This document shows, one piece after another, positions 1 through 64,000 of a stretch of DNA of 64,000 nucleotides. The DNA is from Cyanobacteria bacterium auto_48_18. Its GTDB lineage: Bacteria; Cyanobacteriota; Vampirovibrionia; Obscuribacterales; Obscuribacteraceae. The stretch is from contig JAVHQC010000029.1 of the NCBI GenBank assembly GCA_036170915.1, positions 262,950-326,949 on the forward strand, written 5' to 3'. Numbering within the stretch: position 1 is the first letter of the stretch; each line of letters starts with the position of its first letter. The translations under genes and the position numbers were made by a program. Below the pieces are notes generated by a model. That model made no database searches and was not told where the DNA came from. It saw nothing but the letters and a program-made list of their open reading frames with translations.

Positions 1-243
1 TTTCGCTTCTTCGTTTTCAGCTACTGCTTCTTCTTCTTTGCTATCGCATTCAGCTGGCTGGCAAGCTGCCGACTCAGCATCTTCTGTCTTAGCTTCACAC
101 TCGCTGTTCTCAGCAGCGGCTTCGGTAGCCGCTTCTGGAGCTTCTTCAGTAATCGTCACGCTTGTAATTTCTTCTTCAGTCTCGACTACTGGCTCGGTTA
201 CTGGTTCAGCTGCTTTGCTTCCACTGTGCTTCTTCTTACTCAT
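1..243 (-). CDS. 5' part of a gene running off the window edge; acidic, low-complexity N-terminus
   Basis: Not in the ORF track. ATG at 243 with an AAGGAG Shine-Dalgarno upstream; frame open to position 1: MSKKKHSGSKAAEPVTEPVVETEEEITSVTITEEAPEAATEAAAENSECEAK... Confidence 0.8.
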   Translation of the reverse strand, partial: MSKKKHSGSKAAEPVTEPVVETEEEITSVTITEEAPEAATEAAAENSECEAKTEDAESAACQPAECDSKEEEAVAENEEAK

Positions 244-639
244 GGCCTCTCTCCTTACAAATCCTGGACTCCATCGGGATGCCAGATTCAATTTCCATTT
301 CTTTTCACAGACCGAAGTAACTCGCGCACCAAAAGCGTGCTTAAAAACCAGTGTTCTAAGCATCTAGTCGATCCAGCCCGAAGCAAAGTACTCAGAGCTA
401 AAGATCGCACCAAGTTGTCGTTATATTCGCAGCGAAGCGCAGCAAAGCATTCGCCCAGATTGGGCGTTAAGTTACATCGCCCCGGCAAACGAGTTACAAA
501 GAAATTGAACCTTACTCTTATATTCTTACAGATCCCGGCGAGTTTCGCAGGGTTGTCAGCAACATTTTTGGTTAAAATTTTGGGGAAATTTTCGCACCGG
601 AAATGGTGGCGTCAAAAGTGGCGTAAAAACTCCGGCAAA

Positions 640-1284
640 TCAGTCGTGCTTTTTATCTGTTCCATAGAGATAAATGATTGAATCTGGCTCACTATGCGAG
701 TCTTGCACAATATCTTCAAGTATTTTTTGAGCTTCGCCTTCTACCGCAGCAGAAGGTGAAAGAGCGCTGGAATCTTTCCGCGAGTTTGTCTCTGTACTAG
801 CGCCGTTCACGCGAGCTGATTGGTCGCTGACTTGCTCGCTAAACTCTTGGTGTAAGTCGTCGAAATTTTCTTTGGGAGTAATCTGCTTGATCGTGTAGTT
901 GACCACATGTATCGTGCGCACCACGTATAACAGTGACTCTTGTGCAGCGTTAAGCTCTTTCATCTCAGCAAAAGTCTGAACGTCTGTCAGTTTCTCGCTG
1001 GCTGAGAGTAATTTCTTTAAAGTATCATCGTACCTTTTAGACCACGTAGCGTCAGTGTCTAAGCCACTGTACTTACTGATCTGATCAAGTTCGTTTATTT
1101 GCTTCAGTAGTTCGGCCACCACCGATTTCAATCTTTTCTGATAACTCAGTAAACGAATGGCTCGATTGCGTTTGCGATCAAGAAAGTAGCTATAAGTCTT
1201 CCATGCCACAATGCCTGAAACAATAAAAGCCATGCTCATGGCAAAAAAGAAAAATAGGCCAAAAATGAACATCAAAAAATGCAT
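640..1284 (-). CDS. Hypothetical protein with N-terminal membrane anchor and helical/coiled-coil body
   Basis: 214-aa ORF; hydrophobic N-terminus followed by basic RKRNR and amphipathic helices. Confidence 0.7.
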   Translation of the reverse strand: MHFLMFIFGLFFFFAMSMAFIVSGIVAWKTYSYFLDRKRNRAIRLLSYQKRLKSVVAELLKQINELDQISKYSGLDTDATWSKRYDDTLKKLLSASEKLTDVQTFAEMKELNAAQESLLYVVRTIHVVNYTIKQITPKENFDDLHQEFSEQVSDQSARVNGASTETNSRKDSSALSPSAAVEGEAQKILEDIVQDSHSEPDSIIYLYGTDKKHD

Positions 1285-1597
1285 TTAACCCGCCGATTCC
1301 TCTATGGCCATATTAAGCTCTCTTAAAATAGATCATAACCGCTTATGGAGCTTATTGAAAAAACCCGTGAGCAGTGCAGGCGCGAGATCGCACCCATAAC
1401 GGCTGATAACAAGCAGCGTAACTAGCTACTAATTTAACGTCATTTGCCTCACAGGTGCTTTTGCTTCTTTTCAAGCCTATGCTACACTCCTCCAAGATAA
1501 TGGCAACCTTGAACAATATTGTCAGTTAAACACCTGAGCAATCAATACCAGAGCTAAGCTGGAACCCGGGAACCAAGCCCCTTTCAGAGAGAAAACT

Positions 1598-1834
1598 ATG
1601 CCTGCGCCAAATTGCTCAACAGTCAAAACCGCTCTCACAGAGCTAAAAGAGATTCTCAGTCGCAGCCAGCAGAGCAACCACGCTGTTGCAGGTGATGGTG
1701 ACGTATTCGCGGCAATCGCCGGGCTTGAAGAGACCATCAATTCAATTGAAGAAAAATCTTTTGCTCAGGGCGACTTTACAGCAGACATGGGCGTGCCAAT
1801 CATTACTGGCCTGACTCAACCACTGATTAGCTAG
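1598..1834 (+). CDS. Small hypothetical protein
   Basis: 78-aa ORF with purine-rich GAGAGA upstream of the ATG; ends 14 bp before the convergent murG stop. Confidence 0.55.
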   Translation: MPAPNCSTVKTALTELKEILSRSQQSNHAVAGDGDVFAAIAGLEETINSIEEKSFAQGDFTADMGVPIITGLTQPLIS

Positions 1835-1848
1835 ATTTTTAGATTCAG

Positions 1849-3003
1849 TTACAGAGTTAAGTGTTGCGGCACTTGGCCTTGAAATTGCTCACTTATTTCT
1901 TTCAATTGTTGTGCCAAAGCCTTAGCTGCATTAGGCTTTCCTAACTCGTGCATACGTCGGCGCATTTCATTTAAGCGGCCGTCATCGCTGATTAATGCGG
2001 CGATGTGATTGTAGAGCGTCTCACCGGTGAGATCTTCCTGCGGTACTAAAACCGCAGCCTTCTGCGATTCCACATAACGAGCGTTATGCGTCTGGTGATC
2101 TTGGGCGGCATACGGATAAGGCACAAAAATTGCGGGAGTGCCGGTTACTGCCAGCTCAGCCACAGTCATGGCTCCAGCTCTCGTTATGGCTAAATCCGAC
2201 ACGGCATATGCGATAGATAAATCATCAAAATAAGCGCGCAGGTGATAGCGCGGGCTTGGCGCAAGATTAGGATTAAGCCTTTCTTTTACATCATTCAAAT
2301 TTTTGTCGCCGCACTGGTGCACAATCTGAATGTGCGGCTCAATTTCCAGCAGTTGTGGCAAAGCCGCTGTCAGAGCCTCATTGAGCGCCTTTGCGCCTTG
2401 CGAACCGCCAGTGACAAGTACGGTTTTCAAATCAGAGCGCAAGCCCATAAGGGCACAGCCAGCGTCTCTGTGACGCTCGGCCAGAAAACTTTTGCGCACA
2501 GGGTTGCCGTTGAAGATGACTTTTCCACGTGGTGCACTGATACGCGCGGCAGCGCCCTGCATGCCGAGCGACACAAGTTGTGCACGTCGAGACAACATAC
2601 GATTGACCAGCCCTGGGTGAGCATCTGGCTCATGCACGGCAGTTGGTATACCTAGACTGTTTGCCGCAGCTAGAGGCGGCGCCGAAGCGTAACCTCCGGT
2701 GCCCAAGACAACAGTAGGCTTAAACTTGCGCAAAACCGCTTTAGCGCTCTCAATGGCGGCAAACATTTGAAAGGGCCAGGTAACCAGTCGTGGCGTTAGA
2801 CTGCGCGGCATTCCTGAAACACTGAGACCAATAAAATCGAGCCCATTTTCACGAGCCAACTTTTCTTCCGAATGACCCTTGGCTCCTATATAAAGGATGG
2901 CTTCCACTGATGGATCATCCTTTAATTGCTCAGCCACAGAGAGAGCGGGATAGATGTGTCCACCTGTTCCGCCACCCGTCAGTACTATGCGATGACCAAC
3001 CAT
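1849..3003 (-). CDS. murG: Lipid I N-acetylglucosaminyltransferase MurG
   Basis: GGGTGGHIYPA, GTGGYAS, GNPVR, GGSQGA, RAGAMT and DHQTHNA motifs; follows ftsW. Confidence 0.97.
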   Translation of the reverse strand: MVGHRIVLTGGGTGGHIYPALSVAEQLKDDPSVEAILYIGAKGHSEEKLARENGLDFIGLSVSGMPRSLTPRLVTWPFQMFAAIESAKAVLRKFKPTVVLGTGGYASAPPLAAANSLGIPTAVHEPDAHPGLVNRMLSRRAQLVSLGMQGAAARISAPRGKVIFNGNPVRKSFLAERHRDAGCALMGLRSDLKTVLVTGGSQGAKALNEALTAALPQLLEIEPHIQIVHQCGDKNLNDVKERLNPNLAPSPRYHLRAYFDDLSIAYAVSDLAITRAGAMTVAELAVTGTPAIFVPYPYAAQDHQTHNARYVESQKAAVLVPQEDLTGETLYNHIAALISDDGRLNEMRRRMHELGKPNAAKALAQQLKEISEQFQGQVPQHLTL

Positions 3004-3013
3004 TGAACGGTCC

Positions 3014-4294
3014 TCAGAGCGTGCTCAACACATTGGGTGAGTTAGGGGGAACCGGAGTAGGTCTCGGTGGAAGTGGCGGTGCGTCTGCCTCTTCGGTCTC
3101 TTCATCATCTTCAGGAACATAAGCGCGATCGCGCGAGACCGACAAAAGCATGCCGACCATTCCTAAAGTGACCACCAGCGATGTGCCACCATAACTGATG
3201 AAAGGCAACGTGATGCCGGTCACCGGAAGCAACCCGGTAGTCACCATCATGTTGATCGCAGCTTGAGTGCAGATTTCGCTGGTGATACCAATGGCGAGAA
3301 AACGCCCGAACAAAGTCTTTGCAGAAAGTGCGGTTCTAAAACCGTAAGCACCAAAAAGTGCGAACAAGCCAATCAACAAAGTACAACCAATTAAGCCAAA
3401 CTCTTCAGCAATGACAGCAAAAATAAAGTCGGCAAATTGTACGGGGAGATAATAGAGTTTTTGCAGAGAGCGGCCAAAACCCTGGCCCCAAAGACCACCT
3501 GAGCCAATGGCATACTGAGCCTGAATAATATTCCAACCCTCTTTTTGCGGGTGCAAATATGGGTTAAGCCAGGTTTCAATGCGAGCCATTTGATAAGGAG
3601 TGGTCTGAATTTTCTGCCAGACAACGGCACCTACACCTAAAATGGAAACAATAACCAGTACAAAATTAGTACCGCTGGCAAAAAGCATGGTCAATAAAGA
3701 CGCAGCAATCATGCTGGCAGAACCGAGGTCAGGCTGTTTAACAATGATGGCGGCCATACTTATGACCACCACGATGCGGCACAAAATCTGGCGATGCCAC
3801 CAGAAATATTTGGACAGACCAGAAGCGAGCAAAAGAATGGTGGCAACTTTTGCCACTTCAGAAGGTTGAAATTGAATTGGTCCGATATTCAACCAGCGGC
3901 TTGAGCCCATGGTTTGAATAGTCAGGCCGGGAATATTGACGAGAGTGATACCGAGAGCGAAGAGGGCAAAGAGCGCCAGCGGCCATGCCCATTTTTTCCA
4001 GCGTCGATAGTCGTAACGGCTGACGGTGAACATGACAAAAAGACCAATAACAAAAGCCATGGTCTGCTTGCGTAAAAGCGTGGTGGAGTCATGAAAGCTT
4101 TGTTGTGCTTCAGGGGCTGAGGCGGAATAAACTGCCATTAAGCCAAATAAGCAGAGACTGAGAACGATACCCACAAGGGTGCGATCAATCCCCCCTCTGT
4201 ATTCAGAAGAAGACTTCTTTTCGGCTGGGCCACCGCTATTGTCGCGGCGACGCCATCTCTCTCGCTCTTGCGCGGACAAGATCTTTGAAGACAC
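3014..4294 (-). CDS. ftsW: SEDS-family peptidoglycan polymerase FtsW (start uncertain: GTG 4294, TTG 4279, or 4336 in the track)
   Basis: Multi-TM; SSRW, FQPSE, QPDLG, AIGSGGLWGQG, DFIFA and LPFISYGGTS motifs; lies between murD and murG. Confidence 0.93.
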   Translation of the reverse strand: MSSKILSAQERERWRRRDNSGGPAEKKSSSEYRGGIDRTLVGIVLSLCLFGLMAVYSASAPEAQQSFHDSTTLLRKQTMAFVIGLFVMFTVSRYDYRRWKKWAWPLALFALFALGITLVNIPGLTIQTMGSSRWLNIGPIQFQPSEVAKVATILLLASGLSKYFWWHRQILCRIVVVISMAAIIVKQPDLGSASMIAASLLTMLFASGTNFVLVIVSILGVGAVVWQKIQTTPYQMARIETWLNPYLHPQKEGWNIIQAQYAIGSGGLWGQGFGRSLQKLYYLPVQFADFIFAVIAEEFGLIGCTLLIGLFALFGAYGFRTALSAKTLFGRFLAIGITSEICTQAAINMMVTTGLLPVTGITLPFISYGGTSLVVTLGMVGMLLSVSRDRAYVPEDDEETEEADAPPLPPRPTPVPPNSPNVLSTL

Positions 4295-5624
4295 GTCCTC
4301 TATCCTCGAAATCCCTGAACATGTCGAAACTAGCACAGGCAGGGGAAAGTAATACTGGTCCTTTTTTTAATTTACCGCCGATTTGGACGGCTTCCTCCAT
4401 CGTATGTGCAGGATATATATCGTTGTATCCAGCCTCGCGCAACGCTCTTTCAAATCTATCTTTTGCTTCACCAATAAGGATAACGCTCAAAGCGTATTTT
4501 TTAACGCATTGAATTAAGTCAGCCAGGGAAGTTCCTTTGTCTTTTCCACCAGCAATCAGCACGACACTCTTTTCAGGAAAAGATTCAAGCGCTTTAATTG
4601 CCGAGTCTGTGTTGGTGGCTTTGGAGTCATTGAAGTAGTCCACACCGTCTACGGTTTCAACAAATTCGAGCCGGTGCTCGAGGGCTTTGAATGTTTTAAG
4701 ATGCTGTTCAATTTCTTTTTCAGTTAGTCCGGCGAGACAGCAGGCAGCGATAGCAGCCAGAGCATTTTCTACATTGTGTTTGCCGAGGATGCGCAATTCT
4801 CTTTCGCTGCAAACAACACGTGACCGGGCATTGTAAGAATAGCCGAGGAAGCCATCTTCTAGATATGCACCCTGTATACTGCTGCGCGCGTCAGGGGAAA
4901 GCGAGAAAGGAAACACTTCAGCTTTGGTGCGTGTGGCGGCCACCACCGGATCGTCTTGATTTAAAATGGCGAAATCTTCAAGGCTCTGGCGGCCAAACAT
5001 AGAGCGTTTAGCTTCAATGTACTGGTCAAGCCCACCATGCCAGTCGAGATGATCAGGTGTTAAGTTAAGCCATATCGCTATATGTGGTGCGAATGTCGGT
5101 GAATATTCCAGCTGATAAGAACTAACTTCGACCACGAGAAAATCTAGCGGACCCGAATCTAACCGGCTGAGAATCGGCACTCCGATGTTGCCGCAAGCAG
5201 GAGCCAGTCGTCCAGCCTTTTCCAAAATGTAGCTAATCAAGGCAGTGGTAGTAGATTTGCCGTTGGTGCCGGTCACGGCAATAAAAGGCACATTGCCCTG
5301 GCATTCACGATAAGCCAGCTCTACGTCAGATATCACCTCGCGATGGTGGGCGCGAGCGCGTTGCATAATATCAGCGCGCGGTGGAATGCCGGGGCTGGTA
5401 ATGACCAGCTCAGACCAGCTTAAACAGCGCTCACTATGGCCGCCAAATTCGCTTTCGACTTGCAGATTGTTGAGCTCAGCGAGCAACTTGGAATTGCATT
5501 TTTCTTTAGGCTGCGACTCAGAAATAAGCACTTTTGCGCCGCGCTTAACCAGATAGGAAGCCGCGGCAACGCCGCTTCTACCCAAACCTAAAATCGTAAC
5601 TTTTTTATTTTTCCAGTCTGCCAC
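4236..5624 (-). CDS. murD: UDP-N-acetylmuramoyl-L-alanine--D-glutamate ligase
   Basis: GLGRSG, SPGI, VTGTNGKSTTT, EVSSYQL, DHLDWH, NDSKATN and LSPACASFDMF motifs. Confidence 0.97.
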   Translation of the reverse strand: MADWKNKKVTILGLGRSGVAAASYLVKRGAKVLISESQPKEKCNSKLLAELNNLQVESEFGGHSERCLSWSELVITSPGIPPRADIMQRARAHHREVISDVELAYRECQGNVPFIAVTGTNGKSTTTALISYILEKAGRLAPACGNIGVPILSRLDSGPLDFLVVEVSSYQLEYSPTFAPHIAIWLNLTPDHLDWHGGLDQYIEAKRSMFGRQSLEDFAILNQDDPVVAATRTKAEVFPFSLSPDARSSIQGAYLEDGFLGYSYNARSRVVCSERELRILGKHNVENALAAIAACCLAGLTEKEIEQHLKTFKALEHRLEFVETVDGVDYFNDSKATNTDSAIKALESFPEKSVVLIAGGKDKGTSLADLIQCVKKYALSVILIGEAKDRFERALREAGYNDIYPAHTMEEAVQIGGKLKKGPVLLSPACASFDMFRDFEDRGRVFKDLVRARAREMASPRQ

Positions 5625-5630
5625 AGGCTA

Positions 5631-5639
5631 ATTGTAACA
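5631..5639 (-). promoter_or_regulatory. Extended -10 element (TGT-TACAAT) 6 nt before the murD GTG; probable leaderless promoter
   Basis: Minus strand reads TGTTACAAT-TAGCCT-GTG with no Shine-Dalgarno between the element and the start. Confidence 0.5.
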
Positions 5640-5688
5640 GGTGGTTTCCAAGCTTCAGCCTTTAGTTTGGCCTTTTAGTTTGACCTGC

Positions 5689-7605
5689 TTATTTGCGCTC
5701 TTTTTCTTTCTGCTCCAATTTGTAGGCTCTGGCCGTCAAATTCTCAATGTGCTTGTTCAGCTTTTCTACTTCTTTAACAGGCATACCTGGTGATAGAGCC
5801 AAATAAGCTTTGTACTGCACCACAGCCTCTTTCAGATCTTTGGAAGCTTCAGGTTTGAGACGCTCTAAAGTTTTACCAAGACCCATGCGGCTATCGGCAA
5901 TTTTTGGATTGTCGTAGATGGAAGCGTGATATTTATCGATGGCGCTGGCAAGCTGACTACGGCGAGAAAGATCGTCACCAAGAGTCAATTCCTGACGAGC
6001 CACATCTTTTTGCTTGGCCACTGAATTAAGACCACGTTTAGCGCGCTCTTCACCACCAGGCATGCCCGCTGCTTTTTTGTAAGCGGCTTCTGCGCTGGGG
6101 AGATCTTTGATCATCAAAGCCAGATCGCCTACAGCAAAAGTTTGTTTGGCGTCAGAAGCATTGGCAATTACTGTTGCCATTTCTTTATCAGCATCGGCAA
6201 ACTTGTTTTGCGCCAGAAGTGCTTCAGCGTAAGCAACACGTTCGCCGTCATTTGTCGGTGTACCGATGCTCGACAGATCAATCGGCACGCCGGCCATTGA
6301 ACGAAGCTTAGCTTGAGCCAGTCTCAATTCCATGTCATTTGGATTCATCTTCACCGCTTGATCAATCATGCGCTGAGCTGATTCATATTCGTTGGAAACG
6401 AAAAAGGCACCAGTAGCTTCTTTGTTGGCTTTCAAATAATAGGCGCGGGTCAAACCCTTTGCTGCTGCCGAATTTTGTGGATTAGCATCCATCACTGTGC
6501 GATATTCTTTCACCGCATCATCCAATTTTTCCAACTGCAAACTTTCATCGGCAATACGCAGGTGCAAGTCGGCATTGTTAGGCATCATTTCTAAACCAGA
6601 TCTCAGTTCAGCAATGGACATTTCCAAATCGCCGCGGGCCTGTCTGATGTCGGCAATGTGCAAGTAAGCGTCTGGATTTTCTGGTTTGATGGCGATTGAT
6701 TTTTGCAGCTCGCTAATCGCAGCAACAGTGTTGCCTTGAGCTGCGTATACATCACCAAGAGTCTGGTGCACAGGAGCGCTGTTACGATTTTGATAAAGCG
6801 AAGTATTGAGTTCTTTCAAAGCTTGATCGTAAAGGCCTTGCTTGTAATAGGCTCTGCCCAGGCCGTAGTGAGCGGTAGAGTTGCCTGAATTGAGGGAGAC
6901 CGCTTGCTTGAAAGCTGCTACCGCGTCGGCATACTGCTCTTTGCTCAATTTGGCGATACCCATTTGAGCATAAGCATCAGAATATTTCGGATCGAGATGA
7001 ATAGCTTCTTTGTACGAATTGATCGCTTCGTCGATTCTTCCCTGTTCCTTATATATGTTGCCCAAAGTGACGTGACCTTCAGGCATGCCAGGGTCGATGC
7101 TCAACGCTTGTTTGACTTCAGCTTCGGCGTTGCGCAAAGAAGCTTCTCTATTTTTGATTACCGTGCCTGATGACGAAGTGAGACGATTGAACATCACCAT
7201 CGCTTTACCGGCGTGAGCCGAGGCATTCATAGAATCGTTTGCCAGAGCCTTGTTGAAATATTCTTCAGCGGCATCAAGTTTGAACTGTCTGGCTAATGCC
7301 ATGCCGTAACCTACAGTAGCAGGCACGTTCTTTTTGTCTCGACCAATTTCGCCTTTATAGAGATCAGCAGCTTCAGTATATTTTCCTTGGAGCATCAATT
7401 GATCTGCTCGCACAGTTTCGCGAGTGATACGAATCTGGTAGGTTTTTTTAGCAACAGCAATGCGAGTTCCGGAAATCGTGTCAGAGTCTCCACGAGCCGA
7501 AGCGCAATCAGCATTCCAGGTTAGATTCGAGACAATCGAAACCGATGCCGCCAGGCCCAGCGTGAGATTCTTTAGCGAATTTCTGTTAGTCATACCATTC
7601 TCCAT
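5689..7605 (-). CDS. Exported multi-TPR repeat protein
   Basis: Signal-peptide-like N-terminus (ending ASA) and many TPR units, e.g. GHVTLGNIYKEQGRIDEAINSYKEAIHLDP. Confidence 0.85.
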   Translation of the reverse strand: MENGMTNRNSLKNLTLGLAASVSIVSNLTWNADCASARGDSDTISGTRIAVAKKTYQIRITRETVRADQLMLQGKYTEAADLYKGEIGRDKKNVPATVGYGMALARQFKLDAAEEYFNKALANDSMNASAHAGKAMVMFNRLTSSSGTVIKNREASLRNAEAEVKQALSIDPGMPEGHVTLGNIYKEQGRIDEAINSYKEAIHLDPKYSDAYAQMGIAKLSKEQYADAVAAFKQAVSLNSGNSTAHYGLGRAYYKQGLYDQALKELNTSLYQNRNSAPVHQTLGDVYAAQGNTVAAISELQKSIAIKPENPDAYLHIADIRQARGDLEMSIAELRSGLEMMPNNADLHLRIADESLQLEKLDDAVKEYRTVMDANPQNSAAAKGLTRAYYLKANKEATGAFFVSNEYESAQRMIDQAVKMNPNDMELRLAQAKLRSMAGVPIDLSSIGTPTNDGERVAYAEALLAQNKFADADKEMATVIANASDAKQTFAVGDLALMIKDLPSAEAAYKKAAGMPGGEERAKRGLNSVAKQKDVARQELTLGDDLSRRSQLASAIDKYHASIYDNPKIADSRMGLGKTLERLKPEASKDLKEAVVQYKAYLALSPGMPVKEVEKLNKHIENLTARAYKLEQKEKERK

Positions 7606-7830
7606 AAGGGTTTCTGATCATAGGCTGAGCGCAGCATCTGCCTTTTTGCTTGCCATCTGCTGAAACAAATAGCTCAACAGATGACGTTAGTCGCTTGAAA
7701 ACCGCGCTGCCTTTCTTTATTCCTAAATAGTCGCAAATTGTAGCAACAGTTTTACGCAACTGATGGGAAGCGTTTTATTCTATATATAAGGAAGCGATTT
7801 TTGAGCTGACCCTTCCATGAGGATTAAAAA

Positions 7831-8589
7831 GTGTCTGGTCATTCCAAGTGGGCCACAATCAAAAGGCACAAAGCCGTAGTCGATCAAAAGCGCGGAGTGG
7901 TTTACGCCAAGATGTCGCGCGAAATCATTATTGCCGCCAAACTTGGTGGCAGCGATCCTAACGGCAATTTTCGCCTGCGGCAAGCAATCGATCGCGCTAA
8001 AGCAGAAGGCGTGCCCAACGACAATATTCAACGAGCGGTGGAGAAGGGCTCAGGCACAGGCACTTTAGATAATTTCGAAGAACTGGTTTACGAAGGTTAC
8101 GGCCCTGGTGGAGTTGCAGTGCTGGTCAAATGCACAACAGACAATCGCAACCGCACGGCAGGTGATGTGCGCATGTATTTTTCAAAATACGGCGGCAACA
8201 TGGGCGACAGTGGTTGCGTCAACTGGATGTTCAAAGAGCGCGGTGAAGTAGTAATTGAAAAAGGCTCGAACTTTGATGAAGATGCTCTGCTTACAGCAGC
8301 GCTCGATGCCGGCGCTGAAGATCTCGATACGACACTTGAAGAAGAAGCGCTTGTAGTCTGCAGTCCAGACCAATTAGAAAAAGTGCGCGAGGCCTTAGCG
8401 AAAGCGGGTTACAAAGTCACTTCATCTGAAAACGTGATGATACCTAGCAATACGGTTGAAATTGATAGCGCTGATACAGCGAAACTCTTGCTGCGACTGA
8501 TTGATAGCCTTGAAAATCACGACGATGTGCAGAGTGTTGTCGCCAATTTCGAAATGGATCAAGACTGGATGCAGGAATTTCTCAACTAG
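7831..8589 (+). CDS. yebC: YebC/PmpR family protein
   Basis: MSGHSKWATIK, YEGYGPGG, TDNRNRT and DDVQ motifs. Confidence 0.95.
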   Translation: MSGHSKWATIKRHKAVVDQKRGVVYAKMSREIIIAAKLGGSDPNGNFRLRQAIDRAKAEGVPNDNIQRAVEKGSGTGTLDNFEELVYEGYGPGGVAVLVKCTTDNRNRTAGDVRMYFSKYGGNMGDSGCVNWMFKERGEVVIEKGSNFDEDALLTAALDAGAEDLDTTLEEEALVVCSPDQLEKVREALAKAGYKVTSSENVMIPSNTVEIDSADTAKLLLRLIDSLENHDDVQSVVANFEMDQDWMQEFLN

Positions 8590-9212
8590 CTTTTTTTGTG
8601 CATTATGCGAAATTCGCTAGCAGAGCCGTTTTCATTTGGGCACTATTGGTAGTGCCTGATAAACAAAAAGAAAACAGCCGCATAACGCAGCAAATGCTCG
8701 TGTACAAAACAATAATTAGCAAAGAAAAGTTAAGCAGACACTTGTCTAGCATTGCTGCAACAGAAAGTCTCAAAAGGCAAGCAGTTAGCCATATTTCAGG
8801 CTTTGTGAAAGGGCCATAATTTATCCCTCAAAGAAAATGCAAAGCCTTTAACAAAGGTTTTACAGAGCGTTACGCCAGGCCAATGACAACCGATTTCAAG
8901 GGACAAAATGAGCAGTGCTTCATCTGCCTTACTGCCGAGCCAGTGTGAAACCAGCACCACAAATTTGCACTGAGCAACTTTGAAATAAATTGTCAACACG
9001 GGCTCGCTTAACTTTCTCCAAGAAAGGCCTTGCAACCTCACCTGCGCGCAAAAACAGAACTTGTCAGCGGATCTTTGACGAGCCGCCGCCAGGTCTGTTA
9101 CCTTTCGCCTGCTTCGAAAGACCCGGCCGGAAGCATCTATTGGATATGCGCAAGCGTTACAAACAGTAGATCGGTGACAACCAGCCAGGCACTAGAGAGA
9201 GTCTTCAACCGA

Positions 9213-10076
9213 ATGATTTTGACCAATCTTCCTCACAATAAAAAGTTTGTCCTGGCCATGGGCCTGGTGGCCGCTCTGGGCCTCACCAGCAACTGTACAA
9301 GTGCGATGGCAGCTAACAATGATCTTGAACCAGAAGTGGAATCAAGCGTCTGGGAAGAAAACGATCAAGAGTGCGCCTCAGTTACGCTCAATGGCAAAGA
9401 ACTAGTTGTCTACCGTGGAGCCAATTCAGCCGAAGACCGAGCTGAGAATCTAGCGGACAAATTACAAGATTTACTTAAAGACGAAAAGCTCGAACCAGCC
9501 AAGCTAGTACCAGCTTGCGAAGGTCAGCTTGCAGCCATACGGGTTGACGGCACAACACTGATCAAATTTGAGGTGCCTGAGAGCGGCAATGCAACAGCAG
9601 CTGCCCCACTGGAGTGTAGCTTCAAAGTAGTCAACGCCATTCGTACAATCTTGGGCGTCCCGCAAATTCCTGCAAACTTTTTAAAACTGGCTGAGACTCA
9701 ATCAGCCGATCAAGCGTTCATTGCTTGCACCAATCACACCGCCGCAGCAGTCAGCGCACCAGGCAACTTTTCACCAAACTTTAGCGGCCATGCCTCATGG
9801 TATGGCGGCAAATTCCACGGACGCCGTACATCTAACGGTGAACGCTTCGACATGAATGGTCTGACAGCCGCACATCGCTCATTACCGTTTGGCACCAAAC
9901 TGCTCGTTCTCAACCGCCGTACCGGCGATTCGTGTGTGGTACAGGTCAATGACCGCGGACCATTCGTTGACGACCGCATTATCGACCTCTCACGCGGTGC
10001 TGCGCAAAAATTGAACATGCTTTCATCGGGCGTGGCCATGGTTGATTGCATGGTGCTGAATAACACCGGTCGTTAA
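9213..10076 (+). CDS. rlpA: RlpA-family lytic transglycosylase with extra N-terminal domain (start moved from 9030 to ATG 9213)
   Basis: C-terminal GHASWYG..FHGRRTSNGE, TAAHRSLPFGT, VNDRGPF and IIDLS motifs; signal-like segment after ATG 9213. Confidence 0.85.
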   Translation: MILTNLPHNKKFVLAMGLVAALGLTSNCTSAMAANNDLEPEVESSVWEENDQECASVTLNGKELVVYRGANSAEDRAENLADKLQDLLKDEKLEPAKLVPACEGQLAAIRVDGTTLIKFEVPESGNATAAAPLECSFKVVNAIRTILGVPQIPANFLKLAETQSADQAFIACTNHTAAAVSAPGNFSPNFSGHASWYGGKFHGRRTSNGERFDMNGLTAAHRSLPFGTKLLVLNRRTGDSCVVQVNDRGPFVDDRIIDLSRGAAQKLNMLSSGVAMVDCMVLNNTGR

Positions 10077-10117
10077 GGCCTGGCGAACTGAATTTTTGAT
10101 ACCTGGATTTGTCTCTT

Positions 10118-10184
10118 TGATCCATGAACCGTTAACGGTTGATGATCAGGCTATTCATGATCCATGAACCGTTAACGGTTGATG
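10118..10184. repeat. Two identical 27-bp direct repeats (40-bp period), each containing the perfect 14-bp palindrome AACCGTTAACGGTT
   Basis: TGATCCATGAACCGTTAACGGTTGATG at 10118-10144 and 10158-10184, separated by 13 nt. Confidence 0.95.
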
Positions 10185-10319
10185 TGATAGTCAAGTGTAA
10201 AGCAGGTCAAGTGCTGATCGGCGACCTTCTGATTTTGGCCTGCTAGAATGTCGAGTCAAACCCATTTGTTAACAGGGCCACATTTTTGTTGCTGTCTGTT
10301 TTTTTAAGAGCGCTGCATC

Positions 10320-11771
10320 GTGAGTACAGACGTTAGAGTACGAATCGCACCAAGTCCTACAGGCAATCTGCATGTGGGTACCGCGCGCACCGCTCTTTAC
10401 AATTACCTGTATGCCAAGAGGCATGGCGGCACTTACATCCTCCGGCTTGAAGATACCGACGAAGAGCGCTCAAACGAAAACTACACTCGCGACATTGTGG
10501 ACGGCTTGAGATGGCTCGGCCTCAATTGGGATGAAGGGCTTGAAGTAGGTGGACCATATCCACCCTATCGCCAGACTGAAAAAATCGATCATTACAGCAC
10601 CATGGCCAATCAGCTCATTGCCAAAGGCAAAGCTTATTTGTGCTACGCCACTCAAGAAGAGCTGGCCACGCTGAAAGAAGAACAAAAGGCCTCGAATAGC
10701 GCACCACGCTATGACAATCGTGGACGCGAACTGAGCGAGGCACAGCGCAAACACTATCACGACGAAGGGCGCATACCTTCTGTGCGTTTTCTTGTGGATG
10801 AACCGCAGGTGGTGTCATGGCATGATCACGTCAAAGGCGAAATTGCCATTGATACGTCAGATCTGGGCGGCGATATGGTTATTGTCAAATCAAACGGCGT
10901 AGCAATCTACAACTTTGCCGTTGTGATTGACGACGTAGACATGAAAATGTCGCATGTCATTCGCGGCGAAGATCACATTCACAACACTGCCAAACAACTG
11001 CTTATTTACGAAGCACTAGACCATCAAGCGCCTGAGTTTGGCCACGCTCCGTTGATTTTCGACCTGGAGCGTCAAAAGCTTTCAAAACGCAAACATGGCG
11101 AAGCTGTGCACATCGATCACTACCGGGTACTCGGTTATATGCCGGAAGCAATCGTCAATTATCTGGGGCAGATGAGCTGGACTCATCCTGAAGGCAAAGA
11201 AATCTATGACCTTGAAGAAGCCGCAGCTCTATTTGATCTCGACAAGGTTTCGAAAAGTCCGGCAGTTTTCGACCTTGCCCGCTTGAACTGGTTCAACAGT
11301 CAATATCTACGCAATCTGCCGCTAGACACCATTGTCGAGCGCGCTCAACCCTACCTCACCACATACGATACCAGTCGCTATACCAAAGCTGAACTGTCGC
11401 AGATGGTGGCATCGGTACGCGAAGGCTTGACCACACTAGCTGAAATCGGCCCGGCTCTGAGCTTCTATCTCAGCCCTGAGCTGGACGTAAATGATGACCT
11501 GAAAACATCAGTGCTTAATTCTGAAAGTGCTCGCAAAGTGCTATCAGGCCTTTTGTCGACTCTGGCGAGCTTACCCTGGGGCGATCATCAAGGCTGTAAA
11601 AAGGCGGTAGACGGCTTAGGTAAAGAACTGGCCCTTAAGGGCAAAGAACTTTACTGGCCCGTTCGAGCCGCCTTATCAGGGAAAACTCAGGGCCCAGACC
11701 TGGGAGCAATCATCTCAATACTTGGCGCCGAACGAGTTAAATCGCGTCTGGAATCGGCACTGAATCACTAG
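10320..11771 (+). CDS. gltX: Glutamate--tRNA ligase
   Basis: RIAPSPTGNLHVGT (HIGH-like), RLEDTD, HVIRGEDH and KLSKR motifs. Confidence 0.97.
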   Translation: MSTDVRVRIAPSPTGNLHVGTARTALYNYLYAKRHGGTYILRLEDTDEERSNENYTRDIVDGLRWLGLNWDEGLEVGGPYPPYRQTEKIDHYSTMANQLIAKGKAYLCYATQEELATLKEEQKASNSAPRYDNRGRELSEAQRKHYHDEGRIPSVRFLVDEPQVVSWHDHVKGEIAIDTSDLGGDMVIVKSNGVAIYNFAVVIDDVDMKMSHVIRGEDHIHNTAKQLLIYEALDHQAPEFGHAPLIFDLERQKLSKRKHGEAVHIDHYRVLGYMPEAIVNYLGQMSWTHPEGKEIYDLEEAAALFDLDKVSKSPAVFDLARLNWFNSQYLRNLPLDTIVERAQPYLTTYDTSRYTKAELSQMVASVREGLTTLAEIGPALSFYLSPELDVNDDLKTSVLNSESARKVLSGLLSTLASLPWGDHQGCKKAVDGLGKELALKGKELYWPVRAALSGKTQGPDLGAIISILGAERVKSRLESALNH

Positions 11772-11789
11772 AAAATCAGTAAAAAATCA

Positions 11790-13214
11790 ATGAGCAAAAT
11801 TCACGTTTTTAATACTCTTTCAGGCAAGAAAGAAGAATTCATTCCGCTGCAAGGTAATGTCGTAAAAATGTACGCCTGCGGGCCTACAGTCTATGATTTA
11901 AGCCATCTCGGTCACGCACGTACGTTTATTGTTTGGGATATAGTACAGCGATGGTTGCGCTTCTGCGGTTACGCAGTCACCTACGTACGTAATATCACAG
12001 ACGTAGACGACAAGATTATTAAACGCGCTCAGGAACTGGAGATTACTCCAGAAAAATTGTCGCGCCAATGTACTTATGATTTCTGGCGTGACATGAAAGC
12101 GCTTAATATCGAAGCTCCCGATTTTGAGCCGAGGGCAACCGAGTTTATCGCCCAGATGATCGCCTTTGCAGAGTCTCTGATAGAAGCTGGACACGCCTAT
12201 GAAGCTGGCGGAGATGTTTATTTTGACGTTGCCTCATTTGAAGGCTATGGCAAACTGGGCAAACAAAATTTGGAAGAGCTAATGGTAGGTGCCCGAGAAC
12301 AACTTGTGGCGCAAGAAGCTCTCGCACATTTGAAAAAAAATCCGGTAGATTTTGCTTTATGGAAAAGTGCAGATGCGTCTGAACTCGGCTGGCCAAGCCC
12401 ATGGGGCAGAGGTCGCCCTGGTTGGCACCTGGAGTGCTCTGCCATGGTCAAACGTATTTTAGGAGAAACAATTGATATTCACGCCGGTGGTGAAGACCTG
12501 GTTTTTCCGCACCACGAAAATGAAATTGCCCAATCAGAAGCTCTGCATGGTCAACCCATGGCGCGCTACTGGTTGCACAACGGTTTTGTGCAAACCAATT
12601 CAGAAAAGATGGCAAAATCTCTAGGCAATTTTAAAACCATCAATGATTTGCTCAAAACATTTTCGCCTGATACTATTCGCCTTTTCATTCTTCAGTCTCA
12701 CTATAGAAACCCTATCGATTTCACCATAGAAAGTGTGCAGGCAACAGGAACTGGCTTACAAAGATTGCTGCGGGCAGCTGCTTTTGCCACACTCGATGAC
12801 GACATTGACGAGGTTGACGCCGAGGTGCCGAGTGGAGCAGCTCAAAGCTTAGCCGAAACATTCAAACAAGAATTTGCCGAAGCCATGAATAACGATTTCA
12901 ATACTGCCATCGCAATTTCGCAACTTTATCAACTGGCTGATGGAATCACACAAACCGCAAGCGTTTCAGACAAACACTACCTAGCAAACACCCTTTTGCA
13001 TTATGCTAAAGTGCTCGGCTTGACCATGGTCGACACGCGCAAAGACATCGACAGCGACACGGGCAGCAAACTCATTGACTTGATTTTGACCTTGAGAAGC
13101 GAAGCCCGTGCACGAAAGGACTATGCCTCTGCAGATCTGATTCGCAAGACATTGACTGAAATTGGCGTCAACGTCATGGATGGCCCTCAAGGCGCAACCT
13201 GGGAAAAAGTCTAG
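11790..13214 (+). CDS. cysS: Cysteine--tRNA ligase
   Basis: CGPTVY..HLGH, DFALWK, GRPGWHLECS, FPHHENE and KMAKS motifs. Confidence 0.97.
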   Translation: MSKIHVFNTLSGKKEEFIPLQGNVVKMYACGPTVYDLSHLGHARTFIVWDIVQRWLRFCGYAVTYVRNITDVDDKIIKRAQELEITPEKLSRQCTYDFWRDMKALNIEAPDFEPRATEFIAQMIAFAESLIEAGHAYEAGGDVYFDVASFEGYGKLGKQNLEELMVGAREQLVAQEALAHLKKNPVDFALWKSADASELGWPSPWGRGRPGWHLECSAMVKRILGETIDIHAGGEDLVFPHHENEIAQSEALHGQPMARYWLHNGFVQTNSEKMAKSLGNFKTINDLLKTFSPDTIRLFILQSHYRNPIDFTIESVQATGTGLQRLLRAAAFATLDDDIDEVDAEVPSGAAQSLAETFKQEFAEAMNNDFNTAIAISQLYQLADGITQTASVSDKHYLANTLLHYAKVLGLTMVDTRKDIDSDTGSKLIDLILTLRSEARARKDYASADLIRKTLTEIGVNVMDGPQGATWEKV

Positions 13215-13290
13215 TTTTCATAGCATTTCGACCTACCCAGGTCTATCAGTTTTAATAAAGCCGAGAAACAGCGAAAATACAGCCGCCCGG

Positions 13291-14997
13291 CTACTTTTTC
13301 AATCTAAAAATATTGTATCTATAGTTCCAATCAGCAAATTCCTTAGCACCACTGCACCATGAGTGATACCGCCCCTCTCCTTCAGCAGTGTAATCTTTCA
13401 AAATGATTGACACGATGCCCATTTCCTGCAACTTGTCGTAAGTCTGGCCACCTTCCACCAATATTACAGCCGGTTTTTGAATCTGAATTTCAGCACCGAT
13501 GCGGCTGTACAGTTTGGCTTTAAGCTTAGTCAACCAGCCAAAAGGTTTGCCTAATATCTGATCAGTAAGACTGTGATCTTGAATATTAGCCATTGTACTG
13601 AGCGGCTCGCTACTGAGATAGTAGCCGCAAATCTGCCGATTGACTCGTGCATAAACTGGAAAAGTCGGCAGCAAGCGACCATTCAAAATCAAAACTTTTT
13701 GATCTGGCCTGGAATAGTTGGTCAGCGCCGTCTCAATATCAATGAAATCGGGATCTAGTGCTCTCGGACCAATTGTAACTGTAATGTTTTCCCGTCGCTC
13801 CATGGTTTCACAACCAGCCATGACCCCGAGACTGCCAAGGCAAAAGAGAGCGAAGAGATAAACCTTAACGCTGTTAACTCGCGTCTCTCTATGAGAAAGA
13901 TAGGGGTATCTTCTGGCGAAATTAGCTACTAACGATCCATCAATGAAAATAATGGCAATGACCGACAATGCCAAACACATTGACCATATCAATATTGATA
14001 GCTCGCTGCTGAGGCCGGTCATTGTCGACAAATAAATTGAAAAACCACCCATCATAACCGTCGCCAGGGGTCTCAAAAATGGTGCTCGACTAATTAGCCC
14101 AAAGCAAATGACCATTACAGCCGTGCACAAATAAATGACACTGCGCCGATCGGGAGTGGCACCATAGCCATAAAATGCAATCTGATCAAGGTGCAAGCTG
14201 GCAATCTTGAGTGGAATAATCCAGTCATCCAACTCAGCAAGGGCGGCAGCGTTTAGCGTCAATATCCACGTCCAAGATAATGCATACGCAGCAAGCAATG
14301 CCCAAAACTCAACCGGGGGTTTAAGCTTTTGAAACCGTGTAGAAACTAGTTCGGTTATTTCCACCAGCAATATAACCGGCAGAAATAGCGGGCTGATACC
14401 GGCTCCCAGACCAGCCAGAACTCCACAAAGAATCCGCAACCAAACTGGCGGCTTTGCGCCGGCCCAGCGAATTGCACGCAAAAATAAATAAGGCGTGAGC
14501 AGCAAACAAAAAATATGCTGCGCGCAGCCAAAAACAAATCCCATAGCAAAATTCGCCAGACCGACACCAACCAGCGCAGCAGCCAGTAAGCGCAGAGGCT
14601 TTTGCGGCAGCCTTGACGATGTAACAATGTAGAAACACAGCAAAAATGACAAGACAGCAGTTAGCGCCGTGATTATGTATGAAGAGAGTGCGCTTGACCA
14701 GAAGGGTGTGACCACAAGAATCGCACGGCTGCTGGCCAGGTCAGCAAAGAGCTTTGCTAGAAACACTGCTGGTATGCGCAGATAAGCAATTAAAAGAGAC
14801 TGATCAAAATAAAAATCATAAAAAGGCATTTGACCGGCAATGATTCGACCAGCGGCTTCCATCTCATAACAAACTGTGCCACTCAACTCCATGAAATAGA
14901 ATGCGCGATAGATCAAACTGGCACTGAAAACCAGGCAGGCAGCGGCAAGCAACATCACCGGCAGTTTATATAATTGATGTGGCTGTGAATCAGTCAT
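13291..14997 (-). CDS. Polytopic membrane protein; divergent paralog of the adjacent GT-C-like glycosyltransferase
   Basis: Many TM segments; colinear with 14990..16636 (GQMPFYD vs GRMPYVD, FGCAQHIFC vs FGQREHIFC, LRAIRW vs LRYLRW). Confidence 0.7.
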   Translation of the reverse strand: MTDSQPHQLYKLPVMLLAAACLVFSASLIYRAFYFMELSGTVCYEMEAAGRIIAGQMPFYDFYFDQSLLIAYLRIPAVFLAKLFADLASSRAILVVTPFWSSALSSYIITALTAVLSFLLCFYIVTSSRLPQKPLRLLAAALVGVGLANFAMGFVFGCAQHIFCLLLTPYLFLRAIRWAGAKPPVWLRILCGVLAGLGAGISPLFLPVILLVEITELVSTRFQKLKPPVEFWALLAAYALSWTWILTLNAAALAELDDWIIPLKIASLHLDQIAFYGYGATPDRRSVIYLCTAVMVICFGLISRAPFLRPLATVMMGGFSIYLSTMTGLSSELSILIWSMCLALSVIAIIFIDGSLVANFARRYPYLSHRETRVNSVKVYLFALFCLGSLGVMAGCETMERRENITVTIGPRALDPDFIDIETALTNYSRPDQKVLILNGRLLPTFPVYARVNRQICGYYLSSEPLSTMANIQDHSLTDQILGKPFGWLTKLKAKLYSRIGAEIQIQKPAVILVEGGQTYDKLQEMGIVSIILKDYTAEGEGRYHSWCSGAKEFADWNYRYNIFRLKK

Positions 14998-16636
14998 TGC
15001 GTTTATAAATGCTTATCCCGTCTTTCTTATCGATCATTTTGTAATTAGACATATATGAATCGATAAAGTTGTAGTTCTCGAAAACCCAATTCATCGGGTT
15101 GTCCTGAATATAAATCAACTTCGGTCTATTCTTAGTGATATCCTCGCTATACCAGGCTATAACCTGCTCTTTATCTTTTGTAAAATGATCTTTCTTGGCT
15201 TCACTCAGATCTGGACGGTCGATAATGAAAGTGAGAATAGGCAGCATCATGCCGTGTAAAAAGCGCGATGCCGGTCGGCGATCGGTTTGCAACATCACCG
15301 GATACCCAGGTGCCATGGAAGCACAGATAAACAGAACGGTGTCACCTTTAGATGAGTTTGTCAGACAAGAAGCCACAAAAGGATCCATATCACCACTTGG
15401 GCAAGTGCCGCTGTAGCCAAGATGCGCAAGATCGTAAGGCACCGAGTCATGTTGCTCCCGAGCATCGTTCTCTTGAGCGCTGCTCAAATAGTAGCCACCA
15501 CCTGCGATGCCCAAAATTAGCATCGCAAAAGTTATGCTTTTCAGCTTGTCTGCACCAATCAGTCGAGCAGGCAAAAGTTGATACAACAAGCAAAGTTCTA
15601 CGCCCACAGCCATGGCATTGCCCATACGAACGGCAACCATGTGGCAAGACCAGTCCTGACCCGCCAGAACGTAGATTAGACCAGACATAAAAGCAAAAGC
15701 GCAGGCTGCAGGCGCTAAACTGCTATAACGCGCCAGAGCCAGGGCACCTAGCGAAGTCAGCGCTAAAAGATAGAAATCGCTTCGCCAGTAAGTGGCAATA
15801 TTATAAATCGGCGAAGTAACATAATAAGAGTAGCCTTCTTTATAAATTGGCACCACAAACTGGAAAAATGCCTTCAGCTCTTGTGCCGGCAAAAAAATAA
15901 AATGCAGCAGGTAAATAACAATTACAGCCACTGCAGCCAACACCTCGGTAGCAACAAGGGGGCGCCATTTGCCAGTGCGTAACCACCAGGCAATCTCAGG
16001 CGCACAAGCCATAATCATAAAATGCGGCTTAAAAGCAAGACCAATGCCGGCAAACAAACCTACAGCAATGGCTTGATAGCGGCCTAAGCTGAAGCCTTCC
16101 CAGCGCAAATAACGCAGCAGAAAAAAGGGCGCATAGACGATGCAAAAAATATGCTCACGCTGGCCAAAATCTATGCGTTGAATTTGATTGAAATATGCCA
16201 CAGCCACCAGGGCAGCCACTCCTAGCAGTATTGCACCAAAGCGTCTTGCCGACAAAAGCACCCAGCCAATCAAAAAGCAACTGAGAAAGCTCAGGGCATA
16301 AACATACATTGAAAAGCTGAGCGGAATCGGAATATGAAAATATTTAGACACCAATACCGGTATCACTTGAAAGTAGATTGCCAGAGGCGGATTGACATCA
16401 AACATATCGACATATGGCATGCGACCTTCAAGAAGCAGCTGCGCCATGCTGACAAACAGCCCCTGATCACAATAAATCAGCATCGGATGATGGAGCCAAT
16501 AGTTACATCCTGTGGCCAGCAAAGACAGGGCCAGAGTCAAACCCACCAGCAAAAGCAAATTGGACAATTCTCCTGAGAATGGTCTCTTGTCTATTGCTTC
16601 GGTAGCCTGCTCCTGTCCGGACATACTAGTGCTCAC
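14990..16636 (-). CDS. GT-C-fold (ArnT/PMT-like) membrane glycosyltransferase, putative
   Basis: First loop CDQGLF...LLEGRMPYVDMFDVNPP, later FGQREH and KPHF; about 11-12 TM segments plus a C-terminal soluble domain. Confidence 0.7.
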   Translation of the reverse strand: MSTSMSGQEQATEAIDKRPFSGELSNLLLLVGLTLALSLLATGCNYWLHHPMLIYCDQGLFVSMAQLLLEGRMPYVDMFDVNPPLAIYFQVIPVLVSKYFHIPIPLSFSMYVYALSFLSCFLIGWVLLSARRFGAILLGVAALVAVAYFNQIQRIDFGQREHIFCIVYAPFFLLRYLRWEGFSLGRYQAIAVGLFAGIGLAFKPHFMIMACAPEIAWWLRTGKWRPLVATEVLAAVAVIVIYLLHFIFLPAQELKAFFQFVVPIYKEGYSYYVTSPIYNIATYWRSDFYLLALTSLGALALARYSSLAPAACAFAFMSGLIYVLAGQDWSCHMVAVRMGNAMAVGVELCLLYQLLPARLIGADKLKSITFAMLILGIAGGGYYLSSAQENDAREQHDSVPYDLAHLGYSGTCPSGDMDPFVASCLTNSSKGDTVLFICASMAPGYPVMLQTDRRPASRFLHGMMLPILTFIIDRPDLSEAKKDHFTKDKEQVIAWYSEDITKNRPKLIYIQDNPMNWVFENYNFIDSYMSNYKMIDKKDGISIYKRND

Positions 16637-17231
16637 TCCAAAGAGCTATGTTGTGCTGCTTGGTACAAATGGCGTCGAATTGAAAGTGTTTATCGGCGAG
16701 AAGTTTGCGGTAAGGCACAATATCGTCAGGCCTACCTTGCAATTCGGGTGACACCAGGCAAAGCTTAAAACCTGCCGCCTTCAAACTTTTATAATCGGAC
16801 TCAGTGAGCGAAATGTGAGTGAAACAATCGATCCAGACCCAGTCTACTTGACCGGCAAAATTGAGCACAGTGCTAATTGATTCATACTCTGAATAGCGTA
16901 AGGCAATGCGCCGCTCTCCCTGGCGACTGAGCAATACGATCATGGGCAGCGACGAATCAAGCAAGAAATAATTTTCGATTTTATACTGACGCATCAATTG
17001 CAAAACCCTTTCTTCAATGCGTTCGCTTTTGATGTTTAAAATTAGAGTGCCGTGCTTGTAAGCGGCAAAGAATGGCTCAGCGTCCTCTCCATCTTTAAAC
17101 GGGTCATGCTGCAAAATCAAGCGCTCGCCGCGATCGCGCAAATCAATTTCGCAACCAAACTCTCGCGGCAATTGCCGCAATGTCTCCAGCTGATTGATAC
17201 GGTGAGCAATATATTCCATTAGATTAGACAT
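16626..17231 (-). CDS. Small PLC/GDPD-like phosphodiesterase, putative
   Basis: IAHR, GCEIDLR, QHDP, LNIK, WVWID, SPEL and terminal ICT match the PI-PLC/GDPD TIM-barrel pattern. Confidence 0.65.
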   Translation of the reverse strand: MSNLMEYIAHRINQLETLRQLPREFGCEIDLRDRGERLILQHDPFKDGEDAEPFFAAYKHGTLILNIKSERIEERVLQLMRQYKIENYFLLDSSLPMIVLLSRQGERRIALRYSEYESISTVLNFAGQVDWVWIDCFTHISLTESDYKSLKAAGFKLCLVSPELQGRPDDIVPYRKLLADKHFQFDAICTKQHNIALWSEH

Positions 17232-17940
17232 TCTCCAGAGACTTTTTCAGCTTCAGACTAAACTCAAGAGTACGCCTGATAAAACGCATTTTTGATTTAA
17301 AGCCTGTATTCCATTTTGACTCTCCGTGAATACGCTCAGGGAAAACCACATCTAAACGAACGATATTGAGTCTCTGTCGGCGAGCCAAATAATAAGCGTA
17401 GAGATCCAGAGCAAAATCTTCTGGCGGTGAGCGCCATGACTCGAAAAAACTTCTGTGGAAAATATTGGGCTGGGCGTTAATATCCCATAAATTGCTGGCC
17501 AAAAAGCACGATTCAAAGACGCTCATGCCGGCGGTGAAGAATGAATCTGCCAGGGGGCGACCATGCCTCAGACCTTTAACATAGAGATCCGGAGAAAAAT
17601 TATGAGCTTCAATAATTTGCAGCGCCTTAACGATATCAGCTGGGTCGGTCTGCATATCAGCGTGGGTCCAACCAATAAATTCAGTCTGGCAGGCTGCGAG
17701 CCCCTGGAGAATGCCATAACCATAGCCTTGATTGACAGGCACTCTTAAACTCTTAGCAAAAGGAAACTGGCCAATACAGTCAGCAATCACTGCCGAACTC
17801 TGGTCAGTCGAACCATTGTCGACGAGCAAAAGCTCGACGTCATGACGCTGGCTAGCCACCGTCTGAAAGCGGCTCAAAATCAAGGGAATATTCTTCTCTT
17901 CGTTATAGCAAGGCATCACTACAGTAAACTTGAGACTCAT
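17224..17940 (-). CDS. GT2 glycosyltransferase, polyprenol-phosphate sugar synthase (DPM1/GtrB)-like
   Basis: VVMPCYNEE, VDNGSTD, NQGYG, HADMQ (DxD variant) and ERIHGESK motifs. Confidence 0.85.
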   Translation of the reverse strand: MSLKFTVVMPCYNEEKNIPLILSRFQTVASQRHDVELLLVDNGSTDQSSAVIADCIGQFPFAKSLRVPVNQGYGYGILQGLAACQTEFIGWTHADMQTDPADIVKALQIIEAHNFSPDLYVKGLRHGRPLADSFFTAGMSVFESCFLASNLWDINAQPNIFHRSFFESWRSPPEDFALDLYAYYLARRQRLNIVRLDVVFPERIHGESKWNTGFKSKMRFIRRTLEFSLKLKKSLENV

Positions 17941-19592
17941 GATGACACCACTTTTTTATATTGGTGCCATGAACATTTATCAAAAAAGGTCTGCCAGTAT
18001 TCGAAGGTTTTTAAGTCGTTGGGAATGCCAAATGAAATATAGTCATCAACTTCAAAGGCGACACACTTAAGGCCACCCTGAGCGAGTATACCAATCATAC
18101 TATCAACATAAAATTCGCCGTTGACACGAATATCGTCCTCAATCAATACCTTCAGAGCATCTAGGAAATAACTAGTTTTTCTAAAGTAAAATGCACCGAC
18201 AATGGCGTGATCTTGGCGCGGATTATTTGAGATCGCTTTCTTCACCGAAACACCGGTGACTATGGGAAAATCGGCTTCACCTGGCGCGGTGGTGAGCCAT
18301 CCGAACATATGAGGATTGCGCTCACTGGCAGGATGCTGCCTGAAACTAAAGGCCGCCACATCAATGCTTTGATCAGCCAGAAGCTTTTGCCATTTAATAT
18401 GGTCGTAGACTATACCATTGTCGCATGCACCAATAAGCAAGCTGTCACCCGGTAAAACCCGTGGTACCGCCTCTTCCAGGCCCACCTGACATGATATTGC
18501 CTGACCGCCTGATATGCCATGAAGTGCGACCACGCTGAAATTATTGAAGCGGGCAGTCAGTGTTGAGGCCAGAGTGCCGTCAATTAAATGCTCGCCCTGA
18601 GCAACAAATATATAGCGGTTGGCGCGCGGCAAATTATCGCAAGCCATTTGCACCATGGGTTTGCCTGATACCGTAATCAGTGGCTTGGCAATAGTGTAAC
18701 CGGCGTCAGCAAAACGCTGACCCCGACCAGCCATAGGAATCAAACAAACATCAACGCCGGCAGATTGAGCGGGGCCCTGAGTAATCTCTTTTTTAGCCGA
18801 ACCTTTAGCCGACAACTGTAATTTGGAATCAGCAGCCAGGCGGTTAAAATAATCTGACCAGTGCTGATATTCTTCGAGGTCTCGAGGAGTACCCCATTGA
18901 AGCATATGTTCAACTTCATAAATTGAGACGGGCAGGCCATCTTCGACCATCAAATTGTAAACCATGCTGACATAATATTCGCCGTTAATTTGAATATCAC
19001 GCTTAATTAGCTCAGCAAAATAATGGCGCACATATTCTCCGCGCGCAAAATAATAAGTACCATTCGACGCAAACTCAGCCATGCGATTATCAGTAAAAGG
19101 CTTTTTCTCTTGAATTGCTTGCAACCAGTGGTTCTCTTCGCGAATGAAGGCATAATTATCTATACCAAGCATATGCGGGTGAAAATTTCGATAGGCAGCA
19201 ATTGCTCCGGCCGCTTTGCGATTTCTAGTTACGGCAAGAAAGTCTGAATAATTCCAGTGCGAATAAAAATCGCAATAATTGACTATTGTCTCTGCCTCAG
19301 CATCAATGCGATCAAAGCACTGTGACACGGCATAAACAGGGCCTTTACGATGAGTATTGATACCAATAATTTCGCATCGTGGTGCCGCTTTACGTAAGAC
19401 GTCGCTCAAATTTGTGTTGACCATATGATCATAATTAACTACAAAAATAAAATGATCATTGGCGTCAAACATATCGACGACGTAGCTAATCATGGCCGCA
19501 CCGTCAACAGTGATTAGTGGTTTAGGTGCGCTGTATCCAGCCTGGCTAAACCTTTCACCCAATCCTGACATAGGAATGACGATCTGAGTCAT
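17937..19592 (-). CDS. Tandem two-domain nucleotidyltransferase-like (BcbE-like GT-A fold) protein
   Basis: Two copies of IPM(S/A)GxGxRFxxAGYxxxKPLI, each followed by EKK/VKK, NGE(Y/F)YV and G(T/I)PxDL. Confidence 0.85.
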   Translation of the reverse strand: MTQIVIPMSGLGERFSQAGYSAPKPLITVDGAAMISYVVDMFDANDHFIFVVNYDHMVNTNLSDVLRKAAPRCEIIGINTHRKGPVYAVSQCFDRIDAEAETIVNYCDFYSHWNYSDFLAVTRNRKAAGAIAAYRNFHPHMLGIDNYAFIREENHWLQAIQEKKPFTDNRMAEFASNGTYYFARGEYVRHYFAELIKRDIQINGEYYVSMVYNLMVEDGLPVSIYEVEHMLQWGTPRDLEEYQHWSDYFNRLAADSKLQLSAKGSAKKEITQGPAQSAGVDVCLIPMAGRGQRFADAGYTIAKPLITVSGKPMVQMACDNLPRANRYIFVAQGEHLIDGTLASTLTARFNNFSVVALHGISGGQAISCQVGLEEAVPRVLPGDSLLIGACDNGIVYDHIKWQKLLADQSIDVAAFSFRQHPASERNPHMFGWLTTAPGEADFPIVTGVSVKKAISNNPRQDHAIVGAFYFRKTSYFLDALKVLIEDDIRVNGEFYVDSMIGILAQGGLKCVAFEVDDYISFGIPNDLKTFEYWQTFFDKCSWHQYKKVVSS

Positions 19593-20713
19593 AAATTCTG
19601 CCTGTATTTTTCGGCATCCCAGTTATTCAAATATTTGATTTCGGCAGGGGGTAAAAATTCAACTGGCGCGGTGCCGCACGTTTGCAAAAGTACGTGCGAA
19701 CGCAAGACATCTTCAGTATCTCTGCACTTGCGCAGAGTTTTTGCCAATAACAAAATATGCTCGTTGCCTGCTATCAACACTTTAGGTGGGTGACCGTAAG
19801 TTTCAAAAAAATCTGAGACTCGGCGTAAAGCCGCGGGGCTATCCAGGTCTTCGAGGGCAAGCGCCGTAGAGCCGCAATATACAAGTTGATCAGGTGTGGC
19901 GCAACCGGCCAGCAAATATTGCGAATTTTCTTTGAGAACTCCATGCAATACTTGATCATCGCTGAGATATGCCAGCCAATTTGTAGAGCACACCTGGTTT
20001 ACCAGTGCCGAAGCAAAATTGACAAGTTTGTAGCGATAAAAATTGATGCCCATGGTGCTTGCTACGCTATTAACGTGCTGAGCGAGCGAATCTACCACTT
20101 CATTAGTTGTTTGCATCACCGCTTGCTTGTCGGCACCAGCCACAATTAAACCGTGATTCTGGAGAAAAATTACGATGGTCTGGCCCATTTGCCAGTTACT
20201 TTTAGCAAGCTCCTGCAAAAGCACCAGAGCCAGCGCTGCACCTGGCGTTTGGTAGGGCACGAGCAGGGCTTGTGGAAACAAATTACCAAGCACCTCTCTC
20301 CAATTGTTGCGACACACGGCGGCGGCTACAACAACTGGATGGGTATGCAGAGTAAATTTTCCCAGGGCGCAGTGCAAGAGAGTTTCAATGGACGGCCTGC
20401 GCCCTGTCGGCGTGAGAGCCAGGCTGACGGCGCTGTTGGCCTCATGATCAAACAATGCAAGCTGCTCAGGATTGCTTGAGCTGACCTTTGAAAACTTAGC
20501 CTGAGCCTGATGTAAAAAATCTAAAAGCGGCTGCCATTGCAAAACGCAAAAGTCGCCTTCACCGGCCACATCACTGAGAGCCATGCCTGAGGCTTTGACT
20601 AAGAGCCGTCCATCGCTAAGCTTGACCGAGGTGTTGCCGCCACCAGCCTGCACCAGATCGAAGCGTTCTCCGGCAAAACGCGAAATTTCAATTAAATCAG
20701 CAATGTCACTCAT
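19589..20713 (-). CDS. Class II aldolase/adducin family protein (rhamnulose/fuculose-1-phosphate aldolase-like)
   Basis: GGGNTSVK, KASG, RPSIETLLH, HTHP and LQNHGL (three-His metal site). Confidence 0.88.
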   Translation of the reverse strand: MSDIADLIEISRFAGERFDLVQAGGGNTSVKLSDGRLLVKASGMALSDVAGEGDFCVLQWQPLLDFLHQAQAKFSKVSSSNPEQLALFDHEANSAVSLALTPTGRRPSIETLLHCALGKFTLHTHPVVVAAAVCRNNWREVLGNLFPQALLVPYQTPGAALALVLLQELAKSNWQMGQTIVIFLQNHGLIVAGADKQAVMQTTNEVVDSLAQHVNSVASTMGINFYRYKLVNFASALVNQVCSTNWLAYLSDDQVLHGVLKENSQYLLAGCATPDQLVYCGSTALALEDLDSPAALRRVSDFFETYGHPPKVLIAGNEHILLLAKTLRKCRDTEDVLRSHVLLQTCGTAPVEFLPPAEIKYLNNWDAEKYRQNL

Positions 20714-20715
20714 GG

Positions 20716-21429
20716 TTAATTCACCTGCATCAAACTAAGCAGTTGAGAAAAATCAGAAAAAATAGTGACGTTGGCCATTTCTCTGGCTGAATCAGCCTGA
20801 TGCTGCCATTCTACCGTTTCCAACCAGAAAGATCTGATACCAAGGGCGGAGGCACCATGAATGTCACGCTCAAGGCTGTCACCGATCATAATTAAATCAT
20901 CAAAGGGCAACTTGAGTTTGGCGGCGGCAATCTCAAACATGCGCGCGTGCGGCTTTTCATGACCGCTTTCTTCACTGGTGACGATTGCTGAAATATAAGG
21001 GAAAATCTCAAGCGCAGCTATTTTATCGAACTGAATGCGGGCGGTAAGATCACTGACGATGGCCACGGGTAATTTGACGGCCTCGAGAAAAGCAAGGCAG
21101 CCAGGACGCAATTGCATGTTTTCGAAAAATACAGTCCAATAGATGTCTTCGGCCTGGGGAGCCAGCCGATAAGGCAAAATATCAAAATGCTCGCACACAC
21201 CTTGAAAATAAAGCAGGCGGCTATGCGAAGCGGCAAATCCGTGCAATTGTTGGTTAACGTGTTTGCGGCAGACGGCATAAGCTTTTTCGACAACGGCATA
21301 ATCTTTAGCAGTCTCCAGGGCTAACCAGTGCAGTGCGGCAGACAGAGCAGGCAAGTGGGCCCTCTGATAATCGTATATGGTGTTATCGAGGTCAAGAAGA
21401 ATACCCCTGATGCTCTTAACAACGCTCAC
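20716..21429 (-). CDS. HAD-superfamily (IA) phosphatase
   Basis: DLDNT motif I, VSD, EKP and MIGDSLERDI motif IV. Confidence 0.9.
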   Translation of the reverse strand: MSVVKSIRGILLDLDNTIYDYQRAHLPALSAALHWLALETAKDYAVVEKAYAVCRKHVNQQLHGFAASHSRLLYFQGVCEHFDILPYRLAPQAEDIYWTVFFENMQLRPGCLAFLEAVKLPVAIVSDLTARIQFDKIAALEIFPYISAIVTSEESGHEKPHARMFEIAAAKLKLPFDDLIMIGDSLERDIHGASALGIRSFWLETVEWQHQADSAREMANVTIFSDFSQLLSLMQVN

Positions 21430-23561
21430 TGATTTTCTTCCTTATCTTTCATCAAGTCATTGAGCACAAGCAAAATAATTAATTGCACAAATCCGCGCAA
21501 ACCTTCCACCCATTCAATCTCACCGTCTATCAATTCCTCTAAATTAGGAATCATGTCGCTGGCGAGCTTTTGCAGTAAGAACTTGGGCACTGGTTGAGAG
21601 AGAGTCAGGTCTTGTTTAGAAAGATTTTCACTGTAGTCCCAGTGCAAAAGCAATCCGTGACTCATTAGCTCTTGCACCAGTTCTTCAAGATGAATGCTCG
21701 AGCTAAGCGAAATTTTCAGTGATAGTTTGGCCTCGGCAGTGAGCGAGCCATCATCTAATAATGCTTGGGGATAATAGCGAATACAGAGATCAGCAAACTC
21801 TTTTTGCGGTGCGATAAATCTGTCTACATCAGTTTTACGACGAGTTACTTGAGCAGCAGCCTGTTGCTCTGTGTAGCCTCGTTCTCTATGATCTCTTGAT
21901 ACTTTCCAAAAAGTTTTGAGTTCCACTTCAGGATCCATAAAAATTTTGAGATCAATTACTTTGCGCGACTTTGGCAAATAAAATGTATGCAGGCCACTCA
22001 AGACAATGAAGTCATTGGGCTCAACGGTTGTGGCATTAGTAAAAGCACCGGTGGCGTGGTCATAATTGACGCGCTCGACACTGCGTCCACGCTTAAGGTT
22101 GAACAACGTATCGGCTTGCCTGTGCAAAAAATTAGCTTTGGGGTCAAGGTGGGTAATGTTCTTGCCTTTCCAGTTTGCATCATTGCGCGCCCATTTATGG
22201 TCAGCATCACCTTCAAGCTCTACCACTTTGTGGGCGAGCAACTTTTTGACGTCGTGCAGTAAAGTCGATTTGCCGGCACCACTATCGCCACCAATGCCGA
22301 TAACAATTGCCCGCTCTCGTTTGTATATGGAATTGCTGCGCACGCCAATGCGATAGCAGAGCACAATGTTGGCCATCAGTGCCGCTTCTAACAAGGTGAA
22401 CACCAGCGAGGCGAGATAGTTGCTATTGGTAGGAGCAAACAAATTCCAGGTGACCACCTGCCCTAGAAAAATTATGGCGGGATAATCGAAATGATGGAAA
22501 AACAGAAAATACAAAAGATAGAAGAAATACAAGGCATAGCCGGCCGGAACAATACGATTGTCACGACGACAATATTTGATCATGAAGATGCTGAGAAATG
22601 GTGCAATCCAAACGTACCAGCCTGGGGCGGGAACAATCAAGGCGACAAAAAGAGCAAAGACAATCAGCAGGAAAGCGTCGAGCAAATCGGTATTGATTTT
22701 GGCATAAAGAGCAAAGCGCACATAGGCTATGCACACGGCCAGTACGGGCAAAAAAATATGCATCGAGCCGATGTCTATATAAGATTCAAAAATTTGGCTC
22801 TGCTTAGGATTAAACAAAACAATGGCTTGAAAGCCTGGCGAAGCTAAAAATGGCACCACAAATAGTGCCAGCACCAGCAAAGCAAAAAGCAAATAGACTC
22901 CTGCACTTTTGCCTTTCTGATTGCGATAAAGATAAATCAAAAACAGGGGAACCGCTGCAGCCACGTGGGATTTGGTAGCCAGAGCCAACCCTGTTAGCAA
23001 GGCAGATTTAAAAGCATCTTGTTTACGTAAATAATAAAGCGCGGCAAACAGTATCGCCGTTGGTATCAAGTCTAGCTGCGAGTGAATATAACAAGCGTAC
23101 AAAATTATGGGTGATAGAAAGTAATACCAGAAAACTCTATCGACTCTGGTAGGAAACATTCTTACCAGTAACCAGGCAATTAGAATGTCACTCAGCAGCG
23201 TTGGCAATTTCATAAAGAAATTGACCAGATACAAATTTTCGAAGCCCAGAACTTTTAAGGGCAGACAGAAAAAGCCAAGCAAATAAAGCATGAGTGGCTG
23301 ATAAGGAAATTGATCGCGCTGAATAGTGGTCTGGTAGAAGAAATCCCAGGTGTTGTCGAAGTGACCGATAAAATGCTGCACGAACGGTATGAAGAGGGCG
23401 ACCATGTATCCGGAAGAAAACAGCACCATCAGGATAATCTTTGCCAGCACTACAAAAGCGAAGCTACCACCAGTCACGGGTGCCCGATTTTTAAAAGACC
23501 GCTGAGCTTCGCGGTCGACACTTTGCGCGCCGGTTTTTAGTGTAGTGTCCATCAAAACCAT
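21426..23561 (-). CDS. Fusion of a GT-C-like membrane domain and a phosphoribulokinase/uridine kinase-family domain
   Basis: N-terminal ~400 aa multi-TM with FPY, SPII..HSQLD and ATK; C-terminal IGIGGDSGAGKST, LDPKAN, YDHATG, GLH, WKVSRD..ERG and FIAPQKEFAD. Confidence 0.85.
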   Translation of the reverse strand: MVLMDTTLKTGAQSVDREAQRSFKNRAPVTGGSFAFVVLAKIILMVLFSSGYMVALFIPFVQHFIGHFDNTWDFFYQTTIQRDQFPYQPLMLYLLGFFCLPLKVLGFENLYLVNFFMKLPTLLSDILIAWLLVRMFPTRVDRVFWYYFLSPIILYACYIHSQLDLIPTAILFAALYYLRKQDAFKSALLTGLALATKSHVAAAVPLFLIYLYRNQKGKSAGVYLLFALLVLALFVVPFLASPGFQAIVLFNPKQSQIFESYIDIGSMHIFLPVLAVCIAYVRFALYAKINTDLLDAFLLIVFALFVALIVPAPGWYVWIAPFLSIFMIKYCRRDNRIVPAGYALYFFYLLYFLFFHHFDYPAIIFLGQVVTWNLFAPTNSNYLASLVFTLLEAALMANIVLCYRIGVRSNSIYKRERAIVIGIGGDSGAGKSTLLHDVKKLLAHKVVELEGDADHKWARNDANWKGKNITHLDPKANFLHRQADTLFNLKRGRSVERVNYDHATGAFTNATTVEPNDFIVLSGLHTFYLPKSRKVIDLKIFMDPEVELKTFWKVSRDHRERGYTEQQAAAQVTRRKTDVDRFIAPQKEFADLCIRYYPQALLDDGSLTAEAKLSLKISLSSSIHLEELVQELMSHGLLLHWDYSENLSKQDLTLSQPVPKFLLQKLASDMIPNLEELIDGEIEWVEGLRGFVQLIILLVLNDLMKDKEENQ

Positions 23562-23671
23562 CGATTGCTTACCAGTCTCATATGCCCGAAGCTGTGTGCC
23601 TCAGAACGCTATTTACAACCAGCAATTAATGCAGTTGCCGACAGGTAATCATACGAACCTATTTTGCGACG

Positions 23672-24160
23672 CTATTTTGCGGCTTTATTATCGTCTGGAT
23701 AGTAAAGGAAATCGCAACGAAACTGAGCTGGTGCTTCTTTGAAATCTGCCGGCAGTGGGGCAAAAGGCGAAAGCATTTTAACCGAATCAACGGTTCTTTC
23801 GATGGCCCTTTGACCACCTGTGGCACTGACAGTATGAACATCGGTGCACAAGCCCGGCCTAGTAATGGTGAAGACCACCGCCACACTATATCTGCGATCG
23901 CTTTTGAGCGGTCTCCAGCCATCGGTCAAACGGTTTTGCAAATCGATGCAATATTGCTGTTGGGCCGGTGTAAAACTTGACTCGCTCAAGGGCATTACCA
24001 TCACCCGATGCGGGCCCACTGGCCTGGTTTCGGTGCTGGTCGTGGTAGATGTAGTGGTAGAAGTAGTGGTCGTGGTTCGGCCCACAGTATCAGTCTTACT
24101 GCAACCACTAACCATGGCGGCAGGGATCAGCAAGGAACACAAGAGAACCGACAGACGCAT
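23672..24160 (-). CDS. Lipoprotein with Thr-rich linker and TonB/TolA C-terminal-like domain
   Basis: Lipobox MVSGC, poly-Thr linker, W.P...VAVVFTITRPG and SPFAPLP. Confidence 0.7.
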   Translation of the reverse strand: MRLSVLLCSLLIPAAMVSGCSKTDTVGRTTTTTSTTTSTTTSTETRPVGPHRVMVMPLSESSFTPAQQQYCIDLQNRLTDGWRPLKSDRRYSVAVVFTITRPGLCTDVHTVSATGGQRAIERTVDSVKMLSPFAPLPADFKEAPAQFRCDFLYYPDDNKAAK

Positions 24161-24232
24161 TGGTAGACCTCACGGAAGATAGACCCATTCTACACGAGGC
24201 CGATTAACTCAACCATTCTAATAGTTCTCAAT

Positions 24233-24646
24233 TTAGTGCCTGTCAACAGGAACGGGTCGGCGCACTTGAGCACCCACGCAAAGACCACCATCAAAATCGA
24301 GGTCGAGATAGGCGTCGTTAAGTACGTGAGTCATGGTGTAACTCAGTTGCGTTGTTTTACCGTCGACGATTTTGCGCTGACATGCCCTGGTACCGAGAAG
24401 CTTTTCCATCTGTTCCACAGTCTTACCGATTAGTCTGCCCGAGCTAAGCAGATCCTGCACCATGGAAAAACGCGATGGCCCCACAGCAAAATCCCAGATT
24501 TCGCTATTAAAAGGAAGTGGTGGTGGGCCTTGCACAAAGCTCACACCAAGAGCAGCAATAGCAATCAAGAAAACAACCTCGAGAGCCACTAACCAGCGAA
24601 AAACAGGTCGTGTGCGCCATAAAGTTTTCCAATCGACTTTGTTCAA
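24233..24646 (-). CDS. Hypothetical membrane-anchored protein with SmpA/OmlA-like motif
   Basis: One TM segment, then PFNSEIW...RFSMVQDL...LIGKT.EQMEKLLG. Confidence 0.6.
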   Translation of the reverse strand: MNKVDWKTLWRTRPVFRWLVALEVVFLIAIAALGVSFVQGPPPLPFNSEIWDFAVGPSRFSMVQDLLSSGRLIGKTVEQMEKLLGTRACQRKIVDGKTTQLSYTMTHVLNDAYLDLDFDGGLCVGAQVRRPVPVDRH

Positions 24647-24929
24647 AATTCTCTTTACTAAATCTGTCTACAACATAGGCTATTCCATTATAGCTAAAGC
24701 ATCAGCCGCCCCTGCGCTTGCAAACTTGCGTCAACAGAGTTGGCATCCGGCTGAGCGGGGATGTAGCATGGTGAAAGCACAGGAAACCCCAAGAAACTCG
24801 CGAAACTAACAAAGAGCTCATCAAAAACTCGCATAGACATAGTTGCCAATTCGCAAAGTCAGCCTGGTTACCAAATTGATTTCAGAATAATTCCTCTGTT
24901 CCGGTCGTTGTCAAAATAGGGTCACAGCG

Positions 24930-25628
24930 ATGTTTCTATTCCTATGCTTGTCTTTATGCACATCTTTGTCGCTATCTGCATCAGCACCCATTTGGGCCTC
25001 TTCACCAACAAAAAACAAAGAAGTAGTTCAGTACAAGAAATTTGTCCCCATCAGATATCCACTTAGATTCGTGCCCATCATTCGCCGCGGTGACAACTTC
25101 TTGCAAGATGAAGAATTTAGCAAGGCAGTTGAGTGTTATAGCGACGCTATCAAGCAATCGCCCACCACCAGTGACTTCTACTCCAAGCGCGCTAACGCCT
25201 ACGAATTGCTAAAAAAACCGGCATTGGCACTGGCCGACTGGAACAAAGTTATCGCTCTTGAACCCAACGGCCCCAACTTTGTCTGTCGCGGTCGTGCCTA
25301 CGATAACCTAGGTAGAGACAAGGAGGCATTGAAAGACTATTTAAGCGCTATTGAACGTGGCTCGAAATCAGCCAACAAAGACGCTGCGCGAATCTATAAA
25401 CGAACAGGTCAATACGAAAAATTTGTGGCAGCAATAAGCTCGTACATTATGATAATGCGCCCACTTGAGCGTATTCCCTTCTATTTTGATCGCGCCTCAG
25501 GTTACGACAAACTAGGCAAGACCGCACTGGCAGAGCAAGATCGCAAAATTGCCAATCAACTTTTAAACCAGAGTGGTGCTGAGAATATGGATAAATATCC
25601 GACCGTAGTGCAGCATAGAAATAAGTAG
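24930..25628 (+). CDS. Exported TPR protein
   Basis: Signal-like N-terminus and TPR units (KAVECYSDAIKQSP, ALADWNKVIALEP). Confidence 0.8.
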   Translation: MFLFLCLSLCTSLSLSASAPIWASSPTKNKEVVQYKKFVPIRYPLRFVPIIRRGDNFLQDEEFSKAVECYSDAIKQSPTTSDFYSKRANAYELLKKPALALADWNKVIALEPNGPNFVCRGRAYDNLGRDKEALKDYLSAIERGSKSANKDAARIYKRTGQYEKFVAAISSYIMIMRPLERIPFYFDRASGYDKLGKTALAEQDRKIANQLLNQSGAENMDKYPTVVQHRNK

Positions 25629-25738
25629 CGGCAAAGATACAAGTAAATTAGTGGTATTACTGATAGTGCCAAGAGACTAGTACCAAGGAACCAAACAACT
25701 GTTCGCCTCAGCTAATTTTTTGTATGAAGATCTCAAAA

Positions 25739-25825
25739 TGGCGGAGAGGGTGGGATTTGAACCCACGTGGCTTGCGCCCATCCGCTTTCGAGGCGGCGCC
25801 GTTATGACCGCTTCGGTACCTCTCC
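25739..25825 (-). tRNA. tRNA-Ser, anticodon CGA, CCA encoded
   Basis: GGAGAGG acceptor stem, anticodon loop CT-CGA-AA, long variable arm, GGTTCAAATCC T-loop, ends CTCTCCGCCA. Confidence 0.97.
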
Positions 25826-25907
25826 TCATCAGAAGAAGGTCATTCTATCAGCAAAGTGCGATAATTCGGAAAGGCAAACCTGGACGACCTCACAAACTTA
25901 ATTTAAA

Positions 25908-26735
25908 ATGCTCTCCCAAATAAGATCACTGTTACAAGACGAAGAAGTAGAGCATCAGTCACTTCTAGAGATAACCATCGCTGGTGGCGACACCATGTTT
26001 GCCTTCCGCACCAGCGGAAGTAAAGCAGTAGATTACTGGCAACGCTTGCGCATCGCCCTGGCAAAAAACTCTTTTCAATCTGCTGGAAAAACCGTTCAGC
26101 TCACTCCTGTATTGCTCGGCACAGAACAGTCGTTCGAACTGACAATGGAGCATCTTGGTGAGCTTGAACAGACAACCCCTCCATCAATGGCAGAAGTAAT
26201 CGCCGATGGCGAAAAAATTGACCTGCAGAACTGGCTTGCTGAGCGTCTGGAACGATTTGTCTGCCCTCCAGGCCAGTGGCCGGCTGCACTTAAAGTTGGC
26301 CTGGTTCTAGAGCCCGAGCCGCTCTCAGGGCCCGAACAACCGCTGGCAATTTGCATCTGGGATCAAGCCCTGGACAAAATGGTAGTTGGTCAGTACGTTT
26401 ACATGGCCTTATTGCCCACTGCCAATGCTTACTCACTTCCACTGCTTTTAAATTTTGGTGGCCAGGAAAATTGCCCCACGCCAGCAGTTCATTACGCCAT
26501 GCTCAAGCGCTGGCAAGAGCTTTATGGCGCTACGGTGCTGGCCATCGAGCCAAACGCCATTGAGTGTTTTGTGGAGCAGCCGCCCATGACTAAAGAACAA
26601 GCGCTAAAAATTGCTCGCGAACATTATGGCTATTGCAACGCGGTTATAGATGAAGCAGAAGAAGGCGAAGGCGAGCTTGCTCCCTACGCGTACGAGCTAC
26701 TCAACCATCAACTGTGGAGTTTCTGGTGGGACTAA
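25908..26735 (+). CDS. DUF4253-like protein
   Basis: C-terminal RWQELYGA...PP.T...A.EHY.YC...WSFWWD pattern. Confidence 0.8.
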   Translation: MLSQIRSLLQDEEVEHQSLLEITIAGGDTMFAFRTSGSKAVDYWQRLRIALAKNSFQSAGKTVQLTPVLLGTEQSFELTMEHLGELEQTTPPSMAEVIADGEKIDLQNWLAERLERFVCPPGQWPAALKVGLVLEPEPLSGPEQPLAICIWDQALDKMVVGQYVYMALLPTANAYSLPLLLNFGGQENCPTPAVHYAMLKRWQELYGATVLAIEPNAIECFVEQPPMTKEQALKIAREHYGYCNAVIDEAEEGEGELAPYAYELLNHQLWSFWWD

Positions 26736-27371
26736 TTATTGAACGTGTGCAGGGCGATTGGCAATCTGAACAGCATGCAATTCAGCTTGAGTTTTCAGAG
26801 TAGCCATCACTTCAGGCATATCAATGCGGCACTGACGACGCACTAGTGGCTGGGGCAACAAGAACCCGCCATCTACATAGCTGGCATAAGTAACCAGGGT
26901 GGTGCGACCGCCATCAAGCGGCTCAAGCTTCCAGTATCCGTCTACTTGTTTGAAAGCACCAGAAACTCGGTGCCATTCTAATGAATGTGGTGCGCTTTCT
27001 TTAACTTCTACCGTGTATTCATATGTACCGGGAATACCTGACGGAGCTAAGACGTGCTTAACAATTTTGCTGGTGCCATGATCTTGAACCAACTTGCTTT
27101 TCTTTAGTTGAGGAAAAACTTTTGGTGCATTGTCGTAATCAGCCAGAATTTGAAAAACTTTATCGGGAGGCGATTTGATCGTCACGCGAGCAACTGTATA
27201 AGTTTTGCCGTGAATCAACTCTTCAGAAAGATTCTCATGATGAGCCTTCGCTTGGCCTTTTGCCTGAGCAATTTGCCCGTCACCTGCAGGAGCGAGAACG
27301 GAGCATAAAAGCGACGAAGATACGGAGGCTGCGATAACGAGAGCAGCTGCCGTTTTATTGAGAAATTTCAC
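26736..27371 (-). CDS. SRPBCC (START/cyclase-dehydrase) family protein with signal-like N-terminus
   Basis: I.SPPDKVFQILADYDN.P, G.FKQVDGYWKLEP and TLVTY pattern. Confidence 0.8.
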   Translation of the reverse strand: MKFLNKTAAALVIAASVSSSLLCSVLAPAGDGQIAQAKGQAKAHHENLSEELIHGKTYTVARVTIKSPPDKVFQILADYDNAPKVFPQLKKSKLVQDHGTSKIVKHVLAPSGIPGTYEYTVEVKESAPHSLEWHRVSGAFKQVDGYWKLEPLDGGRTTLVTYASYVDGGFLLPQPLVRRQCRIDMPEVMATLKTQAELHAVQIANRPAHVQ

Positions 27372-27430
27372 TAGATTCCTGCCTTTTCTGATCGGAAGAC
27401 TAAATGTCTCGCGAAGAGGAAACTGTCGCC

Positions 27431-27473
27431 GTGTCGAACTTAAAAGTAGTGTCGAACTTCAAGTAGTGTCGAA
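27431..27473. repeat. Three tandem 17-18-bp degenerate repeats with core GTGTCGAA
   Basis: GTGTCGAACTTAAAAGTA / GTGTCGAACTTCAAGTA / GTGTCGAA; a related TCGAACTTAAA lies at 27528-27538. Confidence 0.85.
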
Positions 27474-27708
27474 TACAATACTGAAATGGAATTAATCGTC
27501 AACCGTGCCATTGAGAACGGTATCACATCGAACTTAAATTAGGTAGCCGTAAGGAAGATATAGAAGCGGCTACCACGTTCACATGCACATGATGCACAAT
27601 GAACAGAGAAGGCATTCTACTTGCTATTGACTTCCCTATCAAGCAAGATTGCTTTAAAGGTAACGAATGTGACCGTAATCCCCCCAATCCAGCACCCCTG
27701 TCAGGCTC

Positions 27709-28740
27709 ATGAACCACGCCTTAGTTGTCTATAATCCCACCGCAGGCTCGGCAGCTGGCCCTGAACTGTGGCTGGGCGCCTGCATACATCGCCTTTGCAC
27801 AGAAGGAAACTACAAGGTCACCACTTTAAGCACCACTGCCGAAACCACCCCCGACAATCTCATGGAAGGGCTCGATCAAAATTTCGACGTAGTGGTGGCG
27901 GCCGGTGGTGACGGCACGGTGCGCATGGTCATTCACGCCCTGGCCAGTAAAAAAGTAAATACGAAGATAGGCATCGTGCCGCTGGGCACCGGCAATTTAT
28001 TAGCCCGTAATTTAAAAATTCTCGAAGACAATTTGCTCACAGATCCTGTTGATATTGCTCTCGACATTATTTTGCATGGCGAAGGTCTACTGATCGATCT
28101 TGGCCTCATGAACGGCCATTACTTTGCCGCTGCTGCAGGAGTTGGGCCCTTATCAGACGCTGTGGTCACACCCGGCAAACGAGACAAAGAAAATTGGAAA
28201 ATGCTTGCCTACGCCAGCTCAATGGTGCAAACCTTGGGCCAGGCGCCTGTGTTATTCAAAGTCACCGCCGACGGTGACATATTTAAAATTGCCGCATCAG
28301 GAATCTTCGTCACCAATGTGCCCGACTTAGGGGTAGGAATGCTTTCTGAATCAGCCTCAATGCAAGACGACCTGCTTGACCTCTGTATTCTTTCGCCACG
28401 CGAATTTGGCGACTACCTTAAATATGGCTTTCATTTTGCAGCAGCGTCTGGTGGCTTAAGCGGAAGCAAAGCACCTTATTATGTGAAAAAAGTGAAGACT
28501 GTAGAAATTGAAATCGTACCTAGAAGGCGGCCGCTATCGTTTATTCAGCAAGGCTACAACCAACTAAAGTATGCAATTACCGGTCAGGTGGAAGGTCACA
28601 GCCCACAAAATCAGGGACTGGCCATGATTGATGGCGACGCCTGTGGTATGACACCAATGCATATTGAGTCGGCACCTCAGGCAGTGCAAATCATAGTGCC
28701 CTCTAAAGCACAGCAACAACGTCAATCGTGGTTAAAATAA
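27709..28740 (+). CDS. Diacylglycerol/lipid kinase family (YegS/BmrU-like)
   Basis: YNPTAG, AAGGDGT, PLGTGNLLARNL and IDGD motifs. Confidence 0.9.
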   Translation: MNHALVVYNPTAGSAAGPELWLGACIHRLCTEGNYKVTTLSTTAETTPDNLMEGLDQNFDVVVAAGGDGTVRMVIHALASKKVNTKIGIVPLGTGNLLARNLKILEDNLLTDPVDIALDIILHGEGLLIDLGLMNGHYFAAAAGVGPLSDAVVTPGKRDKENWKMLAYASSMVQTLGQAPVLFKVTADGDIFKIAASGIFVTNVPDLGVGMLSESASMQDDLLDLCILSPREFGDYLKYGFHFAAASGGLSGSKAPYYVKKVKTVEIEIVPRRRPLSFIQQGYNQLKYAITGQVEGHSPQNQGLAMIDGDACGMTPMHIESAPQAVQIIVPSKAQQQRQSWLK

Positions 28741-31352
28741 CTGGCAGCCATTTGCAGTTGCTGCTCGCGATTATTACAGCTGCCATCAAGCCTGGCTGCT
28801 AGAACATGCCTGAGAACTGCTCCGAGCTGAGGCCCCGGTTTGAATCCACTGGCGATTAAATCAGCACCACTGATATCAAGCTTGGTGTCAGCTAATTCTT
28901 CTAAATAAAGTTTGATTGCCCGGCGCAGATAGCTGCCCACCTGTCCTACCGCCGCAGCAATCGCGAGGGCTTCACGCGGGCGCCCTTGCATTACTTCAAA
29001 TATCTCGGATCGTTTTAAATCGCCCATTGCAAGCGGCATATGTCGGTGCAGATCAAGGCCGCTTTCAATTACTTCTTTCTGATAATTAGTGAGCATCAAG
29101 CGCTCAAGCAGACCGTGCAGCCGCTCTACCGGCAAATCACTGAGCAGGGCACCAAGATAAACTACCCAGGGCTCATCTACGCTGTACCGGGCAAGAAGCC
29201 GCTCGGCCCGGCGAATAGATTTACGCAGTCCTTCGCCGTACTCTAGTTGCGCGTCCAGATAACAAAGATTGCCACTGAGCTCTGCCAGAAGATTCAATGC
29301 CGCTATTCTCTGGGGCGATTCCAAAATCATTTTCAGTTCCGCTTTGATGCGCGCTCCGCCGAGGTCATCAAATATTCCCATCTGACTGGCCCGCCTGGCC
29401 TGCTCTTTGGTTTTGGCATCAAGATGAAAACCAAGCCGACCGGCAAAGCGTGCAGCTCGCACCATGCGAGTGGGGTCTTCAATAAAACTAAACGGGTGCA
29501 AAATGCGAATAACTTTGTCTTTGAGATCGCTCAAACCATCAAAAAGGTCAATCAACTGACCAAAGCGGGAAGGGTTCAATGCCACTGCCAGAGCGTTAAT
29601 GGTAAAGTCGCGACGCAATAAATCTTGTTCGAGACGCGAAGCTTCTACCTCAGGTAATGCGGCAGGAAACTCATAAAATTCTGTGCGCGCCGTTGATAAA
29701 TCGACTTCGCGATCGCCTGATGCACCGTGGTAAATCAAAGTCGCAGTTTGAAAACGTTCGTGGCTAGCCACCAGTTCAAACTTGGCAGGGTAAAGTTCTA
29801 GCAGCTTGTCCGCTAATTTTTGCGCTGCTCCTTCGATGACAAAATCGAGATCAAAGTTTGGAATTTTAAGGATCAAATCGCGCACAAAACCGCCAACGGC
29901 ATAAATTTGCATATGCAAATCTTGCGCGACAGTACCAATGTTATGGCAGAGCCATAGAGTATCTTCATCGACACGCTCTAGCTCGTGACTTAAATTTGAC
30001 TGTTTGGCAGCAGCAGCATCGCGCAGATTTTTGCCCAGATCTTTATCGCTGGCATAGGTTGATCCGAATAAACTTTTAAGCACATCACGACGCGACACCA
30101 GACCAACCAGAGCGCCGTCTGTGTTCAAAACCGGCAGTCGTCCAATGTCTTGAGCAGACATCAGTTCTTGAATCTGACTCAGTGAAGTATCTTCAGAAAT
30201 AGTAATTACAGGTTTGCTCATAAATCCTGAGACTCTGGCGTGGCCTAATTTATGGTGGCTCGATTGATCAATATCGCGGCGCGAGACAATGCCTACAATT
30301 GCTTCGCCCTCTGCCACCACAAGCCCATCAAGGTTGTAACGCAGCATCAAACGACCGGCTTCATCCATAGAAATAGTCGGCTTGACAGTGCGCACCGGGC
30401 TGACCATCAGGTCGCGAGCGAGGGGCTGGGGGGCCGCATGCTCAGTCAAAATCGCTTTTACTTTTTCAACTACTGCTTCTACTGTGGCACCTTTGGCTAC
30501 CGCGGAACCGGCGCCTGGATGGCCATCGCCGCCAAAAGCCTGCACCACTGTGCGCACGCTCATCACTCGCGGATCGGCACGACCAACAATATGCACGCGA
30601 TCTTTCATGTGCACAACAGTGAAGGCACCATCGGCAGATTCGAGATCAACAATCTGCCTGGTTACTGAGGCCAGGCCTTCCACATATTTTGGCAGTGAAG
30701 CGTGAGCGACTATAAATTTGTGACCTTGAACATGCAGCAGTTCAACACCTTTGAGTAGCTCTTCTAAAAGCGCAATTTGCTCTTGCTCCATCTTCGGCTT
30801 AATATATTCACGCACCACTGAAAGGTCGGCGCCTTGCTGAATTAGATAAGCAATGCACTCAGCGTCGCGTGGAGTGGTGCCTGCATAAGTCAAACAACCT
30901 GTATCTTCAAAAATACCGATGGCTAGTAAGGTGGCATCAAACTGCGAAAGCTCTACTTTTTGCTGTTTGATTTTTTCCACCAGAATGGTGGTGGCAGCAC
31001 CGACATTTTCAATTTGCGAATCTTTAGTTGCCACGGCTATTAGCCCATCAGGGTCAAGGTCGTGATGATCGAAAATAGTCAGCGCACGGCTAGTAATCAA
31101 CTTTTGCACACCAGCACCAAGACGCTCAGCATGCTGGCAATCAACAAGAAAAAAGCGGGTCACTTTAGTTAAATCGAGATATTTGAGTTGCGCGATAGGC
31201 AAATAACTGCGATTCAAACTAAGGAAACTGCGAACATTTCCGGTTAGTGGATAACCAAGCACCATGCGGCAAGACGGATACAACTTTGTCAGCGCGAATT
31301 GCGCCGCCAGTGAATCAAAATCCATATTGCTGTGTGCAAAAGCTATTTCCAA
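28722..31352 (-). CDS. tRNA nucleotidyltransferase with DHH-DHHA1 and paired CBS domains (probably the A-adding type)
   Basis: HxNxDFD, FDHH, EDTG and GDGHPGAGS; two CBS repeats; VGGFVRD..DLDF, DLLRRDFTINALA and EDPTR motifs. Confidence 0.9.
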   Translation of the reverse strand: MEIAFAHSNMDFDSLAAQFALTKLYPSCRMVLGYPLTGNVRSFLSLNRSYLPIAQLKYLDLTKVTRFFLVDCQHAERLGAGVQKLITSRALTIFDHHDLDPDGLIAVATKDSQIENVGAATTILVEKIKQQKVELSQFDATLLAIGIFEDTGCLTYAGTTPRDAECIAYLIQQGADLSVVREYIKPKMEQEQIALLEELLKGVELLHVQGHKFIVAHASLPKYVEGLASVTRQIVDLESADGAFTVVHMKDRVHIVGRADPRVMSVRTVVQAFGGDGHPGAGSAVAKGATVEAVVEKVKAILTEHAAPQPLARDLMVSPVRTVKPTISMDEAGRLMLRYNLDGLVVAEGEAIVGIVSRRDIDQSSHHKLGHARVSGFMSKPVITISEDTSLSQIQELMSAQDIGRLPVLNTDGALVGLVSRRDVLKSLFGSTYASDKDLGKNLRDAAAAKQSNLSHELERVDEDTLWLCHNIGTVAQDLHMQIYAVGGFVRDLILKIPNFDLDFVIEGAAQKLADKLLELYPAKFELVASHERFQTATLIYHGASGDREVDLSTARTEFYEFPAALPEVEASRLEQDLLRRDFTINALAVALNPSRFGQLIDLFDGLSDLKDKVIRILHPFSFIEDPTRMVRAARFAGRLGFHLDAKTKEQARRASQMGIFDDLGGARIKAELKMILESPQRIAALNLLAELSGNLCYLDAQLEYGEGLRKSIRRAERLLARYSVDEPWVVYLGALLSDLPVERLHGLLERLMLTNYQKEVIESGLDLHRHMPLAMGDLKRSEIFEVMQGRPREALAIAAAVGQVGSYLRRAIKLYLEELADTKLDISGADLIASGFKPGPQLGAVLRHVLAARLDGSCNNREQQLQMAASYFNHD

Positions 31353-31591
31353 TTTTTTGCCTTATCTCACAAATTTCTCGGCCGTTTCCAGGCTGACGGC
31401 CACTGCATTCTATATTGTGCCCGTTAATTACTCTTTTGGTTAGGAGCAAAATCTAGGCGCGGTTTAGTCTTTAATTAAGCATTCGCGCCGCTTTTGCAGT
31501 TTATCAGCATTCTTTTCGGGGTATCTGATGACAATAGAAACTGACAAAATTAAGACTAGCAAATACGAAAGACCGGGTTTTTTAAAACAGC

Positions 31592-32377
31592 ATGAATACC
31601 TTCGACCTCTTGGGCCAGACTTATCTGATGTGCACAGTGTTTGGCTGGGGCTTCATCATATTTTCGCTGGTCATGGGTCACTTTGGCCACGAAGGTCACG
31701 GTGGTGATGGTGGCCATGACATTGGCGATAGTGTTCTTGAAGCCGCTCACGGCATTCATCATCTCGATGGCGGCGGAGGGGGTGGCCATATCGGCCATGG
31801 TCACAGCGGTTTAACCGGCGGGCATCAAACTGCCGATGGCCATAGTGGTGGTCACGACGGCCACCATGACTCTAACCAAGATGGCGACAATGCTCGCACC
31901 GGCACCAATCCTGTAATTCATCACAACGAAAAAAATCTCTACTTCACTTTGCTCAGCCTATTCAGCCCTATGTCGATTTCAGTATTTATCGGCTTCTTTG
32001 GCTTTACCGGATTGGCTTTGCGCTCTTTCGTACCCTGGATGGGGTGGCTCACTCTAGTTCCCGCAGTGCTCGTTGGACTTGCCGCCACCAACGTGATGAA
32101 ATACGTGATCGCCTGGGCGACCAGTAAATTATCGGCCTCTAGTTTAACCAGTAGTCAACAAGCCATTGGTCAAATTGCCGAAGTAAACACGCCTATTAAA
32201 GAGGGTCGGCTGGGGGAAGTGTCATATATTATCGGCCTGACAAGATTTAACGCTGCTGCTCGCCCTGCTAAAGTCGGCAGCGAAATTGCCCGTGGAGCAA
32301 AAGTGATAATCGTTGAAACGGATGGTCCTGTAGTTCTCGTAGAACCCTTCTCTGACCATCAATTAGATGGTCACTAG
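31592..32377 (+). CDS. NfeD-like (YuaF/YqiJ-type) membrane protein with His/Gly-rich loop
   Basis: TM, His/Gly-rich loop, 2-3 TM, C-terminal OB-fold-like IGQIAEV..PI...GEV; directly upstream of flotillin. Confidence 0.85.
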   Translation: MNTFDLLGQTYLMCTVFGWGFIIFSLVMGHFGHEGHGGDGGHDIGDSVLEAAHGIHHLDGGGGGGHIGHGHSGLTGGHQTADGHSGGHDGHHDSNQDGDNARTGTNPVIHHNEKNLYFTLLSLFSPMSISVFIGFFGFTGLALRSFVPWMGWLTLVPAVLVGLAATNVMKYVIAWATSKLSASSLTSSQQAIGQIAEVNTPIKEGRLGEVSYIIGLTRFNAAARPAKVGSEIARGAKVIIVETDGPVVLVEPFSDHQLDGH

Positions 32378-32567
32378 CTGAGGCCATCAGGTTGTCAAGA
32401 TTATAAAGGAATCTATTGGTATCCCAGGGTAGGCACCACATTCGGTATAGGATCGAAAAGTCGAATTGGAAGTCAATAGCAAGGTTTTCACTAAAGAATA
32501 GGGAATAAGTCCATCGAGGAAGCACCAGGTAGGTCGCCTTTCGATGGCTTTTGGAGGAACGCGAAAA

Positions 32568-34160
32568 ATGGATCCAAATATAGTGCTTTGGGGTGGAGGA
32601 GCGATTATCGGCATAGTCGTGCTCAGCATCTTCTACTTCTTAGCGAATGTGTATCAGAAATGCGGCCCGAACGAAGCAATGATCATTACTGGTGCGGTGC
32701 CTGGTGGCATTAAGGTGCTCAGAGGTGGTGGCGGCATCGTCATTCCGGTGATGCACCAGCGACACTTACTGTCATTAGAAGTAATGACAATCGAAGTGCA
32801 CTCTAACGCTGCCATGATCACAAAAAATGGTGTTCCAATTTACGTTGAAGGTGTAGCACAGGTTAAAGTGCGTGGTGATGAAGAAGCTATTGCCACTGCG
32901 GCAGAGCGCTTCCTCAATAAGTCTATGGACGAAATTGCCACAGTTGCTCACGAAACTTTAGTTGGTCACTTGCGAGCAATTTTAGGCACCATGACCGTAG
33001 AAGAATTGATTCAAAGCTTTGATTCATTCGCTTCGAGAGTTCAAGAAGTATCGGTTGCGGATCTCGCAAAAATGGGTCTGATTGTAGATTCATTCACCAT
33101 CAAAGAAATTCGCGACTCGGTTGGTTACTTAGAAGCTCTAGGTAAAAAACAAACAGCCGAAGCAAAACGTAGTGCCGCCATCGGTGAAGCTGAGGCAACT
33201 AAAGAAACACAAATCGCTCAAGCCAGCGCTTCGAGAGACGCCCAAATTGCTCAAGCTCAAGCCGCTGAAGAAGGTGCTAAGGCTAAACTCGCTGCTGACA
33301 CTCGCGTAGCTGAATCGTCTAAAAACTTCCAGGTGTCACAAGCCACCTATCAAGCTGAAGTTGCGAGAACTAAGGCATCATCAGACATGATGTATGAAAT
33401 CGTCAAAGCGCAATCACAACAGAAACTAACTGAAGAAATGCAGAAAGTAAAAATTGTGGAAGCGCAAAAAGAAGTTGAATTGCAACAAGTTGAAGTTATG
33501 AAGCGACAAGTGGCCCTTGAAGCTGAAATCACAAAACCAGCTGAAGCAGAGCAATCACGTATTAAGCTCATGACTCAAGCGGAAGGTTTAAGACGCACCA
33601 TGCTGGCAGAAGCAGATGCACAATCTGTGAGATTGGCAGCTCAAGGTCAAGCCGAAGCCACCAAGCTCAAAGCCGGAGCCGACGCCGATGCCAGACGCAC
33701 AATGGGTATGGCAGACGCTGAAGCAAACCGCGCTAAGGGTCTTGCCGAAGCACAAGTTACAGCTGCCAAAGGTCAAGCCGAAGCCGACGCCATGTCGAAA
33801 AAAGCTGAAGCATACAAACAATATAACGACGCTGCCGTGATGCAGATGATCATCGATAAGCTGCCAGAAATGGTTCAAGCTGCGGCTTCACCACTTTCAA
33901 AAGTGGGCTCAATCACCTTGCTTTCCAATGGCGGTGATACCACCGGCATGGGTAAAATCAGTGGTGATGTATTGAACGTAGCCGCTCAAAGCTTGAGTAT
34001 GATCAAAGGCCTCACCGGAATTGACATCACCGACGCCATGAAACGCAGAGCTGGTGTAAACAACGACGGTGACGGAAATGGTCAACAAGCAAAGCCAGCG
34101 ATTCCAGCTTCGCCAGCGGCGCCAAGACAGCAACAACCACCAGCAAATCCCAACAACTAA
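32568..34160 (+). CDS. Flotillin-like SPFH domain protein (start at ATG 32568 after GGAGG)
   Basis: N-terminal TM, PNEAMIITG, SPFH core (AAERFL, GHLRAILG), long AEA-rich coiled coil. Confidence 0.93.
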   Translation: MDPNIVLWGGGAIIGIVVLSIFYFLANVYQKCGPNEAMIITGAVPGGIKVLRGGGGIVIPVMHQRHLLSLEVMTIEVHSNAAMITKNGVPIYVEGVAQVKVRGDEEAIATAAERFLNKSMDEIATVAHETLVGHLRAILGTMTVEELIQSFDSFASRVQEVSVADLAKMGLIVDSFTIKEIRDSVGYLEALGKKQTAEAKRSAAIGEAEATKETQIAQASASRDAQIAQAQAAEEGAKAKLAADTRVAESSKNFQVSQATYQAEVARTKASSDMMYEIVKAQSQQKLTEEMQKVKIVEAQKEVELQQVEVMKRQVALEAEITKPAEAEQSRIKLMTQAEGLRRTMLAEADAQSVRLAAQGQAEATKLKAGADADARRTMGMADAEANRAKGLAEAQVTAAKGQAEADAMSKKAEAYKQYNDAAVMQMIIDKLPEMVQAAASPLSKVGSITLLSNGGDTTGMGKISGDVLNVAAQSLSMIKGLTGIDITDAMKRRAGVNNDGDGNGQQAKPAIPASPAAPRQQQPPANPNN

Positions 34161-34178
34161 TTAAATAGGCCTTAGGAA

Positions 34179-34736
34179 ATCACCACAAGACGCATTATTG
34201 TTATTGGTGCAAGCGGAGTCGGCAAGACCACCTTAGTGGAGGCGCTGACTCCGCTTCTGGCATTACCAGTGATACCAGAATTAGGGCGCAAAATCAGCCT
34301 TGAAATGGGTTACGAATATCCTGGTCAAATTACTGATCAAGAAGGATTTAAGAAAAAAGTTCTTGACGAACAGATTGCCGAGGAGCGCCGTTTAGGCAAT
34401 TTCTTGAGCGACCGATCAGTAGTCGATGCCTGGGTTTTATGGCAACGCTGGAATATTTGCCAGGCCATGAGTTATGACACTGAAAGTTACTATTTGAAGG
34501 CGCGGGCGCAAAGCGAATTTTATACTGAGATTATCTACATTCCACCCATGTTTGCGGCAGTTGACGATGGGGTGCGCTGGACTGATGCTGATTATCAAAG
34601 GCAAATAGATCGCCTGGTGCGAATGACACTTTGGGAGTGGAATTTGCTTGAGCGCACTTATACTGTTAAAAGCGCGGATAATCGCTTGAATGAGGTGCGG
34701 GACTGGTTAGGCGAGCGGGGCGCGCTAGAAGATTAA
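34179..34736 (+). CDS. NadR/Ttd14-type P-loop NTPase (AAA_28-like); the P-loop lies upstream of the track's GTG 34236
   Basis: In-frame upstream codons give ITTRRIIVIGASGVGKTTLVEAL; also PELGR, SDRSVVD and DDGVR motifs. Confidence 0.8.
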   Translation: MTTRRIIVIGASGVGKTTLVEALTPLLALPVIPELGRKISLEMGYEYPGQITDQEGFKKKVLDEQIAEERRLGNFLSDRSVVDAWVLWQRWNICQAMSYDTESYYLKARAQSEFYTEIIYIPPMFAAVDDGVRWTDADYQRQIDRLVRMTLWEWNLLERTYTVKSADNRLNEVRDWLGERGALED

Positions 34737-34847
34737 ATGGTAGGCGTTTGTTCAGGGCCGAAGATATGTAGCTGAGTCTGTTTTGAAAACTGAAGCGTGC
34801 ACGGTTCAGTTCTGGAATGATTAAAAGCACCCGGTTTGGTTTTACCT

Positions 34848-35573
34848 ATGAGTTCAGAATTAGAGTCAGCAAAAGAATCTTCTTCTGAGCAAATTTCTGC
34901 GCAGCCTGAAATCGGCTCAATATCGGTCAGGTCGCGTTTGACCTTTGCCTTGAGAAGAAATATAGCGATGATGCTCGACCTTATCATTGCTAATAGTTTT
35001 ATGCTCCTTCCCGCAATCGTCCTCGGTTTCCGAGGTGGATTTCGTCCTGATTTCGGCTTTTTCTTTGATCCATCTGAAGCATTGGCCCAAAACGGTGCGG
35101 CGGCATCGATTATGTTTGCACTACTGTGTACTCCACTGCCGCTCATTTACTTGAGAATTTTTTTCAAAGTCTTTAAAAATGGAAAAACGCCCGGAGAGAG
35201 CTTAGCAGGCATAGTCAGCTATTCCACCCAAACAGGTTTAAGCAAGTGGGTCTGTCAGTTATCGTACGGCCTTTGCCAATATTTGATGTTTGTTTTTTCC
35301 TTAGTCGCTTCGACGTATCTCAGTTTCATAGGCGCTTGTTTCTTCGGAATGCTTCTAGGCAGCCCACGAGACGAACTTTTTGACGGTACAGGCTGGTTCA
35401 TATTGATACTTTGGCCTCTAACAATTTTTCTAATATGGTTGCTATTCCATCTCTCCTTTTCAAGAAAAAGCTATCAAGCTCTTGCCGATTACAAAATGAA
35501 TGCTGAGGTAAGGCCGGAAATGAGACAGCCACAAATAACAGCCAGCGTAGAACCATCTCACGAAGCCTTGTAA
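34848..35573 (+). CDS. RDD-family membrane protein
   Basis: RRNIAMMLD, GKTPGE..AGI and QALAD motifs with TM segments. Confidence 0.7.
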   Translation: MSSELESAKESSSEQISAQPEIGSISVRSRLTFALRRNIAMMLDLIIANSFMLLPAIVLGFRGGFRPDFGFFFDPSEALAQNGAAASIMFALLCTPLPLIYLRIFFKVFKNGKTPGESLAGIVSYSTQTGLSKWVCQLSYGLCQYLMFVFSLVASTYLSFIGACFFGMLLGSPRDELFDGTGWFILILWPLTIFLIWLLFHLSFSRKSYQALADYKMNAEVRPEMRQPQITASVEPSHEAL

Positions 35574-35690
35574 CATTCTCGCGCGGAACTTGTGACGCAC
35601 GTGAGTCAGAGGGGAATTAAGAATAAGCACCCTTGCGGCATCCTATTTAGTCAGCACAGATTTAGTCAGCACAAATCGGAGAAGGCATTG

Positions 35691-36110
35691 ATGACACCTT
35701 CGAAAGTTGAAATGGATGACGACCAACTGTTCGCCATCCGTTTGCAATACGAGTGCCCATATAAATGGAAAGACATGAAAGGCGACGAGAGAGTGCGGGC
35801 TTGCTCCGCTTGCCATAAAAATGTCTATAACATTTCGATGCTCAGCAGAACAGACGCAGTCAGTCTCATCAATGAAAACGAAGGCGACATTTGTGTGCGC
35901 TTTTTCCAGAGACGCGATGGCACGGTGATCACTCGAGATTGCGTATCAATGTTTGGCACAGCGAAGCTAAAAGGAAAATACAATCCATTTGCCTTGATCA
36001 ATGCCGGTCTAGCAGTATTGTTTACCATCTTAGCTCCCCTGCTCGGGCCCGCCTGCTGCACCATCCTCAATGGAGTCGGCCCGGTGATGACGCCCGTAGA
36101 CAAAAAATAA
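35691..36110 (+). CDS. Hypothetical Cys-rich protein with C-terminal TM
   Basis: CPYKWKDM.GDERVRAC.AC.KNVYN...ICVRF; GGAGAAGG upstream of ATG 35691. Confidence 0.7.
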   Translation: MTPSKVEMDDDQLFAIRLQYECPYKWKDMKGDERVRACSACHKNVYNISMLSRTDAVSLINENEGDICVRFFQRRDGTVITRDCVSMFGTAKLKGKYNPFALINAGLAVLFTILAPLLGPACCTILNGVGPVMTPVDKK

Positions 36111-36168
36111 AGCCTGAAGTTTCAGCCGGATTTCTGCAAACAGTTTGCCACACCGCTATAATCGTTTA

Positions 36169-37161
36169 ATGACGTCCTGGCCCCGCCCACTTTTAGCTAC
36201 TCTTGCCGCAAGCACGGCCCTTTTAGGCAATAACACTTCAGCACAAGGTGCTGGCAAAGTCAGCGAACACTCTGACCAAAAGCCGGCCAGAGCCGAAACT
36301 CAGCACAAACCCACAATTGTTTCGCTGGCTCCAAGCAACACCGAATTGTTGTGCACAGTAGGTGCTGGTGATCAGATCATTGGCGTCTGTTCATTTTGCG
36401 ACTATCCCAAAAACACCGTCGACATTACTAAGGTCGGAACTTTTGTCTCTGCCAACCTCGAGCGATTAGCGAGACTGAAGCCAGACCTGGTGCTGCTTGT
36501 CTCAGGGCAAGAACAACTAGCGGCAAAAATTCAGCACCATAAATTCAACACCGTACTTATAGACAACACACACCTCAGCGACATCAGCAAAAACATCAAG
36601 CAGCTCGGACAGCTTACCGGACACAGCGAAATTGGCGCCCACTCAGCGCACAAGTTTGATCTGGCGCTGCGCAATTTAGCGACGATAATTGATAAAACCA
36701 AAGATAAACCAAAAGTCTTTTATTGTGTCTGGCCGCAGCCGCTAATGACAGTGGGAAAGAATAGTTTTCTTAATGAAATTATCACTGCATGTGGTGGCAT
36801 CAACGTGGCGGGCCACATCAACGGCAGCTATCCAAGATTTAGCCTTGAAAAATTAGTGCTCAGCAATCCAGATGTGATTATCTTGCCGTTCGAGGCGCGA
36901 AACCAATCTTTCATTAAGAGCCCACCGTGGAGTCGGCTCAAAGCAGTGCGCGAGAATCGCGTTTATTATCTGCCTGATCAAAAACACGACATGCTCTCGC
37001 GCCCAACCATGCGCGTCACCGGTGGAATTGCCTGGTTAGCCGGTATATGTCACCCAGGCGACAAAGCCGAACTTGAAAATTGGGCAAATCAATTTACTGG
37101 CTTATCTTTGCCTGCTTCTTCCAATCGGGTTTCATTGCACAATGCTAATGTGAAAAATTGA
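36169..37161 (+). CDS. BtuF-like periplasmic binding protein (cobalamin/heme/siderophore class)
   Basis: IVSLAPSNTELL, IIGV..FCDYP, NLERL..LKPDLV, SNPDVII, AVRENRVY and LSRP motifs. Confidence 0.88.
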   Translation: MTSWPRPLLATLAASTALLGNNTSAQGAGKVSEHSDQKPARAETQHKPTIVSLAPSNTELLCTVGAGDQIIGVCSFCDYPKNTVDITKVGTFVSANLERLARLKPDLVLLVSGQEQLAAKIQHHKFNTVLIDNTHLSDISKNIKQLGQLTGHSEIGAHSAHKFDLALRNLATIIDKTKDKPKVFYCVWPQPLMTVGKNSFLNEIITACGGINVAGHINGSYPRFSLEKLVLSNPDVIILPFEARNQSFIKSPPWSRLKAVRENRVYYLPDQKHDMLSRPTMRVTGGIAWLAGICHPGDKAELENWANQFTGLSLPASSNRVSLHNANVKN

Positions 37162-37409
37162 GCATGTTGCCGCTCAATATTCCAGCCCACAGTGCCTAAA
37201 TTTGTTCATAACAAGCCGTGACAGGGTCAAAATGAGCCATTTTGGCCAAAACCAACCCGGCCAGCGTAGGTTTTCCGACCCCTTGCTGCCAATACGATTT
37301 ATTTACCGTTATCAATGACTCAGGCCAGTCAGCTGTCAGCATCGCTATAATCGGCTAGTAAGGGCAAAGCTCCTTTTGGTAGCGCGACTTTGCGCCACAC
37401 ACAGGTAAC

Positions 37410-38840
37410 ATGAATCACTTAGTTGTTAGCGGCATCAATTACCATTCAGCTCCCATTGCCATTCGGGAACAGTTTTGTATTCCTGATTCCTGCATCGGAC
37501 ATGCCCTCGAAGGGCTCAAACGCTTTCCGCACATAAAAGAAGCAGTCATCTTGTCAACCTGCAACCGCACCGAAGTTTATGCGGTTGTCGACGACGTTGC
37601 TGCTGGTCTCAAAGAAATCGACATGTTTTTCGGCTCTGTGCAGTCTGTAAGCGACCACGGAGCACTCAAACCCAACTTCCGCCTCTTGCGCGATGATGTT
37701 GTTTTGCATCTTTTGCGGGTGGCAGCGGGCTTAGACAGCATGATTTTGGGCGAAAGTCAGATCATGGCTCAGGTAAAGGCGGCACACCAGGCAGCATTAG
37801 AGCGCAGAACAGCCGGCCCGATTCTCGATATGGTCTTCAAACTGGCTCTCAATACCGGCAAACGCGTTCGGTCCGAAACTTCTATGGGCAGAAGAGCAAT
37901 TTCGGTTAGCTCAGCCGCTGTGGAATTGGCTAAAGATCTCGTGGGCAGCCTCAAGAACAAGTCTATTGCCATAATCGGCCTGGGCAAAATGGGGCAAATT
38001 TGCACCAAGCACTTGCTCAGCGACGCCGGAGAAGGGCCAATTGTGCTCCTCAACCGCAATCAAGAAAGAGTTGCCGGTTTTCTTGCCAATAAACTCAATA
38101 ACAAAGAACGCCTGAAAACAAGCTTTGCTTACAATGAACGCACAGCCATAGCCGCCCAAGCTGACGTAGTAATCGTCGCCACCGGAGCGTCGCAGTTTGT
38201 CCTCGACCGCAACGAGATGGCAGCACAACGTCACGAAAAATCGCCTAAGCAAATCATCATCGATATTTCGGTGCCCCGCAATGTTGATCCGGCCATCGCA
38301 GAACTTGACGGTGTAAGCCTCTATATAGCCGACGACTTAAGCAAAATTGTGGCGAAAAATTTGGCGCAGCGAGAAGCCCTGGTGGCAGACGCTGAGGTAA
38401 TCATTTACGAGAGCCTGGAAGAATACTATAACTGGGAGCGCTCACAGTTAGTGGTGCCAACCATTGCCATTCTCAGAGAAAAAATTGAGGCTATTCGCCA
38501 GGAACAGATGTCCAAAAACAGCATCGTGCCTGGTATCAACACAGTCGCTAGCGGCCAAGATATGGAAGTTATCAGCCGGGCGATTGTAAACCAGATATTG
38601 CACCATCCAACAGTGCAACTCAAAGCTACTAAAGACTACGAAATTTTGAGACAACAAGCCGAAGCACTGCGTACTCTATTCAATCTTAATCCGTTGGCGA
38701 CGCTTACGGGCCTGCCAAAATCTGCCGATAAGCAATCAGCCATGTGCGCCGAAGCGCGAAAAAACGCTGCGGCCTACGATCACATTATCGAAGCGCAAGA
38801 ACAGCCTGGGGTCTTAAAATCCCGTCCACTGCTCAATTAG
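37410..38840 (+). CDS. hemA: Glutamyl-tRNA reductase
   Basis: STCNRTE, GLDSMILGESQI.AQVK, SVSSAAV, GLGKMG and DISVPRNV motifs. Confidence 0.96.
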   Translation: MNHLVVSGINYHSAPIAIREQFCIPDSCIGHALEGLKRFPHIKEAVILSTCNRTEVYAVVDDVAAGLKEIDMFFGSVQSVSDHGALKPNFRLLRDDVVLHLLRVAAGLDSMILGESQIMAQVKAAHQAALERRTAGPILDMVFKLALNTGKRVRSETSMGRRAISVSSAAVELAKDLVGSLKNKSIAIIGLGKMGQICTKHLLSDAGEGPIVLLNRNQERVAGFLANKLNNKERLKTSFAYNERTAIAAQADVVIVATGASQFVLDRNEMAAQRHEKSPKQIIIDISVPRNVDPAIAELDGVSLYIADDLSKIVAKNLAQREALVADAEVIIYESLEEYYNWERSQLVVPTIAILREKIEAIRQEQMSKNSIVPGINTVASGQDMEVISRAIVNQILHHPTVQLKATKDYEILRQQAEALRTLFNLNPLATLTGLPKSADKQSAMCAEARKNAAAYDHIIEAQEQPGVLKSRPLLN

Positions 38841-38847
38841 ATGAGCA

Positions 38848-39864
38848 ATGATAGTGACTAGCTTAAAGACAAGCACCATACGCGTCGGTACCAGAGAAAG
38901 CAAACTAGCTCGTTTGCAGACCGATATCGTGATCTCGACTTTAAGCAACAATTTTCCCGACATTACTTTCGAAGTTCACCCCATCACCACCGGCGGTGAC
39001 AAAGTTCTCGACCGTCCGATTGTAGAACTTGGTACTCGCGGCGTTTTCGTCAAAGAATTAGAAGAAGCTTTACTCGAAAATAGAGTTGACTTTGTCGTAC
39101 ACAGTCTCAAAGATTTGCCGACAGATTTGCCTGATGGCTTGACACTGGCAGCGGTGCTCAATCGTGAAGATCCGCGTGACATTTTTGTCAGCTTAAAAGC
39201 AAACTCGTTCATGGAACTCGCACCCGGCAGTACAGTGGCAACGTCAAGCCGCAGACGCGCAGCACAGTTAATGGCACTGCGCCAAGATCTGCGCTTTGTC
39301 GATATGCGTGGCAACATTCCCACACGCGTGCGCAAATTAGAAGAAGGTCAATGTGACGCTATGATTTTGGCGGCAGCCGGACTTCTGCGGTTGGAATTAA
39401 ATGACAAAATTACAGAATATCTGAGCACAGAAATTTGCACACCAGCGGTAGGCCAGGGCGCTCTGGCTGTGGAATGCCGCAGCGGCGACAAAGAAATTTT
39501 GAACATGCTCACTGCAGTTCAAGATCAAAACGCCAAGGCAGAGGTGACAGCCGAGCGAGCATTTTTAGATGTGCTCGGTGGTGGCTGTTCGGTGCCGGCA
39601 GGCGCGCTGGGGCGTATTAAGTCGCGCGAAGCCGACGAAGTAATAAACGAACTTCTTTTTGAACCAAAGGGTGACATTCTTACACTGTCCGGCTGTGTCG
39701 CAGCGCTTGATGGCAGTGAAGTTTATCGTGATTCCATCAGTGGCCCACCTGAGTACGCCAAGCAACTTGGTCAAGCACTGGCTAAAAAAATGCAAGAGGC
39801 CGGTGCAGAAAAAATCTTGGTCGAGCTACGTCTCACCACACCAAATGTAGTATCACCTCCGTGA
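38848..39864 (+). CDS. hemC: Hydroxymethylbilane synthase
   Basis: GTRESKLA, GVFVKELE, VHSLKDLP, TSSRRR, RGN, PAVGQGA and GGCSVP motifs. Confidence 0.97.
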   Translation: MIVTSLKTSTIRVGTRESKLARLQTDIVISTLSNNFPDITFEVHPITTGGDKVLDRPIVELGTRGVFVKELEEALLENRVDFVVHSLKDLPTDLPDGLTLAAVLNREDPRDIFVSLKANSFMELAPGSTVATSSRRRAAQLMALRQDLRFVDMRGNIPTRVRKLEEGQCDAMILAAAGLLRLELNDKITEYLSTEICTPAVGQGALAVECRSGDKEILNMLTAVQDQNAKAEVTAERAFLDVLGGGCSVPAGALGRIKSREADEVINELLFEPKGDILTLSGCVAALDGSEVYRDSISGPPEYAKQLGQALAKKMQEAGAEKILVELRLTTPNVVSPP

Positions 39865-39873
39865 AACAGAACA

Positions 39874-40743
39874 GTGCAAACGGACGCGCTTAAAGGGCTG
39901 CGTGTGCTGGTCACCCGCGCCGAAGATCAAGCCGATAATTACAAACAGCAACTCGAAGAAGCGGGTGCGCATGTTAGCGAGTTGCCCGTAATCAGCATCA
40001 AGCCCACCGGTGACTATTCGGCTTTAGACGCCGCCTTGAAAAACATTTCGTCTTACCAATGGATAGTCTTCGCCAGTCAAAATGCTGTCAATCACACCAT
40101 GGCGAGGGTGAAGCACCTGGGCCTCGACCGGCATTGCTTGCGGCAAATTAAAATCGCCAGCATCGGCCCATCAACCAGCGACTTGATAAGTACTTATGAC
40201 TTAACGGTTTCGTACCAACCAACTGTTTTTGTCGCCGAAACTTTTGTGGCCGAATTTCCCGGTTATCCAAAATTGACTGACATTCGCATATTGTGGCCCA
40301 GAACCAATATCGGCCGGCGCCTTATTGCCGAACAGCTTCAAGCCGCCGGTGCCCAAGTCGAAGCTGCCATAGCTTACGAAACCGGACTGCCTGATAATGC
40401 CGATGCGGCAGCAAAAAAACTAGTGGCCATGCTTGAAGCAAACTCTATTGACGTCATTACGCTGGCAAGCGCCCAGACGGCAAAAAATTTGGCCGCGCTC
40501 GTTGACCTCGGATTGCAACAGAAGTTTGCAACGGACGCTGAAAGAGATAAAGACGGAGAAGAAAAGAGCCAGGCGAAAAAAGCTCTGCTGGCTGACGTCA
40601 AAATTGCGGCAATCGGGCCGATAACCGCTGCCACAGCGGCGCAAAGCCTCGGGCGCGTCGATATCGTCGCAGCTCAACACACCCTTGACGGGCTGACAGA
40701 AGCACTCTTGGCATCATTAAAATTCCCACAGAATCAGCAATGA
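39874..40743 (+). CDS. hemD: Uroporphyrinogen-III synthase
   Basis: VLVTR, FASQNAV, IGPST, AYET and AAIGPIT motifs; between hemC and hemB. Confidence 0.92.
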   Translation: MQTDALKGLRVLVTRAEDQADNYKQQLEEAGAHVSELPVISIKPTGDYSALDAALKNISSYQWIVFASQNAVNHTMARVKHLGLDRHCLRQIKIASIGPSTSDLISTYDLTVSYQPTVFVAETFVAEFPGYPKLTDIRILWPRTNIGRRLIAEQLQAAGAQVEAAIAYETGLPDNADAAAKKLVAMLEANSIDVITLASAQTAKNLAALVDLGLQQKFATDAERDKDGEEKSQAKKALLADVKIAAIGPITAATAAQSLGRVDIVAAQHTLDGLTEALLASLKFPQNQQ

Positions 40744-40830
40744 GGCCTCTCTGCATCCATCTATGTATTTAGATGCGATATATTTAGTAGCGCTGCTAAG
40801 CAGCAAAATTTGCAAAGAAAGGACAATTTG

Positions 40831-41865
40831 ATGAAAGAGATTGTTTCGCCCGCCAGAGACACCGAACAAGGCAACAGTGCTTATGTCTTGCCTCGAGTCA
40901 CTCCCACCATGCGCATGCGCCGTTTGCGCGCCAAAGCGCCGCTTCGGGCCATGGTTCGCGAAACACACTTGCGCGTCGAACAATTGATTTATCCCTTCTT
41001 TATTGTGGAAGGTTCAGGCGTCAAAAAGCCTATCAGCTCAATGCCAGGCATTCATCAGCAAAGCATTGATGAAATGTTGAAAGAAGCCGACGAGGCTGTA
41101 AAACTGGGCCTCTCCGCTGTTCTGCTTTTCGGCATTCCTTCCAGCAAAGATTCGCAAGCAAGCGGCGCCTGGTCAGACAACGGCATTGTTCAGCGTGCCA
41201 CCCGTGAATTGAAAAAACGCTACCCTGACTTGCTCGTTATTGCCGACACCTGTCTTTGTGAATACATGGATCATGGCCACTGCGGCCTGGTTCACGAGGG
41301 CAAAATTCTCAATGATCCGAGCTTGGAAATTCTTGCTCGCTCAGCTGTTTCTCAAGCTGCCGCCGGCGCCGATATCATTGCTCCGTCAGACATGATGGAT
41401 GGCCGCATCGCCGCTATCCGGGCTGCTCTTGATGCCAATGGTTTCGAAAATATTCCAATTATGGCTTACAGCGCTAAATTCTCATCTGGACTTTATGGAC
41501 CATTCAGAGAAGCTGCCGAGTCAGCACCTCAGTTTGGCGACCGCAACAGCTATCAAATGGATCCTGCCAACGGCCGGGAAGCCCTGCGCGAAGTGCTTCT
41601 CGACATCGAGGAAGGCGCCGATATTGTCATGATCAAACCCGCTTTGCCTTACCTTGACGTCATCAGCCAGACTCGCGAACTCACCAAACTGCCCATTGCC
41701 GCCTATAATGTTTCTGGTGAGTACTCAATGGTTAAAGCAGCTGCTGCCAACGGCTGGATCGACGAGAAACGGGTGGTCATGGAGTGCTTAACGGGCATAG
41801 TCCGTGCAGGTGCCGACATGATTATTACCTATCATGCCAAAGACGTAGCTCAGTGGCTCAAGTAA
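40831..41865 (+). CDS. hemB: Porphobilinogen synthase
   Basis: [39 protein letters not shown] and AYNVSGEY motifs. Confidence 0.97.
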
Positions 41866-41874
41866 GGGTCTAAG

Positions 41875-42366
41875 ATGAAGACAAGCACAGCTTTTCAAAT
41901 CAGTTTCGCCAATGCATTTGCAGACCTATATCTAGATAAAGAAAACGGTGAATTTGCACTCGATTTTCGCCGCCAGGAAGTAACAATTTACCTGAACAAC
42001 ACTCAGTATCAGGCGCTTGTTTTACTGGTGCAGCAAAGCCTCGAAGACGAAACGTTTATTGAATATCTAGATTGGCAAAAAGACCCATTGCAGTGCGAAG
42101 AAAATCAGATGTTCGAAGTCTGCGGGCCAGATCACATGGTTTGCATGTCTTGCTCGCCTAACTGCGAGCGCGTCAAACTTACTTTTGATATCGGCCTGGC
42201 AATTGATCTTTCATTCGCTGACTTCCAGGGTCTTGCCAGTTTGATCAAAGAAGCTCAAGCCGATCTTGAATGGCGCCGCGAACTGCTGCGTTTAAATAGC
42301 GCTGATACCGATGTCGATTCAGACAGCGACAGCCCGCCCGGATTTGCCGCTGGTGGGCATGACTGA
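41875..42366 (+). CDS. Hypothetical acidic protein with a Cys cluster, directly after hemB
   Basis: 163-aa ORF 9 bp after the hemB stop; CEENQMFEVCGPDHMVCMSCSPNC. Confidence 0.7.
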   Translation: MKTSTAFQISFANAFADLYLDKENGEFALDFRRQEVTIYLNNTQYQALVLLVQQSLEDETFIEYLDWQKDPLQCEENQMFEVCGPDHMVCMSCSPNCERVKLTFDIGLAIDLSFADFQGLASLIKEAQADLEWRRELLRLNSADTDVDSDSDSPPGFAAGGHD

Positions 42367-42401
42367 CCAGTGAGTTCTGACCTGCTGGTATACCTAAACG
42401 A

Positions 42402-42454
42402 GAAAAATCCTGCTTACAGATTTTCTCGAGGTTTTTCTGTAAGCAGGATTTTTC
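42402..42454. terminator. 19-bp perfect inverted repeat between convergent genes; probable bidirectional terminator
   Basis: GAAAAATCCTGCTTACAGA (42402-42420), 15-nt loop, TCTGTAAGCAGGATTTTTC (42436-42454). Confidence 0.75.
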
Positions 42455-42483
42455 GAAATTAGAGATCAAGGCAGGAATTCAAT

Positions 42484-43755
42484 TTAAGTCAGCTCTTTGT
42501 AATTGGCTATTTTGCGCTTGAGTAAATCGTGAACGTAGGCAGAAGCCATGCGATCAGGAAAACATCTTTTAGGTATTACCCACAAAGAGTACCCATGGGC
42601 GCCAAACAGCAAAATGTACTGTGAGTTTGTTTCCCAGCATTCTTGAAAATGCATCCAAGAGAGAAGCCAATATTTGTCCCCAAAACGAAGCCCGCAAGCC
42701 TCTTCAGATATTTGATAAACAAACAATTCGCGAAAGTTTTTGTCTTTTCTAATGGTTCGCATGGTAAGCCAATAAGAAAGCCCTGAATGGATCAAAATTA
42801 TAGGAACGTAGATCAAAAAAAACTGGCTGAAATGCTTCAGGAGTTCGAGGGTAAAACTAAATCCATTGGCCACCGTGCCAAGTCCAGTCAAGATTGCCGC
42901 AATCACTAAAGCGTGAACGAGCCAAACATTTAATAGTCTACGAAATTTTTTACGAAAGAAATGAATTTTTTCGGCTTCAATTATTTCAGGCAGATTGTAT
43001 TTTACTTCAAGAGAAAAACCTGAATCTAAGCAGTTATGAATTTCTCCAGCCGGCGCTAATTCAAAATCTATTACTAAATCAGGTGCTTTAAGCTCATTTG
43101 GTTTAAATGTAGTGGTAGTTAGCGAATATTGCTGCCCGTCTACGACCATTGCGCTGACTTCGTGCGTGCTGAAACTAATGCTGGAATCAGAACGGCCCTT
43201 ACCGATGTGAGAAAAATTTTTCACCATCGCGCGAACAAGCTTGCGAACAGTTTTTACTTCTTCAACCGACGCAAAACACCGTTTTGGTAAGACAAAAACG
43301 TCACTCGTGGACGGACCCATACAAAAGCTTTCGTCAGTCTCAAAAGCGATGGTCAGAGATTTCCAGTCGAGCGTACCTAAAGCTGACTTCGACTCAAAAC
43401 ACATGCCCGATGACGAAAGAATAAATTTCACCAACGAGTGAAAAGCCGGCCGATGACTATAACTCTGCATCGCTTTTCGCTTAGCAAAACTCCAAACCAC
43501 CAGCGCGGATACAAGCGGAATGCCGACAAGCGCCAATACTAGGGGAAGGGTGAAGGGCAGGTATCGACTGAATGAATCGGTGGTGAATCCTTCTGTTACG
43601 GACGCAACAAGCAAGGTAGCGCATGCAAAGAAAAACGTCACACAAAATACACTCATTACTAAGTGGGGTACCACTACTTCTTTGGCCACCTCCCAGTAGG
43701 CGTTATTTACTTCATCAGGTAAGTACTGCACTGAAATTAATATTGGCTCGTCCAT
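42484..43755 (-). CDS. Membrane protein with two tandem (2TM + YcxB/PH-like) modules
   Basis: Twice-repeated pattern of a TM pair followed by W..(L/F)....ET...(F/Y)...PKR.F. Confidence 0.75.
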   Translation of the reverse strand: MDEPILISVQYLPDEVNNAYWEVAKEVVVPHLVMSVFCVTFFFACATLLVASVTEGFTTDSFSRYLPFTLPLVLALVGIPLVSALVVWSFAKRKAMQSYSHRPAFHSLVKFILSSSGMCFESKSALGTLDWKSLTIAFETDESFCMGPSTSDVFVLPKRCFASVEEVKTVRKLVRAMVKNFSHIGKGRSDSSISFSTHEVSAMVVDGQQYSLTTTTFKPNELKAPDLVIDFELAPAGEIHNCLDSGFSLEVKYNLPEIIEAEKIHFFRKKFRRLLNVWLVHALVIAAILTGLGTVANGFSFTLELLKHFSQFFLIYVPIILIHSGLSYWLTMRTIRKDKNFRELFVYQISEEACGLRFGDKYWLLSWMHFQECWETNSQYILLFGAHGYSLWVIPKRCFPDRMASAYVHDLLKRKIANYKELT

Positions 43756-43772
43756 CCGCCACCTGTTACAGC

Positions 43773-45134
43773 CTAAGCAGTCAGCTCTTTGTAATTGGCT
43801 ATTTTGCGCTTGAGTAAATCATTTGCCGAAGCCGCCGCCATGCGATCAGGAAAACATCTTTTAGGTATTACCCACATAGCCCGCCCCTGAGCGCCGTAAA
43901 GCAGAATGTATTCAAGCTCGGTTTCCCAGCATTCTTGAAAATGCCACCAGGTGACGACTGAATACTTGTCACCCATGCGCAAACCGCATGAGTCTTCAGT
44001 CAGTTGAAAAATAATAGGATTGGTCAGGCTGGTGTCGCCTTTGATTCGCCGCATAATAGTCTTAAAAAGCGTTAGCGCGTGAATGAGCAAAGCCGGCACG
44101 TACAGCAGAAACCACAAACCGTATTGACGCAAAAGCCCCATAGTAAAATCTAAACCGTCGGCGATATAACCGATGGTAAACAAAGCTAGTGGTATCAACA
44201 AAGCGTGAAACAAATAAGCCTTACCTAAAAGCGGCAATTTTTTGCGAAAGAAATGAATTTTCTCAGCGTCAATAATTTCTTCAGCGTTGTAGGTCACTTC
44301 TACAGTCAGTCCTGAAGCGGCCTTTAGATCGACCACCGTGGAATTCTCTTTTTCACGTTCAGCTTCACCAGATAAAACCGCAGAAAGTGGAGGCTCAGAA
44401 GCAAGAATTTCTGCGGCATTGACACCTTCTGCATCAAAAGAATAAGCTTGCCCTGCTCCCGTCACGACGTTGGTCGCCGCCTTTACTTCAGACCCTTGAT
44501 GTTTATATTCTTGACCGTCAACGATGATCGATAAAACTTCTTGCTTCTCATAACTAAAGCTGCTATCGGCTCGACCTTTGCCTACATGCTTATAGCTTGA
44601 GATGTGGCTTTTGAGAATGCTGCGAACCCCTTTGACTTCCATTGCAGAGGCAAAAGCACGCTTGGGAAGAATGAAAATTTCGTTGGCGCTGGAGCCAACG
44701 CAAAAGCTTTCGTCTGTTTCTAAACCGATTGATAAGTGCTTCCAGTCAATGGTGCCTGACCCGCCAGTAGAGGTGACTTTTAAGCCGCCATCAGAAAGTA
44801 TGAAAGTCATAGGCAAATGAAAAACCGGTCTTCTCAAATAACTATCCATGGCGCTTTGCTTGGCTAGTATCCAGATCACCATTGTGGAAGCAATGGGCAT
44901 CACAACTGGAGCCAGCAAGGCCAGAAAGAAAATCAGAGTTTCAGAGAAGCTCGAGCTTGTTGGAGTTTCGTGCGTGGTGACAAAAACCACAATACAAAAA
45001 ACAGGTATACCGAAAGTGAAGCTGAAGATTGCCAGTAAATCACGTGGCATCACCACGTCTTTATGTACGGCCCAGTAACCGTTATTTACTTCTTCGGGCT
45101 GATATTTAACAGAAATGAAAACTGGATCAACCAT
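43773..45134 (-). CDS. Tandem paralog of 42484..43755 with two YcxB/PH-like modules
   Basis: Same architecture; shares EEVNNxYW, AEKIHFFRKK, HFQECWET, WVIPKRCFPDRMA and DLLKRKIANYKELT. Confidence 0.75.
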   Translation of the reverse strand: MVDPVFISVKYQPEEVNNGYWAVHKDVVMPRDLLAIFSFTFGIPVFCIVVFVTTHETPTSSSFSETLIFFLALLAPVVMPIASTMVIWILAKQSAMDSYLRRPVFHLPMTFILSDGGLKVTSTGGSGTIDWKHLSIGLETDESFCVGSSANEIFILPKRAFASAMEVKGVRSILKSHISSYKHVGKGRADSSFSYEKQEVLSIIVDGQEYKHQGSEVKAATNVVTGAGQAYSFDAEGVNAAEILASEPPLSAVLSGEAEREKENSTVVDLKAASGLTVEVTYNAEEIIDAEKIHFFRKKLPLLGKAYLFHALLIPLALFTIGYIADGLDFTMGLLRQYGLWFLLYVPALLIHALTLFKTIMRRIKGDTSLTNPIIFQLTEDSCGLRMGDKYSVVTWWHFQECWETELEYILLYGAQGRAMWVIPKRCFPDRMAAASANDLLKRKIANYKELTA

Positions 45135-45148
45135 TAAAGAAAGGATTC

Positions 45149-46204
45149 CTATTTAGTGGCAAAAACAACCGGTGAATCGTATTCGACACCCTGGTGTTTG
45201 TACACGTGGCTAAAGCCTGCTGCCTGACAAAGCTTTGTCAATTCCTCAAAACTAAAGATGCAACCGTCTGTAGTGGCAAGATACATATTCAAACCAAACA
45301 TTAGCGGATACGGCGGAGCGGTACGCTCGTTGTTAGGCATATACTCAGCAATCTCGAGAGTGCCACCAGGCTTCAGGGCGGAGAAACAATAAGCGAGCAA
45401 TTTCTTGGTCATCTCAAGACCTTCAGAATGAAGAATGTGACCGAGAATAACCACATCATAAAGATCAGGAGTTAACTTGATTTGTCGCCAGTTGCCAGGC
45501 ACTTCTGTATATTGACTGGCCACCCCAAAGCGCTCAGTGATGCGTCTTGTCACTGACAATACCGCCGGAAAATCTAAAGCAGCAATATGATTGTCGCGAT
45601 TATCTTGAGCAAAAGGGATGCTCCAAACAGCAGAGCCAGCGGCCAAATCTAATACGTTAAGTGCGCGCTTTTCGCCTTGATGGCGTTCTTTCAAATATTT
45701 GACCACATCAGCGGCAATACAATAATTGAGAGGGACAATGGCCTCGGCCAGGTGGGGAAAAATCTCCTCTGCTTTGGCATCCACGTTGACCTCCATCACC
45801 GGTTGTCCTGTGCGTATGGTCTCTCGTAAACCTCTCCACATTTTATCCAGTTCGTCGTGCTGCTTAAGGTACATGCCCATGAATAGCGGGCTTTCGGCGA
45901 TCAGATAAGTCTGCGACGTCATGTTCAGTTCGTATACTGGCTCGCTACTGCGGGCGTGACCATTGAGATCGGCTCGGTCTAAAAGTTTTAGTGCGACAAG
46001 AGAATCAACTAATAAAGTCACGCCCTTTTCTTGGAGCTTCAGTTTTTTTGCCATTGATGCAGCTGACGACGGCCCAGCTGCCAGAGCCTCGAATATTCCC
46101 AATTCAACAGCGCTTTTCAAAGCTTGAATAGACCAGCTGCCCTGCAAAATATTTGAAATCGTCGTTGGTGGCATCAAGCGCAAAGTCGACAGGTACTTCA
46201 GCAT
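45149..46204 (-). CDS. SAM-dependent methyltransferase with N-terminal dimerisation domain (O-methyltransferase type)
   Basis: ALKSAVELGIFE, VLDLAAGSA, LDFP, GHILH and ALKPGG motifs. Confidence 0.88.
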   Translation of the reverse strand: MLKYLSTLRLMPPTTISNILQGSWSIQALKSAVELGIFEALAAGPSSAASMAKKLKLQEKGVTLLVDSLVALKLLDRADLNGHARSSEPVYELNMTSQTYLIAESPLFMGMYLKQHDELDKMWRGLRETIRTGQPVMEVNVDAKAEEIFPHLAEAIVPLNYCIAADVVKYLKERHQGEKRALNVLDLAAGSAVWSIPFAQDNRDNHIAALDFPAVLSVTRRITERFGVASQYTEVPGNWRQIKLTPDLYDVVILGHILHSEGLEMTKKLLAYCFSALKPGGTLEIAEYMPNNERTAPPYPLMFGLNMYLATTDGCIFSFEELTKLCQAAGFSHVYKHQGVEYDSPVVFATK

Positions 46205-46344
46205 CTAATTTTCTCCGCTTTCGCAAAATCGTCTCACACATTTATGTCATAGAGGGGCAGCAAACTACTCCCTTTACTTCTTATGCAAATGGTAGTGCAA
46301 AAGCCGGTATTTACAATGCACTCCCATTGATAGGCTATTTCGTC

Positions 46345-46350
46345 TATAAT
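46345..46350 (+). promoter_or_regulatory. Consensus -10 element for ffs
   Basis: TATAAT 7 nt before the 5' end of the SRP hairpin. Confidence 0.6.
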
Positions 46351-46357
46351 TCTCAAA

Positions 46358-46452
46358 CAGATCGTTGGGTGGCGGCGGAGGCCGACGAACCTGGTCAGGG
46401 GGGAAACCCAGCAGCCATAAGTTGAATTCTTCGGGTGTTGCCCAGCGGTCTG
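46358..46452 (+). ncRNA. ffs: Small bacterial SRP RNA (4.5S)
   Basis: Conserved domain IV GGTCAGG-GGG-GAAA-CCC-AGCAGCC inside a long hairpin whose ends pair (CAGATCGTTGGGT with GCCCAGCGGTCTG). Confidence 0.92.
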
Positions 46453-46489
46453 CTTTACACTTTCATCTACGACGACAACGATAAAGAAA

Positions 46490-46759
46490 ATGCCGAAATC
46501 AAAAAGCTCAAAAGAGGCCGAAGACACGCAGCAAGAACCAAGCCGCACTCTGCTGGGGCAAATTCTCGTAGAACTTGATTACATCACCATCTATCAGCTA
46601 GACGAGTCTCTTCGCATTCAGCGCGAAGACAAAGAGCACGATAGAGATCCCAAGCCGCTTGGACAAATTCTTTTGGAGTTGGGCTTCATTGGCCCCAACC
46701 AGTTAATCCGAGCGATTCAGGTGCAAGCTGAATACCGCAAGGCTCAAGCCGGTAAATAG
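46490..46759 (+). CDS. Stand-alone MshEN-like small protein
   Basis: Two copies of LGQIL(V/L)EL.(Y/F)I...QL...(L/I)..Q make up most of the 89-aa protein. Confidence 0.8.
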   Translation: MPKSKSSKEAEDTQQEPSRTLLGQILVELDYITIYQLDESLRIQREDKEHDRDPKPLGQILLELGFIGPNQLIRAIQVQAEYRKAQAGK

Positions 46760-46844
46760 GGTATTCCCGATTCCAAGAGGCTGCATAAGAGGTTAAACTT
46801 CTTATGGATCTTTTGTTAGGTGTCTTTGGTTTGGCGGTAGCTCT

Positions 46845-49208
46845 TTGAATCTGAGTTCAAGGCTCACTTTTGCGCTCATTGCCGTAGTGGTGATCGTGGT
46901 CACTGGCCACGTGCTTTATTCCGTCTATTTTGATTATCGCGTCACGCGTCTTGACGCCGCCGGCGCCGTGGCCAATGTGAAGGGTCCGCGGCTGACTAAT
47001 AGCCTTTTGGCTGCCCAGGATCAAACTGAACATTTAAACGCTTTGCTGCTCAAAGACTCCCGGTTTATGGCCGCTTTTGACAGCAAAAACCGAAATGAAG
47101 CCGCCGCAGCAATTAAGGCCAACGAAGATAAACTTTTCTTTCCCGGCAGCGTGCAGGTCACTGACGACAAAGGCGTTGTCATCTTCAGCAGCGAAACGCC
47201 GGGCCAGGCAGGCTATTCCATTCGCAAAGACAGCCCGGCCATCGACATGGCCCTGGCCAACGATTATTACAAAGGCGCAACTTACAGCGAAAAGACCGGC
47301 ACGCTTTCCATCAGCATGGTCAAGCAGTTCAGTAGCCCAAGCGGTCGCAAAGGTGTACTTGCGGTCAACCAGCCGCTCAACACCGATTTCCTCACGGCGC
47401 TCGCTTCCAGGTATGGCATCGAAGATCCACGCTTGTTGGGTGTAGAGCTGGCCGTCTACTCAAACCAGAAAAACAATACCACCGCATGGTCGCAAGGCAT
47501 TAATCAGCTCAGCGGTCCGAAAAAGTTTCTGCTCGATTTAAATTCACACGACGCCAGCAAAGTTCTCAACCGCACCACCTTTGGCATTGAGCAGCTTGAT
47601 CGCTTACTAATTCCCGCATTGGGCTTTGAAAAAGACAGTGCCTGGTGGAATTATTTACCATTGATGCATAACAAGCAGCTGATTGGCTACATTCTTGTTT
47701 GCAAGCCCGTGCCAAGTGAGCAGTCTAAAATCATTGAAGTGGTTTTATTGGGCGGATTGGTTGGTATCTTCGGTGGTATCGTCGGCATGTTTCTCGCCGC
47801 CAGAGTAGCTCAATCAGTTGATGCTCCGCTGCGCTTTTTAGTCAAACGCACTCAGGCCATCGCCAACAACAAACAAGTGATACCACCATTAGAAGGTCTG
47901 TCAGGCGATTGGCTGGAACTCGGCGAATTGATTGATACGGCAGTGCTTTCAATGCGCTCTACGACTCAGAGTCTAAAAATTCAATTGAATAAACAAGTTG
48001 AGGCGGTGAAAGAACGCGGTTTGATCGCCGAGCAATCGACCATGCAAGTCGACACACTCAATCGCCAAATCACAACCCAAGCGCAAAAAGTCGCTGAGCT
48101 GTCGCGCCACGTTAATCAGGCTGGTCGCCAGGCTTCTGTGTTGCAGCAACAGCTTGATGCTGTTTTGCAAAGTTCTACAGAAGGATTTTTGATTCTCGAT
48201 CAGTATGGCAATATTTTGCATGCTAATCCGGTATTTTTAAATTGGACCGGCGCTACTGAAGGCGAAATTGCCGGACGACTTTGTTTCGATCTTGTTCTCA
48301 AGCCAGGCGAAACACCGCAGAGCCATGGTCTAGGTCAGGCCTTCGCTCAACACGGCGGCGACCCCAATGCGCTCATCAATCAGTTTTATCCGGAAGGAGT
48401 AGTCTTCCATCGCGGCGGCGATAAAACCTATCAAGTGATGGCTCACCTGCAGCCACTTTCAGGCGATGACCAATCGATTATTGGTTACATCATGGTGCTG
48501 CGCGACAAATCACTGCGCAGTGAAAATCAACTATTGCGTCAAGAAATCGTGAGCATGCTGCAAGACAACGTTAGAGGTCCTCTAACCGGTGCAGAAGACA
48601 GCTGGCATGCCATTCTCGCCAATGCACGCAACACTATGCACCCTTCAGTTGGACAGGCCCTGGCCGAGTTGCATTTGCACTACGAACAACTAGTGGGAGT
48701 GGTTGATAGTCTACTGATGATGTACGGCGGGTTCGTGCCGGCACAAACAACGCAAAAAGAACAAATCGCCATTACGCGACTGGTTGCCGATTGTTTAGAA
48801 GAAGTGACTCCACTGGCCAGAGATCGTCAGCTACTGCTGGATTATAAAACTGTGACCGGGCTACCACCTATCAGCGGCAACAGAGAAGCTATTACTGGAA
48901 TATTGAGACAAGTACTCGAGCGCATGATTATGGTCACCGCCGCTGGTGGCCGAGTGCGGGTAGAAAGTCAGATGCGCGGAAATGAAATGCGCATTGGCGT
49001 ATCAAGCTCAGGGCCGGCATTACCAGAGTCAGAAATTGCCGAAATGTTCATTGGCTTTGTTGAAGGCAGGCACAGTCAAGATACATACGGTTCGCGCTTA
49101 TCAATGTATTTAGCGCGTAACAACGTTGAACGTCTTGGTGGCAAAATTTGGGCAGAATCAGAAGCTGGTCGCGGCACCACCACTTACTTTACTTTGCCTA
49201 CCAATTAA
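46845..49208 (+). CDS. Membrane sensor (extracytoplasmic domain, HAMP-like, coiled coil, PAS, HisKA/HATPase-like) with degenerate kinase motifs
   Basis: Two TM segments; PAS (EGFLILD..G.I...NP...G..EGEIAG); C-terminal GGKIWAESEAGRGTTTYFTLP; H, N, G1 and G2 boxes altered. Confidence 0.85.
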   Translation: MNLSSRLTFALIAVVVIVVTGHVLYSVYFDYRVTRLDAAGAVANVKGPRLTNSLLAAQDQTEHLNALLLKDSRFMAAFDSKNRNEAAAAIKANEDKLFFPGSVQVTDDKGVVIFSSETPGQAGYSIRKDSPAIDMALANDYYKGATYSEKTGTLSISMVKQFSSPSGRKGVLAVNQPLNTDFLTALASRYGIEDPRLLGVELAVYSNQKNNTTAWSQGINQLSGPKKFLLDLNSHDASKVLNRTTFGIEQLDRLLIPALGFEKDSAWWNYLPLMHNKQLIGYILVCKPVPSEQSKIIEVVLLGGLVGIFGGIVGMFLAARVAQSVDAPLRFLVKRTQAIANNKQVIPPLEGLSGDWLELGELIDTAVLSMRSTTQSLKIQLNKQVEAVKERGLIAEQSTMQVDTLNRQITTQAQKVAELSRHVNQAGRQASVLQQQLDAVLQSSTEGFLILDQYGNILHANPVFLNWTGATEGEIAGRLCFDLVLKPGETPQSHGLGQAFAQHGGDPNALINQFYPEGVVFHRGGDKTYQVMAHLQPLSGDDQSIIGYIMVLRDKSLRSENQLLRQEIVSMLQDNVRGPLTGAEDSWHAILANARNTMHPSVGQALAELHLHYEQLVGVVDSLLMMYGGFVPAQTTQKEQIAITRLVADCLEEVTPLARDRQLLLDYKTVTGLPPISGNREAITGILRQVLERMIMVTAAGGRVRVESQMRGNEMRIGVSSSGPALPESEIAEMFIGFVEGRHSQDTYGSRLSMYLARNNVERLGGKIWAESEAGRGTTTYFTLPTN

Positions 49209-49212
49209 ATTC

Positions 49213-49689
49213 ATGGCCGCTGTCGAAACAGTAGAAAAGCCTGACGCCCAGCCAGTTGGCGGCATGCCCAAGTGGCTTCTATTTTTTGTCGCTTACTTTT
49301 TCTTTGGCTTAGTTAACGGCACGGTAATTGGCCTCACTCCTGAAAACGAACACTTAAATGGTCTGGCTCAAGTTTTGTTTTTCTGGAGTCCGCTTGTAGT
49401 AGCTGTCACCGCCGCCCGCTTCGCCAATGATAAGCGCAAAAAATTATTGATGCTTTTAGCTTTGCTTCCCACTCTCTGGTTTGCAATTTTGCCGACAGTT
49501 ATGTCAGGCTCGTGGAACATGCTTACTCAAGGATCTAACCCCAGTGTCAGCCTGGTTTCAGAGGCAAATGAAGGCGAGTGGAAAATTTGCCAATATCATT
49601 TTACGCCTCATGGATTTGGCGAGCCCAACGACTACCAAACCAAAGAAAAGACAATTGGTTTTGGTTTTAAAATTGTACGAAAAATTTGA
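49213..49689 (+). CDS. Hypothetical membrane protein (3 TM)
   Basis: ATG 4 bp after the sensor stop; three hydrophobic segments. Confidence 0.65.
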   Translation: MAAVETVEKPDAQPVGGMPKWLLFFVAYFFFGLVNGTVIGLTPENEHLNGLAQVLFFWSPLVVAVTAARFANDKRKKLLMLLALLPTLWFAILPTVMSGSWNMLTQGSNPSVSLVSEANEGEWKICQYHFTPHGFGEPNDYQTKEKTIGFGFKIVRKI

Positions 49690-49724
49690 GCTCTGACCAG
49701 ATCAGGCCAGTCAAGACGCTGGTC

Positions 49725-50426
49725 TCAGGCCTGAGCCGTAATAGAGTTAATTCGTTCTTCCACTGCTTTAGCTTCATCGGCACGAAGAGTTTTGCGCAAC
49801 ATAATATGATAGTTCTTCAAAATCGGCACCAGATCACTGTGCTTTTCACCAAGCAATTTCTCGCGAATTTCTAAAGCGCGATGGAAGAGAATCTCGGCTT
49901 TCTCCCAGCGCTTTCTGGCACAATTGAGAACTGCCAGATTGTGCAAGTTAATGGCGGTCTCAAGATGTTCTTCGCCATATAGAGCAAGTTTTATGTCAAG
50001 GCAGCGCTCGTACAAATTGTCGGCGAGAAAATACTTTCCTTGCAATTGATAAAGCGCAGCCAAATTATTCAAACTTTTGGTCAAGCGCACCAGATCATCC
50101 GCTTCCACATCAATAATTCTGTAAGCAGGGCGAAGAAATTGTGTTGGGCTCTGTGGTTTTGTATCAACAGCAGACTTCGCCAGAGTGGCGATTGACTCGA
50201 TAATGCTTTTCTCTAAATCTTCTTCGGCTTCTTCAGTGACCACACCAGACAATTGCTCGGCCATAATTAAGGCTTCAGTAAAGCGCATTTCGGCTTGGGT
50301 ATAGCGACGAACTTCAAAGGCGGCATGACCTTCTTCTGAGGCCGTCTGCCACTTTTTGATTTCAGCCTGGCGTTCAGGTGAATCAGTAATTGCTGCTGCT
50401 GTTGCCGTACCGTCGTTTGCGCTCAT
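49725..50426 (-). CDS. TPR protein (kinesin-light-chain-like repeats)
   Basis: SLNNLAALY..QGKY..A..LY.R.L.I...YGEEH.ETA..LHNLA pattern. Confidence 0.85.
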   Translation of the reverse strand: MSANDGTATAAAITDSPERQAEIKKWQTASEEGHAAFEVRRYTQAEMRFTEALIMAEQLSGVVTEEAEEDLEKSIIESIATLAKSAVDTKPQSPTQFLRPAYRIIDVEADDLVRLTKSLNNLAALYQLQGKYFLADNLYERCLDIKLALYGEEHLETAINLHNLAVLNCARKRWEKAEILFHRALEIREKLLGEKHSDLVPILKNYHIMLRKTLRADEAKAVEERINSITAQA

Positions 50427-50514
50427 CGTATAGTCTCACTGAAATGTCTGCGTAGTTCTGAAGCGGCCCGTAGAGCCGCTCATTAGTATAGCCACAATTT
50501 TAGGTTATTTGGTC

Positions 50515-50543
50515 TTGTGCGCACATACATTTGTATGTATATT
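50515..50543 (+). promoter_or_regulatory. Sigma70-type promoter with a 16-bp inverted repeat filling the spacer
   Basis: TTGTGC (50515-20), 17-nt spacer, TATATT (50538-43); ACATACA-TT-TGTATGT at 50523-50538; ATG 6 nt after the -10. Confidence 0.65.
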
Positions 50544-50549
50544 GAAGAT

Positions 50550-51335
50550 ATGCCCACCATTACTGAAATAGAAGCCAAATCAATCTTAACGCCACAAAAA
50601 GTGGGCTCTCTGGCCAGTCACTTTGATTACTCGCTCAATCCCTATGCCGGTTGCGCCTTCAAGTGCTCGTATTGCTACGTTCCGAGCTTTCCATCGGCCA
50701 GGCACGAGCCTGAAGACTGGGGGGAATGGATCGAAGTCAAGACAAACGCTGCGGCTTTGCTTCGCCGCGACCGGCTCAAAGTTTTCGGATCAAAAATCTT
50801 TTTTAGCTCCGCCACAGACCCTTATCAATACTTAGAACTGAAATACCGCCTGACCCGTTCGTGTTTGCAAGAATTACTACGTTATCATCCCTCACAGCTG
50901 ATGATGCATACGCGCAGTCATTTGATTTTGCAAGACATAGATTTGCTGAAGCAATTCGGAGACCGACTGTCTGTAGGTGTGAGCATCACTACCGATGACG
51001 ATAACATTCGGGCCGAATTTGAGCCCAAGGCACCAAGCATAGGCCGTCGGCTTGAACTGATCAAAACTTTGAGCGAAGCAGGAATAAAAGTAAACGCATC
51101 CCTGGCACCACTTTTGCCTCTCAATCCAGACAATTTAATTGATCAAATCGAACCATATGTAGGCAGAGTATGGCTTGATCAAATGCGCTACCTCAGCGCC
51201 AATAATCGGCCTGACCTTTTAGAAAAATACAAAGACTTTTTTGAAGAAAGCAATTACGAAAAAGTGATTGCCGCAATTCGCGCAAGATTGACTGATGATG
51301 GCATTCCGGTGCGGTCTTCATTCAAGAAGAGATAA
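50550..51335 (+). CDS. Radical SAM protein, spore photoproduct lyase-like (DNA-repair-associated) family
   Basis: KSIL, NPY.GC.FKCSYCY (CxxxCxxC), SSATDPYQ, FEP.APS...RL and APLLP motifs. Confidence 0.88.
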   Translation: MPTITEIEAKSILTPQKVGSLASHFDYSLNPYAGCAFKCSYCYVPSFPSARHEPEDWGEWIEVKTNAAALLRRDRLKVFGSKIFFSSATDPYQYLELKYRLTRSCLQELLRYHPSQLMMHTRSHLILQDIDLLKQFGDRLSVGVSITTDDDNIRAEFEPKAPSIGRRLELIKTLSEAGIKVNASLAPLLPLNPDNLIDQIEPYVGRVWLDQMRYLSANNRPDLLEKYKDFFEESNYEKVIAAIRARLTDDGIPVRSSFKKR

Positions 51336-51340
51336 AAAGG

Positions 51341-51979
51341 CTATGGTCCTTTCTCGAAGCTGGCATAATCGCTCTGGCAGTCGATATCAATTGCACCCAG
51401 AGAAAAATCTATTGTGGCTACTCGATTGCTTTGCGCTTGTATAACTTTCCGGGCACCTGCATCACCCTTCAGTTGCAGCAGCTCTGGAAAAATTTCTCTA
51501 GAAAAATAAGCAGGTGGTCCTGAAATTCTTTCGCCCGAAGGCCTTGCGGTGAAGGCACTTGCCACAATGGGCAAATCTGTCAAATGCTGTTTTTCCATAA
51601 TGCTGGCCAATATCAAATCGGTCACATGAGGCTGATCTCCTAACATCAAAATCACACCTGCAACTTGAGAAAAATTGCGCTCGATAAAACTCAAAGCGCA
51701 AACTATCGAAGAAGACATTCCTGACTGCCACTGGTTATTGATCAATATTTGGCAGCCTTTGAAGTCGATAGCATTTTCGATAGCACCAGCATTTGCTCCA
51801 AGTACGACTATCGATTGACAATTGGTTGAAAATAAAGGCGACGTTGCAGCGTCAACAGCTTTCTGCAAAAGTGCCACACCATTTACCGGCAGCAGTTGTT
51901 TAATGCGTCCCATGCGCGTAGAAGCGCCGGCAGCGAGAATGACAATTATGACCTGATCTACAAAAATCATGGTTGGCAA
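51341..51979 (-). CDS. mocA: Molybdenum cofactor cytidylyltransferase-like protein
   Basis: ILAAGASTRMG..KQLL, GMSSSI, LGDQP, GDAGAR and DID motifs; follows xdhC. Confidence 0.85.
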   Translation of the reverse strand: MPTMIFVDQVIIVILAAGASTRMGRIKQLLPVNGVALLQKAVDAATSPLFSTNCQSIVVLGANAGAIENAIDFKGCQILINNQWQSGMSSSIVCALSFIERNFSQVAGVILMLGDQPHVTDLILASIMEKQHLTDLPIVASAFTARPSGERISGPPAYFSREIFPELLQLKGDAGARKVIQAQSNRVATIDFSLGAIDIDCQSDYASFEKGP

Positions 51980-53133
51980 ATAGCATTAAGAGCGATACCT
52001 TCTGCTAATTCGTCAATTGACTGAGACTCATGTATGGCACCCTGCTTCTGACGCAACATGCCACCACTATGACCGGCGAGTGCGGCTTTAACTTCGGCGA
52101 CGATGGCGAGGGCAATTTCTTCAGGACGCTCAGCACCTATATCTAAACCGACCGGGCTATAGAGCCTGGCCCTTTCTTTCGAGGTAATGGGATGACCAGC
52201 TAAAGCGAGTTCGGCTAAGAGTTTATCGGCGCGGCGACGCGGCCCCACAACACCGATATAAGGCACATCGGTATTGAGTAATGCCAATAAAATCTGCCTA
52301 TCTCTTTCATAATCATGTGTGATCACCACTGCAGCATCGACACGCTGGCCGGACATTCGGAAAGAGTTTTTACGATCATCAACCACGGTCACCTGCCAGC
52401 CGAGCAATGAAGAAAACTGGCGAAGCGGATCCACCTCTTGCCCATTGCCAAAAATGAGCAAACTTGTAGGCGCTTCCACAATTTCAAACAAAACGTGCAA
52501 AGCCAGACCGCCAACATTCTCGCGTACGACCGTCGACAGACAGTGAGGGTCGGTAAGCAATTTTTGCGAAAAATCTTTCAAATAATCGAGCACCTTAACT
52601 GGCAATTCCACCGCCTCGACGTCGAAGCTTTGATTAAGTGCGGTCACCACCGTGGTGCCTACCCAAGAAGACAACGCACGACCCGATGATTGTTCGATTA
52701 AACTAAAGATAGTTGCTGCCACGATTCGCTTTTGTGTCGACAAAAGTTCAGGCAACAGCTTTGATAAAATTTGCACTCTGCGGTAATAGCTGCTGCCCGG
52801 TCCGGCAGATTCTACAAGTATTTGCACAATACCATCGCAACCGAGCTTGAGGCCAAAAAGTAAATCGTCTCGACTGTTTCCATCATATGTAAGCAAAAGC
52901 GGATCTTGCAAATTATCACAGTGAGCAATAATATCGCGCTCCAAACAACCGGCACTGACTGCTCCGTGCAAGGCCGCGCCAGCGCCTATGATCATGCGTG
53001 CTCCTGGTCGTCGATAGGCCGAGCCGCGAGTATTGACCACGGTAGCAACAGCCAGAGCAGTCGCATTAACTGCCGCACCAGCCGCCGCCTCTGCTGCCGG
53101 GAATGCAGCCAACATTCTTACAAAGTCATCCAT
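51967..53133 (-). CDS. xdhC: XdhC/CoxI/PaoD family Moco insertion chaperone
   Basis: ATVV..RGSAYRRPGARM, GAVSAGCLE, LGCDG, THD, YIG..G and SPVGLDIGA..PEEIALAI motifs. Confidence 0.92.
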   Translation of the reverse strand: MDDFVRMLAAFPAAEAAAGAAVNATALAVATVVNTRGSAYRRPGARMIIGAGAALHGAVSAGCLERDIIAHCDNLQDPLLLTYDGNSRDDLLFGLKLGCDGIVQILVESAGPGSSYYRRVQILSKLLPELLSTQKRIVAATIFSLIEQSSGRALSSWVGTTVVTALNQSFDVEAVELPVKVLDYLKDFSQKLLTDPHCLSTVVRENVGGLALHVLFEIVEAPTSLLIFGNGQEVDPLRQFSSLLGWQVTVVDDRKNSFRMSGQRVDAAVVITHDYERDRQILLALLNTDVPYIGVVGPRRRADKLLAELALAGHPITSKERARLYSPVGLDIGAERPEEIALAIVAEVKAALAGHSGGMLRQKQGAIHESQSIDELAEGIALNAICQP

Positions 53134-55364
53134 CAGACAAAAAGTTTGTCGGCGGTGATTGGCAAATGTCTGATTCGTTTACCGGTGGCGTTGTAAACCG
53201 CGTTGGCAATAGCAGCTGCCACGCCCGTGATGCCTATTTCGCCAATACCTTTTGCACCAATAGAATTGATTTCACTATCTTGTTCAGCAATAAAATGCAC
53301 CTCAATATCAGGAACGTCGGCATTAACCGGCACGTAATATTCACCCAAACTGGCGTTGACAACGCGACCACTGCGCGAATCAAACATAGTTGCTTCTTCA
53401 AGCGCCATACCGATGCCCATCACTACCCCACCTTGAACTTGAGAGCGGCAAGTTTTTTCATTGATGATGCGACCATTGGCCATAACTGCCACAGCGCGTG
53501 TAACACGCACGGTGCCCAAATCTTCGTCGACTTTAACTTCAACGAAGTGAGCACCGAAGGAATGCATCGAAAATTTCTTGGCTTTGTCGTTAAATTGCGT
53601 TTGATATTTTACTTCTAAAGACGGCAGCTTGAGAATCTTTAGAGCATCCACATAGCTGAGTACCTGACTGTTACCAGCCACGCTAAATTTACCGTCGGCT
53701 ATCAAAATTTTGTCTTTCGCTACGCCGCTAAATGGCGACTGAGGCGATTCAGACAAACGCTGAGCCAGTGTGTTTTGCAATTCGACGGCAGCGCCGTCCA
53801 CGGCACTACCCACGGTGCTGACGGTGGCCGAACCTCCTGAAATCGGAGCCATGGGCAAATCAGTATCGCCCAGTTCAAATGTGACGGCATCGACCGAAAC
53901 ACCAAGACGACCGGCACCAATTTGGCTCATCACAGTGCAAGTACCAGTGCCCATTTCGTGGGTGCTGCTTTTGAATAAAAACGTTCCATCTGCTTTGACC
54001 TGACCGCTGCAAACGGCGTTAAAGTGCATGGTTGGATAGGTGGCCGAAGCCATACCCAAGCCCACTAACCAATTATCTTCTTTGCGGCTGCGCGGAGTAG
54101 AACTGCGTTTATCCCAACCAATTTTTTCAGCTCCGATTTTATAGCACTGATCTAAACCTTTGCTGGAAAATGGATGACCGCTCTGAGGATCTTTTTTGGC
54201 ATAATTTTTCATGCGTAATTCGACAGGGTCGATTTTAAGAGCATAAGAAAGCTCGTCCATGGCTGATTCTAGAGCAAACAATCCCGGAGTTTCACCAGGT
54301 GCACGCATAAAGGTCGGCATCTGCTTATTGAGCTTAACCAAATCTTGCGATACCGACAAACTGGTAGAGGCGTAAAGCATGGGTGTGGCTTTTGTGAATA
54401 CTTCGACAAACTCGCCATCTACCGAAGTGTGCGAGGTACCCTGGTGGACAATGGCGTTAATGGTTCCATCAGCAGTGGCACCTAAAGCCACGCGTTGCTC
54501 TGTTTCGGCGCGATGCCCGACATTAGTGAACATTTGATGACGAGTCAAAACCAGCTTGACCGGCCGGTTCACAGCCTTAGCCGCTAAAGTTGTGAGCAAT
54601 ACGTGAGGCCACATAGCACCCTTACAACCAAAAGCGCCGCCAATATATTTGCAGACTACTCGAACGTTCGCCTCAGGCACAGAAAAAGATTGTGCCAGAG
54701 CCTTGCGAGTATTGTAGAGACCTTGAGTGGCATCATATACGGTGAGCTTGTCTCCCTGCCACATAGCCATGGTGGCATGAGTTTCCATCGGGTTATGATT
54801 TTGAGTTGGAGTGCGATATTTGTTGTCGACAGACACAGCCGAGGCCGTAAGCGCAGTCTGGGCCTCGCCCCTATTCTTAGTCACGGCCTCACCAAACCAT
54901 TGTTTGGCCTCATAGCGCTGTGCTCTCTTGTCGTCAAAAACAATCAGTGGATCTGCTTCTATATAGACGGCTTTAATTAAAGTCGCCGCGTGAGTTGCGC
55001 ACTCAAAAGACTCTGCCACCACCACAGCGATAAACTGGCCGGCATGATTAATGATGTTATCTGCCAGCGGCATGCGCAGTTCACCTTGCGCGCCTCCACC
55101 AGCAAAAGTTTTGCCTGCTACCATGGGCGGCCGATTTTTGTGAGTAATAACAGCAATGACACCAGGTGCACTTTCAGCGTCGCTGGTGTTGATGCTGCGA
55201 ATTTTGCCGTTAGCGATAGCAGCGCCAACAGCCACGGCATAAGCAATTTTTTGAGCAGGAAATTCAGCAGAATAACGCGCCTTGCCCATGACCTTAAATG
55301 GGCCGTCGAGACGGTCCAGGCCTTTGCCGATCAGGCCCAGCTTAATGGCTTCGGTTACACTCAT
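53133..55364 (-). CDS. paoC: Xanthine dehydrogenase-family molybdopterin-binding subunit (PaoC/YagR-like)
   Basis: HNPMETH, IGGAFGCK, MRAPG, EMGTG, GGS, QVQGG...GIG.AL.E and GAKGIGEIG motifs. Confidence 0.9.
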   Translation of the reverse strand: MSVTEAIKLGLIGKGLDRLDGPFKVMGKARYSAEFPAQKIAYAVAVGAAIANGKIRSINTSDAESAPGVIAVITHKNRPPMVAGKTFAGGGAQGELRMPLADNIINHAGQFIAVVVAESFECATHAATLIKAVYIEADPLIVFDDKRAQRYEAKQWFGEAVTKNRGEAQTALTASAVSVDNKYRTPTQNHNPMETHATMAMWQGDKLTVYDATQGLYNTRKALAQSFSVPEANVRVVCKYIGGAFGCKGAMWPHVLLTTLAAKAVNRPVKLVLTRHQMFTNVGHRAETEQRVALGATADGTINAIVHQGTSHTSVDGEFVEVFTKATPMLYASTSLSVSQDLVKLNKQMPTFMRAPGETPGLFALESAMDELSYALKIDPVELRMKNYAKKDPQSGHPFSSKGLDQCYKIGAEKIGWDKRSSTPRSRKEDNWLVGLGMASATYPTMHFNAVCSGQVKADGTFLFKSSTHEMGTGTCTVMSQIGAGRLGVSVDAVTFELGDTDLPMAPISGGSATVSTVGSAVDGAAVELQNTLAQRLSESPQSPFSGVAKDKILIADGKFSVAGNSQVLSYVDALKILKLPSLEVKYQTQFNDKAKKFSMHSFGAHFVEVKVDEDLGTVRVTRAVAVMANGRIINEKTCRSQVQGGVVMGIGMALEEATMFDSRSGRVVNASLGEYYVPVNADVPDIEVHFIAEQDSEINSIGAKGIGEIGITGVAAAIANAVYNATGKRIRHLPITADKLFV

Positions 55365-56359
55365 GCTACACCTCCAGCGGCCACTTTAAGCGCCCTGACA
55401 ATAGTGCGCTTGCTCATTTCGATTTTAAAATTATTGTGCTCGTAGCCTTTTGCATTTTTAAGCGCCGCATCCGCAGCAGCTTTAAATGTTTGCTCTGTTG
55501 GGGCCTTTCCTGATAGCAGTTTTTCAGCCTCAAGGGCTCGCCACGGTTTAGGTGCAATTCCACCGAGAGCCACTCTCGCTGATTTTATTTGCCCGTTATC
55601 AATCTCCAGACAAGCTGCCGCTGAAACCAGCGCAAAAGCGTATGAAGCACGGTCACGCACTTTTAAATAGCACCAGTTTTTACTGAAGATAGAACTAGAT
55701 GGCGGCAATTCTACAGCACAAATGAGTTCGTCAGGAAGCAATACGGTTTCAATTTCGGGAGTGTTGCCTGGCAATTTGTGAAAATCTACCAGGTCAATTT
55801 TGCGATCACCATCAGGACCAGTGGTGTGTATTATCGCGTCAAGAGCAGCCAGAGCCACACACATGTCTGAAGGATGCGCGCTAATGCACTTGTTGCTAGT
55901 GCCTAAGATTGAATGCATGCGATTGTAGCCTTCGATGGCGGAGCAACCGCTATTTGGCACGCGCTTGTTACAAGGCTCCACCACATCATAGAAATACGAA
56001 CAGCGAGTTCGCTGCAATAAATTTCCACCCACTGAAGCCATGTTGCGCAATTGCGCTGAAGCGCCACTGAGTAGCGCCCGCGAGAGCACCGGATAATTTT
56101 GTCTGATATAAGAATGATTGGCCAGGTCGCTATTTTTCACCAGAGCGCCGATCTTCACACCGCCATTACCCAATTGCTCGATTTGACTTAAATTAAGGGC
56201 GTTGATATCAATCAGGTGGGAAGGCGACATCACTTCTTCTTTCATCAGATCAATCAGGTTGGTACCACCAGCGATGTAATGAGAATTAGTTTTGCCACTG
56301 GCTTCAGCCAGGGCCTCGCTGGCTCCCCCGGCCACCTTGGCGTAAGTAAATAATTTCAT
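55361..56359 (-). CDS. paoB: FAD-binding subunit (PaoB/YagS-like); true start ATG 56359
   Basis: IAGGTNLIDLMK, GASAQLRNMASVGGNLLQRTRC.YF...CNKR...GC (Cys insert) and KVRDRASYAFA; ATGA overlap with paoA. Confidence 0.9.
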   Translation of the reverse strand: MKLFTYAKVAGGASEALAEASGKTNSHYIAGGTNLIDLMKEEVMSPSHLIDINALNLSQIEQLGNGGVKIGALVKNSDLANHSYIRQNYPVLSRALLSGASAQLRNMASVGGNLLQRTRCSYFYDVVEPCNKRVPNSGCSAIEGYNRMHSILGTSNKCISAHPSDMCVALAALDAIIHTTGPDGDRKIDLVDFHKLPGNTPEIETVLLPDELICAVELPPSSSIFSKNWCYLKVRDRASYAFALVSAAACLEIDNGQIKSARVALGGIAPKPWRALEAEKLLSGKAPTEQTFKAAADAALKNAKGYEHNNFKIEMSKRTIVRALKVAAGGVA

Positions 56360-57075
56360 GATTGAGCCTCCGCCAGCGAACGAATCGCTTCCACAATTCC
56401 AGGATAGGCACCACAACGGCACAGATTGCCGCTCATGCGCTCGCGAATTTCTTCGTCGGTAAGAGAGACATTGCCGGCACAAAGATTGCTCGTAACGGCG
56501 CTGGCGCATCCGGCTTTGGCCTCGGCCAAAAGAGCTACCGCAGAGCAAATTTGACCTGGTGTGCAATAACCGCACTGGAAGCCATCATGCTTGACAAACG
56601 CTTCTTGCACGGCGTGCAACTGATCGCCTTCGGCTAGGCCTTCGATCGTGGTTACTTTCTGACCCTGATACATAACAGCAAAAGTAAGGCATGAGTTAAT
56701 GCGGCGTCCATCGACGAGCACGGTGCAGGCACCACATTGACCATGGTCGCAACCTTTTTTAGAACCGGTCAAACCCATATATTCGCGCAAGGCATCCAGC
56801 AAAGAAGTGCGCGGATCAATACTGACTGATTTAGTTTGACCGTTGACCGTCAACTCAACAGCAATTGATTGTGGCGGGCTTGGCACTTGTATTGTCACTT
56901 TGCTTGGATCGTTAATTACTTCGCTTTCAGCACTAGACATTCCAGTTAACGTCGCTAAACCAGCACTCACAGCTGCAGCGCCGACCATAAATTCGCGGCG
57001 GGTTTGACCACCTGATTTCAATTGATCATGCTCTGAATCGGGCTTGTTGCCCAGATTATTCTTATCTTTCGTCAC
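56356..57075 (-). CDS. paoA: 2Fe-2S subunit with Tat signal (PaoA/YagT-like); start probably GTG 57075 or TTG 57078
   Basis: TRREFM twin-arginine motif; GCDHGQCGACT, QCGYCTPG and NLCRC motifs. Confidence 0.9.
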   Translation of the reverse strand: MTKDKNNLGNKPDSEHDQLKSGGQTRREFMVGAAAVSAGLATLTGMSSAESEVINDPSKVTIQVPSPPQSIAVELTVNGQTKSVSIDPRTSLLDALREYMGLTGSKKGCDHGQCGACTVLVDGRRINSCLTFAVMYQGQKVTTIEGLAEGDQLHAVQEAFVKHDGFQCGYCTPGQICSAVALLAEAKAGCASAVTSNLCAGNVSLTDEEIRERMSGNLCRCGAYPGIVEAIRSLAEAQS

Positions 57076-57287
57076 CAACCCTGCCTCAACAATGGTGTCT
57101 ACCCTCGGTCGCGGTAGTATAGACCATGAGCAATAGCAGCCGATCTCTTGAAGACTTCGACAGCCATTTCTAATGTGATCGGCCAAAGTTTAAATCAGAC
57201 TTGCTGGGCCGGCAAATATTGAGCAGCCACCATTAGTGGTGGCGCGTTGAAATTGTTAATAACGCAATGAAAAACTAGAGATTCGGC

Positions 57288-58001
57288 CTAAACCGAAATC
57301 ACGCGATCGCCGCCGCGCATTAATGCAGTTTCGAGTGCCTCGATAGCGCAAGCAATCAAAATGTCATAATCGTCGGCATGGTCAGGGTAAGTGGCAACAC
57401 CGATGCTGACTGTGACTGAGAAATTTTGACCGTTATGATTAATGGCCTGACTGCCCACACGCAAACGCATGCGTTCGCCCACAAGCGAGGCTCCAGCAGC
57501 ATTGGTCTGCGGCAAAATCACCGCATATTGCCACTGATTATATTTAGAGGCAACGTCTACTTCGCGCAGAGCGCCACGAATGGCGTGAGAGACAATTTTT
57601 TGAATTGCTTCAGCTGTGAGGGGGCCAAATTGACTGGCAAGTTCGTCATAACCGTCGACGCTCAATAAAACCAGAGAGGCCGGATGTTTATAGCGCTTGG
57701 CTCTGGCCAGCTCGGCCTTGAGCTCTTTGACAAATGCGCGATGATTGTAAAGCTCGGTTATGGGGTCAAGCAGCGCCAGCTTTTCAATATCTTCGCCTTT
57801 GGCGGCGGCTAGGCTGACCTGCTTGGTCACCAGCGCAGTTTGCTTCTCATAATCACGCACCCGCTCGAGCACCGAAGAATTGGCAGCGATTCGCTCAGCC
57901 AGCTGCGGTCTGTGCTGACGCAAATCTGACAAAACTCTAGTAAACAGCGGCTCGCCCGTGATTTTTGCAGGGGTGCTGGTGGGCTCGTTGGCCATGATCA
58001 T
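57288..58001 (-). CDS. Degenerate GGDEF-domain protein with intact RxxD I-site
   Basis: DPITELYN, LREVD....YNQWQYAVILP (GGDEF replaced), VTVSIGVA and GGDR. Confidence 0.85.
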   Translation of the reverse strand: MIMANEPTSTPAKITGEPLFTRVLSDLRQHRPQLAERIAANSSVLERVRDYEKQTALVTKQVSLAAAKGEDIEKLALLDPITELYNHRAFVKELKAELARAKRYKHPASLVLLSVDGYDELASQFGPLTAEAIQKIVSHAIRGALREVDVASKYNQWQYAVILPQTNAAGASLVGERMRLRVGSQAINHNGQNFSVTVSIGVATYPDHADDYDILIACAIEALETALMRGGDRVISV

Positions 58002-58036
58002 CCTTAACTCAGTGCTATTAATTTACAGCAGAATGA

Positions 58037-58384
58037 CTATTTCTGTTTGCCGCGCTTAATCAATAATCTCTTAATTGGTTTGCTTTTCGATATATGGCGC
58101 TCGATGATATCGATGCAATCGACTTCGGTAACTCCACCATAGCTGACCGCGAACTTGTCTTTGGTCTTACAGGTTTTAGCCTTAGTTTTGCTTCTGGCGT
58201 CGATTTGTACCACTGGCCCGTGCTTACAGAGCCCCAGACAGTCGGTTTTCTTCACTTTCAATACATAGTCGAGCTGCGCTTTTTCAATGGTTTTGCGCAA
58301 GAAAGTCAGTACATCTTGCGAATCGCGCGCTGAACAGTGCTTGCCCCTGGTACATACGAGTAATTTTGTGCACGCGCTTCCCAC
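58037..58384 (-). CDS. Thioredoxin-like [2Fe-2S] ferredoxin
   Basis: VCT...HC...S and CLGLCKHGPVV, Y.GV motifs. Confidence 0.82.
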   Translation of the reverse strand: MGSACTKLLVCTRGKHCSARDSQDVLTFLRKTIEKAQLDYVLKVKKTDCLGLCKHGPVVQIDARSKTKAKTCKTKDKFAVSYGGVTEVDCIDIIERHISKSKPIKRLLIKRGKQK

Positions 58385-58489
58385 AAATTGTCCCCGTCAG
58401 CCGGATACCTGAAGTTGAAATCTATAACCGAATTCTAATCGAATAAAATTGCCGATGCACGAGAATCTAAAGCTATTGACAATTAAATT

Positions 58490-60544
58490 CTATGTAATCA
58501 GGTTGTCGATTTGCACTTCAAAGCTGTGGTCGGCTTTAATGCCGAAAATGCGTGTGAAGAAATAGTATTCAGACTCGATTGTGCGAATGATATTTTCTGC
58601 TTTGCGAAATCCGTGAGCCTCGCCTTCATAGGCGATATAGGCGACAGGAATACCCTTAGCTTTAAGGGCGTTAACCATGGCTTCCGCTTGATTGGGCGGA
58701 ACGACTTTGTCGTCGAGACCCTGGAAAAAAATCACGGGGCAGTTGAGCTTGTCCACATGGTTAATGGGCGAACGGGCAATGTACAGATCGCGACCAGCCG
58801 GATAAGGAGCCACAAGATTATCTAGATAACGCGCTTCAAACTTGTGGGTATCGCGAGCCAGTGCTTCGAGATCGCCGATACCATAATGGCTGGCACCAGC
58901 TTTGAATGTATCTGTAAATGTCAGGGCGCAAAGCACAGTGTAACCGCCGGCGCTACCGCCGGTAATGGCCACCCGCTCAGCGTCTGCCAGGCCACTTTCC
59001 ACCAGATACTCCACACAATTGCGGCAATCTTCGACGTCAACCACTCCCCAGTTGTCGTTCAGTCTCTTGCGATATTCGCGGCCAAAACCAGTGCTACCGC
59101 CATAGTTGACGTCGACGATGGCGAATCCGCGTGAGGTCCAGTATTGAATACCAAGCGAAAGGCTGCTTGACGCCCCGCCGGTGGGGCCACCATGGCATTT
59201 CACCACCAGTGGTGGCGCTTCCCCTGCTAAAGATTTGCAATTGGGATTAGTTGGTGGATAGTAAAAGGCAAAAGCAGTTTTGCCACCAGCAGTGGGAAAT
59301 TCGATTACTTGCGGCATCGACATGTAAGCCTTGTCAGGCAGCTCTCCGGCCGCACTTTTAATGATATTGAATGCTCCTGATTGCAAATCATATTCCACCA
59401 CGCATTGCGGCAAAGAGGCAGAGGCGGCAAGCATAGCAACGCGATTTTTGCCCGCGGTGAGATATGAAAATTCGGTGAAAGGAGAGTCGATTTCTACCAG
59501 TTTGTGGCCATTGGTAAAATCGAGCTCGAGCCGGGCCAGCGACCAGATGCCGCGACGGTTGAAGGCGAAAATCGCCAGCGTTTCGGATAAGACTGCATAA
59601 GTAGATTGAGCAAAACCCCACATAGGCTGACCGAACTCGCATTCAGCATAAGCAGGGTTGGTGACCAGGGGCTGTACCTCTGAAGTCGTGGGGTCACATA
59701 TCACTTGAGGCTGCCAATAACCAGATTGGTCGGCGACAAAGAAAAGCTTGCCCTGCGGTGACCATTGGGGCTGAAACACCGAGCAGTCTGGGCCGCCGGC
59801 TACGAGCCGGGTATTGTGCAGGGAGCCGGCTTTGTCCACGTCGGCTAGATAAAGCTCGCAGCCGTCCCATGGCATATTGGGATGGCGCCAGCACAAGTAG
59901 GCTAAATGCCTACCGTCAGGGCTTATGCGTGGGGAGGAATAAAAGTCGAAGCCTGAAGCAAGCACCACAGGCTCTTCACCGGCCTGGTCGATTGAATATG
60001 AGCCGCCAGCAGGTAAAGCCACTGAGGCAATGCAATTGGTTGGCTCAGATGCGCCTGCAGTGTGCACTTCGAGCACGCAGAGCAAGCGGTTATGGCTGCG
60101 GTCGAAACAATAATCAGCGTATCGGTGAGTATTGCCCGGGTGTGCTGCACTGATGGCCTGATGTTTGGTGCCGGCAGCCAAATAAACGCGCTGGTCGGCA
60201 AAATTAGAATAGGCAACTTCCCCACCATCAACGCCGAAGGCTCCGCCGCCATATTCGTGTACCAGACTGCGTATGCTGTCTTCGCCCTGGTTGATGTCGC
60301 TGTTGCTACTAGAATGATCGCCCCCACTGGACTTTGCCCGCTTGACTAAAATAGAGCGGCCGCCCTGAGATGGCCGGCCCTCAAGCCAGTAAAGTGCTTC
60401 ACCATCACTGTCGTAAACGGTTTGGCTGAGCCTGAGCGCTCCGCGAGCCACTTGCTCGGCAGCAATAGGAGACGGCCAGGCGCCGCTGGCTGTTTCTGTG
60501 GCTATTTGGCTGGCAAAATCACTTTTGACTTCAGGCATGAACAC
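58490..60544 (-). CDS. S9-family serine peptidase (beta-propeller plus hydrolase domain)
   Basis: GAWPSPI, VHEYGGG, HGGPT, GGSAGG nucleophile, QGLDDKVV and EAHGF motifs. Confidence 0.93.
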   Translation of the reverse strand: MFMPEVKSDFASQIATETASGAWPSPIAAEQVARGALRLSQTVYDSDGEALYWLEGRPSQGGRSILVKRAKSSGGDHSSSNSDINQGEDSIRSLVHEYGGGAFGVDGGEVAYSNFADQRVYLAAGTKHQAISAAHPGNTHRYADYCFDRSHNRLLCVLEVHTAGASEPTNCIASVALPAGGSYSIDQAGEEPVVLASGFDFYSSPRISPDGRHLAYLCWRHPNMPWDGCELYLADVDKAGSLHNTRLVAGGPDCSVFQPQWSPQGKLFFVADQSGYWQPQVICDPTTSEVQPLVTNPAYAECEFGQPMWGFAQSTYAVLSETLAIFAFNRRGIWSLARLELDFTNGHKLVEIDSPFTEFSYLTAGKNRVAMLAASASLPQCVVEYDLQSGAFNIIKSAAGELPDKAYMSMPQVIEFPTAGGKTAFAFYYPPTNPNCKSLAGEAPPLVVKCHGGPTGGASSSLSLGIQYWTSRGFAIVDVNYGGSTGFGREYRKRLNDNWGVVDVEDCRNCVEYLVESGLADAERVAITGGSAGGYTVLCALTFTDTFKAGASHYGIGDLEALARDTHKFEARYLDNLVAPYPAGRDLYIARSPINHVDKLNCPVIFFQGLDDKVVPPNQAEAMVNALKAKGIPVAYIAYEGEAHGFRKAENIIRTIESEYYFFTRIFGIKADHSFEVQIDNLIT

Positions 60545-60642
60545 AACGCTCCGATGTGATGAACAGAAGACACAGTATATAATTGCCAGCAGGGCCGCAG
60601 ATTAAGCTGACGATGGCAAGCGCTGACGGTCTAGGGGAAGTG

Positions 60643-60921
60643 ATGGAAATTGCTGTGAATAAAGGCGCCGAAAAAGTTAACGTCACAGTAACTGTGCGCT
60701 ACTTTGCCATTTTAAAAGATCAACGTGGCGCCGCTAGCGAGCAATTGAGCACTGAAGCCGCCTCGTTGGCTGAGCTCTACGACAGCCTTGCCACCACACA
60801 TGGTTTTTCACTCAAGCAAGATCAACTGCGCGTTGCTGTAAACGATAGCTTTGTCGATTGGCAAGAAGAGCTGTCTGAGGGCGCGCACATAGTCTTTATT
60901 CCACCTGTAGCTGGTGGTTGA
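60643..60921 (+). CDS. moaD: Molybdopterin synthase sulfur carrier subunit
   Basis: VRYFA, VAVN and C-terminal IPPVAGG; AGGGGA upstream of ATG 60643. Confidence 0.92.
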   Translation: MEIAVNKGAEKVNVTVTVRYFAILKDQRGAASEQLSTEAASLAELYDSLATTHGFSLKQDQLRVAVNDSFVDWQEELSEGAHIVFIPPVAGG

Positions 60922-61384
60922 AATGTTCAAATTTGCTGCTGAAAAAATTGAAATCGAGCCGCTCAAGAAAAGTCTTGAAGACGACAGAGCCGGAGCAGTA
61001 GTCTGTTTTGAAGGAATTGTGCGCAATCACAACGAAGGTAAAGCGGTAGTTGCCCTTGAGTATGAAGCTTACGAAACGCTGGGCACAACTGAAGCAGAAA
61101 AAATCTTGGCAGAAGCACGCACCAATTTTGGCATTTTAAACGCAGTATGCGTACATCGCGTGGGCGAGCTAAAAGTAGGCGACATGGCCGTCTTCGTCGC
61201 CGTCACAAGCGCTCATCGGCACGAGGCTTATCAAGCTTCGCGTTACATTATTGACGAAATAAAAACACGACTACCAATCTGGAAAAAAGAAACCTACGCA
61301 AGCGGAAGTTCAAGTTGGGTCAATTGCCAACATTTAAATGACTCTGCTGCCTGCCAAAGCGAGGCCAGCCATGGCCGTAAATAG
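60914..61384 (+). CDS. moaE: Molybdopterin synthase catalytic subunit
   Basis: GAVV.FEG.VR, LEYEAY, HRVG.L, SAHR and PIWKKE motifs. Confidence 0.95.
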   Translation: MVEMFKFAAEKIEIEPLKKSLEDDRAGAVVCFEGIVRNHNEGKAVVALEYEAYETLGTTEAEKILAEARTNFGILNAVCVHRVGELKVGDMAVFVAVTSAHRHEAYQASRYIIDEIKTRLPIWKKETYASGSSSWVNCQHLNDSAACQSEASHGRK

Positions 61385-62372
61385 ATTGGCCGCAAATAGA
61401 TTGATAGATACATTCGGCCGAGTACATTCTTACTTACGCATTTCGGTCACCGATCGTTGCAATTTGCGCTGCTTTTATTGCATGCCGCACGAAGGCTTAG
61501 AATGGAAAAAACGCAACGAACTTTTGACTTATGAAGAAATTACCAGACTGGCAGTGATTTTCACGGGAATGGGCATTACTAAAATCAGACTTACTGGTGG
61601 TGAACCCATGGTAAGAAAAGGCTTGAGCACGCTGGTTCGCGATCTTGGTGCCATTGCCGAACTAAAAACTTTAGCCATGACCACCAATGCCACCCTGCTG
61701 GCCGACCATGCTAAAGAGTTAAAAGAGTTGGGCCTGAACGCGCTCAATATAAGCCTTGACACATTTTCGAAAGAGCGCTTCGCCGCCATTGCACGCTTGG
61801 ATCAATTTGATCAAGTAATGGCAGGAATTTATGCAGCCATTGAATGCGGCTTTGACAGCCTGAAAATAAATATGGTGGTCATGGCCGGCGTCAATGATGA
61901 TGAAGTGCTGGCCTTTGCCGACTTTGCCGCCAAACACAAAATCAATGTACGCTTCATTGAATATATGCCTTTTAAAGATAATCAATGGACCAGTGAAAAA
62001 GTTGTCACCTACAAAGACATGCTCACCGAAATTGGAAAACGCTACGAATTGACGCGTTTAGAGACCGATCCGTCAGCTGTGGCAAAAGATTATGCCATTG
62101 CTGGCGGTGGCTCAGTCAGCTTTATCACTTCAATGTCTGATTCTTTTTGTTCGACCTGCAACAGATTGCGACTGACAAACGATGGCTCAATAAAATCTTG
62201 CTTGTTTTATCCCGCCGAGATCAATTTGCGCGATGCCATGCGCAAAGGGGCCAGTGACAACGATCTTGAAGGAATGATTTTATATTCTCTGGTGCAAAAA
62301 CCAGAAGCCCATCCGCCGGCAGAAGAAATTGCTGCTGGAGATAATCGGGCCATGATTGAAATCGGCGGCTAA
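61371..62372 (+). CDS. moaA: GTP 3',8-cyclase
   Basis: YLRISVTDRCNLRCFYCMP, RLTGGEP, FIEYMP, FC.TCNRLR and terminal IGG. Confidence 0.96.
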   Translation: MAVNRLAANRLIDTFGRVHSYLRISVTDRCNLRCFYCMPHEGLEWKKRNELLTYEEITRLAVIFTGMGITKIRLTGGEPMVRKGLSTLVRDLGAIAELKTLAMTTNATLLADHAKELKELGLNALNISLDTFSKERFAAIARLDQFDQVMAGIYAAIECGFDSLKINMVVMAGVNDDEVLAFADFAAKHKINVRFIEYMPFKDNQWTSEKVVTYKDMLTEIGKRYELTRLETDPSAVAKDYAIAGGGSVSFITSMSDSFCSTCNRLRLTNDGSIKSCLFYPAEINLRDAMRKGASDNDLEGMILYSLVQKPEAHPPAEEIAAGDNRAMIEIGG

Positions 62373-62393
62373 AGTAATCGGGGAGTTTGAGCG

Positions 62394-63344
62394 ATGCGCG
62401 ATGTCTCGCAAAAAGTAAATACGCTGAGAACAGCTGTGGCTAAAGCAATATTGCGAGTGAGCCCTGAAACTATCACGCAAATTAAGGCCGGCACTTTACC
62501 CAAGGGTGATCCACTAGCTGTAGCCAAAGTAGCCGCTATACAAGCGGCTAAGAACACCAGCCAGATTATTCCCTATTGTCACCCCTTGCCTGTTGACTTT
62601 GTCGGGGTTGAATTTCAACTAGACGAAAACTCTATCGAAATTGAAGTAAAAGTCAAAGCCATCTACAAAACCGGCGTAGAGATGGAAGCGCTAACAGCCG
62701 CTTCTGTAGCGGCTTTAACTATTTATGACATGGCCAAGATGGTTGACGATTTAATGGCAATCGAATCAATCACGTTGTTAAGTAAAACCGGGGGCAAAAG
62801 CGATTACGCGGCGCCGCCAGCCCTTGATGGAAAGTTTTTAAAAGCCGCTGTGCTCGTGCTTTCTGATAGCGTTGCAGCCGGTAAAGCAGAAGACAAGTCG
62901 GGCAAATTTATCGCCGCCGAACTACTAACACGTGGTTTTGAAATTACAGAATATCTGGTAATGGCAGATGATGAAGCGGCCATCGTGCCCGAAGTTAGGC
63001 GCATCTGCGATGATTTAAAAGTCAATTTGCTCATCACCACTGGTGGTACCGGTATCAGCCCGCGCGATAATACGCCAGATGCACTTAAACGTTTAATTGA
63101 GAAAGAATTGCCCGGTGTGGTGGAAGCAATTCGCGACTATAGTCAAAATCGCAACTCATTTTCAATGCTATCGAGATCAGTTGCCGGCGTGAGAAATAAA
63201 ACTATCATTGTCAGCTTGCCAGGCTCACTGGGAGCCGCGCAAGACGGCATGACCGTGCTCTTTCCTGCCATCAATCACGCATTCAAAATGCTTGAAGGTG
63301 AAGGCCATAAACATAGTAAAAAAGGCGCAAAAAGTGACAAGTAA
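62394..63344 (+). CDS. moaC: Bifunctional MoaC-MoaB/MogA fusion
   Basis: N-half IPYCHP, TGVEMEAL, IYDMAK and KTGGKS; C-half LSD, DKSG, TTGGTG.SPRDNTP and SLPGS. Confidence 0.92.
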   Translation: MRDVSQKVNTLRTAVAKAILRVSPETITQIKAGTLPKGDPLAVAKVAAIQAAKNTSQIIPYCHPLPVDFVGVEFQLDENSIEIEVKVKAIYKTGVEMEALTAASVAALTIYDMAKMVDDLMAIESITLLSKTGGKSDYAAPPALDGKFLKAAVLVLSDSVAAGKAEDKSGKFIAAELLTRGFEITEYLVMADDEAAIVPEVRRICDDLKVNLLITTGGTGISPRDNTPDALKRLIEKELPGVVEAIRDYSQNRNSFSMLSRSVAGVRNKTIIVSLPGSLGAAQDGMTVLFPAINHAFKMLEGEGHKHSKKGAKSDK

Positions 63345-63372
63345 AAACGATTGCGCAGTTAAATTGGAAGAT

Positions 63373-64000
63373 ATGCTGACATATGAGCAAGCGCTAGCAG
63401 CCATACTAGATAATTGTCAGCCACTAGCGAGCGAAACCACCACCCTGGCAACAGCTTTGAAAAAAGTTCTGTCAGAGCCACTGAAAGCCGGTTTTGATTT
63501 GCCTCAATTCAATAATTCTGCCGTTGATGGTTTTGGCGTTCTCGTCGAAGATTTGCTTGACGCTTCGCCGAATGCACCAGTTAAATTAAAATTGGTGGGA
63601 GAAGTTGCCGCCGGATCAGCTCAAACATTTGGCAGCCTCAACCCTGGCCAATGCGTGCGCATTCTCACCGGTGCACCGGTGCCGGGAACGGTTGAAGCGG
63701 TGGTGATGAAAGAAAATTGCCGACCTGACGGCGATTATATTCACGTTTCTTGTAAAACCAGAATCGGCGAAAGCATTCGTTTACAGGGTGAAGAAATCGA
63801 AGCTGGTGCCACAGTTTTGAAGCCTGGCACGCTAATTACTCCACCAATTATCGGTTTGATAGCGACACTGGGCATAACCGAATTTCAAACCTATCGCGCG
63901 CCAAAAGTAGCTGTCATAGCCACTGGTAACGAGCTCAAAGAACCTGGTGAACTTCTCGCTGAAGGCGAAATCTATAACTCGAATTCTTTTGCACTAGTAG
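63373..64000 (+). CDS. moeA: Molybdopterin molybdotransferase, truncated by the window end
   Basis: Not in the track; my translation gives MLTYEQAL...DLPQFNNSAVDGF...RILTGAPVP...AVVMKE...IATGNEL...IYNSN. Confidence 0.93.
   Translation, partial: MLTYEQALAAILDNCQPLASETTTLATALKKVLSEPLKAGFDLPQFNNSAVDGFGVLVEDLLDASPNAPVKLKLVGEVAAGSAQTFGSLNPGQCVRILTGAPVPGTVEAVVMKENCRPDGDYIHVSCKTRIGESIRLQGEEIEAGATVLKPGTLITPPIIGLIATLGITEFQTYRAPKVAVIATGNELKEPGELLAEGEIYNSNSFALV

Follow-up and report, generated by a model that had tools for sequence, protein, structure and literature searches.

The eight-gene operon

The window, that is, the whole stretch of 64,000 nucleotides analysed here, contains eight coupled genes, A to H, at positions 13291..23561, all on the (-) strand in its list of open reading frames (ORFs):

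Gene A, 21426..23561, (-) strand: 711 aa; GT-C-fold membrane domain (residues ~1-410) and plant/cyanobacterial-type phosphoribulokinase (PRK) domain (~411-711)
Gene B, 20716..21429, (-) strand: 237 aa HAD phosphatase; predicted ribulose 1,5-bisphosphate (RuBP) 5-phosphatase
Gene C, 19589..20713, (-) strand: 374 aa, class II aldolase fold; predicted ribulose 1-phosphate (Ru1P) epimerase or aldolase
Gene D, 17937..19592, (-) strand: 551 aa; sugar-phosphate nucleotidyltransferase domain in two tandem copies, each with its signature intact
Gene E, 17224..17940, (-) strand: 238 aa GT2 for which no membrane helix is predicted; putative polyprenyl-phosphate sugar synthase
Gene F, 16626..17231, (-) strand: 201 aa GDPD-fold phosphodiesterase-like protein without hydrophobic segment
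Gene G, 14990..16636, (-) strand: 548 aa polytopic membrane protein with six hydrophobic segments and a C-terminal soluble domain
Gene H, 13291..14997, (-) strand: 568 aa distant paralogue of G with eight hydrophobic segments

The junctions from A/B to G/H measure, in order, -4, +2, -4, -4, -8, -11 and -8 bp, and these coordinates confirm the eight co-oriented genes with overlapping or 2-bp junctions (-11 to +2 bp) described in an earlier note on this DNA. That note had also remarked on what the operon lacks, and indeed neither the ORFs nor Pfam revealed within it an NAD-dependent epimerase/dehydratase, Wzx/Wzy, an ABC exporter or GtrA. Its gene labels stand for A (PRK), B (HAD), C (aldolase), D (double nucleotidyltransferase), E (GT2) and, by fold, F; the GT-C label of G and H holds weakly. 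No foreign island was apparent from GC content (0.46-0.47 for the operon in a window of 0.45-0.51), and a promoter/terminator scan stayed near chance (24 against 16.3 +/- 4.4; 20 against 13.7 +/- 4.7).

A conserved cassette of six genes

A gene-neighbourhood survey covered the 80 loci, out of 304, that are most similar to F; many belong to close kin, so that the loci are non-independent. Although found with F alone, 52 of these 80 loci hold all six genes of a core set (GT-C::PRK, HAD, class II aldolase, double nucleotidyltransferase, GT2 and GDPD-fold protein), a clustering that exceeds chance. The co-occurrence in other genomes on which the earlier note had made its reading depend is therefore observed. 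The eight linked genes are real, but the conserved unit comprises six, as G and H occur in only 15 and 14 of the best 80 of 304 loci; gene E was present in 78 of these 80 bacterial loci. Gene order is shuffled between loci while the set stays together.

Complete loci span Bacillota, Bacteroidota, Leptospiraceae, Gammaproteobacteria, Campylobacterales, Nitrospirae, Chlamydiae and Cloacimonadota, among others, and plasmids of Azospirillum brasilense, Escherichia coli and Hirschia baltica carry the six genes together with GtrA. Of 5426 E. coli genomes searched at the DNA level, 2 had the cassette, each on a plasmid; other DNA searches of E. coli genomes gave no further cassette.

Some variants have no PRK. 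In L088, an AraD that passes its family cut-off (318 against 257 bits) lies beside D, E and F, and ribulose-phosphate epimerase (Rpe) domains adjoin the same three genes in L088 and L086. In three PRK-less variants (L081, L083 and L086), D, E and F occur with zinc dehydrogenases, which could point to polyols; no recurrent reductase was seen among annotated neighbours of PRK-type loci. Viral loci contain PRK (16/80) and F (16/80), yet neither E nor the gene A membrane domain (0/80 each), which suggests that E, GtrA and GT-C form a separable lipid module.

Enzymes of the cassette

The kinase domain of gene A matches Pfam PF00485 (E 8e-36). Its best NCBIfam family is PRK07429, at 188.7 bits, under the cut-off of 236, with uridine kinase at 76 bits; among solved relatives, cyanobacterial PRK comes first with 114 bits, against 45-55 bits for uridine kinases. 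It aligns with cyanobacterial PRK (6kev) at D42, H45, R49, Y90, H92, K143, R146 and R165, which we take to be the positions that bind ribulose 5-phosphate (Ru5P), and the P-loop and these putative substrate-site positions are invariant in 32/32 sequences. The kinase is thus likely of PRK type, with Ru5P as its predicted substrate. The preference for nucleosides that the earlier note had named as fatal to its reading finds no echo in these sequence comparisons, where PRK scores far above uridine kinase. The predicted fold of the N-terminal half matches the GT-C enzymes GPI mannosyltransferase I, PimE and ArnT (E 4e-4 to 1e-3), and some family members give weak GT87/ALG3/PMT_2 matches. This type of membrane domain occurs together with PRK in 58 of the 59 PRK loci among the best 80 of 304 F-anchored loci. 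Calvin-cycle PRKs of the cyanobacterial/plant type are thus the closest solved structures, and their putative substrate-site positions are conserved in gene A; in contrast to them, the gene A kinase is joined to a GT-C domain, falls below the family cut-off, and comes from genomes in which RuBisCO was not found (0/1 for this genome, 0/5 for other cassette genomes, all possibly incomplete).

For gene B, the best NCBIfam family is NF053830, the haloarchaeal RuBP 5-phosphatase (145.7 bits, cut-off 330; next family 107.8). The same family ranks top in 15/15 gene B homologues, with 129-179 bits across 16/16 proteins, all below the cut-off of 330, while TIGR01689, the BcbF-family phosphatase, gave no match to gene B among the best 25 families. 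The haloarchaeal NF053830 enzyme is described as RuBP-specific, with Ru1P as product (PMC9700705, available text).

Gene C matches Pfam PF00596 (Aldolase_II). Its best NCBIfam match is PRK08324/TIGR02632 (~68 bits against a cut-off of 831), and it most resembles the aldolase portion of bifunctional rhamnulose-1-phosphate aldolase/dehydrogenases; the Ru1P aldolase family is distant (18 bits). Residues E110, H123, H125 and H187 are invariant in 29/29 sequences. The Glu of gene C is presumably of the true-aldolase type, in place of AraD's Asp, so that gene C may simply cleave Ru1P. It was found in 55 of the 59 PRK loci (best 80 of 304) and was not found in L064, L087 and L099, though PRK, B, D, E and F are kept there; gene C is therefore not obligatory.

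Gene D matches NTP_transf_3 (PF12804) twice and PDB 4evw with E 1.4e-10. Its halves are 27% identical to each other, and G10, R14, K24 and D108/D112 are invariant in 32/32 and 34/34 alignment rows; weak IspD matches were also obtained. Gene F had no Pfam match, no meaningful PDB sequence match and no match among annotated phages, and was placed by fold search: its predicted structure (pLDDT 94.5) resembles glycerophosphodiester phosphodiesterases (Foldseek E 1.3e-6, TM 0.71). H10, R11, E28, D30, H42 and K68 are invariant in 29/29 sequences and include what we take to be the GDPD His-Arg, Glu-x-Asp and second His. By modelled fold and motif, F is a TIM-barrel member of the GDPD family, with a predicted phosphodiesterase-like function. 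In some relatives F forms a fusion with D, with E or with a 2H-like domain, and in L071 a 2H-family protein adjoins F.

Membrane proteins and predicted lipid loading

Gene E belongs to PF00535 (Glycos_transf_2), with ArnC and dolichol-phosphate mannose synthase as closest solved relatives (E 4e-8 to 3e-6). By sequence it is the polyprenyl-phosphate GT2 (GtrB/ArnC/DPM1-like) expected of a Gtr-type system, an activity that is predicted. GtrA lies beside 37 of the best 80 of 304 loci and 29 of the 52 complete ones, and is thus a usual member of the cassette in other genomes; it was found neither in this 86%-complete genome nor beside the remaining 23/52 complete loci. A conserved 10-helix neighbour in kin was considered as flippase and rejected, being a bile-acid-symporter family protein.

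Genes G and H are 23% identical, and G has three paralogous sites elsewhere in the genome. Neither has a Pfam match, and their alignment gave no meaningful PDB sequence match. Atlas look-alikes of G are named ArnT-like or carry PMT_2, a PMT_2 look-alike of H appears at rank 29, and the G/H profile matches the gene A membrane domain weakly (probability 28%, E 6e-4). Both proteins are weakly GT-C-like: G is probably a lineage-specific, acceptor-specific GT-C, and H probably a lineage-specific GT-C or a partner. A further large polytopic membrane ORF lies within 2.5 kb of 45/52 complete loci, as against ~24% of random 7-kb windows of this genome.

Comparison with known systems

No published description of this gene set, and no match to a characterised non-ketose pathway, which the earlier note had regarded as decisive against it, was found in a literature search that covered few subscription journals. 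Gtr-type systems (GtrABC, ArnC/ArnT, and Und-P-Ribf/Xylf of Citrobacter, PMC11127046) share with the cassette a polyprenyl-phosphate GT2, the GT-C fold and, in many loci, GtrA; a large membrane protein that varies is also common to both, and an epimerase-like gene may be present. Their donors, however, derive from UDP-hexoses or PRPP and yield aldofuranoses (PMC11127046), whereas the cassette donor would come from PRK, HAD, aldolase, double nucleotidyltransferase and GDPD-fold protein, and the kinase forms a single protein with one GT-C. The words xylulose, ribulose and ketose are absent from the main text of PMC11127046.

The haloarchaeal non-carboxylating pentose bisphosphate pathway has in common with the cassette a RuBP 5-phosphatase-like HAD adjoining a class II aldolase, without RuBisCO (PMC9700705, available text). 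There, RuBP is made from nucleosides via R15P isomerase and then degraded (same text), whereas in the cassette PRK would produce it for use in glycan synthesis. The annotated recurrent neighbours of cassette loci did not include R15P isomerase, R1P kinase or glycolaldehyde reductase.

The parallel with BcbE/KfoE fructose-branch modules drawn in the earlier note stands in part. The BcbE/F/G and KfoE modules (Pasteurella multocida type B, PMC13552107, in the portion available; E. coli K4) also combine a HAD phosphatase with a D-family nucleotidyltransferase in surface-glycan loci, and nucleotidyltransferases of BcbF-type loci score 64-95 bits on gene D profiles. BcbF-family loci differ by a 500-aa nucleotidyltransferase-like::APH-like kinase protein, present in 26/26 by eye, with a weak APH match, in a sample that lies outside the P. 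multocida sequences; the ORF list of our operon contains no such protein. Which proteins are BcbE and BcbG we assume from protein sizes. Conversely, PRK, aldolase and the GDPD protein F were not found in 5/6 wider BcbF-type regions examined, and a phosphodiesterase as member of the Bcb module was not borne out by BcbF-type loci and these wider regions. The Bcb/KfoE module implies no lipid carrier, unlike the cassette. The fructose branch is lost in bcbE and bcbG mutants in this 2026 study, which in its available portion is based on genetics only (PMC13552107).

Proposed pathway and alternatives

We lean towards the reading that the six conserved genes make a polyprenyl-phosphate-linked ketopentose (ribulose or its xylulose epimer) from Ru5P, which a GT-C would transfer to a surface glycan outside the cytoplasm. 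The PRK domain of gene A would convert Ru5P to RuBP, and gene B would remove the 5-phosphate to give Ru1P, freeing C5 so that the furanose can close; these two steps are well supported inferences. Gene C, by analogy with its rhamnulose-type relatives, may optionally change the C4 stereocentre by retro-aldol/aldol chemistry to give L-xylulose 1-phosphate, or else drain excess Ru1P. One gene D domain would then make an NDP-1-ketose. Gene F would release NMP via a 1,2-cyclic phosphate, so that the phosphate ends up at the anomeric C2, and the other gene D domain would make an NDP-2-ketofuranose. Gene E would load the ketose onto polyprenyl phosphate, GtrA elsewhere and some other flippase here would move the lipid-linked sugar, and the gene A GT-C domain and/or the variable G/H proteins would transfer it; loading, flipping and transfer follow from family knowledge.

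The gene C step and the D/F activation, with its move of the phosphate from C1 to C2, are the weakest; this move would proceed via the cyclic phosphate. The D/F activation is suggested by the two intact D domains, the fusions of F to D and to 2H-like domains, and the 2H protein beside F in L071. The ketopentose reading gains support from the D-family proteins of BcbF-type modules, tied genetically to fructose branches in P. multocida (PMC13552107, available portion). Against it we count that B, C and the PRK domain all score under their NCBIfam cut-offs (145.7/330; ~68/831; 188.7/236), and likewise the Glu kept by C, the small number of E. coli genomes with the cassette (2 of 5426), the failure to find GtrA here or beside 23/52 complete loci, the weak GT-C likeness of G and H, and the zinc dehydrogenases in PRK-less variants. 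The PRK-type kinase, RuBP-5-phosphatase-like HAD, ArnC/DPMS-like GT2, GT-C fold and Rpe/AraD variants support the entry chemistry and lipid-linked architecture of the earlier note; the sugar's identity and every reaction are what we infer. Gene identity, folds, conserved motifs and co-occurrence were observed, and the enzymes and sugar product are predicted from them. A further point against the ketopentose reading is that the Yersinia enterocolitica O:10 O-antigen cluster contains no such genes in the available text of PMC11380512.

Four other explanations are considered. The cassette might install a C1-phosphodiester substituent, either ribulose-1-phosphate or, after an unlinked reductase, a pentitol phosphate. 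D would then behave as a CDP-polyol synthase does, and F would be a phosphodiesterase for editing or recycling. The weak IspD matches of D, the glycerophosphodiester phosphodiesterase fold of F and the zinc dehydrogenases of L081, L083 and L086 agree with this. However, PRK-type loci have no recurrent reductase, E is similar to polyprenyl-phosphate glycosyltransferases, enzymes whose NDP donor is anomeric, and a second intact nucleotidyltransferase domain would be superfluous, so that we regard this as unlikely. A slightly poorer prospect is that Ru1P is an intermediate only, with C either cleaving it to DHAP and glycolaldehyde or joining DHAP to another aldehyde, the activated sugar being a different ketose or a branched sugar. 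The frequency of C (55/59 PRK loci, best 80 of 304), with its aldolase-type Glu and three His kept, would fit, as would the several aldehydes accepted by the haloarchaeal Ru1P aldolase (PMC9700705, available text); it conflicts with L064, L087 and L099, where PRK, B, D, E and F are kept and no C was found, and with the AraD and Rpe variants, which indicate pentulose phosphates.

Genes A, B and C could also act as a RuBP shunt for catabolism or detoxification, comparable to the haloarchaeal pathway and with only a loose connection to a GT2/GT-C glycosylation unit of the ordinary kind, since a haloarchaeal HAD and class II aldolase convert RuBP to DHAP and glycolaldehyde (PMC9700705, available text). 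We consider this improbable: the kinase is tied to the GT-C domain in 58/59 PRK loci (best 80 of 304), the set stays together despite shuffled gene order, spending ATP on RuBP merely to cleave it offers no evident gain, and glycolaldehyde reductase and R15P isomerase are not seen among annotated recurrent neighbours. That the kinase has a nucleoside or some other compound than a pentulose as its substrate, with an unrelated donor as the product of the cassette, is very improbable: PF00485 does include uridine kinases, and some homologues are annotated as such, but PRK outscores uridine kinase both in NCBIfam (188.7 vs 76 bits) and among solved structures (114 vs 55 bits).

Significance

It is tempting, although rather doubtful, to see in the cassette the first enzymatic pathway that can be recognised as leading to an activated ketopentofuranose. 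A Calvin-cycle kinase would have been repurposed to provide the C1 phosphate, which two nucleotidyltransferase domains and a GDPD-fold cyclase would shift to the anomeric C2 via a 1,2-cyclic phosphate; D/F would then be a general ketose-activation device, alternative to the BcbF-type kinase and common to bacteria and viruses. Since four of the proteins and the kinase domain are soluble and can be assayed from Ru5P onwards, ketofuranoside activation becomes directly testable. A PRK gene alone is no evidence of carbon fixation. If the ketopentose reading is true, the surface sugars are predicted to be acid-labile, such that routine hydrolysis could miss them, and the cassette would supply the missing route by which bacteria activate five-carbon keto-sugars.

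Distribution and setting of the cassette

The locus under study and its immediate neighbour are the following:

13291-23561, minus strand: operon of eight ORFs, genes A to H, with junctions of -4, +2, -4, -4, -8, -11 and -8 bp
23672-24646, minus strand: two small ORFs upstream of the cassette, the first lipoprotein-like

Conserved counterparts of the small ORF pair precede the cassette in 11 kin loci. Plus-strand gltX-cysS-like genes (labels read off translations) converge with the operon, whose GC content is that of the rest of the window and whose close named homologues are from Obscuribacterales/Melainabacteria. Of 14 other genomes of the genus, 13 contain the double nucleotidyltransferase D. 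Across the order, a match to the kinase profile at E 1e-30 is present in 30 of 107 genomes, and in 26 of these 30 it spans the full domain, so the cassette is stable within the genus and patchy above it. A second type of PRK-domain protein, matched only over the first 190-200 profile positions, occurs as open frames of 745-840 aa in G057, G058, G061, G062, G064 and G082.

Scanning species-representative genomes with an alignment of F, the GDPD-fold protein, gave 304 relatives, of which the best 80, including many close kin, were retained. The earlier note had read the eight genes as one pathway that may activate a ketopentose and attach it to a surface glycan. In the survey, PRK, the HAD phosphatase B, the class II aldolase C, both D domains, the GT2 protein E and F occur together in 52 of these 80 loci (PRK 59, B 59, C 62, D 73-74, E 78), and several of the 28 incomplete loci end at contig edges. 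GtrA, a flippase family, was found in at least 37 of the 80, fused forms having been left out of the count. The polytopic proteins G and H are present in just 15 and 14 of the 80, respectively; elsewhere other large polytopic proteins replace them, within 2.5 kb in 45 of the 52 complete loci, versus roughly 24% when 7-kb windows of the source genome were drawn at random, a rough control in which transporters would count too.

Proposed substrate and activation

Protein A is a fusion of a membrane domain with a PRK domain. The predicted membrane-domain structure (pLDDT 92.8) resembles GPI mannosyltransferase I, PimE and ArnT, and the kinase is nearest to cyanobacterial PRK (114 bits, versus 45-55 for uridine kinases), with eleven checked positions invariant in 32/32 homologues. 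It is the sole match of its own profile in the source genome. RuBisCO was found neither in this genome, which is 86% complete, nor in five of five other cassette-bearing genomes. For B, the top family, also in 15/15 homologues tested, is the haloarchaeal ribulose 1,5-bisphosphate (RuBP) 5-phosphatase, every score lying below the curated cut-off. Within a panel of 12 sugar phosphates that enzyme showed specificity for RuBP, yielding ribulose 1-phosphate, according to the available part of the source (PMC9700705). C is nearest to bifunctional rhamnulose-1-phosphate aldolases.

Variant loci are informative on the substrate. Neither L088 nor L071 has PRK or B; instead, L088 encodes an Rpe domain, a histidine phosphatase, a polymerase-beta-type nucleotidyltransferase and AraD above cut-off, and L071 similar parts plus a 2H-family protein. 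Both keep E and F and, of D, the C-terminal domain type only. Zinc dehydrogenases occur in L081, L083 and L086 (the last also with Rpe), and C was not found in L064, L087 and L099, although PRK is kept.

Both nucleotidyltransferase domains of D are intact, E is nearest to ArnC and dolichol-phosphate mannose synthase, and F is modelled with a GDPD fold. Among the 150 best F representatives, fusions join F to D in three cases, to E in one and to the membrane-kinase protein in one; a 2H-like domain was seen in two of those scanned, once below the Pfam cut-off. G and H are distant paralogues of each other, perhaps of GT-C type. Other paralogues in the source genome lie at L184:5588-8946 and L185:6228-7820, and at L183:5348-12204 (contig C6) a similar pair is flanked by a Glycos_transf_4 gene and by GT2 and FAD-binding oxidase genes, the oxidase being presumably DprE1-like; this gene set suggests a second lipid-linked sugar system.

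That the cassette handles a ketopentose is our predicted reading, which we favour by a little. Counted against it are the family scores below threshold, an aldolase-type Glu in C, and no flippase found in the source genome. A ketoside donor requires phosphate on the anomeric C2, and PRK phosphorylates C1; GDPD enzymes act via cyclic phosphates. Given this placement of the phosphate, no C2 kinase, and a second nucleotidyltransferase together with a GDPD-fold protein, we infer a cyclic-phosphate route to the donor, a possible but rather doubtful proposal. An NDP-1-ketose would form first and pass through a 1,2-cyclic phosphate to the 2-phosphate, which would give an NDP-2-ketofuranose; the activated ketofuranose would then be loaded on polyprenyl phosphate, with GT-C transfer as the final step.

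Relation to BcbF-type modules

In P. multocida type B, the fructose branch is lost in bcbE and bcbG mutants, according to the available part of the source (PMC13552107). The earlier note's suggestion that BcbE/KfoE-type proteins occur in fructose-branch capsule loci proved half right. What relates the families is D: in all 26 sampled loci (judged by eye) a 500-aa nucleotidyltransferase-like::kinase protein adjoins the BcbF-family gene, and in wider regions a D-family protein comes next (64-95 bits). The modules differ, however, since the wider BcbF-type regions examined yielded neither PRK nor C, and F only in L216. Whereas the BcbF-type module has its own kinase that could phosphorylate C2 directly, the cassette has in its place the second nucleotidyltransferase and the GDPD-fold protein.

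L216:2602-10263 (genome G157) carries two differing putative ketose-activation modules on either side of one capsule export locus: a BcbF-type trio, and two D-like nucleotidyltransferases (one degenerate) with an F-like protein and a HAD protein, a type also found on a P. aeruginosa plasmid (L020). In E. coli, the BcbF-type trio lies at galF in L220 and L221, where gene order agrees with that published for O92, whose glycan is a fructan; with the serotype of both strains not given, this is a lead. The E. coli cluster L219:8472-11184, annotated O20/O137, starts with HAD, kinase-like and D-family genes, and its glycan is predicted from sequence to contain a ketose.

Plasmid and viral copies

The full set plus GtrA, in shuffled order, is plasmid-borne in Azospirillum brasilense, where gmd and ABC-transporter genes lie next to it, and in Hirschia baltica and E. 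coli. The E. coli plasmid is IncR, and its cassette, near IS26 (L018), is possibly a mobile O-antigen modification unit. Cassette and GtrA lie at L018:6022-14984 (NZ_CP145712) and also on NZ_JCAPUP010000005; both plasmids are 33-kb and identical across the 3.4 kb searched.

Of 174 viral loci, the best 80 all contain D; PRK and F each occur in 16 of them and B in 9, while E and the A membrane domain occur in none. The cassette therefore falls into two modules, a soluble one for the donor and one for lipid transfer. D accompanies an aldolase-like gene in 60 of these 80 loci. On a 205-kb viral contig, a sugar-gene island at L120:5773-13852 holds D, a class II aldolase, GT61, a small HAD protein and a short ORF resembling phosphodiesterases.

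Novelty

Lipid-linked transfer is itself of a known kind, but in the systems covered by the available part of the source donors derive from PRPP, and ketoses are not mentioned there (PMC11127046). No account of this gene set appeared in the literature searched. The cassette is real and widespread, and not described in that literature; it is a predicted variant of three-component glycosylation whose donor pathway is probably new.
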